Source of the DNA: an uncultured Alphaproteobacteria bacterium
GTDB lineage: Bacteria; Pseudomonadota; Alphaproteobacteria; Rhizobiales; Xanthobacteraceae
Assembly: GCA_963784755.1 (NCBI GenBank)
Contig: CAWASS010000003.1
Span: 395,591-459,590 of the forward strand
Direction of reading: 5' to 3'
DNA: 64,000 bases
Positions 1-64,000 of this stretch are shown piece by piece; positions within the stretch are counted from its first letter, which is position 1, and every line of letters begins with the position of its first letter. The position numbers and the translations under genes are program-made. Below the pieces are notes generated by a model. It was given only the letters and a program-made list of their open reading frames with translations. It did no database searches and had not been told where the DNA came from.

Positions 1-399
1 GTCGAAGCGATTCGCTTCATCGTGAAGGAATGGATCGCCGACCCCGGCATCGACGCCATCATCACCACCGGCGGCACCGGTTTTACCGGACGCGACGTGA
101 CGCCGGAGGCGATCGAGCCCTTGTTCGACAAACGCATGGACGGCTTTTCCATCGCGTTCCACATGTTGAGCCATGCCAAGATCGGGGCGTCGACGATCCA
201 GAGCCGCGCCACCGCGGGCACATCGGGTGCAACCTTTATCTTCTGCCTGCCGGGATCGCCGGGCGCCTGCCGCGACGGCTGGGACGGCATCCTCGCGCAC
301 CAGTTGGACTACCGCACCCGCCCCTGCAATTTCGTCGAGATCATGCCGCGGCTGGACGAACACCTGCGCCGCCCGAAGGCCAAGGGCGCGTCGGCGTAG
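1..399 (+). CDS. moaB: Molybdenum cofactor biosynthesis protein B (5'-truncated by window edge)
   Basis: Frame open from base 1; motifs IITTGGTGFTGRDVTPEA and FCLPGSPGAC typical of MoaB/MogA; stop TAG at 397-399 lies inside the downstream palindrome. Confidence 0.9.
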   Translation, partial: VEAIRFIVKEWIADPGIDAIITTGGTGFTGRDVTPEAIEPLFDKRMDGFSIAFHMLSHAKIGASTIQSRATAGTSGATFIFCLPGSPGACRDGWDGILAHQLDYRTRPCNFVEIMPRLDEHLRRPKAKGASA

Positions 400-509
400 G
401 ATGGGTTGAGCGAAGCGATACCCATCATTTTTCTGCGGGCGCATGTGTTGGGTTTCGCGGAGTTTATCATCGGGCGCATTCGCGACCCGTTGGCTCAACC
501 CAACCTACG
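395..509. repeat. REP-like palindrome family A (GTAGGATGGG...CCTAC) with extra module in right arm
   Basis: Left arm cgtaggatgggttgagcgaagcgatacccatc resembles the 14060 copy; right arm is interrupted by ggagtttatcatcgggcgcattcgcgacccgttg. Confidence 0.8.
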
Positions 510-522
510 GGCCCGTCCGATT

Positions 523-1092
523 TCACGCCACCATGATGCGGCTGCGCAGCATGGTGCGGGAGGAGCGGCCGAGCTGCCGCAACAGTTTTGCCTCGGAACG
601 GCGGGCGTCCGGCGCATAGCCGCCGAGCCGGTCGTAGTGGTCGCGCGCGATCACCAATCCCTGCTCCGCCGAAGGCCCCGCGATCATCCGGCTCATGAAT
701 TTGAGGCCATCGCGCCAGCTCGGTTCGGCATAGGGCGAGCGGGCGTAACGGAAAATGCCGGCGCGGGGCCGGCCGCTGATCGAAACGCCGTGGATGAACT
801 GCGCGGTCTCGTCGATCCAGCCGGCATCGAGCACGCCGCCGGCATGCAGGAACATCAGCCAGGGCGAGCGGGCGTGCCGGGCGCCGGCTGCGAGGGCCGC
901 GGCATGCGATCCCACGAAGGGCAGGAAACGGCACCCCGCGACATCGGCGACGCGTTCGATCACGCCGGTGCCGGAGCGGTCGACCAGCAGCACCTCGCGC
1001 ACCACGCCGGCGGCGGCCCCCGGCACCAGGGCTGCGAGGGTGGCGACGGCGGGCTGTTCGACGCCTTCGGTGGGGATGATCACGCTCAGCAT
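523..1092 (-). CDS. Glycosyltransferase family 2-like protein
   Basis: N-terminal LSVIIPT, VLLVD, WLMFLHA pattern of the GT-A fold. Confidence 0.75.
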   Translation of the reverse strand: MLSVIIPTEGVEQPAVATLAALVPGAAAGVVREVLLVDRSGTGVIERVADVAGCRFLPFVGSHAAALAAGARHARSPWLMFLHAGGVLDAGWIDETAQFIHGVSISGRPRAGIFRYARSPYAEPSWRDGLKFMSRMIAGPSAEQGLVIARDHYDRLGGYAPDARRSEAKLLRQLGRSSRTMLRSRIMVA

Positions 1093-1281
1093 TGACGGCC
1101 CTTGGATACCTCAAACGGCAAAACGCCGCACTGTTATCACCTTGTCACACTCAAATCAGCCTGCCGGACTGCAGCTTTTTGCGGCAAACGCCAAGCGTCC
1201 AGGCCGGCCTCGCCGTTAACCGGTTGTGAAAATCGCAACTCGTGTTCTTGATTTGTTCTCATGGCGTGTTATGTTGAGGCC

Positions 1282-2446
1282 ATGAGTTCGAGCATCCTCT
1301 GCCGTCCTCAAGCACCCGCCGGTCACGGCGCCCTCCGAGCCGGCGGGTGCGCCTTCTCCTTTTCCGGAACTGGCGGTCGCGATCGAGCGCGAGCGGCGGC
1401 GTGGCCGCGGCGCGCAATCCAACGACAGCGGCCGCTTCGAGACCGAGGCGCGGGTCGCGTTCGACGACGGCTGGCAAAGCCTCGACGAACTGCCGCCGTT
1501 CAAGACCACGGTGGCGGTCGACACCGCGCGAAAAGTGATCACCCGCAACGACTCGCCCGATATCGGCTTCGACCGATCGATCAATCCCTATCGCGGCTGC
1601 GAGCACGGCTGCGTCTACTGCTTCGCGCGGCCGACCCACGCTTTTCTCGGGCTGTCGCCGGGGCTGGATTTCGAATCCAAACTGTTCGCAAAACCCGACG
1701 CGCCGGCGCTGCTGGAGAAAGAACTGGCGGCAGCGGATTACGAGCCGCGGATGATCGCGATCGGCACCAACACCGATCCGTACCAGCCGATCGAGCGCGA
1801 GCGCAAGATCATGCGCGGCATTCTGGAAGTGCTGGAGCGCGCCGGCCATCCGGTCGGCATCGTCACCAAATCGGCGCTGGTGGTGCGCGACATCGATATT
1901 CTCGCGCGGATGGCGAAGCGCAATCTCGCCAAGGTGGCGCTGTCGGTAACGTCGCTCGACGCAAAGCTCGCCCGCACCATGGAGCCGCGGGCCTCGACAC
2001 CGGCCAGGCGGCTGGAGGCGCTGCGGCAATTGTCGCAAGCCGGAATTCCGGCCACGGTTATGGTGGCGCCGGTAATTCCCGCGCTGAACGATTCCGAGAT
2101 CGAGCGCATCCTCGACGCGGCGTCCCATGCCGGCGTCAAGGAGGCGAGCTACGTGCTGCTGCGGCTGCCGCTGGAGGTGCGCGACCTCTTTCGCGAATGG
2201 CTGATGGCGAATTATCCCGACCGCTATCGCCACGTCTTCACCTTGATCCGCGACATGCGCGGCGGACGCGACTACGATTCGCAGTGGGGCACGCGGATGA
2301 AGGGCACCGGGCCGATGGCCTGGATGATCGGCCGCCGCTTCGAGATCGCCTGCGAAAAACTCGGCCTCAACAAGCGGCGCTCGAAACTGACCACCGATCA
2401 TTTCGCGAAGCCGAAGCGCAGCGGCCAGCAGCTGAGTTTGTTTTAG
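1282..2446 (+). CDS. PA0069/Rv2578c-family radical SAM protein (spore photoproduct lyase-like); apparent +1 base just after start
   Basis: NPYRGCEHGCVYCFAR (CxxxCxxC) and GTNTDPYQP motifs. The coding frame runs back to 1289 (RASSAVLKHPP...RRGRGA) then hits TGA at 1283; ATG at 1282 is one base out of frame. Confidence 0.85.
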
Positions 2447-2460
2447 GGGGCGAGTGCCGG

Positions 2461-2585
2461 GTGCCCCGGACGCAGCGCAGCGCTCTTGCGGTGCGCTGCA
2501 GAGCCGGGACCGTTGCGAACGCCGGCGTCCGGTAGGTCCCGGTTCTGCGAGGCAGCGTTTCACGCTGCATTGAGCCCGGGACACG
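2461..2585. repeat. REP-like palindrome family C (CCCGGACGCAGCGCAGC...CCGGGACAC)
   Basis: Similar copies at 5026-5165 and 38688-38811; internal hairpins. Confidence 0.8.
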
Positions 2586-2686
2586 GACCCTCCGCAACGG
2601 GGAGAGGGAAGAAAGACGCCCTGAATAACGGGCATCGATCCGAGTTCCCGGTTGCGCGGCCGGGGGCGCCGCAGCACCATCCCGGC

Positions 2687-3427
2687 ATGATTCGGGACAA
2701 GTCCAAAGGGAGCCCGCTGCCGAAGGGCGTCATCGCCATCGCGCCGCCGAGCTTTCGCCGCGAGCGCGCGCTGATCAAGCGCGGGGTCTGGCCGGTCGCG
2801 GGCTGCGACGAGGCCGGACGCGGTCCGCTGGCGGGCCCGGTGGTGGCCGCGGCTGTGGTGCTCGATCCGAAGCGCATTCCCAAAGGCATCGACGATTCAA
2901 AGCGCCTGACGCCCGAGCGCCGCGAAGAGTTGTTCGAGGAAATCTGCGCCACCGCATCGTTCGCCGTCGCCTTCGCCTCGCCGGCGCGGATCGACCGCGA
3001 CAATATCCTGCGGGCGTCGCTGTGGGCGCTGGCGCGCGCCGTCCATGCGCTGCCGGAAATGCCGCGGCATGTGTTCGTCGACGGCCGCGACAAGCTCGAC
3101 ACATCGTGCGACTGCGACGCCGTGATCGGCGGCGACGGCCTGGTGATGTCGATCGCGGCGGCGTCGATCGTCGCCAAGGTCTCGCGCGACCGCCTGATGT
3201 GCAAGCTGGCGCAGGATTGCCCCGGCTACGGTTTCGAGCAGCACAAGGGCTACGCCGTGCCGGAGCATCTGGAGGCGTTGAGCCGGTTAGGCCCGACCGT
3301 GCATCACCGCCGCTTTTTCGCACCGGTGGTCGCCGCGCGTGCAAAGCATGAAGGCGTCAGTATCGAAAGCCTGCTTGGCGCCGTGCAGGTCAGCGAAATT
3401 GTCGAGGTCTCGGCCGCCGCCGGCTGA
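2687..3427 (+). CDS. rnhB: Ribonuclease HII
   Basis: [42 protein letters not shown] and HRRFF motifs. Confidence 0.95.
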
Positions 3428-3492
3428 CGGAGTTGCCTCAACAGCCCGTGCATTCTATCACTGCCGGGAACTGACCTCCCGCCGGCGGCCTG

Positions 3493-5001
3493 ATGCGTTT
3501 CACGTCCCTGATCATCGAACTGATCCGCGCCCGTCCGCGGCTGGTGGTCTGGCTCGTGGTGCTGTTCCAGGCGGCGTTGTGGCTGATGGTGCCGCTGCTG
3601 CTGTATCGCAGCCCGCCCGGCGACCTCGCGACGGTTTTGGCCTATGGCCGGGAATACCAGGTCGGCACCGATCTCGGCCCGCCGCTGGCGTTCTGGCTCG
3701 CCGACATCGCATTTCGCCTGGCCGGCAATCACATCGTCGGTGTCTATCTGCTGGCGCAGCTCTGCTTCATCGCGACGTTCTGGGCGCTGTATTCGCTCGG
3801 CCGCGCCATCGTCGGCGGCCAACAGGCGGTGCTCGCGGTGTTGCTGGCGCTGACGGTCACGGCATTCAGTTCTCCCGGCGTCGAGTTCGGGCCGCTGGTG
3901 CTGGCGCGCCCGCTATGGGCGCTGCTGTTGCTGCATTCATGGCAGATCATCGGTCAGGGCCGCCGCAATGCCTGGTTCGCGCTGTCGATCGATGCGGGCT
4001 TGTTGTTGCTGACGACCTCCGCCGCACCCGGGCTGTTGCTGCTGGTGGCCGGATTTGCACTGGCGACCGCGCGCGGCCGGCGCGCGCTGACGTCGTTCGA
4101 TCCGCTGTTCGCGCTGTTGGTGATCGCGGTGCTGGCGCTGCCTTACCTGATCTGGCTGGTCCGCGCCGAACCCATCGTTTTGCCGCAACTGCCGGCCGTT
4201 GCGGATTTGAGCGCGCGCGCGGTTCACTGGGGCGTGCTGCTGGCACTGCTGCTGGCCGCGATGTCGGGCATCGTGCTGCTGGTGATCCTCAATTCGGGCC
4301 GCTTCACGCGCAATCCGGAAGAGGCGCCGATCATCTTCCGCCCTCCCGTCGATCCCCTGGCGCGCCATTTCGTTTATTTCTTCGCGCTGGCCCCGGCATT
4401 TGCGGGAAGCCTGATCGCCGGGTTGTTCAACCTCGACCGCGTGGTAGGCGGAGCCGGCGTCGCGCTGCTGATGTCCGGGCTTGCGGTGATCGTCGCGACC
4501 GGCGATCTCATTCATCTGCGGCGTCAGCGCCTGCTGCGTTCGGTCTGGGCGGCTGCGATCGTGGCCCCCGCGCTGGCAACGCTGGCAACGACGCTGTTCC
4601 TGCCGTGGGCGGGCACCGCGGAAGTCGCGACCTCCTTGCCCGCGGCCACCATCGGCCGGTTCTTCGGCGACAGTTTCGAGCGCCGCACCAACCGTCCGCT
4701 GCGGGCGGTGGCGGGCGACCCGCAGATCGCAACATTGATCGGAATGGACTCCGCGCGCCCGCATCTGTTTCTCGACGCGACGCCGGCGCGGACGCCGTGG
4801 CTCACTCCCGCGAAATTCAACGAGCTCGGCGGCGTCGTGGTCTGGCGCGCCTCCGATACCGCCGGCACGCCGCCGGACGAACTCGCCAGACGGTTTCCCG
4901 GCATCGTGCCGGAAATCCCGCGCGCCTTCGAGCGGCTGGTCACCGGGCGTCAGGGACTGCTGCGGATCGGCTGGGCCATCGTGCGGCCGAAGGCGCCGTG
5001 A
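3493..5001 (+). CDS. Glycosyltransferase family 39 (ArnT/PMT-like) multi-pass membrane protein
   Basis: 502 aa, many hydrophobic helices, PPLAFWL motif near the N-terminus. Confidence 0.7.
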   Translation: MRFTSLIIELIRARPRLVVWLVVLFQAALWLMVPLLLYRSPPGDLATVLAYGREYQVGTDLGPPLAFWLADIAFRLAGNHIVGVYLLAQLCFIATFWALYSLGRAIVGGQQAVLAVLLALTVTAFSSPGVEFGPLVLARPLWALLLLHSWQIIGQGRRNAWFALSIDAGLLLLTTSAAPGLLLLVAGFALATARGRRALTSFDPLFALLVIAVLALPYLIWLVRAEPIVLPQLPAVADLSARAVHWGVLLALLLAAMSGIVLLVILNSGRFTRNPEEAPIIFRPPVDPLARHFVYFFALAPAFAGSLIAGLFNLDRVVGGAGVALLMSGLAVIVATGDLIHLRRQRLLRSVWAAAIVAPALATLATTLFLPWAGTAEVATSLPAATIGRFFGDSFERRTNRPLRAVAGDPQIATLIGMDSARPHLFLDATPARTPWLTPAKFNELGGVVVWRASDTAGTPPDELARRFPGIVPEIPRAFERLVTGRQGLLRIGWAIVRPKAP

Positions 5002-5025
5002 GAAAAGCGAACGCGTAAACGGCGG

Positions 5026-5165
5026 CGTTCCCCGGACGCAGCGCAGCGCGCCGCCTCTTGCGGCGTGGTGCGCTGCAGAGCCGGGGCCGTAACAAAGCGC
5101 GGTGTTCGGGACGGTCCCGGCTCTGCGGAGCGGCATGAAGAATGCCGCACCGCGTCCGGGACACG
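5026..5165. repeat. REP-like palindrome family C
   Basis: gttccccggacgcagcgcagcg...ggtgcgctgcagagccggg...gtccgggacacg, between convergent genes. Confidence 0.8.
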
Positions 5166-5166
5166 A

Positions 5167-5967
5167 TTAGCCCAGCGCCTTGGCGATCGCGCGCAGATCC
5201 TGCCACGCCAGCCGCTTGTAGGATGGCGAGCGCAACAGATAGGCCGGATGAAATGTCGCCATCGCCTTGATCTTGCGGGTGCCGGTGTCGTAGTCGAACC
5301 AGCGCCCGCGGGTTTTCATGATGCCGTCGCGGGTCGACAGCAAGGTCTGGGTCGAGGGATTGCCCAGCGTCACCAGCACATCCGGATCGACCAGTTCGAT
5401 CTGGCGCTGGATGAACGGCAGGCAGATTTGCGTCTCCTGCGGCGTCGGCGTGCGATTGCCGGGCGGCCGCCATGGAATGACGTTGGCGATGTAAACCTTG
5501 CTGCGGTCGAGCCCGATCGCAGCGATCATCCGGTTCAGCAACTGGCCCGAACGCCCCACGAACGGCAGGCCCTCGATGTCCTCCTCGCGGCCGGGCGCCT
5601 CGCCGACGAACATGACGCGCGCTAAGGGATTGCCGTCGGCAAACACCAGCCGCGTCGCGGTGGATTTCAGCGCGCAGCCGTCGAATGCCTCCAGCATCGC
5701 GCGCAGCACCTCCAGCGAGGGCGCGGTGCGCGCGGCTTCCCGCGCCGACTGGATCGCCACTTCGGGCGCGGGTGCAATCGCCGGACGTGCCGGAGGCGCC
5801 GCGGCCGGCGCTGTCCGGATCGGCGAGGGTTGCGCGGCCTCCTGCGCAACGGCGGCGCTCTGGTCGGTCACCCGGTTGACCGGCTCGTCCATCAGCGCGC
5901 AGTCAACCCCGGCCTCCAGATAGAAGGCCAGCAATTCATGGACGGTGAGGGCGCGGTCAGGCGTCAT
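5167..5967 (-). CDS. Uracil-DNA glycosylase, family 4
   Basis: [28 protein letters not shown] and TFHPAYLLR motifs. Confidence 0.92.
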
Positions 5968-6085
5968 GGCGCGATGTCAGGGGCATCCCTCTAATCTAGG
6001 CACAGATCGCCAGCAGCGAAACGCCGCAGGCGGCATTTTGGTGATTGTTCTTCATGCAAATCAGGCATTTGCGTGCCGGCCGCGT

Positions 6086-9000
6086 CTACGTTTCAGATAA
6101 CGCGATCTTATCTTCGGTCGTAAGGCTGTACAAATCCTCGACGCGATCGTCAATTTGGCTCTCGTATTCCATTGTCAATCGAGTAAGTTGATCATTTTGA
6201 GCGGCGCTACGAGAAAGCGATAGCTGACGCCTACATTGGATCACCTGGTTAATCAGTGTCGCTATTCGACTCTGTTCTGGAATCGTCGGAGCGAAAACGG
6301 GTATTGCAAGGAGCGGCTCCTTATCTAGCTGAAAATTATTGCCTTGCATCTTTCCACGGTTTTTAAGCCAAAAACGGACCAAGCGCGAATTCAGTAACCC
6401 AGTGAGATAGCGCTGGTTGACCCGATTTGTTTTGATTATGTTAAAGGTTTGGGAGACGTAACAAGGAAAGTCCGTAAAAGTGAAAGTAGGTTCACTGCAC
6501 TTTCGGACAGCAATTATTTTTTCTCCAATAAAGAACGTTTCCTGCCGAGCTCGATGTAGTCCGTAAGGGGCATTGTGGGAGGTGATTACCTTTCGGAATT
6601 GATCAAGATGCGCCTTTAGCGAGGGATACGGTCGCATTTCCGCAGATCTGCTAAAGCGCGAATCGGTATAAATTATCCAGTAGTGATTAGTAGGAGATCC
6701 ATAGTAGCGATCCAGTTCAGATGTAGTAAAGTAGGGCTTCAATAAAGCGCGTTCGTCCTTGCTCAGCTTGAGGGACTTCACTTCTTGGTCCGACAGAATG
6801 AAGATTCCACTTCCCACTCGAAACTTATCACCCAAGATACGCTGGCCCGCGGAATTTAGAAAGTCCTGCGGAGCAACAATGCCTTGCGCAACCTCATCTG
6901 CGCTAAGTTGAAAGTTCGCCTTTGCTGAAATTTTCAGCAACAGGTCTTCAGTGCCTGATTTCGAAAATGTCAGAGAAGCTCCAAGAGTACCCTTCCTTTC
7001 AATCGTAGCTGAAAGATATTCACGGCCTGTTCCTTCAATTTTCAAAAGGAGAGCCTGAGCATCTTTTAGCGAATGAAAGCCCGCAGTGAGGCGTCGGTAG
7101 TCGAACTTATACCGATCCGGTTTCGAGTCTTTCCGAGCAATCAAAATCATGGTTTGTATAGCGGCATCCCGAAATACTTTGAAGTCGCGGAAATCTATCA
7201 ATTGCTCTATACGCGCGTCGCTGGCGATTTTTGCGCGCAACTTTTTAGCGCCGAAATTAGTGACCCAATTATTAGTCGCGATAAAAGCAAGCACGCCTGT
7301 TTTTGCCTTCAGCCAATCCAAGCCCCTGCATGCGAACAAATACCATATATCCATCTTGCCTTGGTAATAAGGCGATCCGCGTACGTCGTTAAACGCGTCT
7401 CTGTTCACATATTCTTTGATATAAGGCGGATTTCCGATCAATAAATCGAAGCCACCTTGTGCAAACACTGCCGAAAATACCCGTCGAAAATTTAACGATT
7501 TCGCTTCAGTCAATCTCTCAACGGGAAACAGTTCTCCAGTTTCATCGAGGGTAACCAGCGAATTACCGACGACAATATTCGCGTTTAGCGAGGGTAGGAG
7601 CGCCGCAGCCATTTCAATTTGTTGATGTCGAGCGCTAAATGTCGTCTCATCCTCCATGAGCTTTAGGTATAACGATAGTTGTGCAACCTCAGCTGCCTGT
7701 GCATCTATGTCCACCCCATAGATGCACCTCAATAAAATCTCTCGTTTATGAACCATGGTCAGGTGCAATTCTCCATCACGCTCTTCAACTTGAGTTTTTG
7801 TTCGCCGCGATGGATTTGCCCTATAGAAAGCTACAAGTGCTTTCATGAGATATCCAAATGCGCCGATCAAAAACGAGCCTGAACCGCAAGAGGTATCGAT
7901 GATGCGTAGCGCAAGGATATCGTTCGCGGTCCTGCCGACGGTGAGTGGACCTAAGGCATTATCAATCATGTACGCAACAATATAATCCGGTGTATAATAA
8001 ACGCCACCAGCTCTGCGCACGTCTTCCTTTTCAACGATCGAAATTCTTTTTTTGTTAGCGAGAACAATCTTTCCTAAAAAACGTTCATAGATGCGTCCCA
8101 AAATCTCTACTGGTATAGAATCGAAATTGTAGGGGGAATGTTCGTCAGTCAGCTCGTCGCAGATTTCCGCAAAAACGGAGCTATCCGGTCTAAACCTACT
8201 ACTGTCTATGACAGGATGAACTTTAAAAACGGTGCCATTGTATATTTGGTCCAATCGTTTTGATGCGGTGACGAAATTGTCCCATTGGGTCTTATTACCC
8301 TCACCAAAACGCGATATGATCGGCTGCTCTTCGATTGCTTTGTCCTCTAGGAAGCGCGTGAATATCATTCGATCAAGAGTACGTTGCACCGCCTCGGTTA
8401 ACTCTTCGCTGCTAAGACTCGCATCCGCTTTCTTGAACACTACTGCGAGCTGTTCCCTCCATTCATCCAGTTTGATAAGGAAATCATCATCGAAATCGCG
8501 CGTCTCGTTTGGGAAAAGATTATATTGGCGCACGGCCTTTTGCTGTTCCGGCAAGAAAGTCGACGCGAAACGCTCAATCGAACTCGTCTGCAACAGCTTC
8601 GCGCGACAGTAACCAGTATATTTCTGAGAACTTGTCCCGTTCGCAGAATTCACTACAATTCCAACTCTTAACCGCCCTGGAAACCGCTGAATCAATTTTG
8701 GGTCGAAATCTTGTGTCTAAGATGTGGAGGTTGTAAAAATCTGTTAAAACTGAAATTTGAATTTTTTGCGGCCATCCGTACCGGATTGTTTGAAAGCAAT
8801 TATCGGGAGATAAAATACTTGCCTGCGGCCGCTTTGCCTCTACGAGGAAGCGAACTCGGCTGAAATAGGGTGCGAGCGAAAAAGCATAGTCAGCTTTGCC
8901 TGATGCTTTTGTCGGAATTGATTTCTCTATTTTTACTTCTTGACGGTAGGGGTCTCGTTGTAGATCGTGACCGACGTCCCATCCAAGCGCGATAAAAAAC

Positions 9001-9161
9001 TTATCAATGAAGTCGGTGCGAGCTTCGGCTTCTTGATAAGAACCTAAATCGACGTAGTGACGTTTGTTTGAAATGAAGGTTTCAGCTAAATTTTTGACAG
9101 CCGAAAAGGCCTTCTCAAAGTGGTCCGCCGAGTTTTCAGCGCGGGTTTTATTTTTGGGCAT
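6086..9161 (-). CDS. Type IIG restriction-modification enzyme (fused PD-(D/E)XK nuclease, N6-adenine MTase, TRD), split by one apparent +1 base near 8584
   Basis: N-terminal ADY...VEAK nuclease pattern; GVYYTP, DTSCGSGSF (motif I) and GNPPY (motif IV). Removing one base at ~8584 joins the ORFs as ...REAVADGSIERF...; region is AT-rich. Confidence 0.85.
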
Positions 9162-9411
9162 GTGCCTTGATATCCTGCGTAAATCGGGCTTACCAGTCCC
9201 TGCTTCATCCTAGACACAGATATATCGTCGCCAAATCTGTGGTGGAAGGATTGAGAGGTACGTGATGATGCACCTTATCGTCCGGATCGCCGCATGCCTA
9301 TGCCGTGGCCGTGGAAAGCCGTTTTCGAACTGGTCGGGTACTCTCCAAGTCCCAGTGTTCATCCGCAGGATATCAGTCTAAAAGGTTCGTGAAACCGGTC
9401 GAGATGATGCC

Positions 9412-11070
9412 ATGAGCACCGAAGAACTGCCGCCCCGCGAGTCCATGGAATTCAACGTCGTCATCGTCGGGGCGGGGCCGTCCGGTCTCGCCGCGGCGAT
9501 CCGGCTGAAGCAGCTCAATGCCGAGCTTTCGATCGTTGTGGTCGAGAAGGGCTCCGAAGTCGGCGCGCATATCCTGTCCGGCGCCGTGATCGATCCGGTG
9601 TCATTGGACAAATTGATCCCGGACTGGCGCGACGACACCGATTGCCCGCTCAAGACGCAAGTGAAGGACGACCGGTTTTACCTGCTGACCAAATCGGGCG
9701 GCTTCAAGCTGCCGAATTTCATGATGCCGCCGCTGATGGACAATCATCACTGCTACATCACCTCGCTCGGCATGGTGTGCCGCTGGCTCGGCGCCAGGGC
9801 CGAGGCGCTCGGCGTTGAAATCTATCCGGGGTTTGCGGCGGTCGAAACGCTCTACGGCGACGACGGCGCGGTGCGCGGCATTGCCACCGGCGACATGGGC
9901 ATCGCCAAGGACGGATCGCACAAGGATTCATTTACGCGCGGCATGGAGTTGCTGGGAAAATACACGCTGTTCGCGGAAGGCGCGCGGGGCAGCCTGACCA
10001 AGCAGCTGATCGCCAAATTCGCGCTCGACAAGGATTGCGAGCCGGGCAAGTTCGGCATCGGGCTGAAGGAAGTCTGGCAGATCGATCCGGCCAAACACAA
10101 AAAAGGCCTGGTGCAGCATTCGTTCGGCTGGCCGCTCGACAATTCCACCGGCGGCGGCTCGTTCCTCTATCACTACGACGACAATCTGGTTGCCGTCGGT
10201 TTTGTCGTGCATCTCAATTACGACAATCCCTATATCTATCCGTTCGAGGAATTTCAGCGCTTCAAGACCCATCCGAAGATCCGCGACACTTTTGCGGGCG
10301 CCAAACGCCTCGCCTACGGCTCGCGCGCGATCACCGAAGGCGGCTACCAGTCGGTGCCGCGCCTGACATTCAAGGGCGGCGCGCTGATCGGCTGCGCGGC
10401 AGGGTTCGTCAATGTGCCGCGCATCAAAGGCGTGCACAATGCGATGGCCAGCGGCATGCTCGCCGCCGAGCGCATCGCGGCCGCGCTCGCCGCCGGCCGC
10501 GCCAATGACGAGTTAGTCGATTATGAAAACGGCTGGCGCTCCTCGAGCATCGGTAAAGATTTGTACCCGGTGCGTAACGCGAAACCGCTGTGGTCGAAAT
10601 TCGGCACCATCCTCGGCAACGCGCTCGGCGGTTTCGACATGTGGTGCAACACGTTTGGCTTCTCGCTGTTCGGCACCCAGTCGCACGCAAAGCCGGATCG
10701 CGAGACGCTGAAGCCGGCGAAGCAATACCAGCCGATCGCCTATCCCAAGCCGGACGGCAAGCTGACCTTCGACCGGCTGTCGTCGGTATTCATGTCGAAC
10801 ACCAACCACGAAGAGGACCAGCCGGTTCACCTCAAGGTCGCCGACCTCAACCTGCAGAAGACATCGGAGCTCGATATCTATGCCGGTCCGTCGAATCGCT
10901 ATTGTCCGGCCGGCGTCTATGAATGGGTCGAGGAGCCGACCGGGCCGCGCTTCCAGATCAACGCCCAGAATTGCGTTCACTGCAAAACCTGCGATATCAA
11001 GGATCCGAACGGCAATATCACCTGGGTTCCACCCGAAGGCGGCGGCGGACCCAACTACGAGGCGATGTGA
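9412..11070 (+). CDS. Electron transfer flavoprotein-ubiquinone oxidoreductase
   Basis: VIVGAGPSG FAD motif, GAHILSGAV, C-terminal CPAGVYE...NCVHCKTCDIKDP Fe-S motif. Confidence 0.95.
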   Translation: MSTEELPPRESMEFNVVIVGAGPSGLAAAIRLKQLNAELSIVVVEKGSEVGAHILSGAVIDPVSLDKLIPDWRDDTDCPLKTQVKDDRFYLLTKSGGFKLPNFMMPPLMDNHHCYITSLGMVCRWLGARAEALGVEIYPGFAAVETLYGDDGAVRGIATGDMGIAKDGSHKDSFTRGMELLGKYTLFAEGARGSLTKQLIAKFALDKDCEPGKFGIGLKEVWQIDPAKHKKGLVQHSFGWPLDNSTGGGSFLYHYDDNLVAVGFVVHLNYDNPYIYPFEEFQRFKTHPKIRDTFAGAKRLAYGSRAITEGGYQSVPRLTFKGGALIGCAAGFVNVPRIKGVHNAMASGMLAAERIAAALAAGRANDELVDYENGWRSSSIGKDLYPVRNAKPLWSKFGTILGNALGGFDMWCNTFGFSLFGTQSHAKPDRETLKPAKQYQPIAYPKPDGKLTFDRLSSVFMSNTNHEEDQPVHLKVADLNLQKTSELDIYAGPSNRYCPAGVYEWVEEPTGPRFQINAQNCVHCKTCDIKDPNGNITWVPPEGGGGPNYEAM

Positions 11071-11112
11071 CCACGATTGCGTGAGCTCTGCCGTGCAAAC
11101 GTGAATCTCAAG

Positions 11113-11155
11113 CGTCATTCCGGGACACGCGTCTTCGCGCGGACCCGGAATGACG
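11113..11155. repeat. REP-like palindrome family B (CGTCATTCCGGG...CCCGGAATGACG), short form
   Basis: 12-bp terminal inverted repeat cgtcattccggg/cccggaatgacg. Confidence 0.85.
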
Positions 11156-11371
11156 GGTTACCGGTGTACGGCCACGATACCGCCACAGTGAAAGCGCTTT
11201 CACGTCAGGCCGGCTAAAATCGGCGGCCGCGAGCATTGCTGCCAGTCGATTCGCCACCCCGTATCCTTGCGGTTGAACGCCAAACGCGGCATTGTCACAT
11301 GGCTTGATGCTGCCGGTCCGGTCGCGCATCTCAGAGACTATCCGTACAATCCTGGAGCTAGGCGAATCCTG

Positions 11372-13153
11372 ATGTTTTCCATTCGTTTCAATCGCTTGGC
11401 GATCGCCGTTGCCGCTGCCGCGTCGCTGGCGCTGCCTGGCCGGCTGCTGGCGCAGACCCCGGATCACCCCGCCGACAGCTCGGCGCAATTTCCCTCAAGC
11501 CGCGACCTCAAGGGCCTGACCACCGCCGGCAGCTATCTTGCCGCGCGTCATGCCAGCGTGGAACGCGATGCGAGTTCGGCTGCGACATTCTATCGCTCGG
11601 CACTTCGCACCGATCCGAAAAACAACGAGCTGCTCGACCGCGCCTTCATCTCCTCGCTTGCCGAAGGCGATATCGACGAGGCGGTGAAGCTCGCCGACCG
11701 CATCCTGACCATCGACAAGAACAACCGCGTGGCGCGGCTCGTGGTCGGGGCGCGCGACCTGAAGCAGAAGAAATATGCGGCGGCGCAGATCAACATCAAC
11801 CAGTCGGTGCGCGGGCCGATCACCGATCTGGTGGCGACGCTGCTGTCGGGCTGGGCCGCCTATGGCGCCGGCGACACCAAGACCGCGATTGCCAACATCG
11901 ACAAGCTGACCGGGCCGGAATGGTATCCGATCTTCAAGGATCTGCACTCCGGCATGATCCTCGAACTCGCGGGCAAGGAAAAGGATGCCGGCGTGCGTCT
12001 CGATCGGGCCTACAAGCTCGACGATTCCGCGCTGCGGGTGATGGACTCCTATGCGCGCTGGCTGTCGCGCAACAAGGATGCCGCGTCGGCTCTGGCGGTT
12101 TACGAAGCGTTCGACAAGAAGCTCTCGCGCCATCCGCTGGTGCTTGAGGGCATTCGCGAGACCAGGGCCGGCAAGAAGCTGCCGCCGCTGGTGGATTCGC
12201 CGCAGACCGGTGCCGCCGAAGCGCTGTACGGCATCGGCGCATCGCTCACCCGCCGCGGCGGCGAGGATCTGGCGCTGGTCTATCTGCAGTTGGCGCTTTA
12301 TCTCGCGCCCAATCATTCGCTGGCGCTGCTGTCGCTGGCAGACCTTTATGAGTCGGTGAAGAAGCCGCAGATGGCGATCAAGGTCTATGAGCGCGTGCCG
12401 GCCAATTCGCCGCTGAAGCGCAATGCACAGATTCAGCAGGCCACCGATCTCGACAGCGCCGACCGCAGCGACGAGGCGATCAAGATTTTGAAGGACGTGA
12501 CCGCGCAGGATCCGAAGGATCTCGAGGCGCTGATGGCGCTCGGCAACATCGAGCGCGGACGCAAGAAGTTCGCCGACTGCACCCAGACCTATACGCTGGG
12601 CATCGACGCGCTGCCGTCCGCCAACGACAAGGGCAACTGGGTCTATTATTATTTCCGCGGCATCTGCGAGGAGCGTTCCAAGCAGTGGAGCAAGGCCGAG
12701 GCGGACATGCGCAAGGCGCTCGACCTGCAGCCCGAGCAGCCGCATGTGCTGAATTATCTCGGCTATTCGTGGATCGACCAGGGCATCAATCTCGATGACG
12801 CCATGAAGATGATCAAGCGCGCCGTCGATCAGCGCCCCGACGACGGCTACATCGTGGACTCGCTGGGCTGGGCCTATTACCGGATCGGCAATTTCGAGGA
12901 CGCGGTGAAAAATCTCGAACGCGCCATCGACCTCAAGCCGGAAGACCCCACCATCAACGACCATCTCGGCGACGCCTATTGGCGCATCGGCCGCACGCTG
13001 GAGGCGAAATTCCAGTGGGCGCATGCCCGCGACCTCAAGCCGGAGCCGGAAGAGTTGCCGAAGATCGAGGCCAAGATCGAGAACGGCCTGCCGGAGGACA
13101 CCTCTTCGGCGGCCTCAGCGGACAAGAAAAAAGAAGACGGCAAGGGCGGCTGA
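11372..13153 (+). CDS. Tetratricopeptide-repeat protein with signal peptide
   Basis: Repeated TPR-like helices (VLNYLGYSWID, DSLGWAYY, DHLGDAYW); position upstream of ispE. Confidence 0.85.
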   Translation: MFSIRFNRLAIAVAAAASLALPGRLLAQTPDHPADSSAQFPSSRDLKGLTTAGSYLAARHASVERDASSAATFYRSALRTDPKNNELLDRAFISSLAEGDIDEAVKLADRILTIDKNNRVARLVVGARDLKQKKYAAAQININQSVRGPITDLVATLLSGWAAYGAGDTKTAIANIDKLTGPEWYPIFKDLHSGMILELAGKEKDAGVRLDRAYKLDDSALRVMDSYARWLSRNKDAASALAVYEAFDKKLSRHPLVLEGIRETRAGKKLPPLVDSPQTGAAEALYGIGASLTRRGGEDLALVYLQLALYLAPNHSLALLSLADLYESVKKPQMAIKVYERVPANSPLKRNAQIQQATDLDSADRSDEAIKILKDVTAQDPKDLEALMALGNIERGRKKFADCTQTYTLGIDALPSANDKGNWVYYYFRGICEERSKQWSKAEADMRKALDLQPEQPHVLNYLGYSWIDQGINLDDAMKMIKRAVDQRPDDGYIVDSLGWAYYRIGNFEDAVKNLERAIDLKPEDPTINDHLGDAYWRIGRTLEAKFQWAHARDLKPEPEELPKIEAKIENGLPEDTSSAASADKKKEDGKGG

Positions 13154-13166
13154 TCGAAGGGTCCCG

Positions 13167-14054
13167 ATGCCGGCGCTAACTGAGGATGGTCGTGCAAAGG
13201 TCAACCTGACGCTTCGGGTGGTTGGCCGCCGCGTCGACGGCTATCACGACCTCGAAAGCGTGGTGGCGTTTTGCGATTGCGCCGACCGTCTGACGCTTAA
13301 ATCCGGATCCAAACTCGCCCTCACGACCACGGGACCGTGCGCGCCGGACTGCGGCGAGCCTTCGGACAATCTCGTGCTGAAGGCGGCGCGCTTGCTTGGC
13401 GAGCGGGTGCCCGGTCTCAAATCGGGCGAGTTCATTCTCGAAAAGCTGCTGCCGGTCGCAGCCGGCATCGGCGGCGGATCGGCGGACGCCGCGGCCGCGC
13501 TGCGGTTGCTGGCCCGCGCCAACAGGCTCGCGCTGGACGACCCGCGCCTGATCGAGGTTGCGCAACTGACCGGCGCCGACGTTCCGGTTTGCCTGGCCTC
13601 GCGCGCCTGCGTCATGACCGGCGTCGGCGAAACGCTGCTGCCGCTCGATTTGCCGAAAATGCCATGCGTGCTGGTCAATCCGCGCGTTCCCGTTGCGACC
13701 AAGGATGTATTCGAGGCGCTGGGTCTGCGGCATGGCGAGTTGCTGGTCGGTGCGACCGATGTGATCCTGCTTGATCCGATCTGGCCGGAAGCCGGGGCGC
13801 CGATTGACGTGTGGACCGAGGCGCTTGCCGACATCGGCAACGATCTGGAGCAGCCGGCGACCCGCCTTCAACCCGCCATCGGCGAGGTGTTGGCAGCGTT
13901 GCGGGACACTGCCGGCGCGCGGCTGGCGCGGATGTCGGGCTCGGGCGCGACATGTTTTGCGATCTTCAACGATGACGCCGACGCGCAGCGCGCGGCGCAG
14001 GCGATCCAGCGCGAGCACCCGCAATGGTGGGTGCACGGGGGAGTGCTGAGCTAG
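13167..14054 (+). CDS. ispE: 4-diphosphocytidyl-2-C-methyl-D-erythritol kinase
   Basis: AKVNLTL, DGYHDLES, AAGIGGGSADAAA, GADVPVC and RMSGSGATCF motifs. Confidence 0.95.
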   Translation: MPALTEDGRAKVNLTLRVVGRRVDGYHDLESVVAFCDCADRLTLKSGSKLALTTTGPCAPDCGEPSDNLVLKAARLLGERVPGLKSGEFILEKLLPVAAGIGGGSADAAAALRLLARANRLALDDPRLIEVAQLTGADVPVCLASRACVMTGVGETLLPLDLPKMPCVLVNPRVPVATKDVFEALGLRHGELLVGATDVILLDPIWPEAGAPIDVWTEALADIGNDLEQPATRLQPAIGEVLAALRDTAGARLARMSGSGATCFAIFNDDADAQRAAQAIQREHPQWWVHGGVLS

Positions 14055-14059
14055 CTTTC

Positions 14060-14141
14060 GTAGGATGGGTAGAGCGAAGCGAAACCCATCATGCCTGCGG
14101 CGACATCTTTGATGGGTTTCGCTTCGCTCTACCCATCCTAC
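14060..14141. repeat. REP-like palindrome family A, perfect 31-bp inverted repeat
   Basis: gtaggatgggtagagcgaagcgaaacccatc (14060-14090) is the exact reverse complement of 14111-14141. Confidence 0.9.
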
Positions 14142-14144
14142 AAG

Positions 14145-15155
14145 TCAATGCGATCTCGCCAGGCAGAATGCCACCACCTGCTCCAGCGCGGTCTTCATCG
14201 GGGAAGCCGGAAACAGCGCCAGCGCGTCGACCGCCATCGCGCCGTAATGCTGGGCGCGGTGGATGGTGTCTTCCAGCGCGCGGTACTTGGTCATGAGCCC
14301 GATGGCGTGATCGAGGTCGCCGTCGCCGATCTCGCCGCGCTCCAGCGCGTGCACCCAGAACGCGCGCTCAACGTCGTTGCCGCGGCGGAACGCCAGCACC
14401 ACCGGCAGCGTGATCTTGCCCTCGCGAAAATCGTCGCCGACGTTCTTGCCGAGTTTTGCGGCCTTGCCGCCATAGTCCAGCACGTCATCGACCAGCTGGA
14501 ACGCGATGCCGAGATTCATCCCGACCGAACGGCATGCGGTCTGCTCGGCCTTCGGGCGGTTGGCGATCACCGGGCCGACCTCGCAGGCGGCGGCGAACAG
14601 TTCGGCGGTCTTGCCGCGGATCACCGCGAGATATTCGTCCTCGGTGGTGGCGGTGTTTTTCGCCGCCGCCAACTGCATCACTTCGCCTTCCGCGATGGTT
14701 GCGGCGGCGGAAGAGAGAATGTCGAGCGCGCGCAGCGAGCCGACCTCGACCATCATCCGGAACGCCTGCCCGAGCAGGAAATCGCCGACCAGAACGCTGG
14801 CCTCGTTGCCCCACAGCATCCGCGCCGACAGCTTGCCGCGCCGAAGCTCGCTCTCATCGACCACGTCGTCATGCAGCAAGGTCGCGGTGTGCATGAATTC
14901 GACCGATGCCGCGAGCTTGATGTGACCCTCGCCCGAATAGCCGGCGAGATGCGCCATCGCCAGCGTCAGCATCGGGCGCAGCCTTTTTCCGCCCGAGGAA
15001 ATCAGGTGGTTGGCGACCTCGGGGATCATGGTGACTTCGGAGCCGGTCCGCGACAGGATGGTGGCGTTGACGCGCGCCATGTCGGCGGCGACAAGCCCGA
15101 CCAGTTGATCGATCGACGCTGTCGAGGGGCTCTCGAAGGGGACTATTACCGCCAC
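14145..15155 (-). CDS. ispB: Polyprenyl (octa/decaprenyl) diphosphate synthase
   Basis: GGKRLRP, first aspartate-rich LLHDDVVD, second FQLVDD, GKT. Confidence 0.88.
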   Translation of the reverse strand: MAVIVPFESPSTASIDQLVGLVAADMARVNATILSRTGSEVTMIPEVANHLISSGGKRLRPMLTLAMAHLAGYSGEGHIKLAASVEFMHTATLLHDDVVDESELRRGKLSARMLWGNEASVLVGDFLLGQAFRMMVEVGSLRALDILSSAAATIAEGEVMQLAAAKNTATTEDEYLAVIRGKTAELFAAACEVGPVIANRPKAEQTACRSVGMNLGIAFQLVDDVLDYGGKAAKLGKNVGDDFREGKITLPVVLAFRRGNDVERAFWVHALERGEIGDGDLDHAIGLMTKYRALEDTIHRAQHYGAMAVDALALFPASPMKTALEQVVAFCLARSH

Positions 15156-15293
15156 GCCGGTCTCCAGATTTGCGGAAATTCACTCTAATCCTCGACTATA
15201 ACAATAGAAAGTGCGGGGTGACGCGGCAAGGGCACGAAGCGGTTGACACGCGCCGCGAAGCCTTGAAGCAGGGCCGGTTCGAAGGAGTCACAA

Positions 15294-15521
15294 TTGCGGG
15301 AATTGGTGCGGACCAACGATATTGTGCTGGTGTCGGCGATCGGCGCGTTGCTCGACGGCGCCAACATCCATCATCTGGTGCTGGACCAGAACATGAGCAT
15401 CATCGAAGGCTCGCTCGGCGTGCTGCCGCGCCGGATCCTGGTCCATGAGGACGATAATCGCCAGGCGCGCCGGCTCCTCACCGACGCCGGGCTCGCCCAT
15501 GAATTGCGGGCCGATGACTGA
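15294..15521 (+). CDS. DUF2007-like small protein
   Basis: 75 aa, LVRTND...LD.NMS..EGS.G..PRRILV pattern; overlaps next start. Confidence 0.7.
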   Translation: MRELVRTNDIVLVSAIGALLDGANIHHLVLDQNMSIIEGSLGVLPRRILVHEDDNRQARRLLTDAGLAHELRADD

Positions 15522-16281
15522 GCATCACTTTGAGACCACCGAGGACGCATTTCTCGGCGGGCGGCTGCGGTTGCGCCAGCCGAAGTCGGGGCACCGCGCC
15601 GGTCACGACGCGATGCTGCTGGCGGCGGCGACCCCGGCGCGTCCGGGCGACCGCGTGGTCGATTTCGGCGCCGGCGTCGGTGCGGCGGGCCTAGCGGTTG
15701 CAAGGCGCGTCGCGGCAATAGAGATCGTTCTGGTCGAGATCGACGAGGCGCTTGCGGCGCTGGCGCGCGGCAATGCCGCGTCGAATGGAATCGAGGCTAA
15801 AGTCGTCGCGATGGACATTGCATCCAGCGCTGATGCTTTCGCTGCTGCGGGACTGCAGCCCGACAGTATCGACGCTGTCCTGATGAATCCGCCGTTCAAC
15901 GATTCCGCGCGGCATCGATCGTCTCCCGACAGCAGCCGCGAGAGCGCCCATGTCGCCGGTGCGGCCACGCTGGAGAACTGGGTTCATGCGGCGCGGCGCA
16001 TCCTGAAATCCGGCGGCGTACTGACCCTGATATGGCGCGCCGACGCGCTCGGCGGGGTGCTGGCGGCGCTCGATCGCGGTTTTGGCAGTCTTGCAATTCT
16101 GCCGGTGCATGGCGACGCCACGGCACCTGCGATTCGCATACTGGTTCGTGCAATCAAAGGAGGCAGGGCGCCGACTCAAATTTATGCAGGCCTGATGCTC
16201 AACGATAAGTCAGGCGTGCCTAATAAACAGCTTCAGGAAATATTGGCCGGGACGGGCGCTCTGCCGTTGGCCACGCTTTGA
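15514..16281 (+). CDS. tRNA1(Val) A37 N6-methyltransferase-like (YfiC/TrmN6 family)
   Basis: VVDFGAGVG SAM motif and MNPPF motif. Confidence 0.8.
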   Translation: MTEHHFETTEDAFLGGRLRLRQPKSGHRAGHDAMLLAAATPARPGDRVVDFGAGVGAAGLAVARRVAAIEIVLVEIDEALAALARGNAASNGIEAKVVAMDIASSADAFAAAGLQPDSIDAVLMNPPFNDSARHRSSPDSSRESAHVAGAATLENWVHAARRILKSGGVLTLIWRADALGGVLAALDRGFGSLAILPVHGDATAPAIRILVRAIKGGRAPTQIYAGLMLNDKSGVPNKQLQEILAGTGALPLATL

Positions 16282-16321
16282 ACGCCGGCCTCGGCAGACT
16301 GCAGGCCGAAGCGATTTTTCG

Positions 16322-16420
16322 TTATTGCGGCAATGTTTCCGGGCGCTTTTCAGGAGTCGAGGTGAAGTGGACAGCGGCCAGCAGAGCGCCGATAAGCATT
16401 ATCAGCAGATAGATTTTCAT
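16322..16420 (-). CDS. Small 32-aa membrane/secreted peptide MKIYLLIMLIGALLAAVHFTSTPEKRPETLPQ (not in ORF track)
   Basis: ATG at 16420, TAA at 16324-16322, GGAGA ribosome-binding site 5 nt upstream, hydrophobic N-terminus. Confidence 0.65.
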   Translation of the reverse strand: MKIYLLIMLIGALLAAVHFTSTPEKRPETLPQ

Positions 16421-16539
16421 GTCTTTCTCCGCTGCCTCATTGCAGCCTGACAACGGCGGCAATGCAAATGACGTTCCACTGATCCGGAATAACACTGACG
16501 TGATAGAATATAAGAATTGGTAAATTTTGAGGAAACGAC

Positions 16540-17445
16540 ATGAGTGAGCAGATCGGTGGCCGGCGCGAGCAGCTTTGGTCGATGGACAGGTTGATGGACC
16601 TCGTCCCGGTGCGCTGGCGGCGGGGTGCAGCGGTGGTGCCGGTGGTCAGGCTCGCCGGCGTGATCGGCGCCGTGACCCCGCTGCGGCCAGGCATGTCGCT
16701 GGCCGGCGTCGCCAAGATGCTGGAACGCGCCTTCGCCACCCGGAACGCCAAGGCGGTCGCGCTGGTGATCAATTCGCCGGGCGGATCGCCGGTGCAGTCG
16801 CGCCAGATCTATCTGCGCATCCGCCAGCTCGCCGCGGAAAAGAAACTGCCGGTGCTGGTATTCGTGGAAGATGTCGCGGCATCCGGCGGCTACATGCTGG
16901 CCTGCGCCGGCGACGAGATTTTCTGCGATCCGTCGTCGATCCTGGGATCGATCGGCGTGGTCGGCGGCAGTTTTGGGTTCCAGGAACTGATCAGGAAGAT
17001 CGGCGTCGAGCGGCGGCTGTACACGGCGGGTGAGCACAAGGCGATGCTCGATCCCTTCCTGCCGGAGGATCCCGACGACGTGGCGCGGGTAAAAGCGCTT
17101 CAGCACGAGATCCACGCCATCTTCATTGCGCTGGTGAAGCAGAGCCGGGGAACCCGGTTGAAGGGCGCGGAAGACGTGCTGTTCTCCGGCGAATACTGGG
17201 CCGGGGAAACCTCGGTTTCGCTCGGGCTCGCGGACGCCATCGGCGATCTCAGGTCGACGCTGCGGGCGCGCTATGGCGACAAGGTGCAGACGCCGGTGAT
17301 CGCGCCGCCGACCGGGCTGCTGGGGGGGCTGATGGGCCGCAAATCGGCGGGGGCGGGAACCTCGATGGATGGTCTCGCCGGCCTGCCGGACGATCTGATT
17401 TCCGCGCTGGAGACCCGGGCGATTTGGGCCAAATTCGGGTTTTGA
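16540..17445 (+). CDS. S49 family peptidase (SppA-like)
   Basis: INSPGGSP, AASGGY and GSIGV motifs. Confidence 0.9.
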   Translation: MSEQIGGRREQLWSMDRLMDLVPVRWRRGAAVVPVVRLAGVIGAVTPLRPGMSLAGVAKMLERAFATRNAKAVALVINSPGGSPVQSRQIYLRIRQLAAEKKLPVLVFVEDVAASGGYMLACAGDEIFCDPSSILGSIGVVGGSFGFQELIRKIGVERRLYTAGEHKAMLDPFLPEDPDDVARVKALQHEIHAIFIALVKQSRGTRLKGAEDVLFSGEYWAGETSVSLGLADAIGDLRSTLRARYGDKVQTPVIAPPTGLLGGLMGRKSAGAGTSMDGLAGLPDDLISALETRAIWAKFGF

Positions 17446-17557
17446 GCGTTAGATCCCCGCGCCATTACGCCTCGCCAAGGGTGATTGCGAACCGGCCCGG
17501 GTTGCGCGAGAATGGCGATCAAGGGGCGCGTGACAGATGAACGACAAGGATCGACCG

Positions 17558-17749
17558 ATGCCGCCGCTGATCGCACTTGCAGGCGCCCTGGGTGGGCTGG
17601 CCGTGGTCCGCTGGGCTTACCGGACCGCCCAAAGGGTCAATCGGGAACTGGAAGAGGCGCGCCTCGCGCGGCTCGCCGAGGCCGCGCGGGGAAGCGAGAT
17701 TCCGACCCTGCGCCGCGACCCCACTACCGGCGCCTATCGGCCGGGCTGA
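17558..17749 (+). CDS. Small hypothetical membrane-anchored protein
   Basis: AAGGA RBS, hydrophobic N-terminus, C-terminal LRRDPTTGAYRP. Confidence 0.65.
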   Translation: MPPLIALAGALGGLAVVRWAYRTAQRVNRELEEARLARLAEAARGSEIPTLRRDPTTGAYRPG

Positions 17750-17752
17750 CGT

Positions 17753-17915
17753 CGTCATTCCGGGGCGACGCGAAGCGGCGAGCCCGGAATCCATAACCCC
17801 CAATCGTGGTTATGGATTCCGGGCCTGCGCATCCAAGTCGGCTGTTGCCGACTTGGACAATGACAATGCCGAACTCGGGTAAACCCGAGTTCGGCTGGGC
17901 GCATCCGGAATAACG
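17753..17915. repeat. REP-like family B composite with two nested perfect hairpins
   Basis: Family B arms plus an 11-bp stem (17832-17857) and a 12-bp stem (17868-17895) inserted in the last arm. Confidence 0.85.
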
Positions 17916-18000
17916 TCTGTTCGCATCGCCTTGATTCCCCTCTCTGCCGCCGATACGGTCCCGCGCGCTCGACTACCCCTTCCCGAGACCGATTCTACCG

Positions 18001-18936
18001 ATGGACTCGCTGCCCCCGCATATGCGCCCGGAACGCTCGTTCCAGGGCTTCATCCTTGCCCTGCAGCGGTTCTGGGCCGATCAGGGCTGCGTGATCCTGC
18101 AGCCTTACGATATGGAAATGGGAGCAGGCACGTTCCATCCGGCGACGACGTTGCGCGCGCTCGGGCCGAGACCGTGGAAGGCGGCTTACGTGCAGCCCTC
18201 GCGCCGGCCCAAAGATGGCCGCTACGGCGAAAACCCCAATCGCCTGCAACACTACTATCAGTTTCAGGTGATCGTAAAACCGTCGCCGCCCGACCTTCAG
18301 GAACTGTATCTGAAGTCGCTCGCCGCCATCGGCATCGACTCGGCGCTGCACGACCTCCGCTTTGTCGAGGACGACTGGGAAAGCCCGACGCTGGGCGCGT
18401 GGGGGCTGGGGTGGGAATGCTGGTGCGACGGCATGGAAGTGTCGCAGTTCACCTACTTCCAGCAGGTCGCGGGCGTCGAATGCGCGCCGGTGGCGGGCGA
18501 ACTCACCTACGGGCTGGAGCGGCTCGCGATGTATGTGCAGGGCGTCGACCGCGTCTACGACCTCAATTTCAACGGCCGCGAGGGCGCCGACAAGGTGACC
18601 TATGGCGACGTGTTTTTGCAGGCCGAGCAGGAATATTCGCGGCACAATTTCGAAGCTGCCGACACCGACATGCTGTTCGAACAATTCAGGATGGCCGAGC
18701 AAGCCTGCCGGAAATATCTCGATGCCGGCTGGAAAGAGGGCAGCAACCGCAGGGAGCATTTGATGGCGCTGCCGGCCTATGACCAGTGCATCAAGGCCAG
18801 CCACGTCTTCAACCTGCTCGACGCCCGCGGCGTGATCTCGGTGACCGAGCGGCAAAGCTACATCATGCGCGTGCGCGAACTGGCCAAAGCCTGCGGCGAC
18901 GCCTGGGTGCATACCGAAGCCGGCGGGTCAGGGTAG
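18001..18936 (+). CDS. glyQ: Glycine--tRNA ligase alpha subunit
   Basis: [44 protein letters not shown]-type motif (LTYGLERL). Confidence 0.97.
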
Positions 18937-19006
18937 TTGCTTCGGCGTTTCTTAAAGCAAGAGTTTTCTAAGAAGCAGAAGCTGTTCTAGAGCGGCGGCG
19001 CCTCTT

Positions 19007-19453
19007 CTCCCCTCCTCCTTGCGGGGAGGGGTCGGGGGTGGGGGTCCACAGGCGATGGCTAATATGATTGAATCGCAAGCGATGGTTGACAGTCAGCGGC
19101 AATTTGCACGCCGAATGCGCGCGCAACCGACCGATGCTGAGCGCGTGCTTTGGCAGCGGCTTCGGCATGACATCGCTTTGACCGGCTCGCATTTCCGGCG
19201 TCAGGCTTCGATCGGACCGTTCATTGTCGATTTCGCGAGTCGAAAGGCGAAACTCGTCATCGAACTCGACGGCGGCCAGCATGATCTGCAGCGCGCGGCC
19301 GATGCTGCGCGGACGCGGCGCATCGAGAGCAGCGGCTATCGGGTTTTGCGTTTCTGGAACAACGACGTGCTTGGCAACCTCGAAGGCGTGCTCAGCGAAA
19401 TTCAGCGCGCGTTGCCCCCCGTCCCCGACCCCTCCACGCAAGGGGGAGGGGAG
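19007..19453. mobile_element. Inverted-repeat-bounded DUF559 cassette (putative miniature mobile element)
   Basis: 37-bp inverted repeats at 19007-19043 and 19417-19453 (33/37 identical) bracket an endonuclease ORF inside glyQS. Confidence 0.6.
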
Positions 19454-19498
19454 CCGCGCCAGCGTGCGCCGCGCCGTCCCCGCAAAGAGCGCAAATAA
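19055..19498 (+). CDS. DUF559 / Vsr-like endonuclease domain protein
   Basis: T.AE..LW..LR, FRRQ..IGPFIVDF, LVIELDGGQH, GYRVLRFWN pattern. Confidence 0.88.
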   Translation: MANMIESQAMVDSQRQFARRMRAQPTDAERVLWQRLRHDIALTGSHFRRQASIGPFIVDFASRKAKLVIELDGGQHDLQRAADAARTRRIESSGYRVLRFWNNDVLGNLEGVLSEIQRALPPVPDPSTQGGGEPRQRAPRRPRKERK

Positions 19499-21679
19499 AT
19501 GCCCGATCTCCTGCTCGAACTGTTTTCCGAGGAAATCCCGGCGCGGATGCAGGCGAAGGCGGCCGACGATCTGCGCCGCATGGTGACCGACAAGCTCGTC
19601 GCCGAGGGCCTCGTCTATGAAGGCGCCAAAGCCTTCGCGACGCCGCGGCGGCTGACGCTGACGGTGCACGGCATCCCCGCGCGGCAGTCCGATCTGAAGG
19701 AAGAGCGCAAGGGCCCGCGCGTCGGCGGGCCGGACGCCGCGATCGCGGGCTTTCTGAAAGCCACCGGCCTTGCTTCGCTGGAGGAGGCAAAGATCCAGCG
19801 CGATCCGAAGAAGGGCGACTTCTACATCGCGCTGATCGAAAAACCCGGCCGCGCCACGCTGGATGTGCTGGCCGACTTCCTGCCGGTGATCGTGCGCACG
19901 TTTCCGTGGCCGAAGTCGATGCGCTGGGGCGAACGCTCCGCAAAACCCGGTGCGCTGAACTGGGTGCGGCCGCTGCATTCCATCGTCGCCACCTTCGGCA
20001 TGGAGACCGAGGAGCCGGAGGTGGTGAAATTCGCCATTGACGGTATCGAGGCCGGCCAGACCACCTATGGCCACCGCTTCATGGCGCCGGCCGCGATTTC
20101 CGTGCGCCGCTTCGAGGATTACGAAACAAAGCTCGCTGCGGCGAAGGTCGTGCTCGATCCGGCGCGGCGGAAAGACACCATCCTGGCCGACGCGAAGCAG
20201 CTTGCGTTCGCGCAAGGGTTTGAACTGGTCGAGGACCAGGTGCTGCTCGACGAGGTCGCGGGCCTGGTCGAATGGCCGGTGGTGCTGATGGGGTCGTTCG
20301 AAAGGGAATTTTTATCGATTCCCGCGGAAGTGATCCGCGCCACCATCCGCAATAACCTGAAGTGCTTTGTCGTCAGCGACCCCAAGGCCGGGGCGCTCAC
20401 CAACAAGTTCGTCCTCACCGCCAACATCGAAGGCTCGGACGGCGGCAAAACCATCGTCGCCGGCAACGAGCGCGTGATCCGCGCGCGGTTGAGCGATGCT
20501 AAGTTTTTCTACGAGACCGATCTGAAGACCAAGCTGGAGGAGCGACTGCCGAAATTCGAGAAGATCGTGTTTCACGAGAAGCTTGGCACCCAGGGCGAGC
20601 GCATCGCGCGGATCGAGCGGCTGGCGGGAAAGATCGCGCCGATCTTGTGGAACCAGCGCGAGACGTTCTTTGCTGGCAAGTTCTTGAACGCAGATGGTTT
20701 TGGGGACGAGCAGGAATATACCCGCAACGTCTGCCGCGCGGCGAAGCTGGCAAAGGCCGATTTGCTGACCGAAGTGGTCGGCGAATTCCCCGAGCTGCAG
20801 GGCCTGATGGGCAAATACTACGCGCTGGCGCAAGGTGAACACGCCTCCGTCGCCGCGGCGAGCGAGGAACACTACAAGCCGCTTGGTCCGGCCGATCGGG
20901 TGCCGACCGATCCGGTTTCGGTCGCGGTGGCGCTGGCGGACAAGATCGACACGCTGGCCGGCTTCTGGGCGATCGACGAAAAGCCGACGGGGAGCAAGGA
21001 CCCGTTTGCGCTGCGCAGGGCGGCGCTCGGCATCATTCGCATCCTGCTCGACAATGCGCTGCGGGTCGGAATGGTCGCGATGATCGAAACCGGCATGGAT
21101 GTGCTGCGCGCCACCAGCAAGCGGCACACGCTGCCGGGCGATCATCTCGTCTCCGGCGATTTGCTCGCTTTCTTCGCCGACCGCCTGAAGGGCCAACTCC
21201 GCGAGCAGGGCGCGCGCCACGATCTGGTCGACGCGGTGTTTGCGCTGGAAGGCCAGGACGACCTCCTGATGGTGGTCCGCCGGATCGAGGCGCTTGGCAA
21301 ATTCCTCGACACCGACGACGGCAAGAACCTGCTGGCGGGCACCAAGCGCGCGGCGAATATTTTGCGGATCGAGGAGAAGAAGGACGGCAAGGCGTATGAC
21401 GGCGCGCCGGATGCCGCGCTGTATTCTCTCGATGAAGAAAAAGCGCTCGCGAAAGCGATCGATCAGGGGAAGGTTGAGGCCAGCGCCGCTGTCGCGCAGG
21501 AGGATTTTGCTGCCGCGATGAGCGCGATGGCGAAGTTGCGGCCGGCGGTGGATGCTTTCTTCGACAAGGTCAAGGTCAACGACGACGATCCGAAGGTGCG
21601 CGAAAATCGCCTGAAGCTGCTCAACGAAATCCGCGCCGCCACCCGCGCGGTGGCGGATTTTTCGAAGATACAGGATTGA
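19499..21679 (+). CDS. glyS: Glycine--tRNA ligase beta subunit
   Basis: [46 protein letters not shown]. Confidence 0.96.
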
Positions 21680-21706
21680 TCAATATCCGGAGCGTTGCTG
21701 CGCTTC

Positions 21707-21728
21707 CTCGCCCCGCTTGCGGGGCGAG
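21707..21728. repeat. Solo hairpin related to the DUF559 flanking repeat; possible glyS terminator
   Basis: ctcgccccgc-tt-gcggggcgag perfect 10-bp stem; shares the ttgcgggg core with 19019-19026. Confidence 0.55.
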
Positions 21729-21827
21729 CTGAAGCAAACAAAAGCCCCGCCCGGTGGAGATTTCCGGAGCGGGGCCTTGTCGCCCAGTCGCGATTGCGGC
21801 GCGCCTGAGCGCGGATCGTTCAGGCGT

Positions 21828-22187
21828 TTACTCGATCACCTGAACGATGCGACGCGTGCGCGGTTCGACCAGCACGGTCTGGCCGTTCACCACGGTGTAG
21901 CGATACGGCGTGGCGCCATAGGTCTGCGGCACGTCGTAATAGGTGATGCCGGCTTCCGGCAGCACGCCGCCGACGATCACCCGATCCGGGATGGTGTAGG
22001 TCGGCACGCGCTCGCGGACGACATAGTCGCGGAACGCCGGCCGATGCTCCACGGCAATGCCGTCGCCGTTGTCGACGATCACGCTGCCGCCGCGGACCAC
22101 GCCCACCGTGTCGCTCTGCGCCTGCGCCGCGATCGGCGCGCCGATGACGCCCGCAATCGCGGCAATGGCAAGAATCCTGTTCCGCAT
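21828..22187 (-). CDS. DUF1236-like secreted protein
   Basis: Signal peptide ending AQA; VG.VLP, YRYTVVN...VLVEPRTRRIVQVI. Confidence 0.75.
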   Translation of the reverse strand: MRNRILAIAAIAGVIGAPIAAQAQSDTVGVVRGGSVIVDNGDGIAVEHRPAFRDYVVRERVPTYTIPDRVIVGGVLPEAGITYYDVPQTYGATPYRYTVVNGQTVLVEPRTRRIVQVIE

Positions 22188-22423
22188 GATGCTCCTCCTT
22201 CGATGGAACGCACCGGCACTGAACCGGCGCGCAATCCCTCACAATTCACGCGATGGCGCATCGTTCCCCCGGAATTTGCGATGCAATGCTGCAATTTTCG
22301 GCAGTTCCGCGCCGCGCGCTGGAACCCGTTGAAGCCAAAAGCGTCTGCTATCGTGGAACCGCCGCAGCGGATAAAATCCCGCGCCGATTCGATTGTTTCC
22401 CGGCATCACCAGGAGAAATTTCC

Positions 22424-22579
22424 ATGACCATCACCGCAGCCCATATTCCGGCCATCGTGGCCTTGATCGCGGGTATCCTGATTTTGATCATGCCGCGGCT
22501 GCTGAATCTGGTGGTCGCGATCTATCTGATCTGTGTCGGCCTGATCGGGCTCGGCGTGCTCAAGATGTTTCACATGTAG
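22424..22579 (+). CDS. DUF3096-like small membrane protein
   Basis: AGGAG RBS; 51 aa hydrophobic, ALIAGILILIMPRLLNLVVAIYLI. Confidence 0.75.
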   Translation: MTITAAHIPAIVALIAGILILIMPRLLNLVVAIYLICVGLIGLGVLKMFHM

Positions 22580-22670
22580 CGGTGGAATCGGGTTCCGCAG
22601 CTTGCGTGGAACCGGCAAAACGTGGTGTAAGGCCGCCAACCCCGTTCCTCTCGCGGATGATCTGTAAGCC

Positions 22671-25509
22671 ATGGCAAAAGTTGCTTCCAAGCCCAAGAAA
22701 ACCGCAGCGAAATCAAAGCCATCTGTATCGGCGCGCGCCAAAGCCGCAGCGTCGGGCGGCGCGCGCAAGGCGCTGAACAAAGCTGCCGTCAAGCCGGCGG
22801 CGAGCAAACCCGCCGCAGACACTGCGAAATCCGGTAAATGGGTCTACACCTTCGGCGACGGCAAGGCCGAGGGGAAGGCGAGCATGCGCGATCTGCTCGG
22901 CGGCAAGGGCGCCAACCTCGCCGAGATGGCCAATCTCGGCCTGCCGGTGCCGCCCGGTTTTACGATTCCGACCTCGGTCTGCACCTATTTCTACGCGCAC
23001 GACAAATCCTACCCGAAGGAATTGAAGGCGCAGGTCGAAAAGGCGCTGGATCAAGTCGGCAGGATCGCCGGTAAGGGCTTTGGCGATTCCGAAGAATCCG
23101 CTGCTGGTGTCGGTGCGCTCCGGCGGCCGCGCCTCGATGCCGGGCATGATGGACACCGTGCTCAATCTCGGCCTCAACGACGCCGCGGTCGAGGCGCTGG
23201 CCGCGATGTCGGGCGACCGCCGCTTCGCCTATGACAGCTACCGCCGCTTCATCACCATGTATTCGGATGTGGTGCTCGGCTTCGAGCATCATCATTTCGA
23301 GGACATCCTCGACACCTTCAAGGACAGCCAGGGCTATACGCTCGACACCGACCTCACCGGCGACGACTGGGTCGACCTGGTCGGGCGTTACAAGGAGGCG
23401 GTGGCGCGCGAAACCGGCAAGGATTTTCCGCAAAGTCCACATGAGCAATTGTGGGGCGCGATTGGAGCTGTGTTTTCATCCTGGATGAATGCGCGCGCGG
23501 TGACCTATCGCCGGCTGCACGACATTCCGGAATCCTGGGGCACCGCGGTCAATGTGCAGGCGATGGTGTTCGGCAATATGGGCGAGACCTCGGCCACCGG
23601 CGTCGCCTTCACCCGCAATCCCTCCACCGGCGAGAGCAGGCTCTACGGCGAATTCCTGATCAATGCGCAGGGCGAGGACGTGGTGGCGGGGATCCGCACG
23701 CCGCAGGACATCACCGAAGCCGCGCGCAAGGATTCCGGTTCCGACAAGCCGTCGATGGAAACCGCGATGCCGGACGCCTTCAAGGAGTTGACGCGCATCT
23801 ACACGCAGCTGGAAAAGCACTACCGCGACATGCAGGACATGGAGTTCACCGTCGAGGACGGCAAGCTCTGGATGCTGCAGACCCGCGGCGGCAAGCGCAC
23901 CGCCAAGGCCGCGCTGCGCATCGCGGTCGAACTCGCCAACGAAGGCGTGATCTCGAGGAAGGATGCGGTATCGCGGATCGATCCGGCCTCGCTGGACCAA
24001 TTGCTGCATCCGACCATCGATCCCGGCGCCAAGCGCGACGTCATCGCCACCGGGCTGCCGGCTTCGCCGGGCGCCGCCTCCGGCGAAATCGTCTTCTCTT
24101 CCGATGAAGCCACCAAACTGCAGGCCGATGGGCGTAAAGTCATTCTGGTGCGGATCGAGACCAGCCCCGAAGACATCCACGGCATGCATGCCGCCGAAGG
24201 CATCCTGACTACGCGCGGCGGCATGACCTCGCATGCGGCGGTGGTGGCGCGCGGCATGGGCAAGCCCTGCGTCTCCGGCTGCGGCACCATCCGCGTCGAT
24301 TACGGCCGCGGCACCATGAGCATCGGCAAGCGCACCTTCAAGACCGGCGATATCATCACCATCGATGGATCGCTCGGGCAGGTGCTGGCGGGCCGGATGC
24401 CGATGATCGAACCGGAACTGTCGGGCGAATTCAATACGCTGATGAACTGGGCCGATCAGGTCCGCAAGCTCGGCGTGCGCGTCAACGCGGATACGCCGGA
24501 TGACGCGCGCACCGCGATAAAATTTGGCGGCGAGGGCATCGGGCTGTGCCGCACCGAGCACATGTTCTTCGAGGAAACCCGCATCCGCACCGTGCGCGAG
24601 ATGATTCTGGCCGAGGACGAACAGGCGCGCCGCGCAGCACTGTCGAAGCTGCTGCCGATGCAGCGCGCGGATTTCGTCGAACTGTTCGAGATCATGAAGG
24701 GGCTGCCGGTCACCATTCGGCTGCTCGATCCGCCGCTGCATGAGTTCCTGCCGCATACGCAAGCCGAGATCGAGGAAGTTGCGCGTGCGATGAACACCGA
24801 TCCGCGGCGTCTGGCCGACCGCGCCCGCGAGCTCGCCGAGTTCAACCCGATGCTCGGCTTCCGCGGCTGCCGGCTTGCGATTGCCTATCCGGAGATCGCG
24901 GAGATGCAGTCGCGCGCGATTTTCGAGGCCGCGGTCGAAGCGGGCAAACGTACCGGCAAGGCCGTCGGCCTCGAGGTGATGGTGCCGCTGATCGCGACCA
25001 GGATGGAGTTCGACCTGGTCAAGGCGCGCATCGACGCCACCGCGCAGTCGGTGATGAAGGAGACCGGCGCCAAGCTGAACTATCAGGTCGGCACCATGAT
25101 CGAGTTGCCGCGCGCGTGCCTGATGGCGGGCGACATCGCCGAGACCGCGGAGTTCTTCTCGTTCGGCACCAACGACCTGACCCAGACCACCTACGGCATC
25201 AGCCGCGACGACGCCGCCGGATTCCTCGGCACCTACATCGCCAAGGGAATCCTGGAGATCGATCCGTTCATCTCGGTCGATCGCGACGGTGTCGGCGAAC
25301 TGGTCAGAATTGGCGTCGAGCGCGGGCGCAAGACGAGGGCAGACCTCAAGGTCGGCATCTGCGGCGAACATGGCGGCGATCCCGCCTCGGTGACGTTCTG
25401 TCACGAGATCGGGCTCGATTACGTCTCCTGCTCGCCCTATCGCGTGCCGATCGCCCGGCTCGCCGCTGCGCAAGCCGCACTCGGCAAGACCGCGGCGGGG
25501 CAGGCGTAA
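22671..25509 (+). CDS. ppdK: Pyruvate, phosphate dikinase; apparent +1 base at 23091
   Basis: [48 protein letters not shown]. Removing G23091 gives GDSKNPLL and fuses the two ORFs. Confidence 0.93.
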
Positions 25510-25635
25510 CGTCATTCCGGGGCGTCGTGCCGACGAATTGAAACCCGTAGCGCGGGTTAGCGACAGCGTAACCCGCCATTTCCGGCGGCACGGCGAGCCG
25601 GCGCGGCGGATTACGCTGTCGCTAATCGTACCTAC
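25510..25635. repeat. Chimeric REP: truncated family B left arm followed by a family A-like unit (25547-25635)
   Basis: cgtcattccggggcg... then gtagcgcgggttagcgacagcgtaacccgcc...ggcggattacgctgtcgctaatcgtacctac. Confidence 0.7.
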
Positions 25636-25691
25636 AGACCGCAGCTTCAACCTTGTAGGAATGTATTCACGATCTGTTGATCGCGGGGCGT

Positions 25692-25719
25692 TTGACATAG
25701 TTCCGGACTGGTGTATATT
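25692..25719 (+). promoter_or_regulatory. Sigma70-type promoter
   Basis: TTGACA (25692-25697), 16-nt spacer, TATATT (25714-25719); no downstream protein gene on this strand. Confidence 0.6.
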
Positions 25720-25726
25720 CCTAGGC

Positions 25727-26100
25727 ATCTCATCCCAAGCTAAGGGAGCGTTACTTAAGGACGCTTTGCAACGTGGGGGTGGGAGCGGCGCCCGCGGGCA
25801 GGAGCAAACGTAGCTCCGCGCACACGGGAGGCCTTGGGTTTCCGTCCGGCCCGCAAGGGCCCGCCACTGAAGTTGGCTGGACGGGGACAGGCGAGCGGCG
25901 CGAAATCGCCGTGCTCAGGCTTCGGCCGCCAAGTCCCCGGAAGCGCGGACCGAGGCTAAAAGATCGCCGCGGTGGAACGTCGGAAGGCGTTTCCGTGGCC
26001 TCTGATTCTCGGCGATCCGGGAATCAAGCTGCGGCTCTGCTACCAAGGTGCGCCTTTCGGCGTTCCGCCTCCCTCTTATTCTCTTCGAGGGAGGTTCTCT
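25727..26100 (+). ncRNA. Putative large structured non-coding RNA, family not recognised
   Basis: Stacked stems with GCAA, GAAA and cUUCGg loops; 18-bp helix closed by G-U wobbles only on the + strand; terminal hairpin 26068-26094. Confidence 0.55.
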
Positions 26101-26178
26101 GAAACCTCCACTCACGCGAAGGCATTTGCGGGCGGCGATGACGCTTGGGCGGAAGAAGCAGCAGACGAAATTCTCCAC

Positions 26179-26304
26179 GTCGTCCCGCGCAGGCGGGGAC
26201 CCATAGCCTCCGTCTCAGTGATGCAGAAGGTATCAGCCGTGCGGAAACAACATGCCAAATAATGACCGCCGGTGGTTATGGGTCCCGGCGTTCGCCGGGA
26301 CGAC
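26179..26304. repeat. REP-like palindrome family D (GTCGTCCC...GGGACCCATA / TATGGGTCCC...GGGACGAC)
   Basis: Inverted arms at 26179-26204 and 26277-26304; related half copy at 53567-53595. Confidence 0.75.
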
Positions 26305-26350
26305 AGTGGAGTCCGCGGGAACGAGGGCGGTGCTGCATTTCGTCCAACAA

Positions 26351-26376
26351 GAAAGCCGGCGTTGCCGCCGGCTTTC
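26351..26376 (-). terminator. Intrinsic terminator of rpoH
   Basis: 11-bp stem gaaagccggcg/cgccggctttc followed by a U-rich tail on the minus strand. Confidence 0.7.
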
Positions 26377-26401
26377 GTTTCGTTATCTCAAACCGCGTCG
26401 A

Positions 26402-27301
26402 TTAATGCGCGGCTTCCATCGTGGCTTCCTCCTGCCGTGCGATGGTGTGCTTGACCGCCGACTGCACCTTCTCGAAGGCGCGGACCTCGATCTGCCGCAC
26501 GCGTTCGCGCGACACGCCGAATTCGGATGCGAGATCTTCCAGCGTCATCGGATCCTCGGCCAGACGCCGCGCCTCGAAGATGCGGCGCTCGCGCGGATTG
26601 AGCACGCCGATCGCGCCGTTCAGCGCCTGGCGGCGATGATCGAACTCCTCGTGCTCGGCCATGACGGCTTCCTGGGTGGGCGAGTGATCGACCAGCCAGT
26701 CCTGCCATTCGCCGGCTTCGCCGTCGTCGCGGATCGGCGCGTTGAGCGACGCATCGCCGCCGAGACGGCGGTTCATGTCGACAACGTCCTGTTCGGTGAC
26801 GCCGAGCCGCTTGGCAATCAGCTTCACCTGGTCGGGGTGCATGTCACCCTCGTCCAGCGCCGAGATCTTGCTCTTGGCCTTGCGCAGGTTGAAGAACAGC
26901 TTCTTCTGGTTCGCGGTGGTGCCCATCTTCACGAGCGACCACGAACGCAGGATGTACTCTTGAATCGACGCCTTGATCCACCACATGGCGTAGGTGGCGA
27001 GTCGAAATCCCTTGTCGGGCTCGAACCGCTTCACCGCCTGCATCAGGCCGACATTGCCTTCCGAGACGACCTCGGAGATCGGCAAGCCGTAGCCGCGATA
27101 GCCCATGGCGATCTTGGCCACGAGCCGGAGATGGCTGGTGACAAGGTGATGCGCCGCGTCCCGATCGTCATGTTCGCGCCAGCGCTTGGCGAACATGTAT
27201 TCTTCCTGCGGTTCCAGCATCGGGAACTTGCGGATTTCGGCGAGGTAACGGGAGAGACCGGATTCTCCATTGAGAACCGGCAAGGTAGCTGTACGGGCCA
27301 T
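26402..27301 (-). CDS. rpoH: RNA polymerase sigma-32 factor
   Basis: HLVTSHLRLV, RpoH box KMGTTANQKKLFFNLRK, GVSRERVRQIE. Confidence 0.96.
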   Translation of the reverse strand: MARTATLPVLNGESGLSRYLAEIRKFPMLEPQEEYMFAKRWREHDDRDAAHHLVTSHLRLVAKIAMGYRGYGLPISEVVSEGNVGLMQAVKRFEPDKGFRLATYAMWWIKASIQEYILRSWSLVKMGTTANQKKLFFNLRKAKSKISALDEGDMHPDQVKLIAKRLGVTEQDVVDMNRRLGGDASLNAPIRDDGEAGEWQDWLVDHSPTQEAVMAEHEEFDHRRQALNGAIGVLNPRERRIFEARRLAEDPMTLEDLASEFGVSRERVRQIEVRAFEKVQSAVKHTIARQEEATMEAAH

Positions 27302-27517
27302 TTTAGCGCCCTCCAGTGGTTCAGGTCCCCGATAGCGGCGGACCCGGCAGGCGACCGCTGTGTTAAAGCCGGCAGCACTGCGATGTTCCGCGTTGGATAT
27401 TCAACGCAGGTGCAGCATACACTAAACGGGTGGCTCGGTGGAAGGAGTTCCGCCGTCACGTCATCGTGTGGCTGGTATAACCTCTTGGCATGGCATCGCT
27501 TTTCCGAGAGGCCTGCG

Positions 27518-28534
27518 TCATTCCGCCGCCCGCAGCGCGCTCTGCAGAAGAAGCAAATCCTCCGGCAGCGGCGCTTCCCAGCCGAGAATTTCCCCGGTCC
27601 TGGGGTGCTCGATGGTAAGCAAGTAAGCGTGGAGCGCCTGCCGTCCCAAGGCGGTCAAGGCCGCCTGGCCTTGCGGCCCCAGCGAATTGGCCTTGGTCTT
27701 GAAATGCGGACCATAGACACCGTCGCCCAGCAGGGGATGTCCGATATGGGCCAGATGCACCCGGATCTGATGGGTGCGGCCGGTCTCGAGCTGGCAGGTG
27801 AGCAAGGCGGCGATCGGTTTGCCCGCGAGGCCGCTAAAACTCTCCGTCACCTCCCAATGGGTGATCGCCTGCCGGCCTCCCTCGCGCACCGCCATCTTTT
27901 CCCGCGCATGCGGATGGCGGTCGATCGGCGCATCGACGGTGCCACGCTGCCGGTTCGGCACCCCCCACGCAAACGCCAGATAGCCGCGCCGCATCGCGCC
28001 GGTGCGGCCGTGATCGGCGAATTGCGCGGTCAGCGATTGGTGGGCGCGGTCGTTCTTCGCCGCCACCATCAGCCCGGTGGTATCCTTGTCGAGCCGGTGC
28101 ACGATGCCCGGCCGCTTGACCCCGCCGATGCCGGACAGGCTACTCCCGCAGTGGGCGATCAACGCATTGACCAGCGTGCCGGTCTCGTGCCCGGCGGCGG
28201 GATGCACGACGAGGCCTCTGGGCTTGTTGATGACGATGATGTCGTCGTCCTCATAAACGATATCGAGCGCGATCGCTTCGCCTTCGGGCTCGGCGGCAAC
28301 CGCCTCCGGCACGTCGATTGTGATCGTATCGCCTTTTGCGACGTGATAAGCGGGGTCCCGGATGGGGGCGCCGCCGATCGAGACTTGTCCGGCAAGGATC
28401 AGCGCCTTCAGCCGCGACCGCGACAGGTTTGGACTGCGCTCCGCGAGCACGCGGTCGAGCCGGCTAAAACCCTCGTCGCCTTCGACGATGACCTCAAGCC
28501 TCTGACCGCTGTTCGAAGACGCGCCGTGTTGCAA
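27518..28534 (-). CDS. rluD: RluA-family 23S rRNA pseudouridine synthase with S4 domain
   Basis: NKPRGLVVHP, GIVHRLDKDTTG, TGRTHQIRVH, RQALHA. Confidence 0.9.
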   Translation of the reverse strand: MQHGASSNSGQRLEVIVEGDEGFSRLDRVLAERSPNLSRSRLKALILAGQVSIGGAPIRDPAYHVAKGDTITIDVPEAVAAEPEGEAIALDIVYEDDDIIVINKPRGLVVHPAAGHETGTLVNALIAHCGSSLSGIGGVKRPGIVHRLDKDTTGLMVAAKNDRAHQSLTAQFADHGRTGAMRRGYLAFAWGVPNRQRGTVDAPIDRHPHAREKMAVREGGRQAITHWEVTESFSGLAGKPIAALLTCQLETGRTHQIRVHLAHIGHPLLGDGVYGPHFKTKANSLGPQGQAALTALGRQALHAYLLTIEHPRTGEILGWEAPLPEDLLLLQSALRAAE

Positions 28535-28545
28535 AGAAGAGCCCT

Positions 28546-28878
28546 ATGACCGAAACCGTTGCGCCCGAACCGACCCCCGAGCAGGCCGCACTGTTCGCGC
28601 GGGTGCGGCGGATGATGCTGATCGCGGGCCTGACCTCCGCGCTGGCGGTGGCCGCCGTGCTGATCGCCGTCGGCTACCGCCTTTTCCGCACCGGGGAAAG
28701 TACCGTGGCCACCGATACCACGGCAACGCTGCCGAAAGGCGCCCGCATCGTCTCTACCGGGGTGGCGGGGGACCGCCTGGTGGTGACCCTGGATATAGGC
28801 GGCGTGATCGAAATCCGCACCTTCGACGCCAGGACGCTGAAACCGGCCGGCCGGCTGAAATTCGCCACTGAGCCTTGA
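28546..28878 (+). CDS. Small hypothetical single-TM protein
   Basis: 110-aa ORF divergent from rluD with one hydrophobic segment; typical codon usage. Confidence 0.65.
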   Translation: MTETVAPEPTPEQAALFARVRRMMLIAGLTSALAVAAVLIAVGYRLFRTGESTVATDTTATLPKGARIVSTGVAGDRLVVTLDIGGVIEIRTFDARTLKPAGRLKFATEP

Positions 28879-28889
28879 GCGATGAATTT

Positions 28890-28920
28890 CGTCATGGCCG
28901 GACTTGACCCGGGCATGACG
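28890..28920. repeat. REP-like family E short hairpin
   Basis: cgtcatggccggacttgacccgggcatgacg; related to 47326-47417. Confidence 0.6.
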
Positions 28921-28977
28921 ATCCTTTGCCGCCTGTCTTGCAGCCAGCGGATTTCGAGGCTATTCCCTAAAAACCAC

Positions 28978-29052
28978 GCTCCCTTCGTCTAGCGGTTAGG
29001 ACGCGGCCCTCTCAAGGCTGAAACAGGGGTTCGATTCCCCTAGGGAGCGCCA
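28978..29052 (+). tRNA. tRNA-Glu (CTC)
   Basis: Cloverleaf GCTCCCT.../AGGGAGC-G-CCA, anticodon loop CTCTCAA, T-loop GGTTCGATTCC. Confidence 0.95.
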
Positions 29053-29083
29053 GGCTTTCGCTTTTCACGAAGGATTCGATCGG

Positions 29084-31766
29084 ATGGCATTCGCGGTGCG
29101 TAACCTCGCTGCCGTGTTGGCCGCCGCGATCGTGCTTGTCGTGTCGATATCAGGCAATGCAGCGGCCGAGCCCGGCTTATTCCTTCGATGCCACGCCGGG
29201 CAAGCTGCCGAAAACGGTCGTTCCCGTCCACTATGCGATCGAGCTGACGCCCGATCTCGAAAGCCTCGCGCTGCCGGGCGTCGAGGTCGTGGACATCGAG
29301 GTGCGCGAGCCCACCGCGCGGCTTGTCCTCAATGCGGTCGATACGACGTTCGGCGCCGTCAGCATCGACGACGACGCGCAGCGCGCCGACGTCGCGCTCG
29401 ATGCCACGGCCGAGACCGCGACGCTCACCTTTCCGCAGCCGCTCGCGGCCGGCGCGCACCGGCTGCGCATCGGCTTCACGGCGCGGATCAACAAGTTCGG
29501 CACCGGGCTGTTCTTCGTCGACTATCCGACCGGCAATGGCACGAAGCGGATGCTCTCGAGCAAACTCGAGCCCGCCGACGCGCGGCGGATTTTTCCGTGC
29601 TGGGACGAGCCCGCCTTCAAGGCGACGTTTGCGCTGACGGTCACGGTGCCGCGACACCTTCCTCGCGGTCGGCAACATGCCGGTCGTGCGCGAGGAGCCG
29701 GTCGCGCCGAACCTGAAGCAGGTCGCGTTCGCGCCGACGCCGAAAATGTCGACCTATCTGTTCGTGTTCACGGCTGGCGAACTGGAGCGGCTCACGGCGG
29801 ATGCGGATGGCGTGACGGTCGGCGTCGTCACCACCGCCGGCAAGCGCGAGCAGGGCCGCTTTGCGCTCGACAGCGCGGTCAAGCTGCTCGCCTATTTCAA
29901 CGATTATTTCGGCGTGAAATATCCGCTGCCCAAGCTCGATCTGATCGCGGTGCCCGGCGGGTTCGGCGGCGCCATGGAGAACTGGGGCGGCATCACCTTT
30001 TTCGAGAGCCGGCTGCTGTTCGATCCCGTCCACCAATGCGGATACCGCGCGGCGCGGCATCTTCACCATCCTGGCGCACGAGATGGCGCATCAATGGTTC
30101 GGCGATCTCGTCACCATGGGCTGGTGGGACAACCTCTGGCTCAATGAGGGCTTTGCCAGCTGGATGCAGGTCAAGGCCGCGGAGCATTTCTATCCGCAAT
30201 GGCAGACCTGGCTCAACGGCTACGGCCAGAAGCAGTATCGCGCATGGCGCTCGACGCGCGGCGCACCTCGCATCCGATCCAGCAGCCGGTCGCCGACCAG
30301 AGCGAGGCCATGGCCGCGTTCGACGGCATCACCTACAACAAGGGCCAGGCGCTGATCCGCATGCTGGAAAATTATCTCGGCGAGCAGGCGTTTCGCGACG
30401 GCATCCGCAGCTACATGGCCGCGCATGCCTATGGCAACACCACCACCGCCGATCTGTGGCAGGCGCTCGAAAGTGCCGCCGGCAAGCCGGTGACGCGGCG
30501 TTGCGGCGTCCTTTACCGAGCAGGATGGCGTGCCGCTGATCATCAGCCGAGACCGCCTGCAGCGGCGGCACGCCAGCGCATGACGCTGCGGCAGGATCGG
30601 TTTGTGATCGCTCCCGCGCAGTAGCGAACGGACCGTCTGGCCGCCTCGAAGCTGGAAAATCCCGCTCGCGGTCGGGCCGTTGCGCGCAACGCAGCCGGCG
30701 GAAATCCTGCTGGCTCGGGGCCAGCGCCGAGATCCCTGCCGGATCCTGCGGCGAGGCGATGAAGGTCAATCTCGGCGACATCGGCTATTACCGGGTCGAA
30801 TACGGTCCCAACAGCCGGGCTGTGCTGGCGAAGTCGCTGGCGCTGATGGCGCCGGAAGATCGTCTCAACTTCGTCGCCGACAGCTGGGCGCTGGTGCAGG
30901 CCGGCCGTGCCGAACCGCCGTCCTATCTCGCGCTGATCGGACAGCTCGGCAGCGACGATCACCGCGCGGTGTGGGATCAGGTGATCGGCAGCTTGATCAG
31001 GCTCGACCGTCTCGCGCGCGGCCGCAGCGAACGCCCGGCGCTGCAGGCTTATGCACGCGCGCGATTGCGCCCGGTGTTCGACCGGCTCGGCTGGGACGGC
31101 AGTGGTTCGGGCGACGACGACGACGCGTTGCTGCGCTCAAGCCTGATCTCGGCGCTCGGCGAATTCGGCGACGGCGATATCCTCGCCGAGGCCAGACGGC
31201 GGTTCGCAGGCTTCCTGCAGAACCCGCAATCGCTGCCGAACGCGCTGCGCGATGCAGTCACCCATCTCGTCGGCATCGGCGCCGATCGCGCAAGCTACGA
31301 CACGCTGCTGGCGCTTGCGCGCAAAACCACGGTGACCAACGAGCGCCTGCGCTATTATTACGCGGCCGCCAGCGCGCGCGATCCGGCGCTCGCCCGCGCC
31401 ACGCTGGCGCTGACCCTGACCGACGAACTGCCGAGCACCATCGTCGGCGGCGTGATCAACACGGTCGCCTCGGCCGGCGAGCAGCCCGATCTTGCCTGGG
31501 AATTCGTGCAGAAGAATTTCGATGCGCTGGCGGCGAAGCAGGGTCCGTCGTTCCGCGACGCCTTCATCTCCGACTTCATGACCAACTTCAGCGACGACGC
31601 CCATGCCGCCGAACTCGCGCGCTTTGCGCCGGCGCAGGCGACCTCGGGCGGCCGCGTGATGACGGCGCGCGCGCTGGAAACGATCGCGATCTCGGCCGAC
31701 CTCAAGACCCGCGCGCTGCCGGCGATCGACGCCTGGATCAAGGAGCGTGACGGCCGGCGGCCTTGA
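29084..31766 (+). pseudogene. M1 family aminopeptidase (PepN/ERAP-like) with signal peptide, fragmented by about 8 or more apparent insertions
   Basis: ARRIFPCWDEP, GGAMENWG, AHEMAHQW...WLNEGFA and YNKG motifs spread over successive frames; may be intact if the frameshifts are artefacts. Confidence 0.8.
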
Positions 31767-31784
31767 ACGAGTTTCGCCGCGCGG

Positions 31785-33036
31785 CTAAACGCTCACACCG
31801 CCATCCCGGTCCAGCGCGAAATCGTCGACCAGCTCTGAGGTCGATCCTGCGATCAGGCCGCCGATCATTTGTGCGGCGAGAAAACTGAATGTGATCCCGT
31901 TGCCGCCGTAACCATAGGCCGCGTAGATGCCGTTGTTGCCGGGCACGGGCCCGATCAGCGGCAAGCCGTCGCGCGTGGTGTCGAACGTTCCGGCCCAGCT
32001 AAACGCGATGTCGCGATTGGCGCGCGACCACAGCGCGCCAAGCTTTTCCGCGAGGATGCGGGACTTTTCCGGGATCAGCGCATCGCGCGCCTCAGGCTCG
32101 ATAATCTCGTCGCTGTCCTCGCCACCGATGATGATCCGCCCCGAAACCGTGGTCCTCGCGTAAAGATAATCCTTGCTGTTTTCCCAGATCAGCGCGCCGG
32201 CGTTCCAGATGTTGTCCGGCTGCGGCGCGGTCGCGATCGCCCAGCTCGACGACACCGCCTGGATGGTCGAATGAATGATTTTCGGCATCACATAGCCGGT
32301 GGCGAGCACCACATGGCGCGCTTCGATCTCGTGACCATCCTGCAACTGCACGCCGACCGACCGCGAGGCGGCGTCGAATTGGATAGCATCGGCTTCGAAC
32401 AGGCGCGCGCCGCGCGACACCGCGGCCGCGAGCAGGCCGCGCGCCAGCTGCATCGGATCGGCGTCGGCAGCATCGGGCGATACGATCGCGCCGGCGCGCG
32501 TAATGCCGAAATGCTCCAGCAGCATCGCGTGGTCGAGGAATGCGCCCGGCAAATCCGCGTGGCGCCGAAGCGCGTGCTCCTCGAGCAGCTCCTTGCTGGT
32601 GGGTCCGGCTGCAAGATAAAGCGAATCCTTGTCGCGCATGTCGCAAGCGATGCCGAGTTCAGCGACCAGCGATTTCAATCCACTGACCGCCTGCAGGCTG
32701 GCGTGATAGGCGCGCGACGCCCGCTCGAAACCGTAGGCTTGCGTCAATTGCGTCAGCGAGCGGTCGATTTCCCACAGCAGCATCGACGTGCTCGCCGCGG
32801 TGCTGCCGCGGCCGGGCAATTCGCGGTCGATGATCACGACATCGAGGCCTTGCCGCGTCAGCCGCTCGGCAATCAGCGATCCGGTAATGCCGCCGCCGAC
32901 GATCAGCGCGTCGCATTTCAGGTCATCGGTGATGTCGATCCGGGTGCGCGGCGCGATGCGCTCAAACCAGGGCGAACGGCCCCCGCGCAGATCGGCTTGC
33001 TCGGTGTTGTCGGAGTCGAAGGGTTTGATGGGGCAC
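31785..33036 (-). CDS. FAD-dependent oxidoreductase (DadA/PuuB-like)
   Basis: [14 protein letters not shown] Rossmann motif upstream of the track [19 protein letters not shown]. Start uncertain; GTG at 33036 requires removal of one C in a CCCC run. Confidence 0.8.
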
Positions 33037-33150
33037 CGTTTGCGCGGAATCGATCGATTTAACCGGGGGCTTTCTCATCAACGGCTGGTGATCTATAGAG
33101 TTCCGGCTGCGAGGCAGCATGTGCCAAGCGAATTGAGACTTATTCCGACA

Positions 33151-34026
33151 ATGGCTGATTTCCACGGCGTCTTTCCCTATCTGGTCTCGCCTGTCGATGC
33201 CTCCGGACAAATCCGTACCGAGGTGCTTGGCCGGCTTTGCGACGACCTCGTCAAGTCCGGCGTGCACGGGTTGACGCCGCTCGGCTCGACCGGCGAATTC
33301 GCTTATCTCAGCCGCGAGCAGCGCGCGGCGGTGGTGCGGACGAGCATCGACGCCGCGCAGCGCCGTGTGCCCGTGGTTGCCGGCGTTGCCTCGACCTCGA
33401 CCGCGGACGCGGTGGCGCAGGCGAAATCGTATGAACGGCTCGGCGCCGACGGCATTCTCGCGATCCTCGAAGCCTATTTCCCGCTTGGCGATGCGCAGGT
33501 CGAATCCTATTTTCGCGCCATCGCGGACGCGGTCGACATCCCCGTGGTGATCTACACCAATCCGCAGTTCCAGCGTTCCGATCTCACCCTCGACGTCATC
33601 GCAAAGCTCGCCGCGCATCCGCGCATCGTCGCCATCAAGGACGCCTCGACCAACACCGGGCGGCTGCTGTCGATCATGAACCGCTGCGGCGGCAGTATCG
33701 ACGTGTTTTCCGCGTCCGCGCACATTCCCGCCGCGGTGATGCTGATCGGCGGCGTCGGCTGGATGGCGGGCCCGGCCTGCGTCATTCCGCGCCAGAGCGT
33801 CGAGCTCTACGATCTCTGCAAGGTGCAGCGCTGGGACGAGGCGATGACACTGCAGCGCCGGCTGTGGCGGCTCAACGAAGCCTTCGCGCGCTACAATCTG
33901 GCGGCGTGCATCAAGGCCGGACTGGCGATGCAGGGTTACGAGGTCGGCGATCCCGTTCCGCCGCAGGCCGCGCTGACCGCCGACGAGCGCAAGGCCGTCG
34001 AAGCGGTATTGCGGGACATCGGCTGA
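33151..34026 (+). CDS. Dihydrodipicolinate synthase family protein
   Basis: [20 protein letters not shown] Schiff-base lysine. Confidence 0.88.
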
Positions 34027-34056
34027 CACTTGTCGATTGCAGCAAAAACATTACTT

Positions 34057-34156
34057 CGTCACTCCGGGACGCGCGAAGCGCGAGCCCGGAATCCATAACC
34101 GCCGATCGTGGATATGGATTCCAGGCCTGCGCCTGACGGCGCACCCCGGAATGACG
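34057..34156. repeat. REP-like palindrome family B
   Basis: cgtcactccggg...cccggaatccata...tatggattcc...ccccggaatgacg. Confidence 0.85.
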
Positions 34157-34178
34157 GCTTCGAAGGAAGGACCAACGG

Positions 34179-36506
34179 ATGAACATTCTGCCCGCCAACA
34201 TGCGCTTCGGCGCGGGCCAGCCGATCAAACGTCTCGAAGACCAGCGGCTCTTGACCGGGAAGGGACAGTTCATCGACGACAAACCGGAAGACGGCGCGCT
34301 GTGGCTCCATGTGCTGCGCTCGCCGCATGCGCATGCGCGGATCAAATCGATCGATACCAAAATGGCCGTGGAAATGCCCGGCGTCGAAGCCGTCTACACC
34401 GGTGCCGACTTGATCGCCGACGATATCGGCACGCTTCCGACGCTGGCGGTTTTCCAGCGGCCCGACGGTTCGCCGATGACGGTGCCGCCGCGCCGCCTGC
34501 TCGCGCATGAGATCGTGCGTTTCGCCGGCGAACCGGTCGCCGCTGTGGTAGCGACATCGCGCAACGCGGCGCAGAGCGCGGCCGAGGCGATCGCGATCGA
34601 ATACGACATGCTGCCGTCGGTGGTCGATCCCCTCGAAGCGCTCAAGCCCGGCGCGCCTGTGGTGTGGCCGGAAGCGCCCGACAATATCGTGGCGGCGATG
34701 AGTTATGGCGACGCGGCCGCGGTCGAAGCCGCCTTCGCCGGCGCAAAGCATGTGGTCTCGCTCAACGTCGTCAGCCAGCGCGTGGTCCCCTCCGCGATGG
34801 AGCCGCGCAGCACCATCGCCGAGATCGACAAAAAATCCGGACGGCTGGTCCTGCATGTGCAGTCGCAGACCCCTGGCTCGACCCGCGACGTGCTCGCCGA
34901 CGCGGTGCTGAAGCGGCCGAAGGAAAGCGTGCGGGTGCTGGTCGGTGATATCGGCGGCGGTTTTGGGCAGAAGACCAATCTCTATCCCGAGGACGGCATG
35001 GCCGCCTACGCCGCGGTAAAGCTCGGGCGAAAGGTGCGCTGGCGCGGCGACCGCACGGATGAATTCGTCGGCGGCAGTCATGGCCGCGACCTGACCTCGA
35101 CAGGCGAATTCGCGCTCGATGCCAAAGGCCGCGTGCTGGCCTATCGCGTGCGTTCGATCGGCGGCACCGGCGCTTACATGACCGGTGCTTCCAACATCAT
35201 TCCGCTGGTGCTGGGCCCGTTCGTGCAGAGCGGCGTGTACGATCTGCCGCTGGTGCATTACGAGGTCAAGACCGTGATGACCAACACCGCACCGGTCGGC
35301 GCCTATCGCGGCGCCGGCCGGCCGGAAGGCGTGTTCGTCGTGGAGCGGCTGATGGACGCTGCGGCCCGGCAAATCGGGATGGATCCGCGCGCCATCCGCA
35401 AGGTGAATTATGTCAAGCCGGCGCAATTGCCCTACACCAACGCCGTCGGCCAGGTCTACGACAGCGGCGCCTTCGCGCACATGCTCGACCGCGCCTCGAA
35501 ACTCGCGGACTGGGACGGCTTTGCCGCGCGCAAGAAGGCGGCCAGGAAGAAAGGCCTGCTCTACGGACGCGGCCTCACCAGCTACATCGAATGGACCGGC
35601 GGCCGCGCGCACACCGAAAAGGTCAGCCTGCACGCCACCGCCGAGGGGCGCATCGTGCTTCACTCCGGCACGCAAGCGATGGGGCAGGGATTGCAGACCA
35701 CCTATACGCAGATGCTGACGGAGGCGCTCGGCATCGCCATGGACAAGATCGATATCGTGCAGGGCGACACCGATCTTGCCACCGGTTTCGGCAGCGTCGG
35801 CTCGCGCTCGCTGTTCGTCGGCGGCACCGCGCTTGCGGTCTCCGCCAACGATCTGGTCGCAAAGGCGCGCGAGAAGGCGTCGAACCTGCTGGAAGCCTCG
35901 ATCGAGGATATCGAATACAGCGGCGGCTTCCTCACCGTGGTCGGTACCGACAAGCGCATCGGCCTGTTCGAGATCGCCAAGAGCGAAAAGGGCGCGCGCC
36001 TCAGCGTCGACAGCGAAGGCGAAGTCGACGGGCCGAGCTGGCCCAACGGCACCCATATCTGCGAAGTCGAAATCGATCCGGAAACCGGGATCACGCGCGT
36101 GGTGAAGTACACCACGGTCGACGATGTCGGCGTCGCCATGAATCCGATGCTGGTGGCGGGGCAGGTCCATGGCGGCGTCGCACAAGGCATCGGCCAGGCT
36201 TTGTATGAGGGCGTATCCTACGACGCCGAAGGGCAGCTCTTGACCGCGAGCTATCAGGATTACTGCATTCCGCGCGCCGACGACGTGCCGTCCATCGCGG
36301 TGACGCTCGATGATTCCGCGCCCTGCCGCACCAATCCGCTGGGCGCCAAGGGCTGCGGCGAATCCGGCGCGATCGGCGGTCCGCCCTGCGTCACCAACGG
36401 CGTGATGGATGCCTTGAGCGATCTCGGCATCAAGACCCTCACCACGCCGCTGTCGCCGCTGAAGGTGTGGCAGGCGATCAGGGACGCGAAAGCGGCGCAG
36501 AAATAA
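34179..36506 (+). CDS. Xanthine dehydrogenase-family molybdopterin large subunit (CoxL form II-like)
   Basis: GGGFGQK, active-site loop AYRGAGR, GQVHGG, NPLGAKGCGE. Confidence 0.9.
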   Translation: MNILPANMRFGAGQPIKRLEDQRLLTGKGQFIDDKPEDGALWLHVLRSPHAHARIKSIDTKMAVEMPGVEAVYTGADLIADDIGTLPTLAVFQRPDGSPMTVPPRRLLAHEIVRFAGEPVAAVVATSRNAAQSAAEAIAIEYDMLPSVVDPLEALKPGAPVVWPEAPDNIVAAMSYGDAAAVEAAFAGAKHVVSLNVVSQRVVPSAMEPRSTIAEIDKKSGRLVLHVQSQTPGSTRDVLADAVLKRPKESVRVLVGDIGGGFGQKTNLYPEDGMAAYAAVKLGRKVRWRGDRTDEFVGGSHGRDLTSTGEFALDAKGRVLAYRVRSIGGTGAYMTGASNIIPLVLGPFVQSGVYDLPLVHYEVKTVMTNTAPVGAYRGAGRPEGVFVVERLMDAAARQIGMDPRAIRKVNYVKPAQLPYTNAVGQVYDSGAFAHMLDRASKLADWDGFAARKKAARKKGLLYGRGLTSYIEWTGGRAHTEKVSLHATAEGRIVLHSGTQAMGQGLQTTYTQMLTEALGIAMDKIDIVQGDTDLATGFGSVGSRSLFVGGTALAVSANDLVAKAREKASNLLEASIEDIEYSGGFLTVVGTDKRIGLFEIAKSEKGARLSVDSEGEVDGPSWPNGTHICEVEIDPETGITRVVKYTTVDDVGVAMNPMLVAGQVHGGVAQGIGQALYEGVSYDAEGQLLTASYQDYCIPRADDVPSIAVTLDDSAPCRTNPLGAKGCGESGAIGGPPCVTNGVMDALSDLGIKTLTTPLSPLKVWQAIRDAKAAQK

Positions 36507-36543
36507 TTGCGGTCGCAGCCCGAACCTCTGTTACAACAAGCGA

Positions 36544-36645
36544 CGTCATTCCGGGGCGCGACGAAGTCGCGAACCCGGAATCCAGAAAGACGGAATATTT
36601 TGGCCGGATTCCGGGTTCGACGCTTCGCGTCGCCCCGGAATGACG
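36544..36645. repeat. REP-like palindrome family B
   Basis: cgtcattccggggcg...gaacccggaatcc...ggattccgggttc...cgccccggaatgacg. Confidence 0.88.
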
Positions 36646-36662
36646 ATGGAGGGAGAGATCCA

Positions 36663-37280
36663 ATGCGCAGAGTGTGGACCGTGCTGGCGGCGCTGGCGAC
36701 GTTGAGCCTGACCAATTGCGGATATAACGCGATCCAGAGCCAGGACGAGCAGGTCAAGTCGGCCTGGTCCGAGGTGGTGAACCAGTATCAGCGCCGCGCC
36801 GATCTCGTGCCCAACCTCGTCAATTCGGTGAAGGGTTTTGCGCAGCAGGAAAAGGACGTGCTGCTCGGCGTCACCAACGCGCGCGCCAAGGTCGGCAGCA
36901 TCCAGGCGACCCCGGAGGTGCTCAACGACCCCGCTGCGTTCCAGAAATTCCAGGCCGCGCAAGGCGAACTTTCCAGCGCGCTGTCGCGATTGCTGGTGGT
37001 GACCGAGAATTATCCGCAGCTCAAATCCGATACGCTGTTCCGCGACCTGATGGCGCAACTGGAAGGCACCGAGAACCGCATCACGGTGGCGCGCAACCGC
37101 TACATCAAGGCGGTGCAGGAATACAATGTAACGATTCGCTCGGTCCCGACCAATTTCACGGCGATGGTGTTCGGCTACAAGGACAAGCCGAATTTCTCGG
37201 TTGAAAACGAAAAGGAAATATCGACCGCGCCGAAAGTCGACTTCAATCCGGCGCCGGCGACACCCGCGCCCGCGAAGTAG
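36663..37280 (+). CDS. lemA: LemA family lipoprotein
   Basis: LTNCGYN lipobox-like, YQRRADLVPNLV, ENYPQLK, ENRITVAR. Confidence 0.92.
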   Translation: MRRVWTVLAALATLSLTNCGYNAIQSQDEQVKSAWSEVVNQYQRRADLVPNLVNSVKGFAQQEKDVLLGVTNARAKVGSIQATPEVLNDPAAFQKFQAAQGELSSALSRLLVVTENYPQLKSDTLFRDLMAQLEGTENRITVARNRYIKAVQEYNVTIRSVPTNFTAMVFGYKDKPNFSVENEKEISTAPKVDFNPAPATPAPAK

Positions 37281-37306
37281 TCGCGGCAACCCAAAAAGGC
37301 GCCGCG

Positions 37307-38176
37307 ATGAAAGCTGCAAGAGCCTGCCTGCTTGCGCTGATGCTGTGCTGGGCATTCGCAGCCTTAGCGGATGTCGCGGTGCCGCAGCTGACGGGCCGGG
37401 TCGTCGATCAGACCGGGACGCTCAGCAACGGGGATATTGCCAGGCTCGCGCGGACCCTTCAGGATTTCGACATCCGGAAAGGCAGCCAGATACAGGTGCT
37501 GATCGTGCCGACCACGCAGCCCGAAACCATCGAGCAATATTCGCTGCGCGTCGCTGAAGCCTGGAAGATCGGGCGCAAGAAGATCGACGACGGCGCCATT
37601 CTCGTCGTCGCCAAGAATGATCGCAAGCTTCGCATCGAGGTCGGTTACGGCCTCGAGGGCGTGCTCACCGATGTCACCTCGAAACGCATCATCGATGAAG
37701 TCATCACGCCGAAATTCCGCAGCGGCGATTTCGCCGGCGGCATTTCCGACGGCGTCGATCAGATCATCCGCGTCGTCGACGGCGAGCCGTTGCCGGCGCC
37801 TGCGCGGCCGCGGCAGAATACCGGCTTCCTCGACCACATCGATCCGTTCAATCCGTTTCTGCTATTCGGCGTGTTCATCGTTGGCGGAATTTTTCGCGGT
37901 ATTTTCGGACGGTTGTTCGGTTCGCTCGCGACCGGCGGTCTGGTAGCGGCGATATTCTGGTTTATCGCGGCGTCGCTGGCGCTGTCGGCCATCAGCGGCT
38001 TCATCGCATTCATCGTCACCATGTTCGCCGACGCGATGACGTCGTCGGGCGGCGTCGGCAGAGGCGGGACATGGTCCGGCGGCGGCGGATTTTCGGGCGG
38101 CAGCAGTTCGAGCGGCGGCGGCTTCAGCGGAGGCGGCGGCAGTTTCGGTGGCGGCGGCGCGTCGGGGAGCTGGTAG
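37307..38176 (+). CDS. TPM-domain (YgcG-like) membrane protein with Gly-rich tail
   Basis: VVDQTGTL, RIEVGYGLEG, GGGGSFGGGGASGSW C-terminus. Confidence 0.88.
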   Translation: MKAARACLLALMLCWAFAALADVAVPQLTGRVVDQTGTLSNGDIARLARTLQDFDIRKGSQIQVLIVPTTQPETIEQYSLRVAEAWKIGRKKIDDGAILVVAKNDRKLRIEVGYGLEGVLTDVTSKRIIDEVITPKFRSGDFAGGISDGVDQIIRVVDGEPLPAPARPRQNTGFLDHIDPFNPFLLFGVFIVGGIFRGIFGRLFGSLATGGLVAAIFWFIAASLALSAISGFIAFIVTMFADAMTSSGGVGRGGTWSGGGGFSGGSSSSGGGFSGGGGSFGGGGASGSW

Positions 38177-38179
38177 GAC

Positions 38180-38677
38180 ATGAGCATCAAGCGCATCGGC
38201 AAACATCTTCTCGCCAACCGCTCGCGGGTGCGGCGGGCTTTTCCGGCACGATCGCTGGCTGCCATCGAGCAAGCCATCAAGGGCAGCGAGGCGACCCATG
38301 CCGGGCAAATCCGCTTCGTGGTCGAAGGCGCGCTGGACGGCGCGCCGCTGTTGAGAAACCAGTCGGCGCGCGCGCGGGCGCTGGACGTGTTTTCGCACCT
38401 GCGGATCTGGGATACCGCGCACAACAACGGCGTGCTGATCTATCTATTGCTGGCCGACCGCGACGTCGAGATTCTGGCCGACCGCGGCATTGACGCGCTG
38501 GTGGGTGCTAAGGAATGGGAGAAGATTTGCCGGGCGATGGAAGCTGAATTCGGCAAGGGAAATTTCGAGGCTGGCGTGCTGAAGGGCATTGAGGCGGTGT
38601 CGCGGCATCTGGCGAAACATTTCCCGAAGCACGGTGCCGGCCGGAACGAACTGCCGGACGCACCGGTGGTGATGTAG
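38180..38677 (+). CDS. TPM-domain protein (DUF477-like)
   Basis: NNGVLIYLLLADRDVEILADRGI, NELPD. Confidence 0.85.
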   Translation: MSIKRIGKHLLANRSRVRRAFPARSLAAIEQAIKGSEATHAGQIRFVVEGALDGAPLLRNQSARARALDVFSHLRIWDTAHNNGVLIYLLLADRDVEILADRGIDALVGAKEWEKICRAMEAEFGKGNFEAGVLKGIEAVSRHLAKHFPKHGAGRNELPDAPVVM

Positions 38678-38687
38678 CGCACCTACT

Positions 38688-38811
38688 GCGTTCCCCGGAC
38701 GCAGTGCAGCGCAAAGCGGTGCACTGCAGAGCCGGGGTCGTCACGAACGCCGGTGTTTGGTACGGTCCCGGTTCTGCGAAGCAGCGCTGCGCGCTGCATC
38801 GCGCCCGGCAT
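38688..38811. repeat. REP-like palindrome family C
   Basis: gcgttccccggacgcagtgcagcg...cagagccggg...ggtcccggttctgcgaagcagcg. Confidence 0.8.
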
Positions 38812-38826
38812 ATGAGGTGGCGCGCT

Positions 38827-39639
38827 TTAAGCGTCGTCCAGTTTATTCAGATCGCGCACCGATTGCATGATCGGTTCGAAATTCGAGCGCGCATCCAGCG
38901 CGTCGAACAGTTGCGCGGTGTCCGACAATAGCGCGTGCGAGCGCTGGATCGCGATCCGCACGTCGTCCTGCGGCGTATCGGACAGCCGGCCGTGTCCGGA
39001 CAGCAGGATTTTGGAATTCAATCCCTTCAGCCGCTCCAGCGACTGGATGTAGTCGCTGATGCTGCCCGACCCGAACACGCCGCCCATCACGCCGCCGGGC
39101 ATCAATGTGTCGGCGGCGAACAGCAGGCCCTGGTCCTGATCGAACAGGCTGATGCAGGCGGAGGTGTGGCCCGGCGTGTACATCACATTGAGACGGAAAT
39201 TGCCGAGATCGATCAGGTTGCCTTCTTCCAGCCAGATATCGACATTGATCGGCACGTTGGGCTCGTTGAACATCTTGCGCAGCATCGAGAAATCGTCGCG
39301 CAGCATGATCTTGTTGGCGGCGAGTCGATGCGCGGCGATGATCGTGCGCCCGGCGAAATGGTAAGCCGCGCCGATGTGATCGAGATGCTCATGGCTTAGA
39401 ATCAGCATATCGATCCTGTCGGGCGGACAATCGACATGGTTGAGGCATTCCACGAGATGCGGATAATTCGAGGACAGCCCGACGTCGATCATGATGGTGC
39501 GCGACGAGCCGCGCACCAGATAGGCGTTGGCGGCGCGGTTCTTGAAACGGATTTGATAGACGTTCTCGGCCGCCTCGATCAGCGAGCAGACGTCATTGTT
39601 GAGGAGAACGGGAAACGGTGACGGCTTGCGGTCGCTCAT
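38827..39639 (-). CDS. Metallo-beta-lactamase-fold hydrolase
   Basis: SHEHLDHIG (HxHxDH), TPGHT, AADT, SGHG. Confidence 0.88.
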   Translation of the reverse strand: MSDRKPSPFPVLLNNDVCSLIEAAENVYQIRFKNRAANAYLVRGSSRTIMIDVGLSSNYPHLVECLNHVDCPPDRIDMLILSHEHLDHIGAAYHFAGRTIIAAHRLAANKIMLRDDFSMLRKMFNEPNVPINVDIWLEEGNLIDLGNFRLNVMYTPGHTSACISLFDQDQGLLFAADTLMPGGVMGGVFGSGSISDYIQSLERLKGLNSKILLSGHGRLSDTPQDDVRIAIQRSHALLSDTAQLFDALDARSNFEPIMQSVRDLNKLDDA

Positions 39640-40016
39640 TGCGCCGCCGCCCTGAACTGGGCGGCGTTGGAGGCGCGCAGCCGCTTGCTCAAGGCGTCCA
39701 TGATCATCAGCGCGAAGGCCGGCTGCTGACTGACCAGGTAAACGAAGCGTGCATGATTGATCCGCATCACCTTTGTCTTCGGTGCCGCGGCAATGGCGGA
39801 GGCGGATCGGGAGGAGCCGTCGATCACCGCCATTTCGCCGAAAAACTCGCCCTTGCCGAGGGTGACGATGGTGGTCTTGCCGGCGCCGGTGATCTTGACG
39901 ATGTCGATCTTGCCGTCGAGCACCACATACAGCTCGCGCCCGGCCGAGCCTTCCTCGAATATGACGTCGCCCACATCATATTCATTGATGCATTTTTCGA
40001 TCGTCATGGAGTCCAC
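39636..40016 (-). CDS. Stand-alone cyclic-nucleotide-binding domain protein
   Basis: IFEEG, GEFFGEMAVIDGSSRSASA phosphate-binding cassette; 126 aa, no HTH. Confidence 0.88.
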   Translation of the reverse strand: MDSMTIEKCINEYDVGDVIFEEGSAGRELYVVLDGKIDIVKITGAGKTTIVTLGKGEFFGEMAVIDGSSRSASAIAAAPKTKVMRINHARFVYLVSQQPAFALMIMDALSKRLRASNAAQFRAAAQ

Positions 40017-40268
40017 TGCCTTCTGGCTGGTCTCATTGCGGCCATGTTAGTCGGTAAATCCGTTGGTGCAATCGATGCGTGGCGGCGGTGGACGATCCCG
40101 CAGGGCAGCAAAACCGGAAATCCGGGGCGGGTTTATGCGCGGACGGGTTCCGTTCATCAGGCGAAACGGGCCGGGCAAATCCTAAAATTTCCGTAATTCG
40201 GGCGGTAGTAACGAATTCGCAAGCAATAAAAGTTACCAAATGGTCAACCTTTGTTGGAGATTTGCAAC

Positions 40269-41270
40269 GTGAGCGAACATAAGCCTGACCGGGTCAGCGA
40301 TACCGGACCGACCGCTCCGAATCCGCCGGACGCAACGCCCGGCGAGCCGGCCCAGGATCCGGCAAAACAAGGCCCGGCAACAGAATCCATGAACATGGAA
40401 TCTCCGAAGATTGCGCCTGAGCGGGCCGAAGCTGACAAGGCGAAGGACGCGCCCGAGGCTGCCGCGCCGAAGGCCGACGCATCCAAGGCTGCCGCACCCA
40501 AGATCGACGTGAAGGCCGACGCGCCGACACCTCCCGGCAAGGTCATGGTCATGTCGCGCGATCACGCCTGGAATGGCGACAAGGCCGGTCCTGAAGCCGC
40601 ATCCGCGGACAGCAAGCCGGGTTTCTTCGGCAAGCGCCGGGTGGCTGCGCTCGCAGCGGTGATCGTCCTTGCGGCGGTGGCAGGTGCCATCGGCGGCGCG
40701 CTGGCAACCGCGGGTTTCGGGCGTTTTGCCGGCGCGGAGACCAAGGTGGCGAGCAACCGCGCGCTCGAGGATACGATTTCGCGGATCGACACCGAGGTCG
40801 CGGCGCTCCGCACCAGCCTCGAGCAGGCGTCGAAACACAGCGCTTCCCAGATCAGCAAGACCAGCGATCGCCTCGACAAGGTCGAGAAGGCGCAGGCCGA
40901 GCCGGCCGCGAAACTCGCCAAGCTCAGCGAGACCGTGGACAAGCTTCGCACCGCGTCGGCCACTGCACCGGCGCCGGTTGCCGCAGCCGCCGCGCCGAAG
41001 GAAACCACAGGCTCGATTCAAACCGCCAACGCAACCCCAGCGCCGGTGCCATTGCCCGCGCCGAAGCCGGAAGCAGCCCGGCTGCCGACGGTGGAAGGCT
41101 GGGTGCTGCGCGATGTCGGCAATGGCAGCGCCCTGATCGAAGGACGGCAGGGCATCTTTGAGGTCTATGCCGGCGATCCGATCCCGGGGCTTGGCCGCAT
41201 CGACGCCATCCGCAAGCAGGACGGCCGCTGGGTGGTCGTGACCAGCCGCGGCCTGATCGTCGGGCGCTGA
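40269..41270 (+). CDS. Hypothetical membrane protein (Pro/Ala-rich N-terminus, TM, coiled coil, C-terminal beta domain)
   Basis: GGAGA RBS then GTG; TM VAALAAVIVLAAVAGAIGGAL. Confidence 0.7.
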   Translation: MSEHKPDRVSDTGPTAPNPPDATPGEPAQDPAKQGPATESMNMESPKIAPERAEADKAKDAPEAAAPKADASKAAAPKIDVKADAPTPPGKVMVMSRDHAWNGDKAGPEAASADSKPGFFGKRRVAALAAVIVLAAVAGAIGGALATAGFGRFAGAETKVASNRALEDTISRIDTEVAALRTSLEQASKHSASQISKTSDRLDKVEKAQAEPAAKLAKLSETVDKLRTASATAPAPVAAAAAPKETTGSIQTANATPAPVPLPAPKPEAARLPTVEGWVLRDVGNGSALIEGRQGIFEVYAGDPIPGLGRIDAIRKQDGRWVVVTSRGLIVGR

Positions 41271-41295
41271 CTGCGTCATTTCCCGCAAACTACCC

Positions 41296-41385
41296 CATTC
41301 CGGGACGCGCCTCTTGGCGCGGGCAATCCAGCAACGGAACACAGCTCTGGATTCCGGGTTCGCGCTGCGCGCGCCCCGGAATGAC
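41296..41385. repeat. REP-like palindrome family B (degenerate)
   Basis: cattccgggacgcg...tggattccgggttcgcg...gccccggaatgac. Confidence 0.75.
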
Positions 41386-41440
41386 AGCAGCCCGCTTTTC
41401 GGCTATTTTCCCGGCGTTGCCCTTTAGGAAAAAGCCACGC

Positions 41441-42976
41441 GTGCGCTTCGCCTCGCTCTTAACTCTGCTGTTCGGCGTCATGGCATCGCACGCCGCGCAG
41501 GCCGCGACGCTGGAGCGCGGAACGGCGATCACCGATCCCTATGCCTTGCGCGAACTCGACCGGACCAGCTTCGCCCTAGGCCGCATGGTCAAACCCGCTC
41601 GCTCTGTCGATACGCCGATGGCCAACGACGAACTGTTCGCCCTGCCGTCGATGGCGCCGGTTCGCGCGGCGATCGACGCGGAATTCGATCGCTACATCGC
41701 GAAACACAAGGCCAGTCACGTCAATGAGACCATCGGCGTCGGGCCGTCATTCGATGTTCAACTGTTCGATCGTGCGCTGCTCTATTCCGCCCAGACGCGC
41801 TTTGTGCTGGCGGGTATCGTCAACCGCATGGACCGCGCCTACGTCGCACCCGAAAGCTGCGGTGAAATCAGGCTGATCTACCGCCTTGCGCGCACTGGCA
41901 CACTAGAAACAAACGCGGGCGCAACCTCGCCGCGGCTGCCGATGACGTTGAACATCGTGCTGAAAGCCAGGGGCGACGGCGCAGCGATCGCTTGTTCGGA
42001 CATCGCGCGGCGATGGCTCGATACCGCCGATTTGCAACTCACCGGCGCCGATCTCGCGATCAAATTGCTGTCGCAAGACGGGCCGCTGAAGCTGATCGGA
42101 ACCGAGAACATCGATCGCATCGAAACCAATCTTCAGATCGCGCACGCGCCGAAATCGAAGGTCCGGGATTTCCGTACCGACTACCTGCTCAAGGTGTTCC
42201 GTTCCAACGCGCAGTCGCGCGCCTTTGAGGAGGCGCCGCTCGAAAACCAGATCGACCGCGCGCGGATTTTCGCCGACGAGAAACTCAAGCGCGAATTCAG
42301 GAACTGGCTGCTGGAGCCCGCGCATATCGGCGAGCTGGATCGCGGCACCATCCTGATCCCCGAAAAATTTCTGGCCACCGGCGCGGTGGCCGCGACTCCC
42401 GTCGGTTTTGCGCCGTCGAACCTGCTGCCCGCATTCGGCTTCGTGGAACCCGGTGGCTACGGCAACGCGGTCTTCAATGACAGCGACGTCGTCACGGCGC
42501 TGAAAAAAGCCGCCGGCAGCGGTGTCGTTTTCGAAAACATCCGCTCGGTCGCCGGCTTCGAGCGCCGGCTCAACGACGTGACTTGCTCGGGCTGTCACCA
42601 GACCCGCGGCATCGGCGGCTTCCATTTTCCCGGCGTCGACTGGATGGCGGCCAAGCCTTCCAATTCGACGGTCGTTCCGGCGTCGCCGCATTTCTTCGGC
42701 GACCAGATCCGCCGCCGCGATATCTTGACCGCGATCCGCGACGGCACGTTGCCGGACTACTCCCGCGGATTTTCCAGCCGGGCGCAATTGCGCGGCAGCA
42801 CCGAACTCGCCGGCACCGAATATGGCGATGGCTGGGGCGCGCATTGTTACCAGCAAAAGCCGAAAACCGCCGACAATGATGCGAGTTTCCGTTCCTGGAC
42901 CTGCGCGGAAGGACTGGCCTGTCAGCCCATCGGCACTGCCTCGCGGATGGGGATGTGTTTTGTGAAAAGCCGCTGA
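41441..42976 (+). CDS. Hypothetical secreted protein with a single CxxCH motif
   Basis: Signal peptide ending AQA; CSGCH; Cys-rich C-terminus. Confidence 0.75.
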   Translation: MRFASLLTLLFGVMASHAAQAATLERGTAITDPYALRELDRTSFALGRMVKPARSVDTPMANDELFALPSMAPVRAAIDAEFDRYIAKHKASHVNETIGVGPSFDVQLFDRALLYSAQTRFVLAGIVNRMDRAYVAPESCGEIRLIYRLARTGTLETNAGATSPRLPMTLNIVLKARGDGAAIACSDIARRWLDTADLQLTGADLAIKLLSQDGPLKLIGTENIDRIETNLQIAHAPKSKVRDFRTDYLLKVFRSNAQSRAFEEAPLENQIDRARIFADEKLKREFRNWLLEPAHIGELDRGTILIPEKFLATGAVAATPVGFAPSNLLPAFGFVEPGGYGNAVFNDSDVVTALKKAAGSGVVFENIRSVAGFERRLNDVTCSGCHQTRGIGGFHFPGVDWMAAKPSNSTVVPASPHFFGDQIRRRDILTAIRDGTLPDYSRGFSSRAQLRGSTELAGTEYGDGWGAHCYQQKPKTADNDASFRSWTCAEGLACQPIGTASRMGMCFVKSR

Positions 42977-43075
42977 GGAATCGCCGGGAAAGCTGCATCC
43001 GCTGAGATTGACAGTGGTCTCACTAATCGTGTTTCATCCGGGCAATCGCCTGTTAAAGGCGAGCCGGGAGTGGAC

Positions 43076-44311
43076 ATGGACGACATCATTATCGTCGGCG
43101 CCGGCGTCGGCGGATTGACCCTCGGGCTCGCGCTGCATGCCGCCGGCATTCCCTGCCGGGTTTTCGAGTCCGCCGCCGAAATCAAGCCTGTTGGCGTCGG
43201 CATCAACCTGCTGCCCCATGCGACCAAGGAGCTTGCCGCGCTCGGGCTGGAGCAGGCGCTGGCGCGGGCCGCAATCGCGACCCACGATGCCACCTTCTTC
43301 AACCGATTCGGCCAGTTGATCTATCAGGAGCCGCTGGGGCGCGCGGCGGGTTACGATCATCCGCAATTCTCGATCCATCGCGGCGATCTGCAGATGGTGC
43401 TGCTGGATGCCTTCCTGACGCGCGCCGGCCATGATCGTCTTCTCACCAGCCATCATTGCACCGGTGTCGAGCAGGACGCTGGCGGCGTGAGCGTGCATTT
43501 TTCCGATGGGCCGGCGGGCGTCCATCGCGCCACCGTGCGCGGCCGCGCTGTGGTTGCCTGCGACGGTATCCACTCCGCGATCCGCAAGCAGTTTTATCCT
43601 GACGAAGGCGAGCCGCGTTACTCCGGCGTCAACATGTGGCGCGGCGTGACGCGCTGGAAGCCGATGCTGTCAGGCGCCAGCATGGTGCGGGCGGGATGGC
43701 TGTCGCACGGCAAGATGGTGATCTATCCGATCCGTCATGCCGATGCCGGCGGCTTGCAGCTTATCAACTGGGTCGCCGAAATCGAGACGCCGAATTATCG
43801 CAAGCGCGACTGGAACCGTCCGGGCTCGATCGACGATTTCATCGGTCCGTTTGCCGACTGGCATTTCGACTGGCTCGATGTTCCCGCCTTCATTCGCGCC
43901 GCCGACAGCGTGCTGGAATTTCCGATGGTCGATCAGGACCCGCTGCCGCGCTGGAGTTTTGGGTTGATAACGCTGCTCGGCGACGCCGCGCATCCGATGG
44001 TGCCGCGCGGTTCCAACGGCGCCGGGCAAGCCATCCTCGACGCGCGCGCGCTGACCACGGCGCTGAAACCAGGCGGCGACCCGGCCGCGGCGCTCGCGGC
44101 TTACGAGAAGCAGCGGCTCGAAGCCACCACGCGGATCGTGCTGACCAACCGCAGCAATCCGCCCGATGCGATCCTGCGCGAAGTGTTCGAGCGCACCGGC
44201 GACCGGCCGTTCCAGGCAATCGACGATGTCATCAGCCGCGACGAGTTGGCTGCGTTATCCGAGAGCTACAAGCGGATTGCCGGTTATTCGAAGGAAGCTT
44301 TGCGAACTTGA
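43076..44311 (+). CDS. Flavin-dependent monooxygenase (UbiH/salicylate hydroxylase-like)
   Basis: IVGAGVGG, ACDGIHS and TLLGDAAHPM motifs. Confidence 0.9.
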   Translation: MDDIIIVGAGVGGLTLGLALHAAGIPCRVFESAAEIKPVGVGINLLPHATKELAALGLEQALARAAIATHDATFFNRFGQLIYQEPLGRAAGYDHPQFSIHRGDLQMVLLDAFLTRAGHDRLLTSHHCTGVEQDAGGVSVHFSDGPAGVHRATVRGRAVVACDGIHSAIRKQFYPDEGEPRYSGVNMWRGVTRWKPMLSGASMVRAGWLSHGKMVIYPIRHADAGGLQLINWVAEIETPNYRKRDWNRPGSIDDFIGPFADWHFDWLDVPAFIRAADSVLEFPMVDQDPLPRWSFGLITLLGDAAHPMVPRGSNGAGQAILDARALTTALKPGGDPAAALAAYEKQRLEATTRIVLTNRSNPPDAILREVFERTGDRPFQAIDDVISRDELAALSESYKRIAGYSKEALRT

Positions 44312-44356
44312 TGCGTGCAACGGCGCGCGGCTGACGTTTCAGGGGAGAGGAAGACG

Positions 44357-45769
44357 ATGGCGATGTCTCAGATGCAGGCCGGCGGCACGCCGGTCGATGT
44401 CGCGGAATTCATCGACCGGCAGCCGGTCGGCGGCTTTCAGATCGGGTTGCTGCTGACCTGCGCCGCGGTGTTGTTTCTCGACGGTTTCGACACCCAGGCC
44501 ATCGGCTATGTCGCGCCGGCGCTGGCGAAAGAGTGGGGCCTGACCAAGGCCGCGCTCGGCCCGGTGTTCAGCGCCGGCCTGTTCGGCCTGATGATCGGCG
44601 CGCTGGTGTTCGGCCCGCTGGCGGACCGCGTCGGGCGCAAGAAAATCATCATTTTCTCCACCCTAGCGTTCGGCATCGGCACGCTGGCGACCGCGTTCAT
44701 CCAGGACGTCAACACGCTGCTTGCGATCCGGTTTCTGACCGGTCTTGGCCTTGGCGGTGCGATGCCGAATGCGGTTGCGATGACATCCGAGTTCAGTCCG
44801 CACCGCCGCCGCGCCACCATGGTGATGATCATGTTCTGCGGCTTCTCGGTGGGTGCAGCACTCGGCGGCCTGCTCGCAGCCGCGCTGATCCCGCAATTCG
44901 GTTGGCGTTCGGTGTTTGTGGTCGGCGGTATCGCCCCGCTGCTGCTGGTCCCGATCCTGGCGCTGCGGTTGCCGGAATCGGTGCGCTTTCTCGCGCTCAC
45001 AGGGCGCGCGCCCGAGCGCGTTGCGGAACTGCTGGCGCGCATCAATCCGGACGCGGCGTTCGCTCCGGGAACGCAGTTCGTCGTGCATGAACCGCATCTT
45101 GCCGGCCTCCCGGTGCTGCATCTGTTTCGCGACGGCCGCACGCTGGCGACGCTGCTGCTGTGGGTGGTGTTCTTCATGAGCCTGCTCGACCTCTATTTCC
45201 TGTCGAACTGGCTGCCGACCGTGCTCAACGATCTCGGCGCTTCGATCTCGGCCGCGGCGGCAATCGGATCGATGTTGCAGGTCGGTGGCGTGGTCGGAAC
45301 CTTTGCGCTGGGCAGCGTGATCGACCGGTTTTCGTTCCGCGCGCTGGCGCTGGTCTATTTCATCGCCGTGTTCGCGGTCGGCGCGATCGGCCAGCTCGGC
45401 CACTCCGTGGTTTTCGTCACCATGGCGATCTTCGCCGCGGGCTTCTGCATCGTCGGTGGCCAGATCGCCGCCAACGCGCTGGCGGCGACGTTTTACCCGA
45501 CCTCGATCCGGTCGACCGGGGTTGGCTGGGCGCTCGGCATCGGCCGCGTCGGATCGATTGTGGGGCCCTTGGTCGGCGGCGCCCTATTGACCATGAAATG
45601 GAGCACCGGGTCGGTGTTCATGGCGGCCGCGAGCGCGGCGCTTTGCGCGGCGCTGGCGGCCTTCTCGCTGAGCCGGGTCGCGGCCATCCGGGGCGGCGGC
45701 AAGGACGCTGCCGATCGTTCAACATCGATCAAGGCCGGCCTCCAGCCGGCAACACGCGCCGGCGCCTGA
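44357..45769 (+). CDS. MFS aromatic acid:H+ symporter (PcaK/BenK-like)
   Basis: LDGFDTQAIG, GPLADRVGRK, RFLTGLGLGG, LPES, YPTSIRSTG. Confidence 0.9.
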   Translation: MAMSQMQAGGTPVDVAEFIDRQPVGGFQIGLLLTCAAVLFLDGFDTQAIGYVAPALAKEWGLTKAALGPVFSAGLFGLMIGALVFGPLADRVGRKKIIIFSTLAFGIGTLATAFIQDVNTLLAIRFLTGLGLGGAMPNAVAMTSEFSPHRRRATMVMIMFCGFSVGAALGGLLAAALIPQFGWRSVFVVGGIAPLLLVPILALRLPESVRFLALTGRAPERVAELLARINPDAAFAPGTQFVVHEPHLAGLPVLHLFRDGRTLATLLLWVVFFMSLLDLYFLSNWLPTVLNDLGASISAAAAIGSMLQVGGVVGTFALGSVIDRFSFRALALVYFIAVFAVGAIGQLGHSVVFVTMAIFAAGFCIVGGQIAANALAATFYPTSIRSTGVGWALGIGRVGSIVGPLVGGALLTMKWSTGSVFMAAASAALCAALAAFSLSRVAAIRGGGKDAADRSTSIKAGLQPATRAGA

Positions 45770-45844
45770 ATCGAATCCGCGGCGCTGGCAGTCCGCCGCG
45801 ATTGGGCGTATGAATCCGTTGCAGCGAAGCGGCGGGGGATCGGC

Positions 45845-46012
45845 GTGAGCAACTCCGAAAGCGAGAACAAACAGCGTGATCGCAAGATCGCTCAGAACGA
45901 AGCCAGCCGGGAGGCCGTCAGCGCCCTCCGCGTCAGTTCATGGGCTGTTGGTGCCGCGGTGATTGCCGGCCTTATCGTGTTTGGCATCGTCTGGGCATGG
46001 ATGCATCGCTGA
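45845..46012 (+). CDS. 55-aa single-TM small protein (not in ORF track)
   Basis: GTG...TGA, MSNSESENKQRDRKIAQNEASREAVSALRVSSWAVGAAVIAGLIVFGIVWAWMHR; GGGGA upstream. Confidence 0.6.
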   Translation: MSNSESENKQRDRKIAQNEASREAVSALRVSSWAVGAAVIAGLIVFGIVWAWMHR

Positions 46013-46017
46013 AGACA

Positions 46018-47223
46018 TCAAGCCACGGCGCCTGCCGTCCGTAACTGGTTGATCGCCGCCTCATCGTATCCGGCTTCACGCAGCACCTCGTCGCTGTGCT
46101 CGCCGATATCGGGCGGATGACGCGGTGGCTTCTTGGTGCTGCCATCGACCCAGATCGGGCTGTTGATGGTCAGCAACTCGCCGCCTTCGAACGGCACCAG
46201 CACGTCGTTGTCCAGCATCTGCCGGTCGCCCGGAATGTCGTCGAGGATACCGACCACGCCGAACACGAGGCCGTTGCCGTCGAGAATCTTGCGCCATTCG
46301 GCGAGGTCCTTGCCGGCAAAAATCTCGTCGAAGATTTTTATCAATTCCAGCGAGCGCGCGTGACGATCGGCCTTGGTGGCAAACCGCGGATCGCTGACGA
46401 ATTCCTCGTGGCCGATGCAGCGGGCCAGCGCCGGCCATTGCCGCTCCTCGTTGAGCAGCGACAGAATGAGCCAGCGGCCGTCGCGGCATTTGTAATGATT
46501 GGTGACGGCGTTCAGCGCGCGTTCGCGCGGCCGCCGCTCCTGGAATTTCGCGCCGCATAACTTGGCCTGCGCGAGCACGCCGCTGGCCCAGATGCCGTTG
46601 GCCATCAGGTTCGAGCTCACGTGAGAGCCCTTGCCGGTGCGCTCGCGCCTGTAGAGCGCGGTGACGATCGCGCCGTACAGCGCCATCGCGCAAGGGTGGT
46701 CGCCCATCCCGGCGACCGAGCGCGCCGGCGTGGTGTCGAGGTCAGCGCGCACCAGATCCATCAGGCCGGAGCGGGCCCAATAGGCATTGCTGTCGAAGCC
46801 GGGCTTGTTGGCTTCCTCGCCCTTTTCGCCGTAGCCGGTGAAGGAGGCATAGATCAGCCGGTCGTTGAGGGGCTTGAGTTCTTCGTAGGTGATGCCAAGC
46901 CGCGCCCGCACCATCGGCGGAAAATTGGTGATGAAGACGTCGGCGCTGCCAGCGAGGCGGCGCAGCACTGCTTGTCCTTCCGGTTTGCCGAGGTCGAGCG
47001 CGAGACTCTTCTTGTTGCGGGATTCCAGCATCCACGCGTAATTATGCGGGCTGACCGGATAGCCCGGGAGGTTCGGCAGGCTGCGGTAGGGATCGCCCGA
47101 TCCCGGCGGCTCGATCTTGACCACGTCGGCGCCGAAATCCGACAGCACCGTGGCGGCCGCGGGGGCTGCGATGAAACTCGCGCAGTCCAGAACCTTGAGG
47201 CCTTCGAAGATGCCGTTATCCAT
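46018..47223 (-). CDS. CaiB/BaiF family III CoA-transferase
   Basis: LKVLDCASFIAAP, DVVKIEPP, NKKSLALDL, DVFITNF. Confidence 0.9.
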   Translation of the reverse strand: MDNGIFEGLKVLDCASFIAAPAAATVLSDFGADVVKIEPPGSGDPYRSLPNLPGYPVSPHNYAWMLESRNKKSLALDLGKPEGQAVLRRLAGSADVFITNFPPMVRARLGITYEELKPLNDRLIYASFTGYGEKGEEANKPGFDSNAYWARSGLMDLVRADLDTTPARSVAGMGDHPCAMALYGAIVTALYRRERTGKGSHVSSNLMANGIWASGVLAQAKLCGAKFQERRPRERALNAVTNHYKCRDGRWLILSLLNEERQWPALARCIGHEEFVSDPRFATKADRHARSLELIKIFDEIFAGKDLAEWRKILDGNGLVFGVVGILDDIPGDRQMLDNDVLVPFEGGELLTINSPIWVDGSTKKPPRHPPDIGEHSDEVLREAGYDEAAINQLRTAGAVA

Positions 47224-47325
47224 GATCGCTCCCGTGACGTCTGTTGGTTTTCCAAACCGCCATTTGATCGATGTTTTAGGGCGATGCAACGGGAACCGCG
47301 CGCGCGGCGGTCCACAAAGCACAGC

Positions 47326-47417
47326 CGTCATACGCGGGCTTGACCCGCGTATCCATCCTTCTTCATGAAGAACGTTCTTCGAAGATGATGGATTGCGGGT
47401 CAAGCCCGGCGATGACG
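47326..47417. repeat. REP-like palindrome family E
   Basis: cgtcatacgcgggcttgacccgcgtatccatc...gatggattgcgggtcaagcccggcgatgacg. Confidence 0.8.
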
Positions 47418-47438
47418 CGGCGAAATCTGGGCCGATGT

Positions 47439-50435
47439 CTACCCGCTCTCCGCCATCAGCGCGGCGTTGCCGCCTGCCGCCGCCGTGTTGACGGTCACGG
47501 TCTGCTCGGTCGCGAAGCGCGCCAGATAATGCGGCCCGCCGGCTTTGGGGCCGGTGCCCGACAGCCCATGGCCGCCGAACGGCTGCACGCCGACCACGGC
47601 GCCGATCATGTTGCGGTTGACGTAGACATTGCCGACCTGGAGCCGTTCGATCACGGCGTCGACGGTGTCGTCGATGCGGGAGTGGATACCGAGGGTGAGC
47701 CCGTAGCCGCTGCGCTCGATCGATTGCAGCACGCGGTCGAGATGGTCGGCGCGATAGCGCACTACATGCAGGATCGGACCGAACACCTCCTCGGTCAGTT
47801 GCCCGGCGCCGGACAATTCGAAGATGTGAGGCGCGACATAGTTGCCCTCGGGAGCGGCGCCCTGGAAATGCAGGCGGGCCTCCTTTTTCATGCGCGCGAT
47901 ATGCGCTTCGAGCTTTTGCCTGGCCTCGGCGTCGATCACCGGCCCGATATGCGTGGCGGGATCGCTGACATCGCCGATGTTCAATTCGCGCGCCGCGCCC
48001 GCGATCACCTCGATCATGCGGTCGGCAACGTCGTCCTGCACGAACAGCAGCCGCAGCGCCGAGCAGCGTTGTCCTGCAGAGCGGAACGCCGACATCACCA
48101 CATCGTCGGCGACCTGCTCCGGCAATGCGGTGGCGTCGACGATCATCACATTGATGCCGCCGGTTTCCGCGATCAGCGGCACGATCGGGCCGTCCTTGGC
48201 GGCGAGCGTCCGATTGATCGAGCGCGCCACCTCGGTCGAGCCGGTGAAGACCACGCCGGCAATATCGCGATGCGCAACCAGGGCCGCGCCGATGCTGCCG
48301 TCGCCCGGCACGAGCTGCAGCGCGGACGCGGGCACGCCGGCTTCATGCAGCAGGCGCACGGCCTCCGCCGCAACGAGGGGTGTTTGCTCCGCCGGCTTGG
48401 CGACGACGGCATTGCCCGCCATCAATGCCGCGGTGACCTGGCCTGAAAAAATCGCCAGTGGAAAATTCCATGGCGAAATGGCGATGAAAACGCCGCGGCC
48501 GCGCAGCCGAAGCACGTTGCTCTCGCCGGTCGGGCCGGGCATGACCCGCCCGTCGCCAAAAAGCTTGCGGCCTTCTGCAGCGTAATAGCGGCAGAAATCG
48601 ATCGCCTCGCGAACTTCGGAGAGCGAATCGTCGAGCGTCTTTTTGCCCTCGCGTTGCAGCAGCGCGATGAAATGTGCCATGCGCTGCTGCAGCAGATCGG
48701 CGGCGCGTTCCAGAATGCGCGCGCGCGTCTGTGCAGGGGTCTGGCTCCATGATCGGAAACCGGCGAGCGCTGCGACTACCGCATCGCTTGCGGTGGCCGT
48801 AGTCGCATCAGTTACGTTTTCGATCGGCGGGCGATCGGCCGCAACCGCGGCGACCAGGCTGTCGAGCGCAGCGCTACTCCCGAACTCGATGCCGCGCGAA
48901 TTGATCCGGTCCGGCTGATAGAGGTCGTGCGGCAGGGGAATGTTTGGATGCCGCGCATTGTCGGGGGTGCCGATGATCTCCGCGGGGCGCCGCAGCAGCC
49001 TTTCAACCGGCACCGAATCGTCGGCGGCAACCGCCACGAAGGACGAGCTGGCGCCATTCTCCAGCAGACGCCGCACCAGATAAGCCAGGAGATCGCGGTG
49101 GCTGCCGACCGGCGCGTAGGTTCGCCAGGCCAGCTCCGGATGATCTTCTCCGAGTTGGGCATACAACGCGTCGCCCATGCCGTGCAGGCGCTGGAACTCG
49201 AAACCACCGCCATCCGCGAGTTCCAGAACGGTCGCGACGGTCAGCGCGTTATGGGTGGCAAATTGCGGAAAGATGCGCGGCCTCAAGCCCAGCAGCCTGC
49301 GCGCGCAGACGATGTAATTCAGATCGGTCATCGCCTTGCGGGTGAACACCGGGTAATCGTCGAGACCGCGCTGCTGCGCGCGCTTGATCTCGGTGTCCCA
49401 ATAGGCACCCTTGACCAGACGCACCATCATGCGCCGGTTCAGGCTGCGCGCGAGGTCGTCGGCGTAGCCGATCACGTCTTCCGCGCGTTTCTGGTAAGCC
49501 TGGATCGCGAGGCCGAATCCGTCCCAGCCTTTCAGCGACGCGTCGCTGAAGACAGCCGAGATCACGTCGAGCGACAATTCGAGCCGGTCGGCTTCCTCGG
49601 CATCGACGGTGAAATTCAGATCGTGGATTTTCGCCTGCCGCGCGAGGCCGGTCAGCAGCGGAACCAGCTCCGTCATCACCCGCCGATGACCGACAGCCTC
49701 AAAGCTCGGATGCAGCGCCGACAGTTTCACGGAAATGCCGGGCCGGTCGGGCAGCGGCCGATCGCCCGCGGCACGGCCGATGGCGTCGATCGCGCTGGCG
49801 TAGGATTTGAGGTAACGCTGCGCATCGCCCGAGGTGCGCGCGCCTTCGCCCAGCATATCGAAGGAGTAACGCGGGATGCGGGCGGAATGCGATTGCGTCC
49901 GTTCAAGTGCTGCTTCGATGGTCTCGCCGAGCACGAAGTGGCTGCCCATCAGTCGCATCGCCTGCCGCGTGGCGGCGCGCACCGCGGGAACGCCGAGGCG
50001 TTTGGTCAAGCGGCCGATGGTGCCCTGCGGCGTCTCGCCGGGCTGAATCACCCGCGCCGACATACCGAGCGCCCACGCCGACGCGTTGACCAGGAAGGCG
50101 CTGGACTTCGTCTCGTGATGCACGAAGTCGCCCTGGCCGAGCTTGTCCTCGATGAATTGATCGGCGGTGCGCGCGTCCGGCACGCGCAGCAGGGCTTCGG
50201 CCAACACCATCAAGGCGAGGCCCTCTTTGGTGGAGAGCGCGAATTCGCGCAGCATATCCTCGACACCCCCGAGCCGGCCGTCGGCAGCGCGGATCGCCGC
50301 GATCAACCGGGTCGCATTCCCATCGATTTGCGCGTCCTGCTCCGGCCTGAGCCGCGCCGATGCGAGCAGCCGCGCGGCGAGGGCAGTGTCGTCCGGCGCA
50401 TAGGGCGCTTCGAAGGGCGGAGGAGATGTTTCCAT
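47439..50435 (-). CDS. putA: Bifunctional proline dehydrogenase / L-glutamate gamma-semialdehyde dehydrogenase (short PutA, ~998 aa)
   Basis: SFDMLGE, ISVKLSAL, RLVKGAYWD, FATHN, ISPWNFP, ETGG, SAGQRCS, EEVFGP. Confidence 0.95.
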   Translation of the reverse strand: METSPPPFEAPYAPDDTALAARLLASARLRPEQDAQIDGNATRLIAAIRAADGRLGGVEDMLREFALSTKEGLALMVLAEALLRVPDARTADQFIEDKLGQGDFVHHETKSSAFLVNASAWALGMSARVIQPGETPQGTIGRLTKRLGVPAVRAATRQAMRLMGSHFVLGETIEAALERTQSHSARIPRYSFDMLGEGARTSGDAQRYLKSYASAIDAIGRAAGDRPLPDRPGISVKLSALHPSFEAVGHRRVMTELVPLLTGLARQAKIHDLNFTVDAEEADRLELSLDVISAVFSDASLKGWDGFGLAIQAYQKRAEDVIGYADDLARSLNRRMMVRLVKGAYWDTEIKRAQQRGLDDYPVFTRKAMTDLNYIVCARRLLGLRPRIFPQFATHNALTVATVLELADGGGFEFQRLHGMGDALYAQLGEDHPELAWRTYAPVGSHRDLLAYLVRRLLENGASSSFVAVAADDSVPVERLLRRPAEIIGTPDNARHPNIPLPHDLYQPDRINSRGIEFGSSAALDSLVAAVAADRPPIENVTDATTATASDAVVAALAGFRSWSQTPAQTRARILERAADLLQQRMAHFIALLQREGKKTLDDSLSEVREAIDFCRYYAAEGRKLFGDGRVMPGPTGESNVLRLRGRGVFIAISPWNFPLAIFSGQVTAALMAGNAVVAKPAEQTPLVAAEAVRLLHEAGVPASALQLVPGDGSIGAALVAHRDIAGVVFTGSTEVARSINRTLAAKDGPIVPLIAETGGINVMIVDATALPEQVADDVVMSAFRSAGQRCSALRLLFVQDDVADRMIEVIAGAARELNIGDVSDPATHIGPVIDAEARQKLEAHIARMKKEARLHFQGAAPEGNYVAPHIFELSGAGQLTEEVFGPILHVVRYRADHLDRVLQSIERSGYGLTLGIHSRIDDTVDAVIERLQVGNVYVNRNMIGAVVGVQPFGGHGLSGTGPKAGGPHYLARFATEQTVTVNTAAAGGNAALMAESG

Positions 50436-50585
50436 GGAGAGAATCTCAAGTTCCCGTGTTTTACCACGCCGGCGGACTTGGAATCGCAAAACCGCTGCGA
50501 TAGTTTTCGCCGCTTCCAGCCCATATAGTGATTGCCGATGAAAACGGTGGATAACCCTGGCCGGCGCGGCATACGAAAAAGCGGT

Positions 50586-51203
50586 ATGCGCGCACTCGCC
50601 CTGACCGCGATCTCTGCCGCCGTGCTGTCCGCCGTCCGACCCGCGCTTGCCGTCGAACTGAGCGCGCCGATCGCGGCGCTGTACTCCACGGTCTCGATTT
50701 ATCCGCCTTCTGCGACATCCATGACGGTCTGCTACGGCTTTGTTTGCCGGCGCAGGGAAATCCTCAATTTCACGTCCGGCGACCGCAGGGCGCTGACGCA
50801 GATCCTGGCGGCGGGAAAAGCCTCCGCCGCGGCGGAGCGGGCGGCGGTGCAGAAGGCGGTGATCTGGTTCGATCGCCGCATGGGGCCGATCATCGGGACC
50901 GACAAGCGCGTCGCCAAAGCCGACTTCCGCTATTTCGACGACAAGCACAATTACGACTGCTGGGACGTCACCCGCAATACCACGAGTCTGCTACTGGTGC
51001 TGCAGCAATGGGACCTGTTCAAATATCACAGGGTAGGCGACCCGCACTATCGTGGCAACGCACTGGTATTGCAGACGCCGCACAACACCGCGGTGCTGGT
51101 CGATCGTGCGACCGGGGTCGAGTGGGTGGTCGATCTCTGGCCCCGCGGCTATCTGCAGCCCCCGGACGTGATGACCGTGCAGAAGTGGGTCACGGAAGAC
51201 TGA
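50586..51203 (+). CDS. Hypothetical secreted protein
   Basis: Signal peptide ending ALA; CYGFVC, YDCWD, PHNTAV, WVVDLW. Confidence 0.7.
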   Translation: MRALALTAISAAVLSAVRPALAVELSAPIAALYSTVSIYPPSATSMTVCYGFVCRRREILNFTSGDRRALTQILAAGKASAAAERAAVQKAVIWFDRRMGPIIGTDKRVAKADFRYFDDKHNYDCWDVTRNTTSLLLVLQQWDLFKYHRVGDPHYRGNALVLQTPHNTAVLVDRATGVEWVVDLWPRGYLQPPDVMTVQKWVTED

Positions 51204-51343
51204 GTGCCCACGCACAATTGCCCGCAAGAGCGGCGTCCGCTCTTGCGGAAGACGTTTTATCTTTTTTGAGGATGATGCTTCGGAAGCCTTAGCCCCCGGA
51301 TTGCATCCGAGGGCCTGCTTTTAAGGAGATCGCGCTGTCAGCG

Positions 51344-51544
51344 TCAAACCTTGAGGTGTTCAGCCGAGGTCTTGCCGCGGTTGGCGACTTCCTCGTATTC
51401 CACCGTCTGTCCTTCATTGAGCGTCGAAAAACCGGCCTTTTCGACCGCCGAAATATGAACGAACACGTCCTTGCCGCCATTGCTGGGCTGGATAAATCCG
51501 AAACCCTTGGTCGGGTTAAACCACTTCACAGTACCTTTAGCCAT
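51344..51544 (-). CDS. cspA: Cold-shock protein
   Basis: [25 protein letters not shown] motifs. Confidence 0.95.
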
Positions 51545-51836
51545 CACGTCGTCTCCGCAGGATTAAAAACAATCACGATCGGTCGGTCCCTGGAAACCGG
51601 CTTATCCGACGGGCGCACGATACGCGGTATGGGCCAAGCTTGATAGCTTAAAACAGCATCCTGAAAATCCGGGAAATCGGTGCGTAGGGTGCCCGGATCG
51701 CGCTTTTTACCGGTTTCGCGGCCATTTGGCGCGACAGAAAGCCGCAAAAGCGTCTCTCGTTACGATTTTATGAAATGCCTACGCGTCGCGCGCGCCCGCG
51801 AAAGCCGGTGCGCGCGCAATCGGGCTCGATCGGATC

Positions 51837-52166
51837 TCAGTAGTTGGCGGTGAGATAATCGACAATCTTGCCAACGTCGGCGTCGTCGATCGGCGCGCCA
51901 TAGACCTTGATCATCTTGGTCACTTCGGCCTGCCAGAAATCCTTGGTGAATTTCGGCCCGCGCGGCTGGGTCTGGACATAATCCGCCGAGTGGCACGCGG
52001 TACAGTTGTTCTTGACCACCTCGACATTCGCGCCGGGCTTGAACGCCGCGGTCTCCTCGGGAAGCGTGTAGGAGATCGGCTTGGCGCTGGCCGCGATCAG
52101 GCCGAAGCCGGCGGCTAGTCCGGCAAGCGTGGCGAGTGCGAGGAAAACCGAACGCGTCATGATCAT
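51837..52166 (-). CDS. sorB: Cytochrome c subunit of sulfite dehydrogenase (SorB-like)
   Basis: Signal peptide, CTACH heme motif, KMIKVYGAPI; directly downstream of sorA. Confidence 0.8.
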   Translation of the reverse strand: MIMTRSVFLALATLAGLAAGFGLIAASAKPISYTLPEETAAFKPGANVEVVKNNCTACHSADYVQTQPRGPKFTKDFWQAEVTKMIKVYGAPIDDADVGKIVDYLTANY

Positions 52167-52172
52167 TCTCCT

Positions 52173-53378
52173 CTAGGCTGCCGTGACGCGGACGGTTTCG
52201 ACGACGTTGCGCAGATATCCGGCCGGATTCCACAGGGGATCCATCGGCTGCACATCGCCGGCATTGTTGGTGGCGCGAACCTTGAGTTCGTGCGCGCCGG
52301 CTTCAAGCTTCACCGGCAGCTTCCACTCCCGGAACGAATACTTGCCCAAATCCCTGCCGAGCTTTGCCGGCATCCAGGTCTTGCCGCCGTCGATGGAGAC
52401 CGCGACTTCCTTGATGCCCTTGCCGCCGTCGAAGGCGATACCCTTGAGCGTCGTTCCGCCCCGCTTCAATTTTGCGCCATCGGCCACGCTGGTGATGAAG
52501 GAACGCACGGTGAAGCGGTTGATCGGAATCGTCGCCTTCGGTGCGGTGCCGGGCTCGACGCAGTTGCATGCATTGTCCGGAATGCGATAGGCGGTCTTCA
52601 TCCAGAAATTATCCAGCACGCTGTCGATCACGGTGATTTCGTTGAGGTGCTTCACCCAGTAGGTGCCGTAATAGCCGGGCACCACGAGGCGCAGCGGAAA
52701 GCCGTTGAGCACCGGCAAATCCTCGCCGTTCATGCCATAGGCCAGCATCACTTCGCCGTCGCGGGCATGGTCGAGATCGAGCGCCTTGACGAAATCCGGC
52801 GTCTTGTCGCTGACCGGGCCGTCCATGCCGTTGAAGGTGACCTGTTTGGCGCCCTGCTGCACGCCGGCTTTTTCGAGCACGGTTTTCAGCGGCACGCCGC
52901 GCCAGCGCGCATTGCCCATGGCGCCGTTGCCGGACTGCCCGCCGGCGACGCGCGGATTGGAGAGTCCGCGGCTGTTGCCGGAGCACTGATTGACGGCTGT
53001 TATCTCGACCGCGGGAAGCTTCTTGATCTCCTTCAGCGACAGTTTGAGCGGGCGGTCGACCTTGCCCTTGACCTCCAGGGTGAACGTGTCGGGATCGATG
53101 TTGAGCGGAACGTCGGCCAGATGATAGCGGACGAAAAATGCGTTGTTCGGGGTGATGACGCCTTCATTGAAGACTGAAAACGGTGTTTCCAGTTGCGGCG
53201 GCCGGCTGGTCAGCCCGATCATCGGCCGCTTCTGCGGAACTTTCACCAGCGGACGCTCGCCATTGTCGAACGGCAGCGTCACCGTATCGAGCGCGAACGC
53301 CTTGATGGAATTGAGGCCGGTCGCGGCGCCAAGTGCTGCTATTCCGGCACGTTTGATCAACTCTCGTCGGTCGAGCAT
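52173..53378 (-). CDS. sorA: Sulfite:cytochrome c oxidoreductase molybdopterin subunit (SorA-like)
   Basis: Twin-arginine DRRELIK, FFVRYH, QCSGNSR, NGFPLRLVVPGYYGTYWVK. Confidence 0.85.
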   Translation of the reverse strand: MLDRRELIKRAGIAALGAATGLNSIKAFALDTVTLPFDNGERPLVKVPQKRPMIGLTSRPPQLETPFSVFNEGVITPNNAFFVRYHLADVPLNIDPDTFTLEVKGKVDRPLKLSLKEIKKLPAVEITAVNQCSGNSRGLSNPRVAGGQSGNGAMGNARWRGVPLKTVLEKAGVQQGAKQVTFNGMDGPVSDKTPDFVKALDLDHARDGEVMLAYGMNGEDLPVLNGFPLRLVVPGYYGTYWVKHLNEITVIDSVLDNFWMKTAYRIPDNACNCVEPGTAPKATIPINRFTVRSFITSVADGAKLKRGGTTLKGIAFDGGKGIKEVAVSIDGGKTWMPAKLGRDLGKYSFREWKLPVKLEAGAHELKVRATNNAGDVQPMDPLWNPAGYLRNVVETVRVTAA

Positions 53379-53566
53379 GGGGCTTCCTCCGAAGCTTTTC
53401 TGTCGAAACCGGTCATCACCGGACTCACTGTGCATGAGTGTCGCATCCGTAACGACTGAGTCAATTCATGCTTTCGGAGTGTGAATTAGGAGAAAGAATG
53501 TGCTGTCACCGCGATGCAGCAATAAAACCCCGGCCGCACCAAACAGCCGGGAACAGATCACGTACC

Positions 53567-53595
53567 GGGTCCTCCCCGCCTTCGCGGGGACGACG
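53567..53595. repeat. REP-like family D half copy
   Basis: gggtcctccccgccttcgcggggacgacg. Confidence 0.55.
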
Positions 53596-53598
53596 TGG

Positions 53599-55338
53599 TC
53601 AGGCTGCGATCACGCTCGCGTCCTCGACAAGATCGGACAAACTCTTGGCGCTGGCGACCGCGCGTACAATCATCGGCTCGGCGCGTCCGCGGATGTCAAC
53701 GTCGTGCTGTGGCAATGCGTCGGCCGATAACTCTGCCGTCTTGTGCACCTCTTCCGAGAAGATCACCTCGCAGGCGAGACCCTTGGTCATGTCCTGCAGC
53801 CTGGCCGCGACGTTGACGGCGTCGCCGAGTGCGGTGAACACCATGTGGTCGCGATAGCCGATGTCGCCAATGATGACTTCGCCGCCGTGAATGCCGATGC
53901 CGAAGCGGATCGGCTCGCGCAGATCGTGACTGAGAAACTGGTTCAACTCATCGACATTGGCGGCGATCGTCGCCGCGGCGCGGAGCGCCTGACGGCAGGC
54001 GGTTCGCGGGTTGGTGCCGAGCCCGAACAGCGCCAACTGCCCGTCGCCGACGAACTGGTTGGGCTGGCCGCCGCAATCGATCACGGCTTTCGAGACCGCG
54101 CCGAGGAAGCGGTTGACAATGAAGACGGTGTCGAACGGCAGCCGTTTCTCCGCAAGTTTTGTGGAGCCGCGCATGTCCACGAACATGCTGACAAGGTAGC
54201 GCTCTTCGCCGATGCGCGCGGGACTCGAGGTCCGTAAGGTCGCTGCCGTGATTTGCGGCAAAAATATCTGGAAGAAGGAGAGGTCGGTTTCGGGCCGCAG
54301 CTGGCAGGCGAGACGAATCGCCGGGTCGGCGCCGGCGCCGACGCGATTGAGCACGAAGGTTTCGCGCTGCGAAGGTTGGGGCAAAGCGCCGCAGTCGCCG
54401 ATCACGCGGATGCGGCAGGTCGAGCAGCGGGCGCGGCCGCCACAAACGCTGGCGTGCGGCACGTTATTGCGCAGGCTGGCCTCGAGCACGCTGAGCCCCT
54501 TGGGCACGCGAACCGTCCTGCCGTTGCCATAGGACAGGGTGATCATGCCGTGGCGGCGCTCGTTCAGGGCGCGCACGCCGCGCGCCCCAAGCGCCAGTCC
54601 GATCAGGCCGAGATAGCCGATCAGGAAATAGTCCACGATGTTGTCGAGCATGCCTTGCTCGGCCGGCGTGCCGACCTTTTGCCGCGACAGATTCTCGGCT
54701 TTCCATTCGGGGGTGCTGCTTTCCTCGATCACCGTCCGTCCGCCTTGATAGAGGCCGAGCATCGCCAGCGTCGGAATCAGCACCGCGGCGGCCAGCAGGA
54801 AAGGTGCTCCGCTTTTGAAGAACGCCTTCATCCGCAGCCAGAAATACAGTCCAATGCAGCCGTGAACCCAGGCGACCACAAGGACGATGAACATCAGCCA
54901 CATCTTGTAAGGCCAGACTACCCAGTAGGCATAAAACACCTGCGGATAGAGTTTTTCGTGCCCGAACAGCGCTTGGCCAAGCCGCACCCCGGCAAGATGG
55001 GTAATGATCAGCGCGGGAATGCTCAAGCCGAGCACCAGCTGCAGCGGCTCGATCGCCTTCCAGCGGAATTGCCGCCGTTCGTACAGCGCCCAGACGCCAA
55101 GGCCGGTATGCGTCAGCGCGGCGGCGTAAAACACGATCGCGACGGGAAGGAATTGCCAAAACATGGTGTGGATGTAGATGCCCGCAGCCAAGGCATCCAT
55201 CGAGACGTTGCCAAGTGCGTGGTTGACGAAATGGCTGACCAGATAGGCGAACAGAACCAGCCCGCAGGCCAGGCGAATCTGCCGGACGCTGATGCCGCGG
55301 ATGAATTTTCCAAGCTGGCCGGTGGACGATTCTGCCAT
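53599..55338 (-). CDS. Class III nucleotide cyclase with His-containing membrane domain and 2Fe-2S ferredoxin domain (CyaC-like)
   Basis: TM helices with His (SHFVNH, THTG, THLAG, WVHG); CGGRARCSTC...C; FVDMRGST, FVGDG, GDAVNVAARLQ. Confidence 0.88.
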   Translation of the reverse strand: MAESSTGQLGKFIRGISVRQIRLACGLVLFAYLVSHFVNHALGNVSMDALAAGIYIHTMFWQFLPVAIVFYAAALTHTGLGVWALYERRQFRWKAIEPLQLVLGLSIPALIITHLAGVRLGQALFGHEKLYPQVFYAYWVVWPYKMWLMFIVLVVAWVHGCIGLYFWLRMKAFFKSGAPFLLAAAVLIPTLAMLGLYQGGRTVIEESSTPEWKAENLSRQKVGTPAEQGMLDNIVDYFLIGYLGLIGLALGARGVRALNERRHGMITLSYGNGRTVRVPKGLSVLEASLRNNVPHASVCGGRARCSTCRIRVIGDCGALPQPSQRETFVLNRVGAGADPAIRLACQLRPETDLSFFQIFLPQITAATLRTSSPARIGEERYLVSMFVDMRGSTKLAEKRLPFDTVFIVNRFLGAVSKAVIDCGGQPNQFVGDGQLALFGLGTNPRTACRQALRAAATIAANVDELNQFLSHDLREPIRFGIGIHGGEVIIGDIGYRDHMVFTALGDAVNVAARLQDMTKGLACEVIFSEEVHKTAELSADALPQHDVDIRGRAEPMIVRAVASAKSLSDLVEDASVIAA

Positions 55339-55479
55339 GGGGTCCTGTCGAATATATCGCGCGATGTTACGGTTTATTCCCATAACTGACCACACTTCTC
55401 TCATCGTTTCCGCCTTCGCGGAGACGACGTTGCGCCGTTAACACGTTGACACCCCAACCGGAGTTGGCGAGAAAGCGCC

Positions 55480-57090
55480 GTGACGACAGCCCCGCCAGAG
55501 CAAGCCGACCGGCAACAGCGCTACCAACTCGTGGCCGTGGTCGCGCTGATCGCGGCTCTCACCGCGATGCGCATGATCTACGCCGGCGTGATCGAGCTGC
55601 GCACCGACGAGGCCTATTACTGGACCTGGTCGAAGGAAAACGTGCTGTCGTTCCTCGATCATCCCCCGATGATCGCGTGGTTCATCCGCTTCGGCACCGC
55701 GATCTTCGGCGACACCAGTTTCGGCGTGCGGTTCGCGGGCATACTGGCGATGCCGGTCATGCAGCTGCTGCTGGCGGATACCGTCCGGCGCGTGACGCAT
55801 GATTTTCGCGCGGTCATCCTTGCGGTGCTGATGTCGGAGGCCGCGGTGTACTACGGGCTGCTGATGGCCAAGGTCGCCCCCGACGTCGCGCTGATTCCGT
55901 TCGCGGCGGCGATGGTCTGGGCGCTGGTGCGGCTGGTCGAGAGCGACGATGCACGCTGGTGGCTCGTCGCCGGCGTGTTCGCGGGGCTTGCGGTGTTGTC
56001 GAAATTCACCGCAGTGATGCTGCTTCCCGCGGTGCTGGCGTTCATGCTGATACCGGGCTGGCGCCGGCGCTGGCTGACGAGCCCGTATCCATGGCTTGCT
56101 GCGCTGATTGCCGTTTTGATTTTCTCGCCGGTGCTGATCTGGAACGCGCAGCACGGTTGGGCTTCGTTCCGATTCCAGTCGGTGCGCGCGGTAGCCACTC
56201 ATGAACTGTCGCTGCGCACGGTGGGGGATTTCTTCGGCCTGCAATTCTTTCTGGTCGGGCCGATCCTGCTGCCGGTGCTGCTGTCGGCGGTGACCTTGAC
56301 GGCATGGCGCGGAACCCGGCAACGCGACGCTATCTCCATTCTGCTTTCGGCCTGCGTGATCGTGCCGTTCCTCTATTTTCTGTGGAAGTCGCTGACGCTG
56401 CGCATTGGCGACACCTGGCCGATGTTTTTGTGGCCGATCGGCTTTGCCGCCGCCGCCATCAACATCTCCATGCTGCCGCGGGAAGGCTGGCCGGGCTGGA
56501 TGATCAGGTCCACCATCGCATGGGCCAAGCTTGCGGTCGCCTCGGGCATCGTGCTGGTGGTAGGGACCTTTCTCTATTCCGTCGCCATCCCCTGGAATTT
56601 GTTCGGCAAGGCCGACCCGATCGGCGGCGAGGCGGGCTACGAGCAGGTCGCAAGCCGCGCCCAGACCGAAATGCTGAAGATCGGCGCGAGCTGGATTGCA
56701 ACCACGGATTACCGCACCTACGCGATGCTGCGCTGGTATCTCGGAGATCGCGTGCCGGTGATCCAGATCAGCGAGCGTGGCCGCTTCACAGGCTTTCGCG
56801 ATCCCGGCATGAACCAGATCAACGGCCATACCGGCCTTTATGTCGCGCGCGAGCCGGACCAGACCAATCCGGTCTGGGCCGCGACGACGGCGGTTCGCAC
56901 GCCGCTCGGTCAGGTCGAACGAAGCTGGCGCGGAACCGTGATGGATACTTATGCGCTGGAGAAATTGACCGGCTGGACCCCCGAACTTTCCCCGCCGCCG
57001 GACTCGCCGCTGTATCGCTGGCGCGTACTGGCGGAAAACAGCGCAGTATACGAAAATCGGCTATTCGCCTTCGCAGGCCCGATCAAATAA
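55480..57090 (+). CDS. Glycosyltransferase family 39 (ArnT-like)
   Basis: DEAYYWTWS, DHPPMIAW, LSKFT, PVLIWNAQHGW. Confidence 0.85.
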   Translation: MTTAPPEQADRQQRYQLVAVVALIAALTAMRMIYAGVIELRTDEAYYWTWSKENVLSFLDHPPMIAWFIRFGTAIFGDTSFGVRFAGILAMPVMQLLLADTVRRVTHDFRAVILAVLMSEAAVYYGLLMAKVAPDVALIPFAAAMVWALVRLVESDDARWWLVAGVFAGLAVLSKFTAVMLLPAVLAFMLIPGWRRRWLTSPYPWLAALIAVLIFSPVLIWNAQHGWASFRFQSVRAVATHELSLRTVGDFFGLQFFLVGPILLPVLLSAVTLTAWRGTRQRDAISILLSACVIVPFLYFLWKSLTLRIGDTWPMFLWPIGFAAAAINISMLPREGWPGWMIRSTIAWAKLAVASGIVLVVGTFLYSVAIPWNLFGKADPIGGEAGYEQVASRAQTEMLKIGASWIATTDYRTYAMLRWYLGDRVPVIQISERGRFTGFRDPGMNQINGHTGLYVAREPDQTNPVWAATTAVRTPLGQVERSWRGTVMDTYALEKLTGWTPELSPPPDSPLYRWRVLAENSAVYENRLFAFAGPIK

Positions 57091-57115
57091 GAACCCTCGG
57101 CAGGAGTGGCACAGG

Positions 57116-58092
57116 ATGATCCCTAGGACAATCGCAGTGGTGCTGTCGCTGTGTGCCATGGCGCTGCCGGTATCGGCGGCAGATTACCCCGATCACGCCA
57201 TCAGGATCATCGTGCCGTTCGCGGCCGGCGGCGGCACCGACGTGCTGGCGCGCATCATCGCGCAAAACCTCAACAGCAAATGGGGCCAGCCCGTGGTGGT
57301 GGAAAATCAGCCGGGCGCCTCCGGCGCGATCGGCACCCGCGCGGTGATGAAGGCGCCGCCCGACGGCTATACCTTGCTGATGGCATCCACCGGCGCCTTG
57401 ATGGCGGTGTCCGGCGCGGACGGCGACGGTCCGTTCGAACGTCAGCAAGGTGCTCGCGCCGATCGCGATCGGCGCGGCGCCGCCATATCTGCTCGTCGTC
57501 AACCCGAAGCTGCCGGTCAACTCGACAGCCGATCTGATCCGCCTGGCAAAAGAAAAGCCAGATGGCTTGACGTTCGGCTCCTCCGGCGTGGGGGCAGCGT
57601 CGCATCTGTCCGGCCTGTTTGTTCGCTGGCGAAACCGGAATCAAGCTGCTGCACGTTCCCTATAAGGGCACCGGACCCGCGGTGACCGATCTGCTCGGCG
57701 CGCGCATCGACCTGATGTTCGCGCCAGGGCCGGTGGTGCAACAGTTCGTGCAATCGGGCCAGCTCAAGGCGCTCGGCGTCACCGACACCAGACGATCCCG
57801 TTTTTATCCCGACGTGCCGACCGTCGCCGAGGGCGACGTGCCCGGTTACGAATCGGTGGGTTGGTTCGGCTTGCTGGCGCCAGTCGGTACGCCGCCGGAA
57901 ATCATCAAGCAGATCAACCAAGCCATTGTCGCCGCGACGGAGACCCAGGAATTCCGCGATCATCTGGCGACGCTGGGCGCCGAGCCCAAGCCGCAGACGC
58001 CGGAAGAGTTCGGCCGCTACATCAATGCCAACGTCGCCAAATGGAGCAAGCTTGTGAAAGACAACGACGTGCAATTGCCGGGAGGAAAGTGA
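57116..58092 (+). CDS. Bug/TctC tripartite tricarboxylate transporter substrate-binding protein; two apparent +1 bases (~57438, ~57617)
   Basis: IVPFAAGGGTD, VENQPGASG, PDGYTLL, FGSSGVG, HVPYKGTGPA, WFGLLAP spread over three frames. Confidence 0.85.
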
Positions 58093-59009
58093 TGCGTTTG
58101 GCAACGTTTACGGATGAGTCGCTGGAGCCACGCTTTGGCGTGGTGCGCGGTGAGAAAGTTTTCGATGTCGTTGCCATGGCGGGCATGCTTGGAAAGCCGG
58201 CTCCAGCGAAAACTGTCAAGTATGCCTTGACAAGTGGCCCGCAGACGCTCGCCCTGCTACGCAAAATGGTAGATTTATGCGAGAGCAACGATCTGTACCG
58301 TCCGACCTCAAACGTCAAATTCCTGCCGCCAATTCCCGATCCGTCAAAATTCTTCTGCGTCGGCAAGAACAACAGGAAGCATCGCGAGGAACTCAAAGCC
58401 AACAAGATGCTGACGGAGGTTCCGAACGAGCCGACCGGCTTCATCAAGCTCACCGACACCATGTCGGGCGACGGCGACGAGGTCGTCAGGCCCGAGGGCA
58501 TCACCACGCTCGATTACGAGCCGGAGCTTTGCTACGTCGTCGGCAAGCGCGCGCATGGTGTGAAGAAAGCAGATGCGATGGATTATATCGCGGGCTTCAT
58601 GCTCACCAATGACATCAGCGCGCGGGAAATCCAGCAGCGCGAGGTGGCCTCCGGGAGCCGGTTCTGGACCGCGAAGAACATGCCGGGCTTCGCGCCGGTG
58701 GGGCCGTACGTCCTGACCATGGATGAAGTCGCCGATACCGACAATCTCTGGGTCACCTGCCACGTCAACGGGGAGCCGCGGCTGCGCTCGAACACGGGCG
58801 ACTATCTGTACAAGATCGCGGATGTGCTGGAGCATTTTTCGCGCTACGTCGTATTCGAGCCGGGCGACCTGATCGCGATGGGCGCGCCGAGCGGCGTCGC
58901 CGTCGGACAGCCGAACGCGTCGGAGCTTTATCTCAAGCCCGGCGACGACATGGTGATTGCATTCGAAGGATTGATGTCGCTGCGCACAAAGATCGTCGCG
59001 CCGCGCTGA
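58092..59009 (+). CDS. Fumarylacetoacetate hydrolase family protein
   Basis: FCVGKNN, LDYEPEL, NDISAR, KNMPGFAPVGP, PGDLIAMGAPSGV; TGATG stop/start overlap with the upstream gene. Confidence 0.88.
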   Translation: MRLATFTDESLEPRFGVVRGEKVFDVVAMAGMLGKPAPAKTVKYALTSGPQTLALLRKMVDLCESNDLYRPTSNVKFLPPIPDPSKFFCVGKNNRKHREELKANKMLTEVPNEPTGFIKLTDTMSGDGDEVVRPEGITTLDYEPELCYVVGKRAHGVKKADAMDYIAGFMLTNDISAREIQQREVASGSRFWTAKNMPGFAPVGPYVLTMDEVADTDNLWVTCHVNGEPRLRSNTGDYLYKIADVLEHFSRYVVFEPGDLIAMGAPSGVAVGQPNASELYLKPGDDMVIAFEGLMSLRTKIVAPR

Positions 59010-59093
59010 GGGATCACATTCGTTCAATTAGGGTTCAGCCGGTGAACGAAAATCGTTCCCGCGCGTTGTGGGGGTCCACAGAGGACACTCGAA

Positions 59094-59330
59094 ATGAACA
59101 ACATCAAAGAACACATGGAAGTGATCGGCGCCGACGGCGTGCATGTCGGCACCGTCGACCGGGTTGAAAACGGCAAGATCAAGCTGACCAAAGCCGATAG
59201 CGGCGAGGGCAAGCACAAGGGACACCACCACTTCATCGACCTCGGCCTGGTTGCCGAAGTTGAAGGCCGGAAGGTTCGCTTGTCCGCGAACGGCAATGTC
59301 GCGGTGACGATGGAAGAAGAAAAGAGCTGA
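59094..59330 (+). CDS. DUF2171-like small protein
   Basis: IKEHMEVIGADGVHVGTVD, IKLTK, HHFI. Confidence 0.8.
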   Translation: MNNIKEHMEVIGADGVHVGTVDRVENGKIKLTKADSGEGKHKGHHHFIDLGLVAEVEGRKVRLSANGNVAVTMEEEKS

Positions 59331-59387
59331 CGGCCTGCGAAGCACGAACGCCGCCCGAACGTCCGGACGGCTTTCTGACGTTTGAGG

Positions 59388-60416
59388 CTACTCTTCAGCC
59401 TCGCGCCTGCGCAGCAGGTCCTTCGCCAGATCGCCGAGTGCGGGCCGCGGCAGCGCGGTGAAGGGCAGCGGCCGCGTCACATCGATCGCGGCGAGGCCGA
59501 GCCGCGCTGTCAGCAATCCATTGAGAACGCCTTCGCCGAGCCGTTGCGACAGTTTCGCCGCGATGCCGTGGCCGAGCACCTGTTGCACCAGGCCGTCGCT
59601 CGCGGCCATGCCGCCGGTGATCGCGAGATGCGCGATCACATGCCGCATCAGCTTGATCAACCCCAGCGTTCCCGGCCGTCCGCCATAGAGCCGCGCCAGT
59701 TGCCGTACCAGCCGCAGCGAGGCCGCGAATACGAACAGCACGTCGATCAGCGCGCGCGGGCTGACCGCGGTGACGATGGAGACGCGCTGCGCGGCTGACG
59801 AGACGAGACGGCGCGCCTCCTGGTCCAGCGGTGTCATCAATTCGCGTTCCGCAAGCCGGATCAGGTCCGCGCCGTCGATGATGTCGTCGGCATGACCAGC
59901 CAGTGCGGTGCGCGCTCGCGCCAGTTGCGGATTGCCGTGTGCGATCCTGAGCAGGTCCTGCAGGATGGCGCGGCTCTCGGCCCTGTTGTCGCTGAGCAGC
60001 GCCTCGGCGGCGCGGCGATGCAGTTTTTCGATTGTCGCAAGGCGCGCAAGACTGAATGCCTCGCGCGCGACGATAACGACCAGCGCGAGGGCCGCTAGAA
60101 TCGCAAAGCCCAGTCCGAGAAAGCCAAAACCCTCACTGCGCGCGAACAGATCCTCGACCAGATTGACGACGCCGAGGCCGGTGCCAAGCAGCACCAGTCC
60201 ACCCAGCGCGGTCCAGAACAGGGCGCCCCAGCGAAAGCCGCGTCGCGACGGGACAACCGGTTCGTCGATCGGCACCGGCAGCAAGGCCGGATCGGATTCC
60301 GGCGTGATGTGAACCGTGCCGCGTGACGGACGGGATGGATCGCCATCCGGGTCCATTACGATCACATGCGGATCGTCGAGTTTGAAGGTCGCGGGACGGC
60401 GATTTCGCTCACTCAT
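59388..60416 (-). CDS. ycjF: YcjF family membrane protein (TIGR01620)
   Basis: TAVSPRA, KLSQRLGEGVLNGLLTARLG, RPLPF. Confidence 0.85.
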   Translation of the reverse strand: MSERNRRPATFKLDDPHVIVMDPDGDPSRPSRGTVHITPESDPALLPVPIDEPVVPSRRGFRWGALFWTALGGLVLLGTGLGVVNLVEDLFARSEGFGFLGLGFAILAALALVVIVAREAFSLARLATIEKLHRRAAEALLSDNRAESRAILQDLLRIAHGNPQLARARTALAGHADDIIDGADLIRLAERELMTPLDQEARRLVSSAAQRVSIVTAVSPRALIDVLFVFAASLRLVRQLARLYGGRPGTLGLIKLMRHVIAHLAITGGMAASDGLVQQVLGHGIAAKLSQRLGEGVLNGLLTARLGLAAIDVTRPLPFTALPRPALGDLAKDLLRRREAEE

Positions 60417-61879
60417 TGCAGTCGGTCTCCGATCAGGAACTGGAGCGCGCGGTCGAGGCGGATGTGAGGCAGCGCGGGGCCTTCCGGCTCGCCGCGCTCA
60501 AGCAGCGGCGGGCGGAAGCGCAGGAAGCGAAAATCGGCTTTGTCCGCGCTCGCGGTGGTCAGCCCGCGAAACCCGCCGTCGCCGCCGAAGAATGCATCGA
60601 GATTATCAGGCAGGTCGCCTGGAAAGGTCGCCACCTCGGTTTCGCCGTCGAAGGTCTCGCCGATGGTGGCTTCGCCCTTGATCGGTGTCCCCAGGATCGA
60701 CGGCAGTTTTTCACGGCCGCGCTGCACCTGGGCCTCGCGGGTGGCGCGCACCGCGGCCAGCGCGACCACATCGACCGCCGCGCCTGCGCCCTCCGCGCGC
60801 GTCGCGGCCCGGTCCAGCATTCGCCGCAAGATCGCCTCCAGCCGGTCATGGCTGGAATGGTGCAGATGATCGGCCTTGGTCGCCGCAAACAGGATGCGGT
60901 CGATCCGCGGCCGGAACAATGTGCTGAAAATCGTGCTGCGGCCGATCCGAAAGCAATCGAGAATGCCCGCCAGCGCCGCTTCGAGATCGTGCAGCGCTTC
61001 CGGTCCGGCGTTGAATGCCGCCAGCGCATCGACCAGCACGACCTGCCGATCCAGCCGCGAAAAGTGATCGCGGAAAAACGGGCGGACCACCACGTCCTTG
61101 TAGGCCTCGTAGCGCCGGGCCATCATCGCCCATAGCGAACCCTCGGGCGCGAAGCCATCGACGGGAACGTCGAGCGGCGCAAAGGTCAGCGCCGGCGAGC
61201 CAGCCAGATTGCCCGGCATCAGGAAACGGCCGGGCGGCAGCAGGCTCATGGCGAAGCGTTCGTCGCGGCAGGCGCGCAGATAATCGGTGAACAGCTTTGC
61301 GGCGGCCAGGGTGGCCTGCTCGTTCTCGCGCGATTGCGCGTCGAGCGTCCCAAGATGTCCATGCCACGCCACCGCCAGCCGCGCGCGGGGCTCTTGCCGC
61401 GACAGCGCGAGGCTTTCCACCGACCATTGCTCGTAGGATTTGCCGAGCAGCGGAAGATCGAGCAGCCACTCGCCGGGATAATCGACGATGTCGAGGGTGA
61501 GCGTGCGATCCGCGCCATTTTGCCGCTGATAGTCGATCACCAGCCGAAGCTCGCTGATGTCGACGGTCGAGTTCGGCCAGCGCCGCTCCTCGATCAGGGT
61601 GCGCAGGTGATTTTCATAAGCGAACCGCGGCACCGCGTCGTCGGGCTGCGGCTCCAGCCGCGCGCGCGCAATTCGCCCCGTCGCCAGCGACTCGAAGACC
61701 GGAAAGCGGCCGCCGCGCGAAAGACCGTGCACCAGCGCGATGATAAAGACGGTTTTTCCCGCGCGCGACAATCCGGTGACGCCGAGCCGAACCGTCGGAT
61801 TGAACAGGTTATCGCCGTAGTCCAATAGCGCCCGCGCGGACAGCCGCGCTTCCTCGACGATATCCTGGAAACTGGGCAT
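60413..61879 (-). CDS. ycjX: YcjX family Ras-like ATPase/GTPase
   Basis: RLGVTGLSRAGKT, DYPGEWLLDLPL, FAATKADH, IRLDRALQFL. Confidence 0.9.
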   Translation of the reverse strand: MPSFQDIVEEARLSARALLDYGDNLFNPTVRLGVTGLSRAGKTVFIIALVHGLSRGGRFPVFESLATGRIARARLEPQPDDAVPRFAYENHLRTLIEERRWPNSTVDISELRLVIDYQRQNGADRTLTLDIVDYPGEWLLDLPLLGKSYEQWSVESLALSRQEPRARLAVAWHGHLGTLDAQSRENEQATLAAAKLFTDYLRACRDERFAMSLLPPGRFLMPGNLAGSPALTFAPLDVPVDGFAPEGSLWAMMARRYEAYKDVVVRPFFRDHFSRLDRQVVLVDALAAFNAGPEALHDLEAALAGILDCFRIGRSTIFSTLFRPRIDRILFAATKADHLHHSSHDRLEAILRRMLDRAATRAEGAGAAVDVVALAAVRATREAQVQRGREKLPSILGTPIKGEATIGETFDGETEVATFPGDLPDNLDAFFGGDGGFRGLTTASADKADFRFLRFRPPLLERGEPEGPALPHIRLDRALQFLIGDRLQ

Positions 61880-62058
61880 GCTGGGATGAGGGGCTCGACG
61901 ATGAGAGGGCAAAACGCCGGAAAGCGCTTTCGGAAAGTGGCGATTATCGGGCCAAAATCAAGTTTCATATTTAAGGCGGGTTTGGGGGTTCAGCTTTCGT
62001 TGACCTGCCATGGGGTATGATTTAACGCTGGGCTCAAGCAACTCGCCGGACCTGACTA

Positions 62059-62754
62059 ATGACCGTGTTCAGACTGAAGCAATTTGCCTCGAATTCCGCC
62101 AACGCCGCCAGAGGCGCTGCGCGCTGGAACTACGACCGTGCCGAGCTGATCGCCGACGGCGTCGTGCACGGCATTGGCATATTCTGCGGGCTGGTCGCGG
62201 CCACCGTGCTGATCGTTCTCGCCGCCATCTACGCCACGCCGCTTGAAGTCGCGGTGGTCTCCGTCTACGTCGCCGGGCTGCTGACCATGCTGGTGCTGTC
62301 GGCGACCTACAATCTCTGGCCGGTGTCGCGGGCCAAATGGGTGCTGCGCCGTTTCGATCACTCGGCGATCTATGTGCTGATCGCGGCGACCTATACGCCG
62401 TTCTTCATGCAGATGAAGGACAGCGTTTTCGCCCTCGCGCTGCTGATCGGGGTGTGGTGCGTAGCGATCGTCGGCATCGTGCTCAAACTGTTGCTGCCGG
62501 GGCGGTTCGACCGGCTCTCGGTCGGTCTTTATCTGGCGATGGGCTGGAGCGGCTTCATGGCCTACGACACCGTGGTGGCGTCGCTGCCGGCGATGGCGCT
62601 GTGGCTGCTCACGGCGGGCGGCTTGCTCTACAGTTTTGGCATCATCTTCCATGCATGGCAGCGGTTGCGCTTTCAAAACGTGATCTGGCATTCCTTTGTG
62701 CTGCTGGGTGCGGCCTGCCATTACACCGCCGTGCTCGACCTCGTATTGACCTGA
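62059..62754 (+). CDS. Hemolysin III / PAQR family membrane protein
   Basis: SATYN, DHSAIY, AATYTP, HVIWH-like NVIWHSFV. Confidence 0.85.
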   Translation: MTVFRLKQFASNSANAARGAARWNYDRAELIADGVVHGIGIFCGLVAATVLIVLAAIYATPLEVAVVSVYVAGLLTMLVLSATYNLWPVSRAKWVLRRFDHSAIYVLIAATYTPFFMQMKDSVFALALLIGVWCVAIVGIVLKLLLPGRFDRLSVGLYLAMGWSGFMAYDTVVASLPAMALWLLTAGGLLYSFGIIFHAWQRLRFQNVIWHSFVLLGAACHYTAVLDLVLT

Positions 62755-62779
62755 AAATTACAAAACGCGGAACGTGACG

Positions 62780-63574
62780 ATGCAGGTTGCCGGCAAGGTC
62801 GTCGTGGTCACCGGGGGCGCCAGCGGCATCGGCCGGGCGCTGTGCGAAGCCTTTCACCACGCCGGCGCCGCCAAGGTCGTGGTTGCCGATCTAGATTCTG
62901 CCGGCGCCGAAGCCGTCGCCGCCTCGATTTATGGTGCGGCGTTCAAATGCGACGTTGGCGAGGAAAAGGACGTCCGCCACCTGATCGAGGAAATCGAAGC
63001 GCGGTTCGGCCCGATCGCGCTGTTTTGCTCCAATGCCGGCATCGTCGGCGGCTTCGATCCGCTCTCCGAGAACGCCGGCGGCAGCTCCGACGAGCCATGG
63101 GCTAAAAGCTGGGCGATCCACGTGATGGCGCATGTCTATGCGGCACGGCATCTCGTGCCCAGGATGAAGGCGCGCGGTGGCGGCTACTTCCTCAACACGA
63201 TTTCCGCGGCGGGTCTGCTGTCGCAGGTCGGCAGTCCGGCCTATTCGACCACCAAACACGCCGCGGTGGGTTTTGCCGAAAATCTCGCAATTTCGCACCG
63301 CGCGCATGGAATAAAAGTTTCGATCCTGTGCCCGCAAGGCGTCGATACCAACATGCTGCGGTCGATTCCGAGAGGTCCGCAATCCGGCGATGGCGACTTG
63401 ACACCGGAGCAGGTGGCGCAGGATGCCTTGAAAGGAATCGAACAGGAAACCTTCGTGATCCTGCCGCACCCGCAAGTTCTCGATTACATGCGCAAGAAGA
63501 CCGAGAATTACGACCGCTGGATCGGCGGCATGGCCAAGATCCAGGCCAAGATGCGCGAGAGCTACGAGAAGTGA
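62780..63574 (+). CDS. Short-chain dehydrogenase/reductase
   Basis: TGGASGIG, NAG, YSTTK catalytic motif. Confidence 0.9.
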   Translation: MQVAGKVVVVTGGASGIGRALCEAFHHAGAAKVVVADLDSAGAEAVAASIYGAAFKCDVGEEKDVRHLIEEIEARFGPIALFCSNAGIVGGFDPLSENAGGSSDEPWAKSWAIHVMAHVYAARHLVPRMKARGGGYFLNTISAAGLLSQVGSPAYSTTKHAAVGFAENLAISHRAHGIKVSILCPQGVDTNMLRSIPRGPQSGDGDLTPEQVAQDALKGIEQETFVILPHPQVLDYMRKKTENYDRWIGGMAKIQAKMRESYEK

Positions 63575-63631
63575 CGGCGCGATTTTAGCGCCGTCTCCGG
63601 GTTCGATGCTTCGCGCCGCCCCGAATGACGA

Positions 63632-64000
63632 TCAGCTCTTCTGCCCGTACAGCAGCGGCACCACCCAATCCACCATCACCTCGATCAGGCTGACGCCGTC
63701 GTACGCAAGCCCGCGCGCCAGCGCGTCCGGCAACTCAGACGCCTTGCTGATCCGTACCGCATCGCAACCCATTCCCTGCGCAATCTGGACGAAATCGATG
63801 CCGGGCAGATCGAGGCCGGGGACGTTGCGCACCTGCATCACCTGGCTGAACGAACGCATCGCGCCGTAGCCGGCATTGTTGATCACCACCACCGTCAGCG
63901 GCAGCTTGCGCTGCGCGGCGGTCCACAGCGCCTGGATCGAATACATCGCCGAGCCGTCGCCGACGACGCACACCGTTCTGACGTCCTGGCGGCCGAGCGC
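63632..64000 (-). CDS. TPP-dependent decarboxylase (benzoylformate decarboxylase-like), C-terminal part; 5' end beyond window
   Basis: VGDGSAMYSIQALWTAA...INNAGYGA TPP-binding motif. Confidence 0.8.
   Translation of the reverse strand, partial: ALGRQDVRTVCVVGDGSAMYSIQALWTAAQRKLPLTVVVINNAGYGAMRSFSQVMQVRNVPGLDLPGIDFVQIAQGMGCDAVRISKASELPDALARGLAYDGVSLIEVMVDWVVPLLYGQKS

Follow-up and report, generated by a model that had tools for sequence, protein, structure and literature searches.

The DUF559 cassette between glyQ and glyS

The window is a stretch of 64,000 nucleotides from a 4.96-Mb genome with 63% GC, assigned to the GTDB genus Bradyrhizobium. The genes for the two subunits of glycyl-tRNA synthetase are separated in the window by a gap of 562 nt. 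This gap is filled by a cassette (18937-19498, about 560 bases) in which a small DUF559 open reading frame (ORF) lies between inverted repeats. The features of the locus are listed here in order of position.

18001-18936, forward strand: glyQ, glycyl-tRNA synthetase alpha subunit, the upstream host gene (PF02091, E 1.5e-141)
18937-19006, forward strand: non-repeat spacer of 70 nt, missing at empty sites and weakly conserved among type-A copies (the clade of the window's cassette)
19007-19057, forward strand: left terminal repeat, a three-block unit with C-rich block at 19009-19018, loop TTGC, purine block GGGGAGGGG at 19023-19031, linker TC, and mirror block GGGGGTGGGGG at 19034-19044
19055-19498, forward strand: DUF559 (Vsr-like PD-(D/E)XK) nuclease ORF of 147 aa, with the Pfam domain at about 19094-19414
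19403-19453, reverse strand: right terminal repeat, an inverted three-block unit, degenerate, with a G-to-T change in the purine block and mirror block GGGGACGGGG
19499-21679, forward strand: glyS, glycyl-tRNA synthetase beta subunit, the downstream host gene (PF02092, E 8.8e-184)
21702-21735, forward strand: solo GC hairpin CTTCCTCGCCCCGCTTGCGGGGCGAGCTGAAG, 23 nt past the glyS stop, -15.2 kcal/mol, z -3.9, without a third block

A repeat search determined the two inverted arms (19007-19057 and 19403-19453) to be 51 nt long and 82% complementary, with 345 nt between them. The original prediction had described inverted repeats with 33 of 37 matches around the ORF, and this count was reproduced for the 37-nt arm cores. 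Also as predicted, the ORF runs on through the right arm, and its TAA (19496-19498) adjoins the glyS ATG at 19499. The basic C-terminal tail of the protein is encoded by the right repeat and the next 42 nt. The ORF likely starts at the ATG at 19055, directly past the left arm, and not at the TTG at 19019.

Folding of each arm was compared with that of shuffled sequences. The left arm, which has a single C-to-T difference from the consensus of its relatives, formed a hairpin of -11.6 kcal/mol (z -2.2). In contrast, the right arm in the window folded no better than shuffles (z +0.5), so that of the hairpins predicted for both repeats only the left one was recovered. Both cassette arms are perfect and identical in two relatives. 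A related hairpin had also been predicted after glyS. A stable hairpin is indeed present there, and it has a CCCCGCTTGCGGGG core in common with other unit types of the cassette repeat family. When compared with the unit ends CTTCR-CCTCTCCCC and the CCTCGCCCCGCTTGCGGGGAGAGG variants, it is probably the degenerate first hairpin of another unit type; because the third block is missing, its kinship to the repeat family is only probable. An Rfam scan of 18800-21900 gave no relevant match. A promoter and terminator scan from glyQ to glyS gave no promoter-like or terminator-like site, which is weak evidence.

The nuclease and its conservation

For the ORF, the DUF559 profile (PF04480) gave 130 bits and E 4e-38, with a cut-off of 20.6. 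The NCBIfam model NF007294 gave 93.5 bits, under its equivalog cut-off of 218. The closest solved structure was 3HRL, an uncharacterized Neisseria protein (E 4e-21), and 3R3P had no sequence match to the window protein at E 0.01. We defined invariant columns as those at least 90% conserved in 52 DUF559 copies; the putative catalytic residues follow the pattern D..E.DG..H, R..N. All 16 family-invariant residues are retained in both the window protein and 3HRL, in agreement with the predicted Vsr-like family. The protein did not fall into the family of Vsr very-short-patch repair endonucleases itself (PF03852): Pfam gave only DUF559 and a sub-threshold match to MTES_1575, with no transposase or HUH domain, and the neighboring genes are glyQ and glyS, not the cytosine methyltransferase gene with which Vsr is partnered. 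A known defense system is not supported, as the PADLOC library gave just two marginal partial matches (E about 0.007).

The dN/dS ratio of DUF559 was 0.06-0.16 in all ten clades and 0.11 within the clade of the window's copy. Together with the conservation of the repeat arms described below, these ratios indicate purifying selection on both the nuclease and the repeat structure. To our knowledge, no function is known for DUF559, which is a very large family.

Occupied and empty glyQ-glyS junctions

We compared the glyQ-glyS junction across 24 genomes of the genus Bradyrhizobium. The stop of glyQ and the start of glyS overlap (TGATG; ..CTGATGCCC..) in 14 of the 24, among them the relative that is closest by GlyQ identity. 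The empty junctions read ..GGGCGGTCTGATGCCCGAT.. and lack the 70-nt spacer, which therefore belongs to the inserted DNA. The junction comparison also showed that the 3' end and stop of glyQ in the window are unlike those of cassette-free relatives. From these alignments, positions 18937-19498 can be firmly identified as one cassette inserted into a formerly overlapping glyQ stop and glyS start.

A DUF559 cassette was present at the junction in 7 of the 24 genomes, so that both the insertion into glyQS and its patchy occupancy, as originally proposed, were borne out. One genome has the window's cassette type minus the ORF; the left arm, followed by the initial 25 nt of the ORF, is fused to the right arm at a CGCAAG microhomology. 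In another, the gap measures 31 nt and contains a solo hairpin of a different type. Both of these junctions are decayed cassette remnants. The gap of one further genome contains an unrelated small CDGSH ORF.

The seven cassettes represent three DUF559 clades with 47-52% mutual identity, each with its own repeat type. On the glyQ tree, the occupied alleles are mainly in one nine-genome subclade, in which the three cassette types are interleaved. In all occupied junctions the cassette stop lies 0-8 nt ahead of the glyS ATG. The 3' end of glyQ was found duplicated beside one of the cassettes.

Window-type cassettes in three genomes had dS values of 0.86-1.2, at least as high as those of the adjacent glyQ (0.5-0.66). 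The cassettes are therefore old and not recently transferred, and vertical descent with loss thus accounts for much of the pattern, a point that we count against the interpretation that we favor below.

Filled and empty states could be compared for insertion boundaries at glyQ-glyS and trpB-trpA, where divergence masks any short target duplication. At the sdr-glpK and livK-type sites, which are outside operons, the intergenic DNA is too diverged and contains other palindromes, and the boundaries are unreadable. The readable empty states at glyQ-glyS and trpB-trpA are both an overlapping stop and start codon pair. At conserved operon junctions of Bradyrhizobium and related genera, cassettes have been gained and lost, have been replaced, and have suffered internal deletions.

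Census of DUF559 copies and their sites

The window's genome has five DUF559 loci: glyQ-glyS, pheS-pheT, sucC-sucD, a truncated copy that follows an acyl-CoA synthetase gene, and a fusion to TrmJ. Inverted repeats flank each of the four non-fused loci, and their sequence type differs from locus to locus. In 25 genomes of the genus there were 81 Pfam DUF559 matches. About 54 of these are free-standing, at 0-5 per genome and with none in two genomes, and about 24 are C-terminal fusions to a TrmJ-type methyltransferase, one per genome.

Each locus was given a frame score, in which the upstream flank was compared with the reverse complement of the downstream flank. The median score was 70 for DUF559 loci and 22 for 1000 random genome positions, the 99th percentile of which was 32. 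The original prediction had asked for a test of association between DUF559 and the repeats, and the association held: 50 of about 54 free-standing loci in the genus reached or exceeded the random 99th percentile. The frame was also present at 19 of 28 loci of other alphaproteobacterial genera, including genomes of 33-39% GC, and at 60 of 75 further loci in assemblies of Sphingomonas, Magnetospirillum, Burkholderiales, Myxococcales, Acidobacteria, and Chloroflexia. Within the genus the cassettes are uniform in length (430-520 bp), and the ORF begins right past the left unit and ends in the right unit.

Cassette sites were named by clustering of the flanking proteins, then Pfam. Free-standing cassettes in the genus are mostly at junctions of conserved operons, as follows.

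pheS-pheT: 11-12 genomes, two clades
glyQ-glyS: 7 genomes, three clades
dnaN-recF: 7 genomes
trpB-trpA: 6 genomes, DUF559 antisense to the operon
urease subunit genes: 4 genomes
sucC-sucD: 2 genomes
livG-livF-type ABC ATPase genes: 2 genomes
other sites in the genus: a few

In the DUF559 tree, the clades track site and repeat type, with clear site changes. One short-branched clade is at five or more different sites, and one member of the dnaN-recF clade is located elsewhere. Members of the window's (type-A) clade occupy glyQ-glyS in Bradyrhizobium, Rhodopseudomonas palustris, and Nitrobacter; in Afipia, B. aeschynomenes, and others they are located at other sites.

Structure of the repeat units

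Each arm is laid out as a C-rich block, a loop, the purine complement of that block, then 2-3 nt or a second GC hairpin, and finally a G/T-rich block. This last block repeats the purine block in mirror order, and each A is either retained or turned into T. Of 93 arms, 70 obey this mirror rule perfectly; it holds in 9 of 9 positions of the window's left arm and is valid in at least six independent unit types. For asymmetric purine blocks, the mirror reading won over a direct-repeat reading 47 times, tied 25 times, and lost once. The loops of the units are free to vary while the stems are retained, and the second hairpin is hypervariable in sequence yet always paired. Formal covariation amounted to one compensatory pair in hairpin 1, because the length-variable second hairpin of one unit type aligned poorly; for hairpin 2, compensatory changes were identified by visual inspection.

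This is the layout of the BoxC/PIT/TM(ECO) intrastrand-triplex repeats described by Holder et al. 2015 (PMC4666352) and, as cited, by Hoyne et al. 2000. The class II purine motif of those repeats forms an intrastrand triplex in vitro (PMC4666352). Both groups of repeats are built on the class II purine motif (C-rich block, complementary purine block, mirrored G-rich block), both are always intergenic, and both vary patchily in number between related strains. Both also occur as inverted pairs of two subtypes, a long and a short unit here and type A with type B in E. coli (PMC4666352). The strict TMECO pattern (CCCTCNCCC N3-6 GGGNGAGGG N3 GGGNGAGGG) had five matches in the genome, including a TTA second loop, and no match within the window. 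The window's unit (CCCCTCCCC / GGGGAGGGG / GGGGTGGGG, with a 2-nt second loop) is outside this strict pattern, and many units here differ further in that a hypervariable hairpin is added between block 2 and block 3. No associated gene was reported for the published repeats, whereas the units here frame a DUF559 gene. The cassette arms are better placed with the BoxC/PIT/TM triplex-motif repeats than with REP. A G-quadruplex is an alternative possible fold for the G-rich blocks 2 and 3. We know of no partner protein for the BoxC/PIT/TM repeats since the 1990s.

Gene-less copies and dependence on DUF559

The window's genome contains 41 perfect three-block units, compared with 6 in a reversed-sequence control. 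About 8 of the 41 flank DUF559 genes and about 33 are not adjacent to one. The latter include approximately 10 gene-less inverted doublets with 70-120 bp spacing. Doublets of 131-141 bp in two relatives consist of a long unit, a center of about 40 nt, and an inverted short unit. The center aligns with the inner ends of a cassette, namely the sequence surrounding the start codon and roughly the final 30 nt of the ORF. A doublet retains both ends of a cassette and hardly any of its interior. This match and the in-situ ORF deletion at glyQ-glyS point to the doublets being descended from cassettes as internally deleted, MITE-like derivatives.

We also determined whether repeats and gene occur in the same genomes. 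In 119 other alphaproteobacterial genera, at least five copies of the generic three-block pattern were present in 24 of 29 genera with DUF559 compared to 9 of 90 without (odds ratio 43, p 3e-13, uncorrected for phylogeny). In contrast, the number of units within the genus did not depend on the gene. Median unit numbers were 14 in genomes with the cognate clade and 11 in those without (p 0.23), and unit number was not correlated with gene number (rho 0.07) but followed genome size. Free-standing DUF559 is absent from two genomes of the genus in which one unit type is present 60 and 24 times, their sole copy being the TrmJ fusion. At E 1e-3, seven other genera with 6-20 units gave no DUF559 match, and two more gave C-terminal remnants only.

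The TrmJ-fused DUF559 was considered as the resident enzyme where free-standing copies are absent. This is unlikely, since six invariant residues are replaced in the fused domain (D72V, G73N, H76E, D83R, R99L, N102A), and it is therefore probably inactive as a nuclease.

MITEs show the same pattern of persistence once the autonomous element is lost. Units without an intact DUF559 would fit such MITE-like persistence, and they would fit equally well with repeats that are independent of DUF559. Because the repeats are abundant without the intact gene, mobilization of the repeats by DUF559 is something that we infer. The ORF and its ends do evolve as one unit, with a unit type of its own for each DUF559 clade.

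Target duplications

At one Afipia copy, the 3' end of the upstream gene is perfectly duplicated over 64 bp on either side of the cassette, the sign of a young insertion. Shorter duplications, which take in the end or start of a gene, were found at a sucC-sucD copy (about 32 bp), at a glyQ-glyS copy (24 bp), and, in the window's genome, at one gene-less doublet (19 bp). Overall, flanking direct repeats of 19-64 bp were present at 10 of 109 cassettes and 1 of 27 doublets. A regular target duplication was rejected, as the duplications are rare, long, and variable in length. A 37-nt spacer comparable to that of the window is located within the 64-bp target duplication of the young Afipia copy.

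Interpretation

The cassette is a selfish one and belongs to a widespread family. The reading that we somewhat favor, based on these comparisons, is that its nuclease acts at the cassette's own folded ends, starting a copying or conversion process by which the cassette is moved or maintained. With neither a promoter-like nor a terminator-like signal of its own, the cassette would probably be expressed by read-through from glyQ. The cassette stop sits at the glyS ATG, so translation of glyS probably remains coupled. The nuclease probably recognizes the folded end units (hairpin or intrastrand triplex) of its own cassette and nicks there, and from the nick the cassette would be moved or maintained by copying or gene conversion. 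Acting in trans, the nuclease would do likewise for the MITE-like doublets. The rare duplications of 19-64 bp suggest either widely staggered nicks or integration via short homology. Because the repeats outlive the gene, their presence needs no resident nuclease. Several points count against this reading: the age of the shared cassettes, noted above; the units in genomes and genera without an intact DUF559; the unit numbers within the genus, which do not depend on the cognate gene; the rarity of target duplications; and the decay of the right arm of the window's cassette. In addition, no DUF559 protein is known to us from biochemical work to cut DNA, these repeats included, and no lone PD-(D/E)XK nuclease is known to us to be sufficient for transposition.

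A broader and more doubtful proposal, which we offer tentatively, is that DUF559 cassettes are the autonomous members of an unrecognized class of mobile element. Its sole protein would be a minimal Vsr-like nuclease, its ends would be hairpins or intrastrand triplexes, and the BoxC/PIT/TM repeats would be its MITE-like derivatives. Such elements would survive in the stop/start junctions of essential operons, where transcription is free and the flanks are conserved enough for carriage between species.

It is rather unlikely, in our estimation, that the cassette is instead a homing-type selfish gene. The nuclease would then cut cassette-free junction alleles or nearby DNA and not its own repeats, and after transfer the cassette would be copied in by homologous recombination via the conserved flanks, with the repeats serving some other role such as recombination hot spots or operon insulation. 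The cassettes are between very conserved genes, the same kind of place as free-standing homing endonuclease genes, and three lineages at a single junction, with types interleaved on the host gene tree, are consistent with such a gene. The same is true of the largely site-specific DUF559 clades and of the duplicated glyQ 3' end beside one cassette. Vsr-fold homing nucleases also exist, for example I-Bth0305I, which has been placed in the same clade as DUF559 (PMC3424549). However, the domain is of 110 aa without an extra DNA-reading domain for long targets, one clade is found at five or more unrelated sites, and the shared cassettes are old and not recent transfers. Homing would also leave unexplained both the near-universal, conserved inverted three-block ends and the gene-less doublets of two cassette ends that are dispersed in the genome.

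Another possibility is that the repeats are independent. Some host process or other enzyme would spread or keep BoxC/TM-type repeats, and DUF559 would be either cargo caught between units or a structure-specific nuclease kept for processing the damage that they cause. The many units in genomes without an intact DUF559, the lack of dependence of unit number on the cognate gene within the genus, and the roughly 33 of 41 perfect units that are not adjacent to DUF559 in the window's genome are all consistent with this. Work on TM repeats likewise found no mobility gene nearby and linked the repeats to genomic instability (PMC4666352). We nevertheless consider independence of the repeats unlikely. 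The ORF and ends evolve together, with clade-specific unit types and a uniform length of 430-520 bp, and the genome-level co-occurrence is strong (odds ratio 43). The doublets hold the inner ends of cassettes (the start-codon region and last codons), so that the direction points from cassette to doublet. In addition, a patchy distribution of multiple lineages is ill-suited to a housekeeping repair gene. A host regulatory module, in which the hairpins and small ORF are kept for tuning of glyQ and glyS expression by mRNA processing, mRNA stability, or translational coupling, would fit the position of the cassette stop at or within 8 nt of the glyS start in every occupied junction, the lack of a predicted terminator in the gap, and the age of the cassettes. 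Such a role is highly improbable, given that most relatives, the closest one included, are without the cassette, and that the same cassette type is found in unrelated operons, once antisense (trpB-trpA). Purifying selection on the catalytic residues of the nuclease, and not on RNA alone, also argues against it, and purine-motif triplexes do not form in RNA (PMC4666352).

Comparison with known systems

The original prediction had likened the cassette to a REPtron. The layout supports this likeness: inverted copies of a repeat enclose one enzyme gene, and the repeat is also scattered, close to gene ends, as inverted doublets without a gene. The enzyme class and population behavior do not. The enzyme here is a Vsr-like PD-(D/E)XK nuclease, whereas RAYT is an HUH tyrosine transposase. 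RAYT is present as one vertically inherited copy, whereas DUF559 is present as 0-5 patchy copies of several lineages, and the repeats here number in the tens, not hundreds, and within the genus their number does not follow the gene.

Homing endonuclease genes, including the Vsr-fold family of I-Bth0305I, are similar in that a small nuclease gene of a related fold class lies between highly conserved genes, with presence/absence polymorphism, clean empty sites, and several lineages per site. They differ in having neither terminal inverted repeats nor gene-less derivatives, and cleavage of the empty site is not known for the DUF559 cassettes. Insertion sequences and their MITEs share with the cassettes the terminal inverted repeats, the single ORF, and the short derivatives made of the ends only, which persist in genomes without an autonomous copy. 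In contrast, the cassettes have no DDE, HUH, serine, or tyrosine recombinase, their ends are folded three-block units, and regular short target duplications are replaced by rare ones of 19-64 bp.

A literature search on DUF559, ycjD, and Vsr-like proteins together with inverted repeats found no description of the pairing of gene and repeat. The nearest item was a table row in which DUF559 is enriched among predicted inversion targets (PMC9881135). New here are the genus-wide census, the occupancy of one junction by three lineages, the operon-junction habit, the covariation of the mirror block, the descent of doublets from cassettes, the young insertion with its 64-bp duplication, and the failure to find that the repeats depend on the gene. 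The physical and evolutionary link between DUF559 and BoxC/PIT/TM-type repeats gives both a testable function. If the nuclease does act on folded ends, this would be a new route of DNA movement that combines a PD-(D/E)XK nickase with non-B DNA ends, and the protein would be a natural structure-specific nuclease. Life at these junctions shows how a selfish gene can reside harmlessly inside essential operons. For annotation, the cassettes explain stray "endonuclease domain-containing protein" genes and odd G/P-rich protein tails in GC-rich genomes.

The fusion of DUF559 to TrmJ (SPOUT), already noted by others (PMC1829167; bll5746 type), is of the same domain family and in the same genomes as the cassettes. 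It differs from them in its single copy per genome, vertical inheritance, lack of flanking repeats, and six replaced invariant residues. Capture of a cassette at the end of a gene is its probable origin.

Afipia insertion

A cassette of the window's type, i.e., a DUF559 (Vsr-like) nuclease ORF framed by inverted three-block repeats, was found in a relative outside the genus:

JAFVHU010000031.1, around 1400-2010: locus L135, Afipia sp. MAG

The final codons of the gene upstream are duplicated here as a direct repeat: perfect 64-bp copies stand on both sides of the cassette, with a 37-nt spacer inside the duplication. The Afipia copy is the youngest insertion among those seen, and it is the best place to define both the cassette ends and its target rule.

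Hairpin variation in long repeat units

The gene-less doublets L115-L131 of relatives G002 and G019 each pair a long with a short repeat unit. In their long units the three blocks do not vary, but the second hairpin has a different sequence in nearly all copies; despite the sequence change, this hairpin forms a perfect or near-perfect palindrome in every case. This pattern looks like a palindrome regenerated repeatedly, possibly by fold-back synthesis, rather than one modified by slow compensatory change.

DUF559 fusions

The genome of the window also carries a fused DUF559 domain, outside the window:

C2:461749-462048: C-terminal DUF559 domain of a TrmJ-type SPOUT methyltransferase

Almost all genomes of the genus carry one copy of this fusion, which is without flanking repeats and has six of the family-invariant residues replaced in its DUF559 domain. 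The domain probably derives from a cassette captured long ago and has probably lost DNA cutting. Several free-standing DUF559 matches of relatives sit in stop-free frames of 380-790 aa, which suggests read-through fusions with neighboring genes.

Other repeats and occupants

Two cassette-free gaps with a long palindrome were identified in the window's genome outside the window, their ranges being listed in the same order as the gaps:

C4:1238542-1238639: dnaN/recF gap
C4:862146-862284: convergent gap beside a livK-type gene

The palindrome in both gaps (..GGGCTTGxCCCGGCxATCCA..) is of a third kind; several palindromic repeat families thus use the same kinds of sites. The 326-bp glyQ/glyS gap of relative G017 (L003) has no DUF559 cassette and is occupied by a small ORF that encodes two CDGSH-type iron-sulfur motifs; therefore, this junction tolerates inserts other than DUF559 cassettes.

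Upstream of glyQ, the window contains a repeat distinct from those of the cassette:

17800-17925: dispersed repeat copy, 126 bases, a short way 5' of glyQ

Approximately 8 near-full-length copies (86-94% identity) and numerous partial copies are present in the window's genome. Nested palindromes lie inside the repeat, among them a 12-bp stem at 17868-17895.

Follow-up and report, generated by a model that had tools for sequence, protein, structure and literature searches.

The region between ppdK and rpoH in the 64,000-nucleotide stretch of DNA analyzed here (the window) carries the gene of a structured RNA of ~370 nt, which we regard with high confidence as a genuine new family of structured non-coding RNA (ncRNA); within the tests made here, it is also a new kind. 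The best explanation, which we hold with moderate confidence, is a stable and abundant ncRNA gene, probably partnered in trans with a small protein (the Cys4 protein) whose gene follows part of the copies. The original prediction, made from the window sequence alone, had described an independently promoted, structured + strand RNA; this account is supported by the promoter, by covariation and by RNA contigs, but it had missed the multicopy nature of the RNA, of which this genome holds 23 copies.

Locus and promoter

The RNA gene is flanked by ppdK (identity confirmed by TIGR01828) and by rpoH (identity via TIGR02392/NF005143), with which it is convergent (Table 1). The promoter proposed from the window, TTGACA-16-TATATT, was confirmed: it matches the consensus at 11 of 12 positions and is the sole sigma-70-like site in 25400-26500, a region that averages 0.2 such sites when shuffled. 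It also fits the rhizobial housekeeping consensus CTTGAC-N17-CTATAT. Transcription is predicted from these boxes to start near 25725-25727. All 14 subfamily-1 copies of the genome (14/14) carry a -35 TTGACA and a TA...T -10 box at a constant distance to the RNA, while the promoter spacer and all sequence further upstream diverge among them, and the same hexamers are kept in Rhodopseudomonas palustris, Tardiphaga and distant members. Conservation of the hexamers while the spacers drift freely argues that the promoter is functional.

Two promoter classes were distinguished, both seen across genomes. In class A, to which the window copy belongs, the promoter is preceded by an upstream box, aGGAATgtATTCACGATTTGTTGAT, which is common to 7 of the 11 copies nearly identical to that of the window and to the class-A copies of other genomes, and which is possibly a candidate regulator site; in class B, an A+T-rich AAAAATTTAATGTTT block replaces it.

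Table 1 Features of the RNA locus, in window coordinates (ref position = window position - 25719).
Feature	Position	Strand	Remark
ppdK	23080-25509	+	
Class-A upstream box (ctGTAGGAATgtATTCACGATcTGTTGATCg...)	25654-25691	+	From alignments of copies with flanks
RNA gene	25692-26094	+	Between ppdK and rpoH
Sigma-70-type promoter	25692-25719	+	TTGACA 25692-25697, 16-nt spacer, TATATT 25714-25719
5' domain	25728-25784	+	P1 enclosing invariant hairpin P2
P1	25728-25736 / 25776-25784 (ref 9-17 / 57-65)	+	Covaries
P2, inner hairpin	25746-25752 / 25760-25766	+	Invariant
Central domain	25785-25970	+	Closed by long-range helix P3
P3, long-range	25785-25790 / 25965-25970 (ref 66-71 / 246-251)	+	Covaries
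P4/P5	25791-25828	+	Includes ggagc/gctcc 25801-25805 / 25813-25817
P6	25830-25837 / 25950-25957	+	Register differs between subgroups
Three-way arm P7/P7a/P7b	25843-25883	+	Central domain
ggccc-GCAA-gggcc	25848-25861	+	Enclosed by 25843-25847 / 25879-25883
Px/Py	25884-25893 / 25927-25937	+	Central domain
P8, GAAA-loop hairpin	25896-25911	+	Central domain
UUCG hairpin	25918-25927	+	Variable arm
Conserved CGGAAG hairpin	25938-25947	+	Central domain
3' domain	25973-26067	+	P9, P10, P11
P9, 18-bp helix	25973-25990 / 26050-26067	+	3' domain
P10	25993-25999 / 26028-26034	+	3' domain
P11, 10-bp stem	26003-26012 / 26017-26026	+	3' domain
Terminal hairpin CCTCCCTC-loop-GAGGGAGG	26068-26094	+	Covaries, U-A to C-G
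Conserved tail (..CTGAAAC..ACTCACGCGAAGGCATTTGCGGGCGGCGATGACGC)	26095-26151	+	Low RNA depth
REP-like repeat, unrelated to the RNA	26179-26309	.	Over 15 genomic copies
rpoH	26402-27301	-	Convergent with the RNA gene

A fold maintained by compensatory changes

At least 14 helices make up the three domains of the RNA, which terminates in a 3' hairpin. Its minimum free energy on the + strand is -193 kcal/mol (z = -4.6 against shuffles), compared with z = -3.3 for the - strand. All the helices of the original prediction were recovered within 0-3 nt, and most of them are kept in homologues. The UUCG hairpin is likewise present in the window, but it is a variable element that homologues can dispense with, as they carry UUCG, GCAA or CUUG loops or long inserts at this place, or lack the hairpin altogether. 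The predicted final hairpin was found and covaries, but it has no proper U-tract and a terminator scan makes no call there; the abundant RNA appears to end at this hairpin. A helix proposed by RNAalifold to close the molecule by pairing its 5' end with the tail (GCGGGCGGCGATG) shows no covariation and was dropped in favor of P1, because only P1 has the A-U to G-C covariation.

Covariation among homologues, the lack of which would have spoken against the prediction, is abundant. In P1, A13-U (reference-type, Tardiphaga and R. rhenobacensis copies) stands against G-C in 16 copies, and U9-A is replaced by C-G in the Tardiphaga and R. rhenobacensis copies; in P3, independent lineages show a C-G to U-A change at two separate positions. 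P2 has the same sequence in all copies and is hence uninformative. The overall statistics were taken by domain, and covariance models were used for two domains. For the 3' domain with the terminal hairpin, 97.8% of the cells are paired in a MAFFT alignment, compared with 43-52% when the partner is slid, and 26 of the 43 pairs are changed on both sides (93 copies, many genomes), a value equaled by none of 500 shuffles. For the central domain, a plain MAFFT alignment gives 87.5% of cells paired (31-59% when slid) and two-sided changes in 15 of 38 pairs; these MAFFT-only counts and the slid controls serve as a safeguard, since model-fitted alignments are biased towards the model, for the higher figures from 63 model-aligned copies, namely two-sided changes in 26/38 pairs (248 cells) and a covariation score of 0.325 versus 0.123 for shuffled alignments, which 0/500 shuffles reached. 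Examples are P7a (GC:36/CG:25) and the base of Px (GC:46/AU:10). P6 and Py show only ~77% of cells paired because their registers differ by one base between subgroups.

G-U pairs make up 11% of the paired cells on the + strand, which bears out the claim that strand-specific wobbles reflect selection on RNA structure: a G-U pair on the + strand is an A-C mismatch on the opposite strand, and selection therefore acts on the + strand RNA. The RNA has no coding signal, as indels of 1, 2 and 4 nt distinguish its homologues along the entire length, in agreement with the claimed absence of a credible ORF. A 109-aa ORF at 25773-26102 was rejected as coding, with frame-breaking indels separating close homologues.

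Absence from RNA databases

With Rfam 15 at gathering thresholds, the only match in the whole window is a tRNA at 28978-29049. Over 25450-26450 at E ≤ 10, the matches were limited to noise of at most 18 bits, of which a single one lies inside the RNA (SMAD5-AS1_2, 11.8 bits, - strand, 25865-25992). Searches with the R. palustris and Tardiphaga relatives and with distant members also gave nothing relevant. The Rfam 15 models without a match to the RNA include RNase P, tmRNA, SRP, 6S and the group II intron, the five classes that it had been said not to resemble, as well as HEARO, the BjrC sRNAs and the Rhizobiales motifs. We found no description of the RNA in the open full-text literature; the closed literature may hold one.

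RNA abundance

Contigs assembled from two plant-associated metatranscriptomes and matching the window RNA at 85% identity or more cover 25748-26088 with a summed word depth of ~10^3 to 4x10^4, and 54 and 57 of them, respectively, reach at least 99% identity. Over the promoter region, the tail and the flanks, the depth drops to 0-25, and between the bins 26058-26088 and 26089-26119 it goes from ~4800 to ~4. The contigs, which pool related organisms and come without strand information or mapped ends, have a profile that fits a transcript from just after the -10 box to the terminal hairpin, and they cover the predicted transcript over 25748-26088 only. The collapse past the hairpin would mean that downstream read-through is ~100-1000 times rarer. 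By general experience, and not by comparison with another RNA of those runs, we would associate such depths in plant and soil contigs with none but the most abundant stable RNAs. Words of the RNA also occur in many other soil metatranscriptomes. With its own promoter, a conserved structure and RNA contigs confined to this interval, the locus has the properties of a stable, independent ncRNA gene.

Copies in the genome and distribution

The genome (4.96 Mb, 5 contigs), which its DNA runs suggest is probably a metagenome-assembled genome from soil, contains 23 members of the family: 11 that are ~95-100% identical to that of the window, 3 that are ~73% identical, and 9 of a second subfamily that is homologous across the whole core and has its own 5' end and its own tail. 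What BLAST had returned as a 130-nt stand-alone module proved to be the best-conserved stretch of this full-length second subfamily. A larger segment, 25546-26304 of the window, has a duplicate of 96% identity on contig C5. With the promoter, a unit measures ~430-500 bp.

Within the same genus, the RNA has a patchy distribution: it was found in 8 of 401 species genomes, which are all small (4.2-6.0 Mb) and have 1-19 matches each (at least 6 in all but one, shortened variants included). Across the same family, the 3'-domain covariance model R1 matched 164 of 401 genomes, as a rule with several matches in each, and 35 of 62 genera. An exact-pattern scan named R. palustris 2.1.18 and XCP and R. 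rhenobacensis DSM 12706 as hosts, in addition to metagenome-assembled genomes of Tardiphaga, Nitrobacter, Bradyrhizobium and Xanthobacteraceae; these named-host genomes include full-length copies complete with promoter, tail and ORF. Recurrence in Bradyrhizobium intergenic regions had been suggested in the original prediction; the RNA does recur, but the family extends far beyond Bradyrhizobium. Distant members keep the promoter, P1-P3, the motifs CGGGCGG and GGAAGCGCGGCCCG, the long helix GGAGCGCCGAAAGGCG / CGCCUUUCGGCGCUCC and the CCUCCC terminal hairpin, while their peripheral hairpins are replaced and the apical P10/P11 is swapped for other inserts.

The high copy number, the ~96-100% identity among 11 copies, the repeat-rich intergenic surroundings and the copies at contig ends would also suit a non-autonomous DNA repeat (MITE-, REP- or mosaic-like) in which the hairpins are DNA palindromes and the promoter is incidental. 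We consider this very improbable, since no inverted repeat joins the boundaries at 25654 and ~26155, the flanks of the 11 copies are without recognizable target duplications, and the family combines drifting spacers with conserved hexamers, strand-specific G-U pairs with abundant compensatory changes, and conserved positions across species with high RNA abundance. REP, BIME and RIME elements are imperfect palindromes of 20-150 bp that are promoterless and strand-symmetric, unlike the present units of ~430-500 bp with a promoter and asymmetric pairing. The collections of plasmids, phages and viral contigs that were searched gave zero matches, which, with the lack of terminal inverted repeats, speaks against the RNA of a classical transposable element, one of the options initially raised. 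Among the three options of a ribozyme, an RNP scaffold and a mobile-element RNA, the evidence leans to an RNP or a regulatory RNA.

A Cys4 ORF downstream of part of the copies

After the terminal hairpin, the family has a tail of ~60 nt (..CUGAAC..ACUCACG.GAAGG.AUUUGCGGGCRGCGAUGACGC), which in many copies is followed by a GGAGG-type ribosome-binding site and an ATG. In the ORF-linked copies, the tail ends in a hairpin, GGGCAGCG-AUGA-CGCUUGCCC, directly before the ribosome-binding site. The ORFs encode 105-190 aa (one encodes 232) and share the motif C-x4-C-R-R-x3-C-x6-C. They are of two types, one starting with 'M..WDAAFLKERER..' and the other with 'MKAK.E.QSP..' and having the C-terminal sequence ..RIDRAWNEYV..RGPRITQL; 34 sequences have W35, C38, N40, C43, R45, C49, E55 and C56 without exception. 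Of the 116 distinct RNA copies with enough flank, 25 (~22%) precede a motif-bearing ORF, as do 21 of the 63 copies with a subfamily-1 tail, including copies of R. palustris, Nitrobacter, Tardiphaga and one distant member. Two loci are conserved across genomes: in one, the RNA-ORF pair lies between a RibD_C-family gene and a chpT-like gene, and in the other it is convergent with rpoH.

The Cys4 protein has ~160 metagenomic relatives, all 'hypothetical', and is annotated in the same way in R. palustris CGA009 and TIE-1 (Rpal_4753). It had no match in Pfam, NCBIfam, PADLOC, PHROG or a PDB sequence profile. It is predicted to be all-helical (AlphaFold2: pLDDT 74, pTM 0.40), and a Foldseek search with this model gave no informative neighbor. 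The protein may bind Zn or Fe-S.

In the window copy, the 3' arm of the tail hairpin is mutated (GGGCGG) and no ORF is found downstream; the interval from the RNA to rpoH, where relatives have the Cys4 ORF, is occupied by the REP-like repeat. The disrupted tail hairpin and the repeat in the place of the ORF indicate that this copy lost the ORF and kept the promoter and the RNA. The ancestral unit thus consists of promoter, RNA, hairpin, ~60-nt tail, ribosome-binding site and Cys4 ORF, as shown for many copies, that of the window excepted. Pairing is at 95.7% in ORF-less copies versus 97.2% in ORF-linked ones. The intact fold of the 11 near-identical copies is a weak sign of selection on ORF-less copies, as these 11 may just be young.

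The recurrence across genera of the order promoter, RNA, hairpin, tail, ribosome-binding site and ORF is leader-like, and the RNA could accordingly be a long cis-regulatory 5' leader, an attenuator of the riboswitch, T-box or protein-binding type that gates read-through into the Cys4 ORF, with the ORF-less copies being relics or co-opted upstream of other genes. The collapse of RNA depth at the terminal hairpin and the fact that the tail hairpin beside the ribosome-binding site is intact only when the ORF is present fit such a leader, as do some ORF-less copies that precede an acyltransferase-like or a substrate-binding-protein-like ORF on the same strand (two genomes each; both labels were read from translations, not from a family search). 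We nevertheless see this as a minority possibility. About three quarters of the copies are ORF-less and yet keep promoter and structure; the position in the 5' UTR of a gene applies to ~22% of the family and not to the window copy, which has no cis target because it faces the 3' end of the convergent rpoH. No covarying anti-terminator was found: the candidate pairing suggested by RNAalifold, GGGAG 25826-25830 with CUCCC 26070-26074, has zero compensatory changes and breaks in one copy (L048). Known riboswitches, finally, do not come in 23 copies per genome. The likeness to riboswitch and attenuator leaders is that a structured RNA and a hairpin precede a coding region and that RNA reads stop at the hairpin; the RNA differs from them in being far larger than known aptamers, in the ORF-less state of most copies, in its dozens of copies per genome and in that no supported anti-terminator was found.

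An abundant RNA that neutralizes a toxic small protein, with ORF-less copies as spare antitoxins, would make the unit an addiction or defense pair similar to type III toxin-antitoxin systems. This agrees with the architecture, with an ORF message that seems far scarcer than the RNA, and with the many RNA genes that stand without an ORF; ToxIN and CptIN likewise have a promoter, a non-coding RNA, a stoichiometry-setting terminator and a small protein gene. We judge it improbable, as the RNA of ToxIN and CptIN is a tandem array of short repeats, whereas the present RNA is a single complex fold without tandem repeats; the protein has no PADLOC (three ORF variants), Pfam or PHROG match and is unrelated to the ToxN, CptN and TenpN models; and the loci, with zero plasmid or phage copies, occupy conserved chromosomal positions (chpT, rpoH) and not defense islands.

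By analogy with HEARO/omega RNA and IscB, TnpB omega RNA or the IS110 bridge RNA, the RNA might also be the guide or scaffold of an RNA-guided mobile system. The HEARO-like layout of a few-hundred-nt, multicopy RNA directly upstream of an optional ORF, with many ORF-less copies, invites the comparison, which we find scarcely credible. There is no Rfam HEARO (RF02033) or IS605-orfB match; the ORF encodes a small helical Cys4 protein, not IscB, with no RuvC, HNH or other nuclease or recombinase domain; and the RNA, which has its own conserved promoter, shows neither IS200/IS605 ends nor a variable guide-like segment, both of its ends being conserved up to the flank and the 5' end up to the -10 box.

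A possible ribonucleoprotein acting in trans

Returning to the preferred reading of a stable ncRNA gene with a protein partner, the terminal hairpin would stop or process most transcripts and thereby set a large RNA:mRNA ratio, the RNA far exceeding the ORF mRNA. The RNA would then act in trans, most likely as a partner, scaffold, sponge or sensor with the Cys4 protein. This partnership is suggested by the co-location of the two genes, its sole link. ORF-less copies, such as that of the window, would add to the RNA dosage, and trans action would explain why they retain promoter and fold. The copies may have multiplied through DNA duplication from one repeat-rich intergenic region to another, with no dedicated transposase, and gene conversion may homogenize the RNA bodies, which would fit near-identical bodies beside divergent promoter spacers.

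We put forward a mechanism by an RNP or in trans only tentatively. More doubtful still is the wider proposal of an unrecognized RNP system of free-living bacteria of the Bradyrhizobium lineage, including R. palustris, in which a multicopy RNA, differently promoted in each subfamily, and a Cys4 protein behind an attenuating hairpin would form a trans-acting global regulator or sensor.

Relation to other large bacterial RNAs

OLE RNA (with its Oap proteins), ROOL, GOLLD and the raiA-motif RNA are large bacterial ncRNAs whose functions are unknown or recently glimpsed. Like them, the RNA described here is several hundred nt long, has many covarying helices, is very abundant and has its own promoter, and, as for OLE specifically, a candidate partner protein gene adjoins the RNA gene. 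Unlike them, it belongs to an alphaproteobacterial lineage (the family of Bradyrhizobium), reaches 23 copies per genome where they have one and has a small Cys4 protein as partner candidate; no prophage or tRNA association was seen, and neither its sequence nor a structure model matches theirs. The resemblance to OLE, HEARO and ToxIN is organizational only, and no known family's defining feature was found.

To our knowledge, few large bacterial RNAs with a complex fold lack a known job, and new biochemistry has come from each that was solved, namely from RNase P, OLE, ROOL/GOLLD and the omega RNAs. The presence of this RNA in 35 of the 62 sampled genera of one family, with up to two dozen copies per genome and a conserved candidate partner gene, makes it worth pursuing, and since it occurs in R. 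palustris CGA009 and TIE-1, it can be tested directly in a laboratory organism that is amenable to genetics. The RNA also has a bearing on annotation: the 23 copies amount to ~10 kb of intergenic DNA currently without annotation, and copies of the RNA break short-read assemblies, some of them lying at contig ends of fragmented assemblies.

Repeats around the RNA copy and the terminator beside rpoH

The entire block 25546-26304 has a duplicate elsewhere in the source genome (contig C5, 378458-379207, 96%). Directly 3′ of ppdK lies a long imperfect palindrome, gggttagcgacagcgtaacccgcc...ggcggattacgctgtcgctaatc, which recurs at C5:379129-379196 and C2:618944-618999. A REP-like repeat of ~130 bp, found more than 15 times genome-wide in full or in part, here occupies the position held in relatives by the Cys4 ORF, the small four-cysteine protein gene, and RNA copies are often flanked by this repeat. 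The terminator scan called a canonical intrinsic terminator on the + strand; its stem being palindromic, it also lies directly after the rpoH stop on the − strand.

Coordinates of features in the window
Feature	Position	Strand	Details
Palindrome 3′ of ppdK	25546-25653		inverted repeat 25557-25625
P3/P4 5′ strands	25786-25795		CGGCGCCCGC
P9 strand 1	25973-25990		ACGUC-GGAA-GGCGU
P9 strand 2	26050-26067		GCGCC-UUUC-GGCGU
Tail segment	26128-26137		GCGGGCGGCG, conserved
REP-like repeat	26179-26309
Intrinsic terminator	26351-26376	+ (as called)	11-bp stem, GTTTCGTT tail
tRNA gene	28978-29049		62 bits

Possible alternative pairings within the RNA

Between the conserved tail segment and the 5′ strands of helices P3 and P4 there is 90% complementarity, both segments being nearly invariant and comparable matches being common in the surrounding GC-rich region. 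It is possible that the two form an alternative pairing in read-through transcripts. Each strand of P9, the 18-bp helix of the 3′ domain, is itself a small palindrome, so that the helix could switch into two local hairpins. These palindromes are retained in distant members of the family (GCGCC-GAAA-GGCG and GCGCC-UUUC-GGCGC).

A second subfamily, downstream genes and Rfam matches

A second subfamily of the RNA, represented by C4:1876968-1877304 and eight further loci, all outside the window, differs in its 5′ domain (GUCCUGUCC...GGGACAG) and in its tail. Its promoter contexts are of at least three mutually unrelated kinds, one with TTGACG..TATACT and two with an upstream palindrome, GGGGATAGTTATCCCC or CTTG..CTTATCCT.

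Among relatives (loci L016/L046 and L007/L012), some RNA copies without the ORF sit immediately 5′ of other same-strand genes. Judged by translation alone, one such gene resembles an ABC-type substrate-binding protein and another an acyltransferase-3 protein, each in two genomes.

The tRNA gene was the sole Rfam match within the 64-kb window. In R. palustris XCP, locus L090 gave two sub-threshold matches to 'mir-503' (36 bits; 615-696 and 780-861, − strand, 165 nt apart), which are probably a pair of repeated, REP-like hairpins rather than a genuine microRNA.
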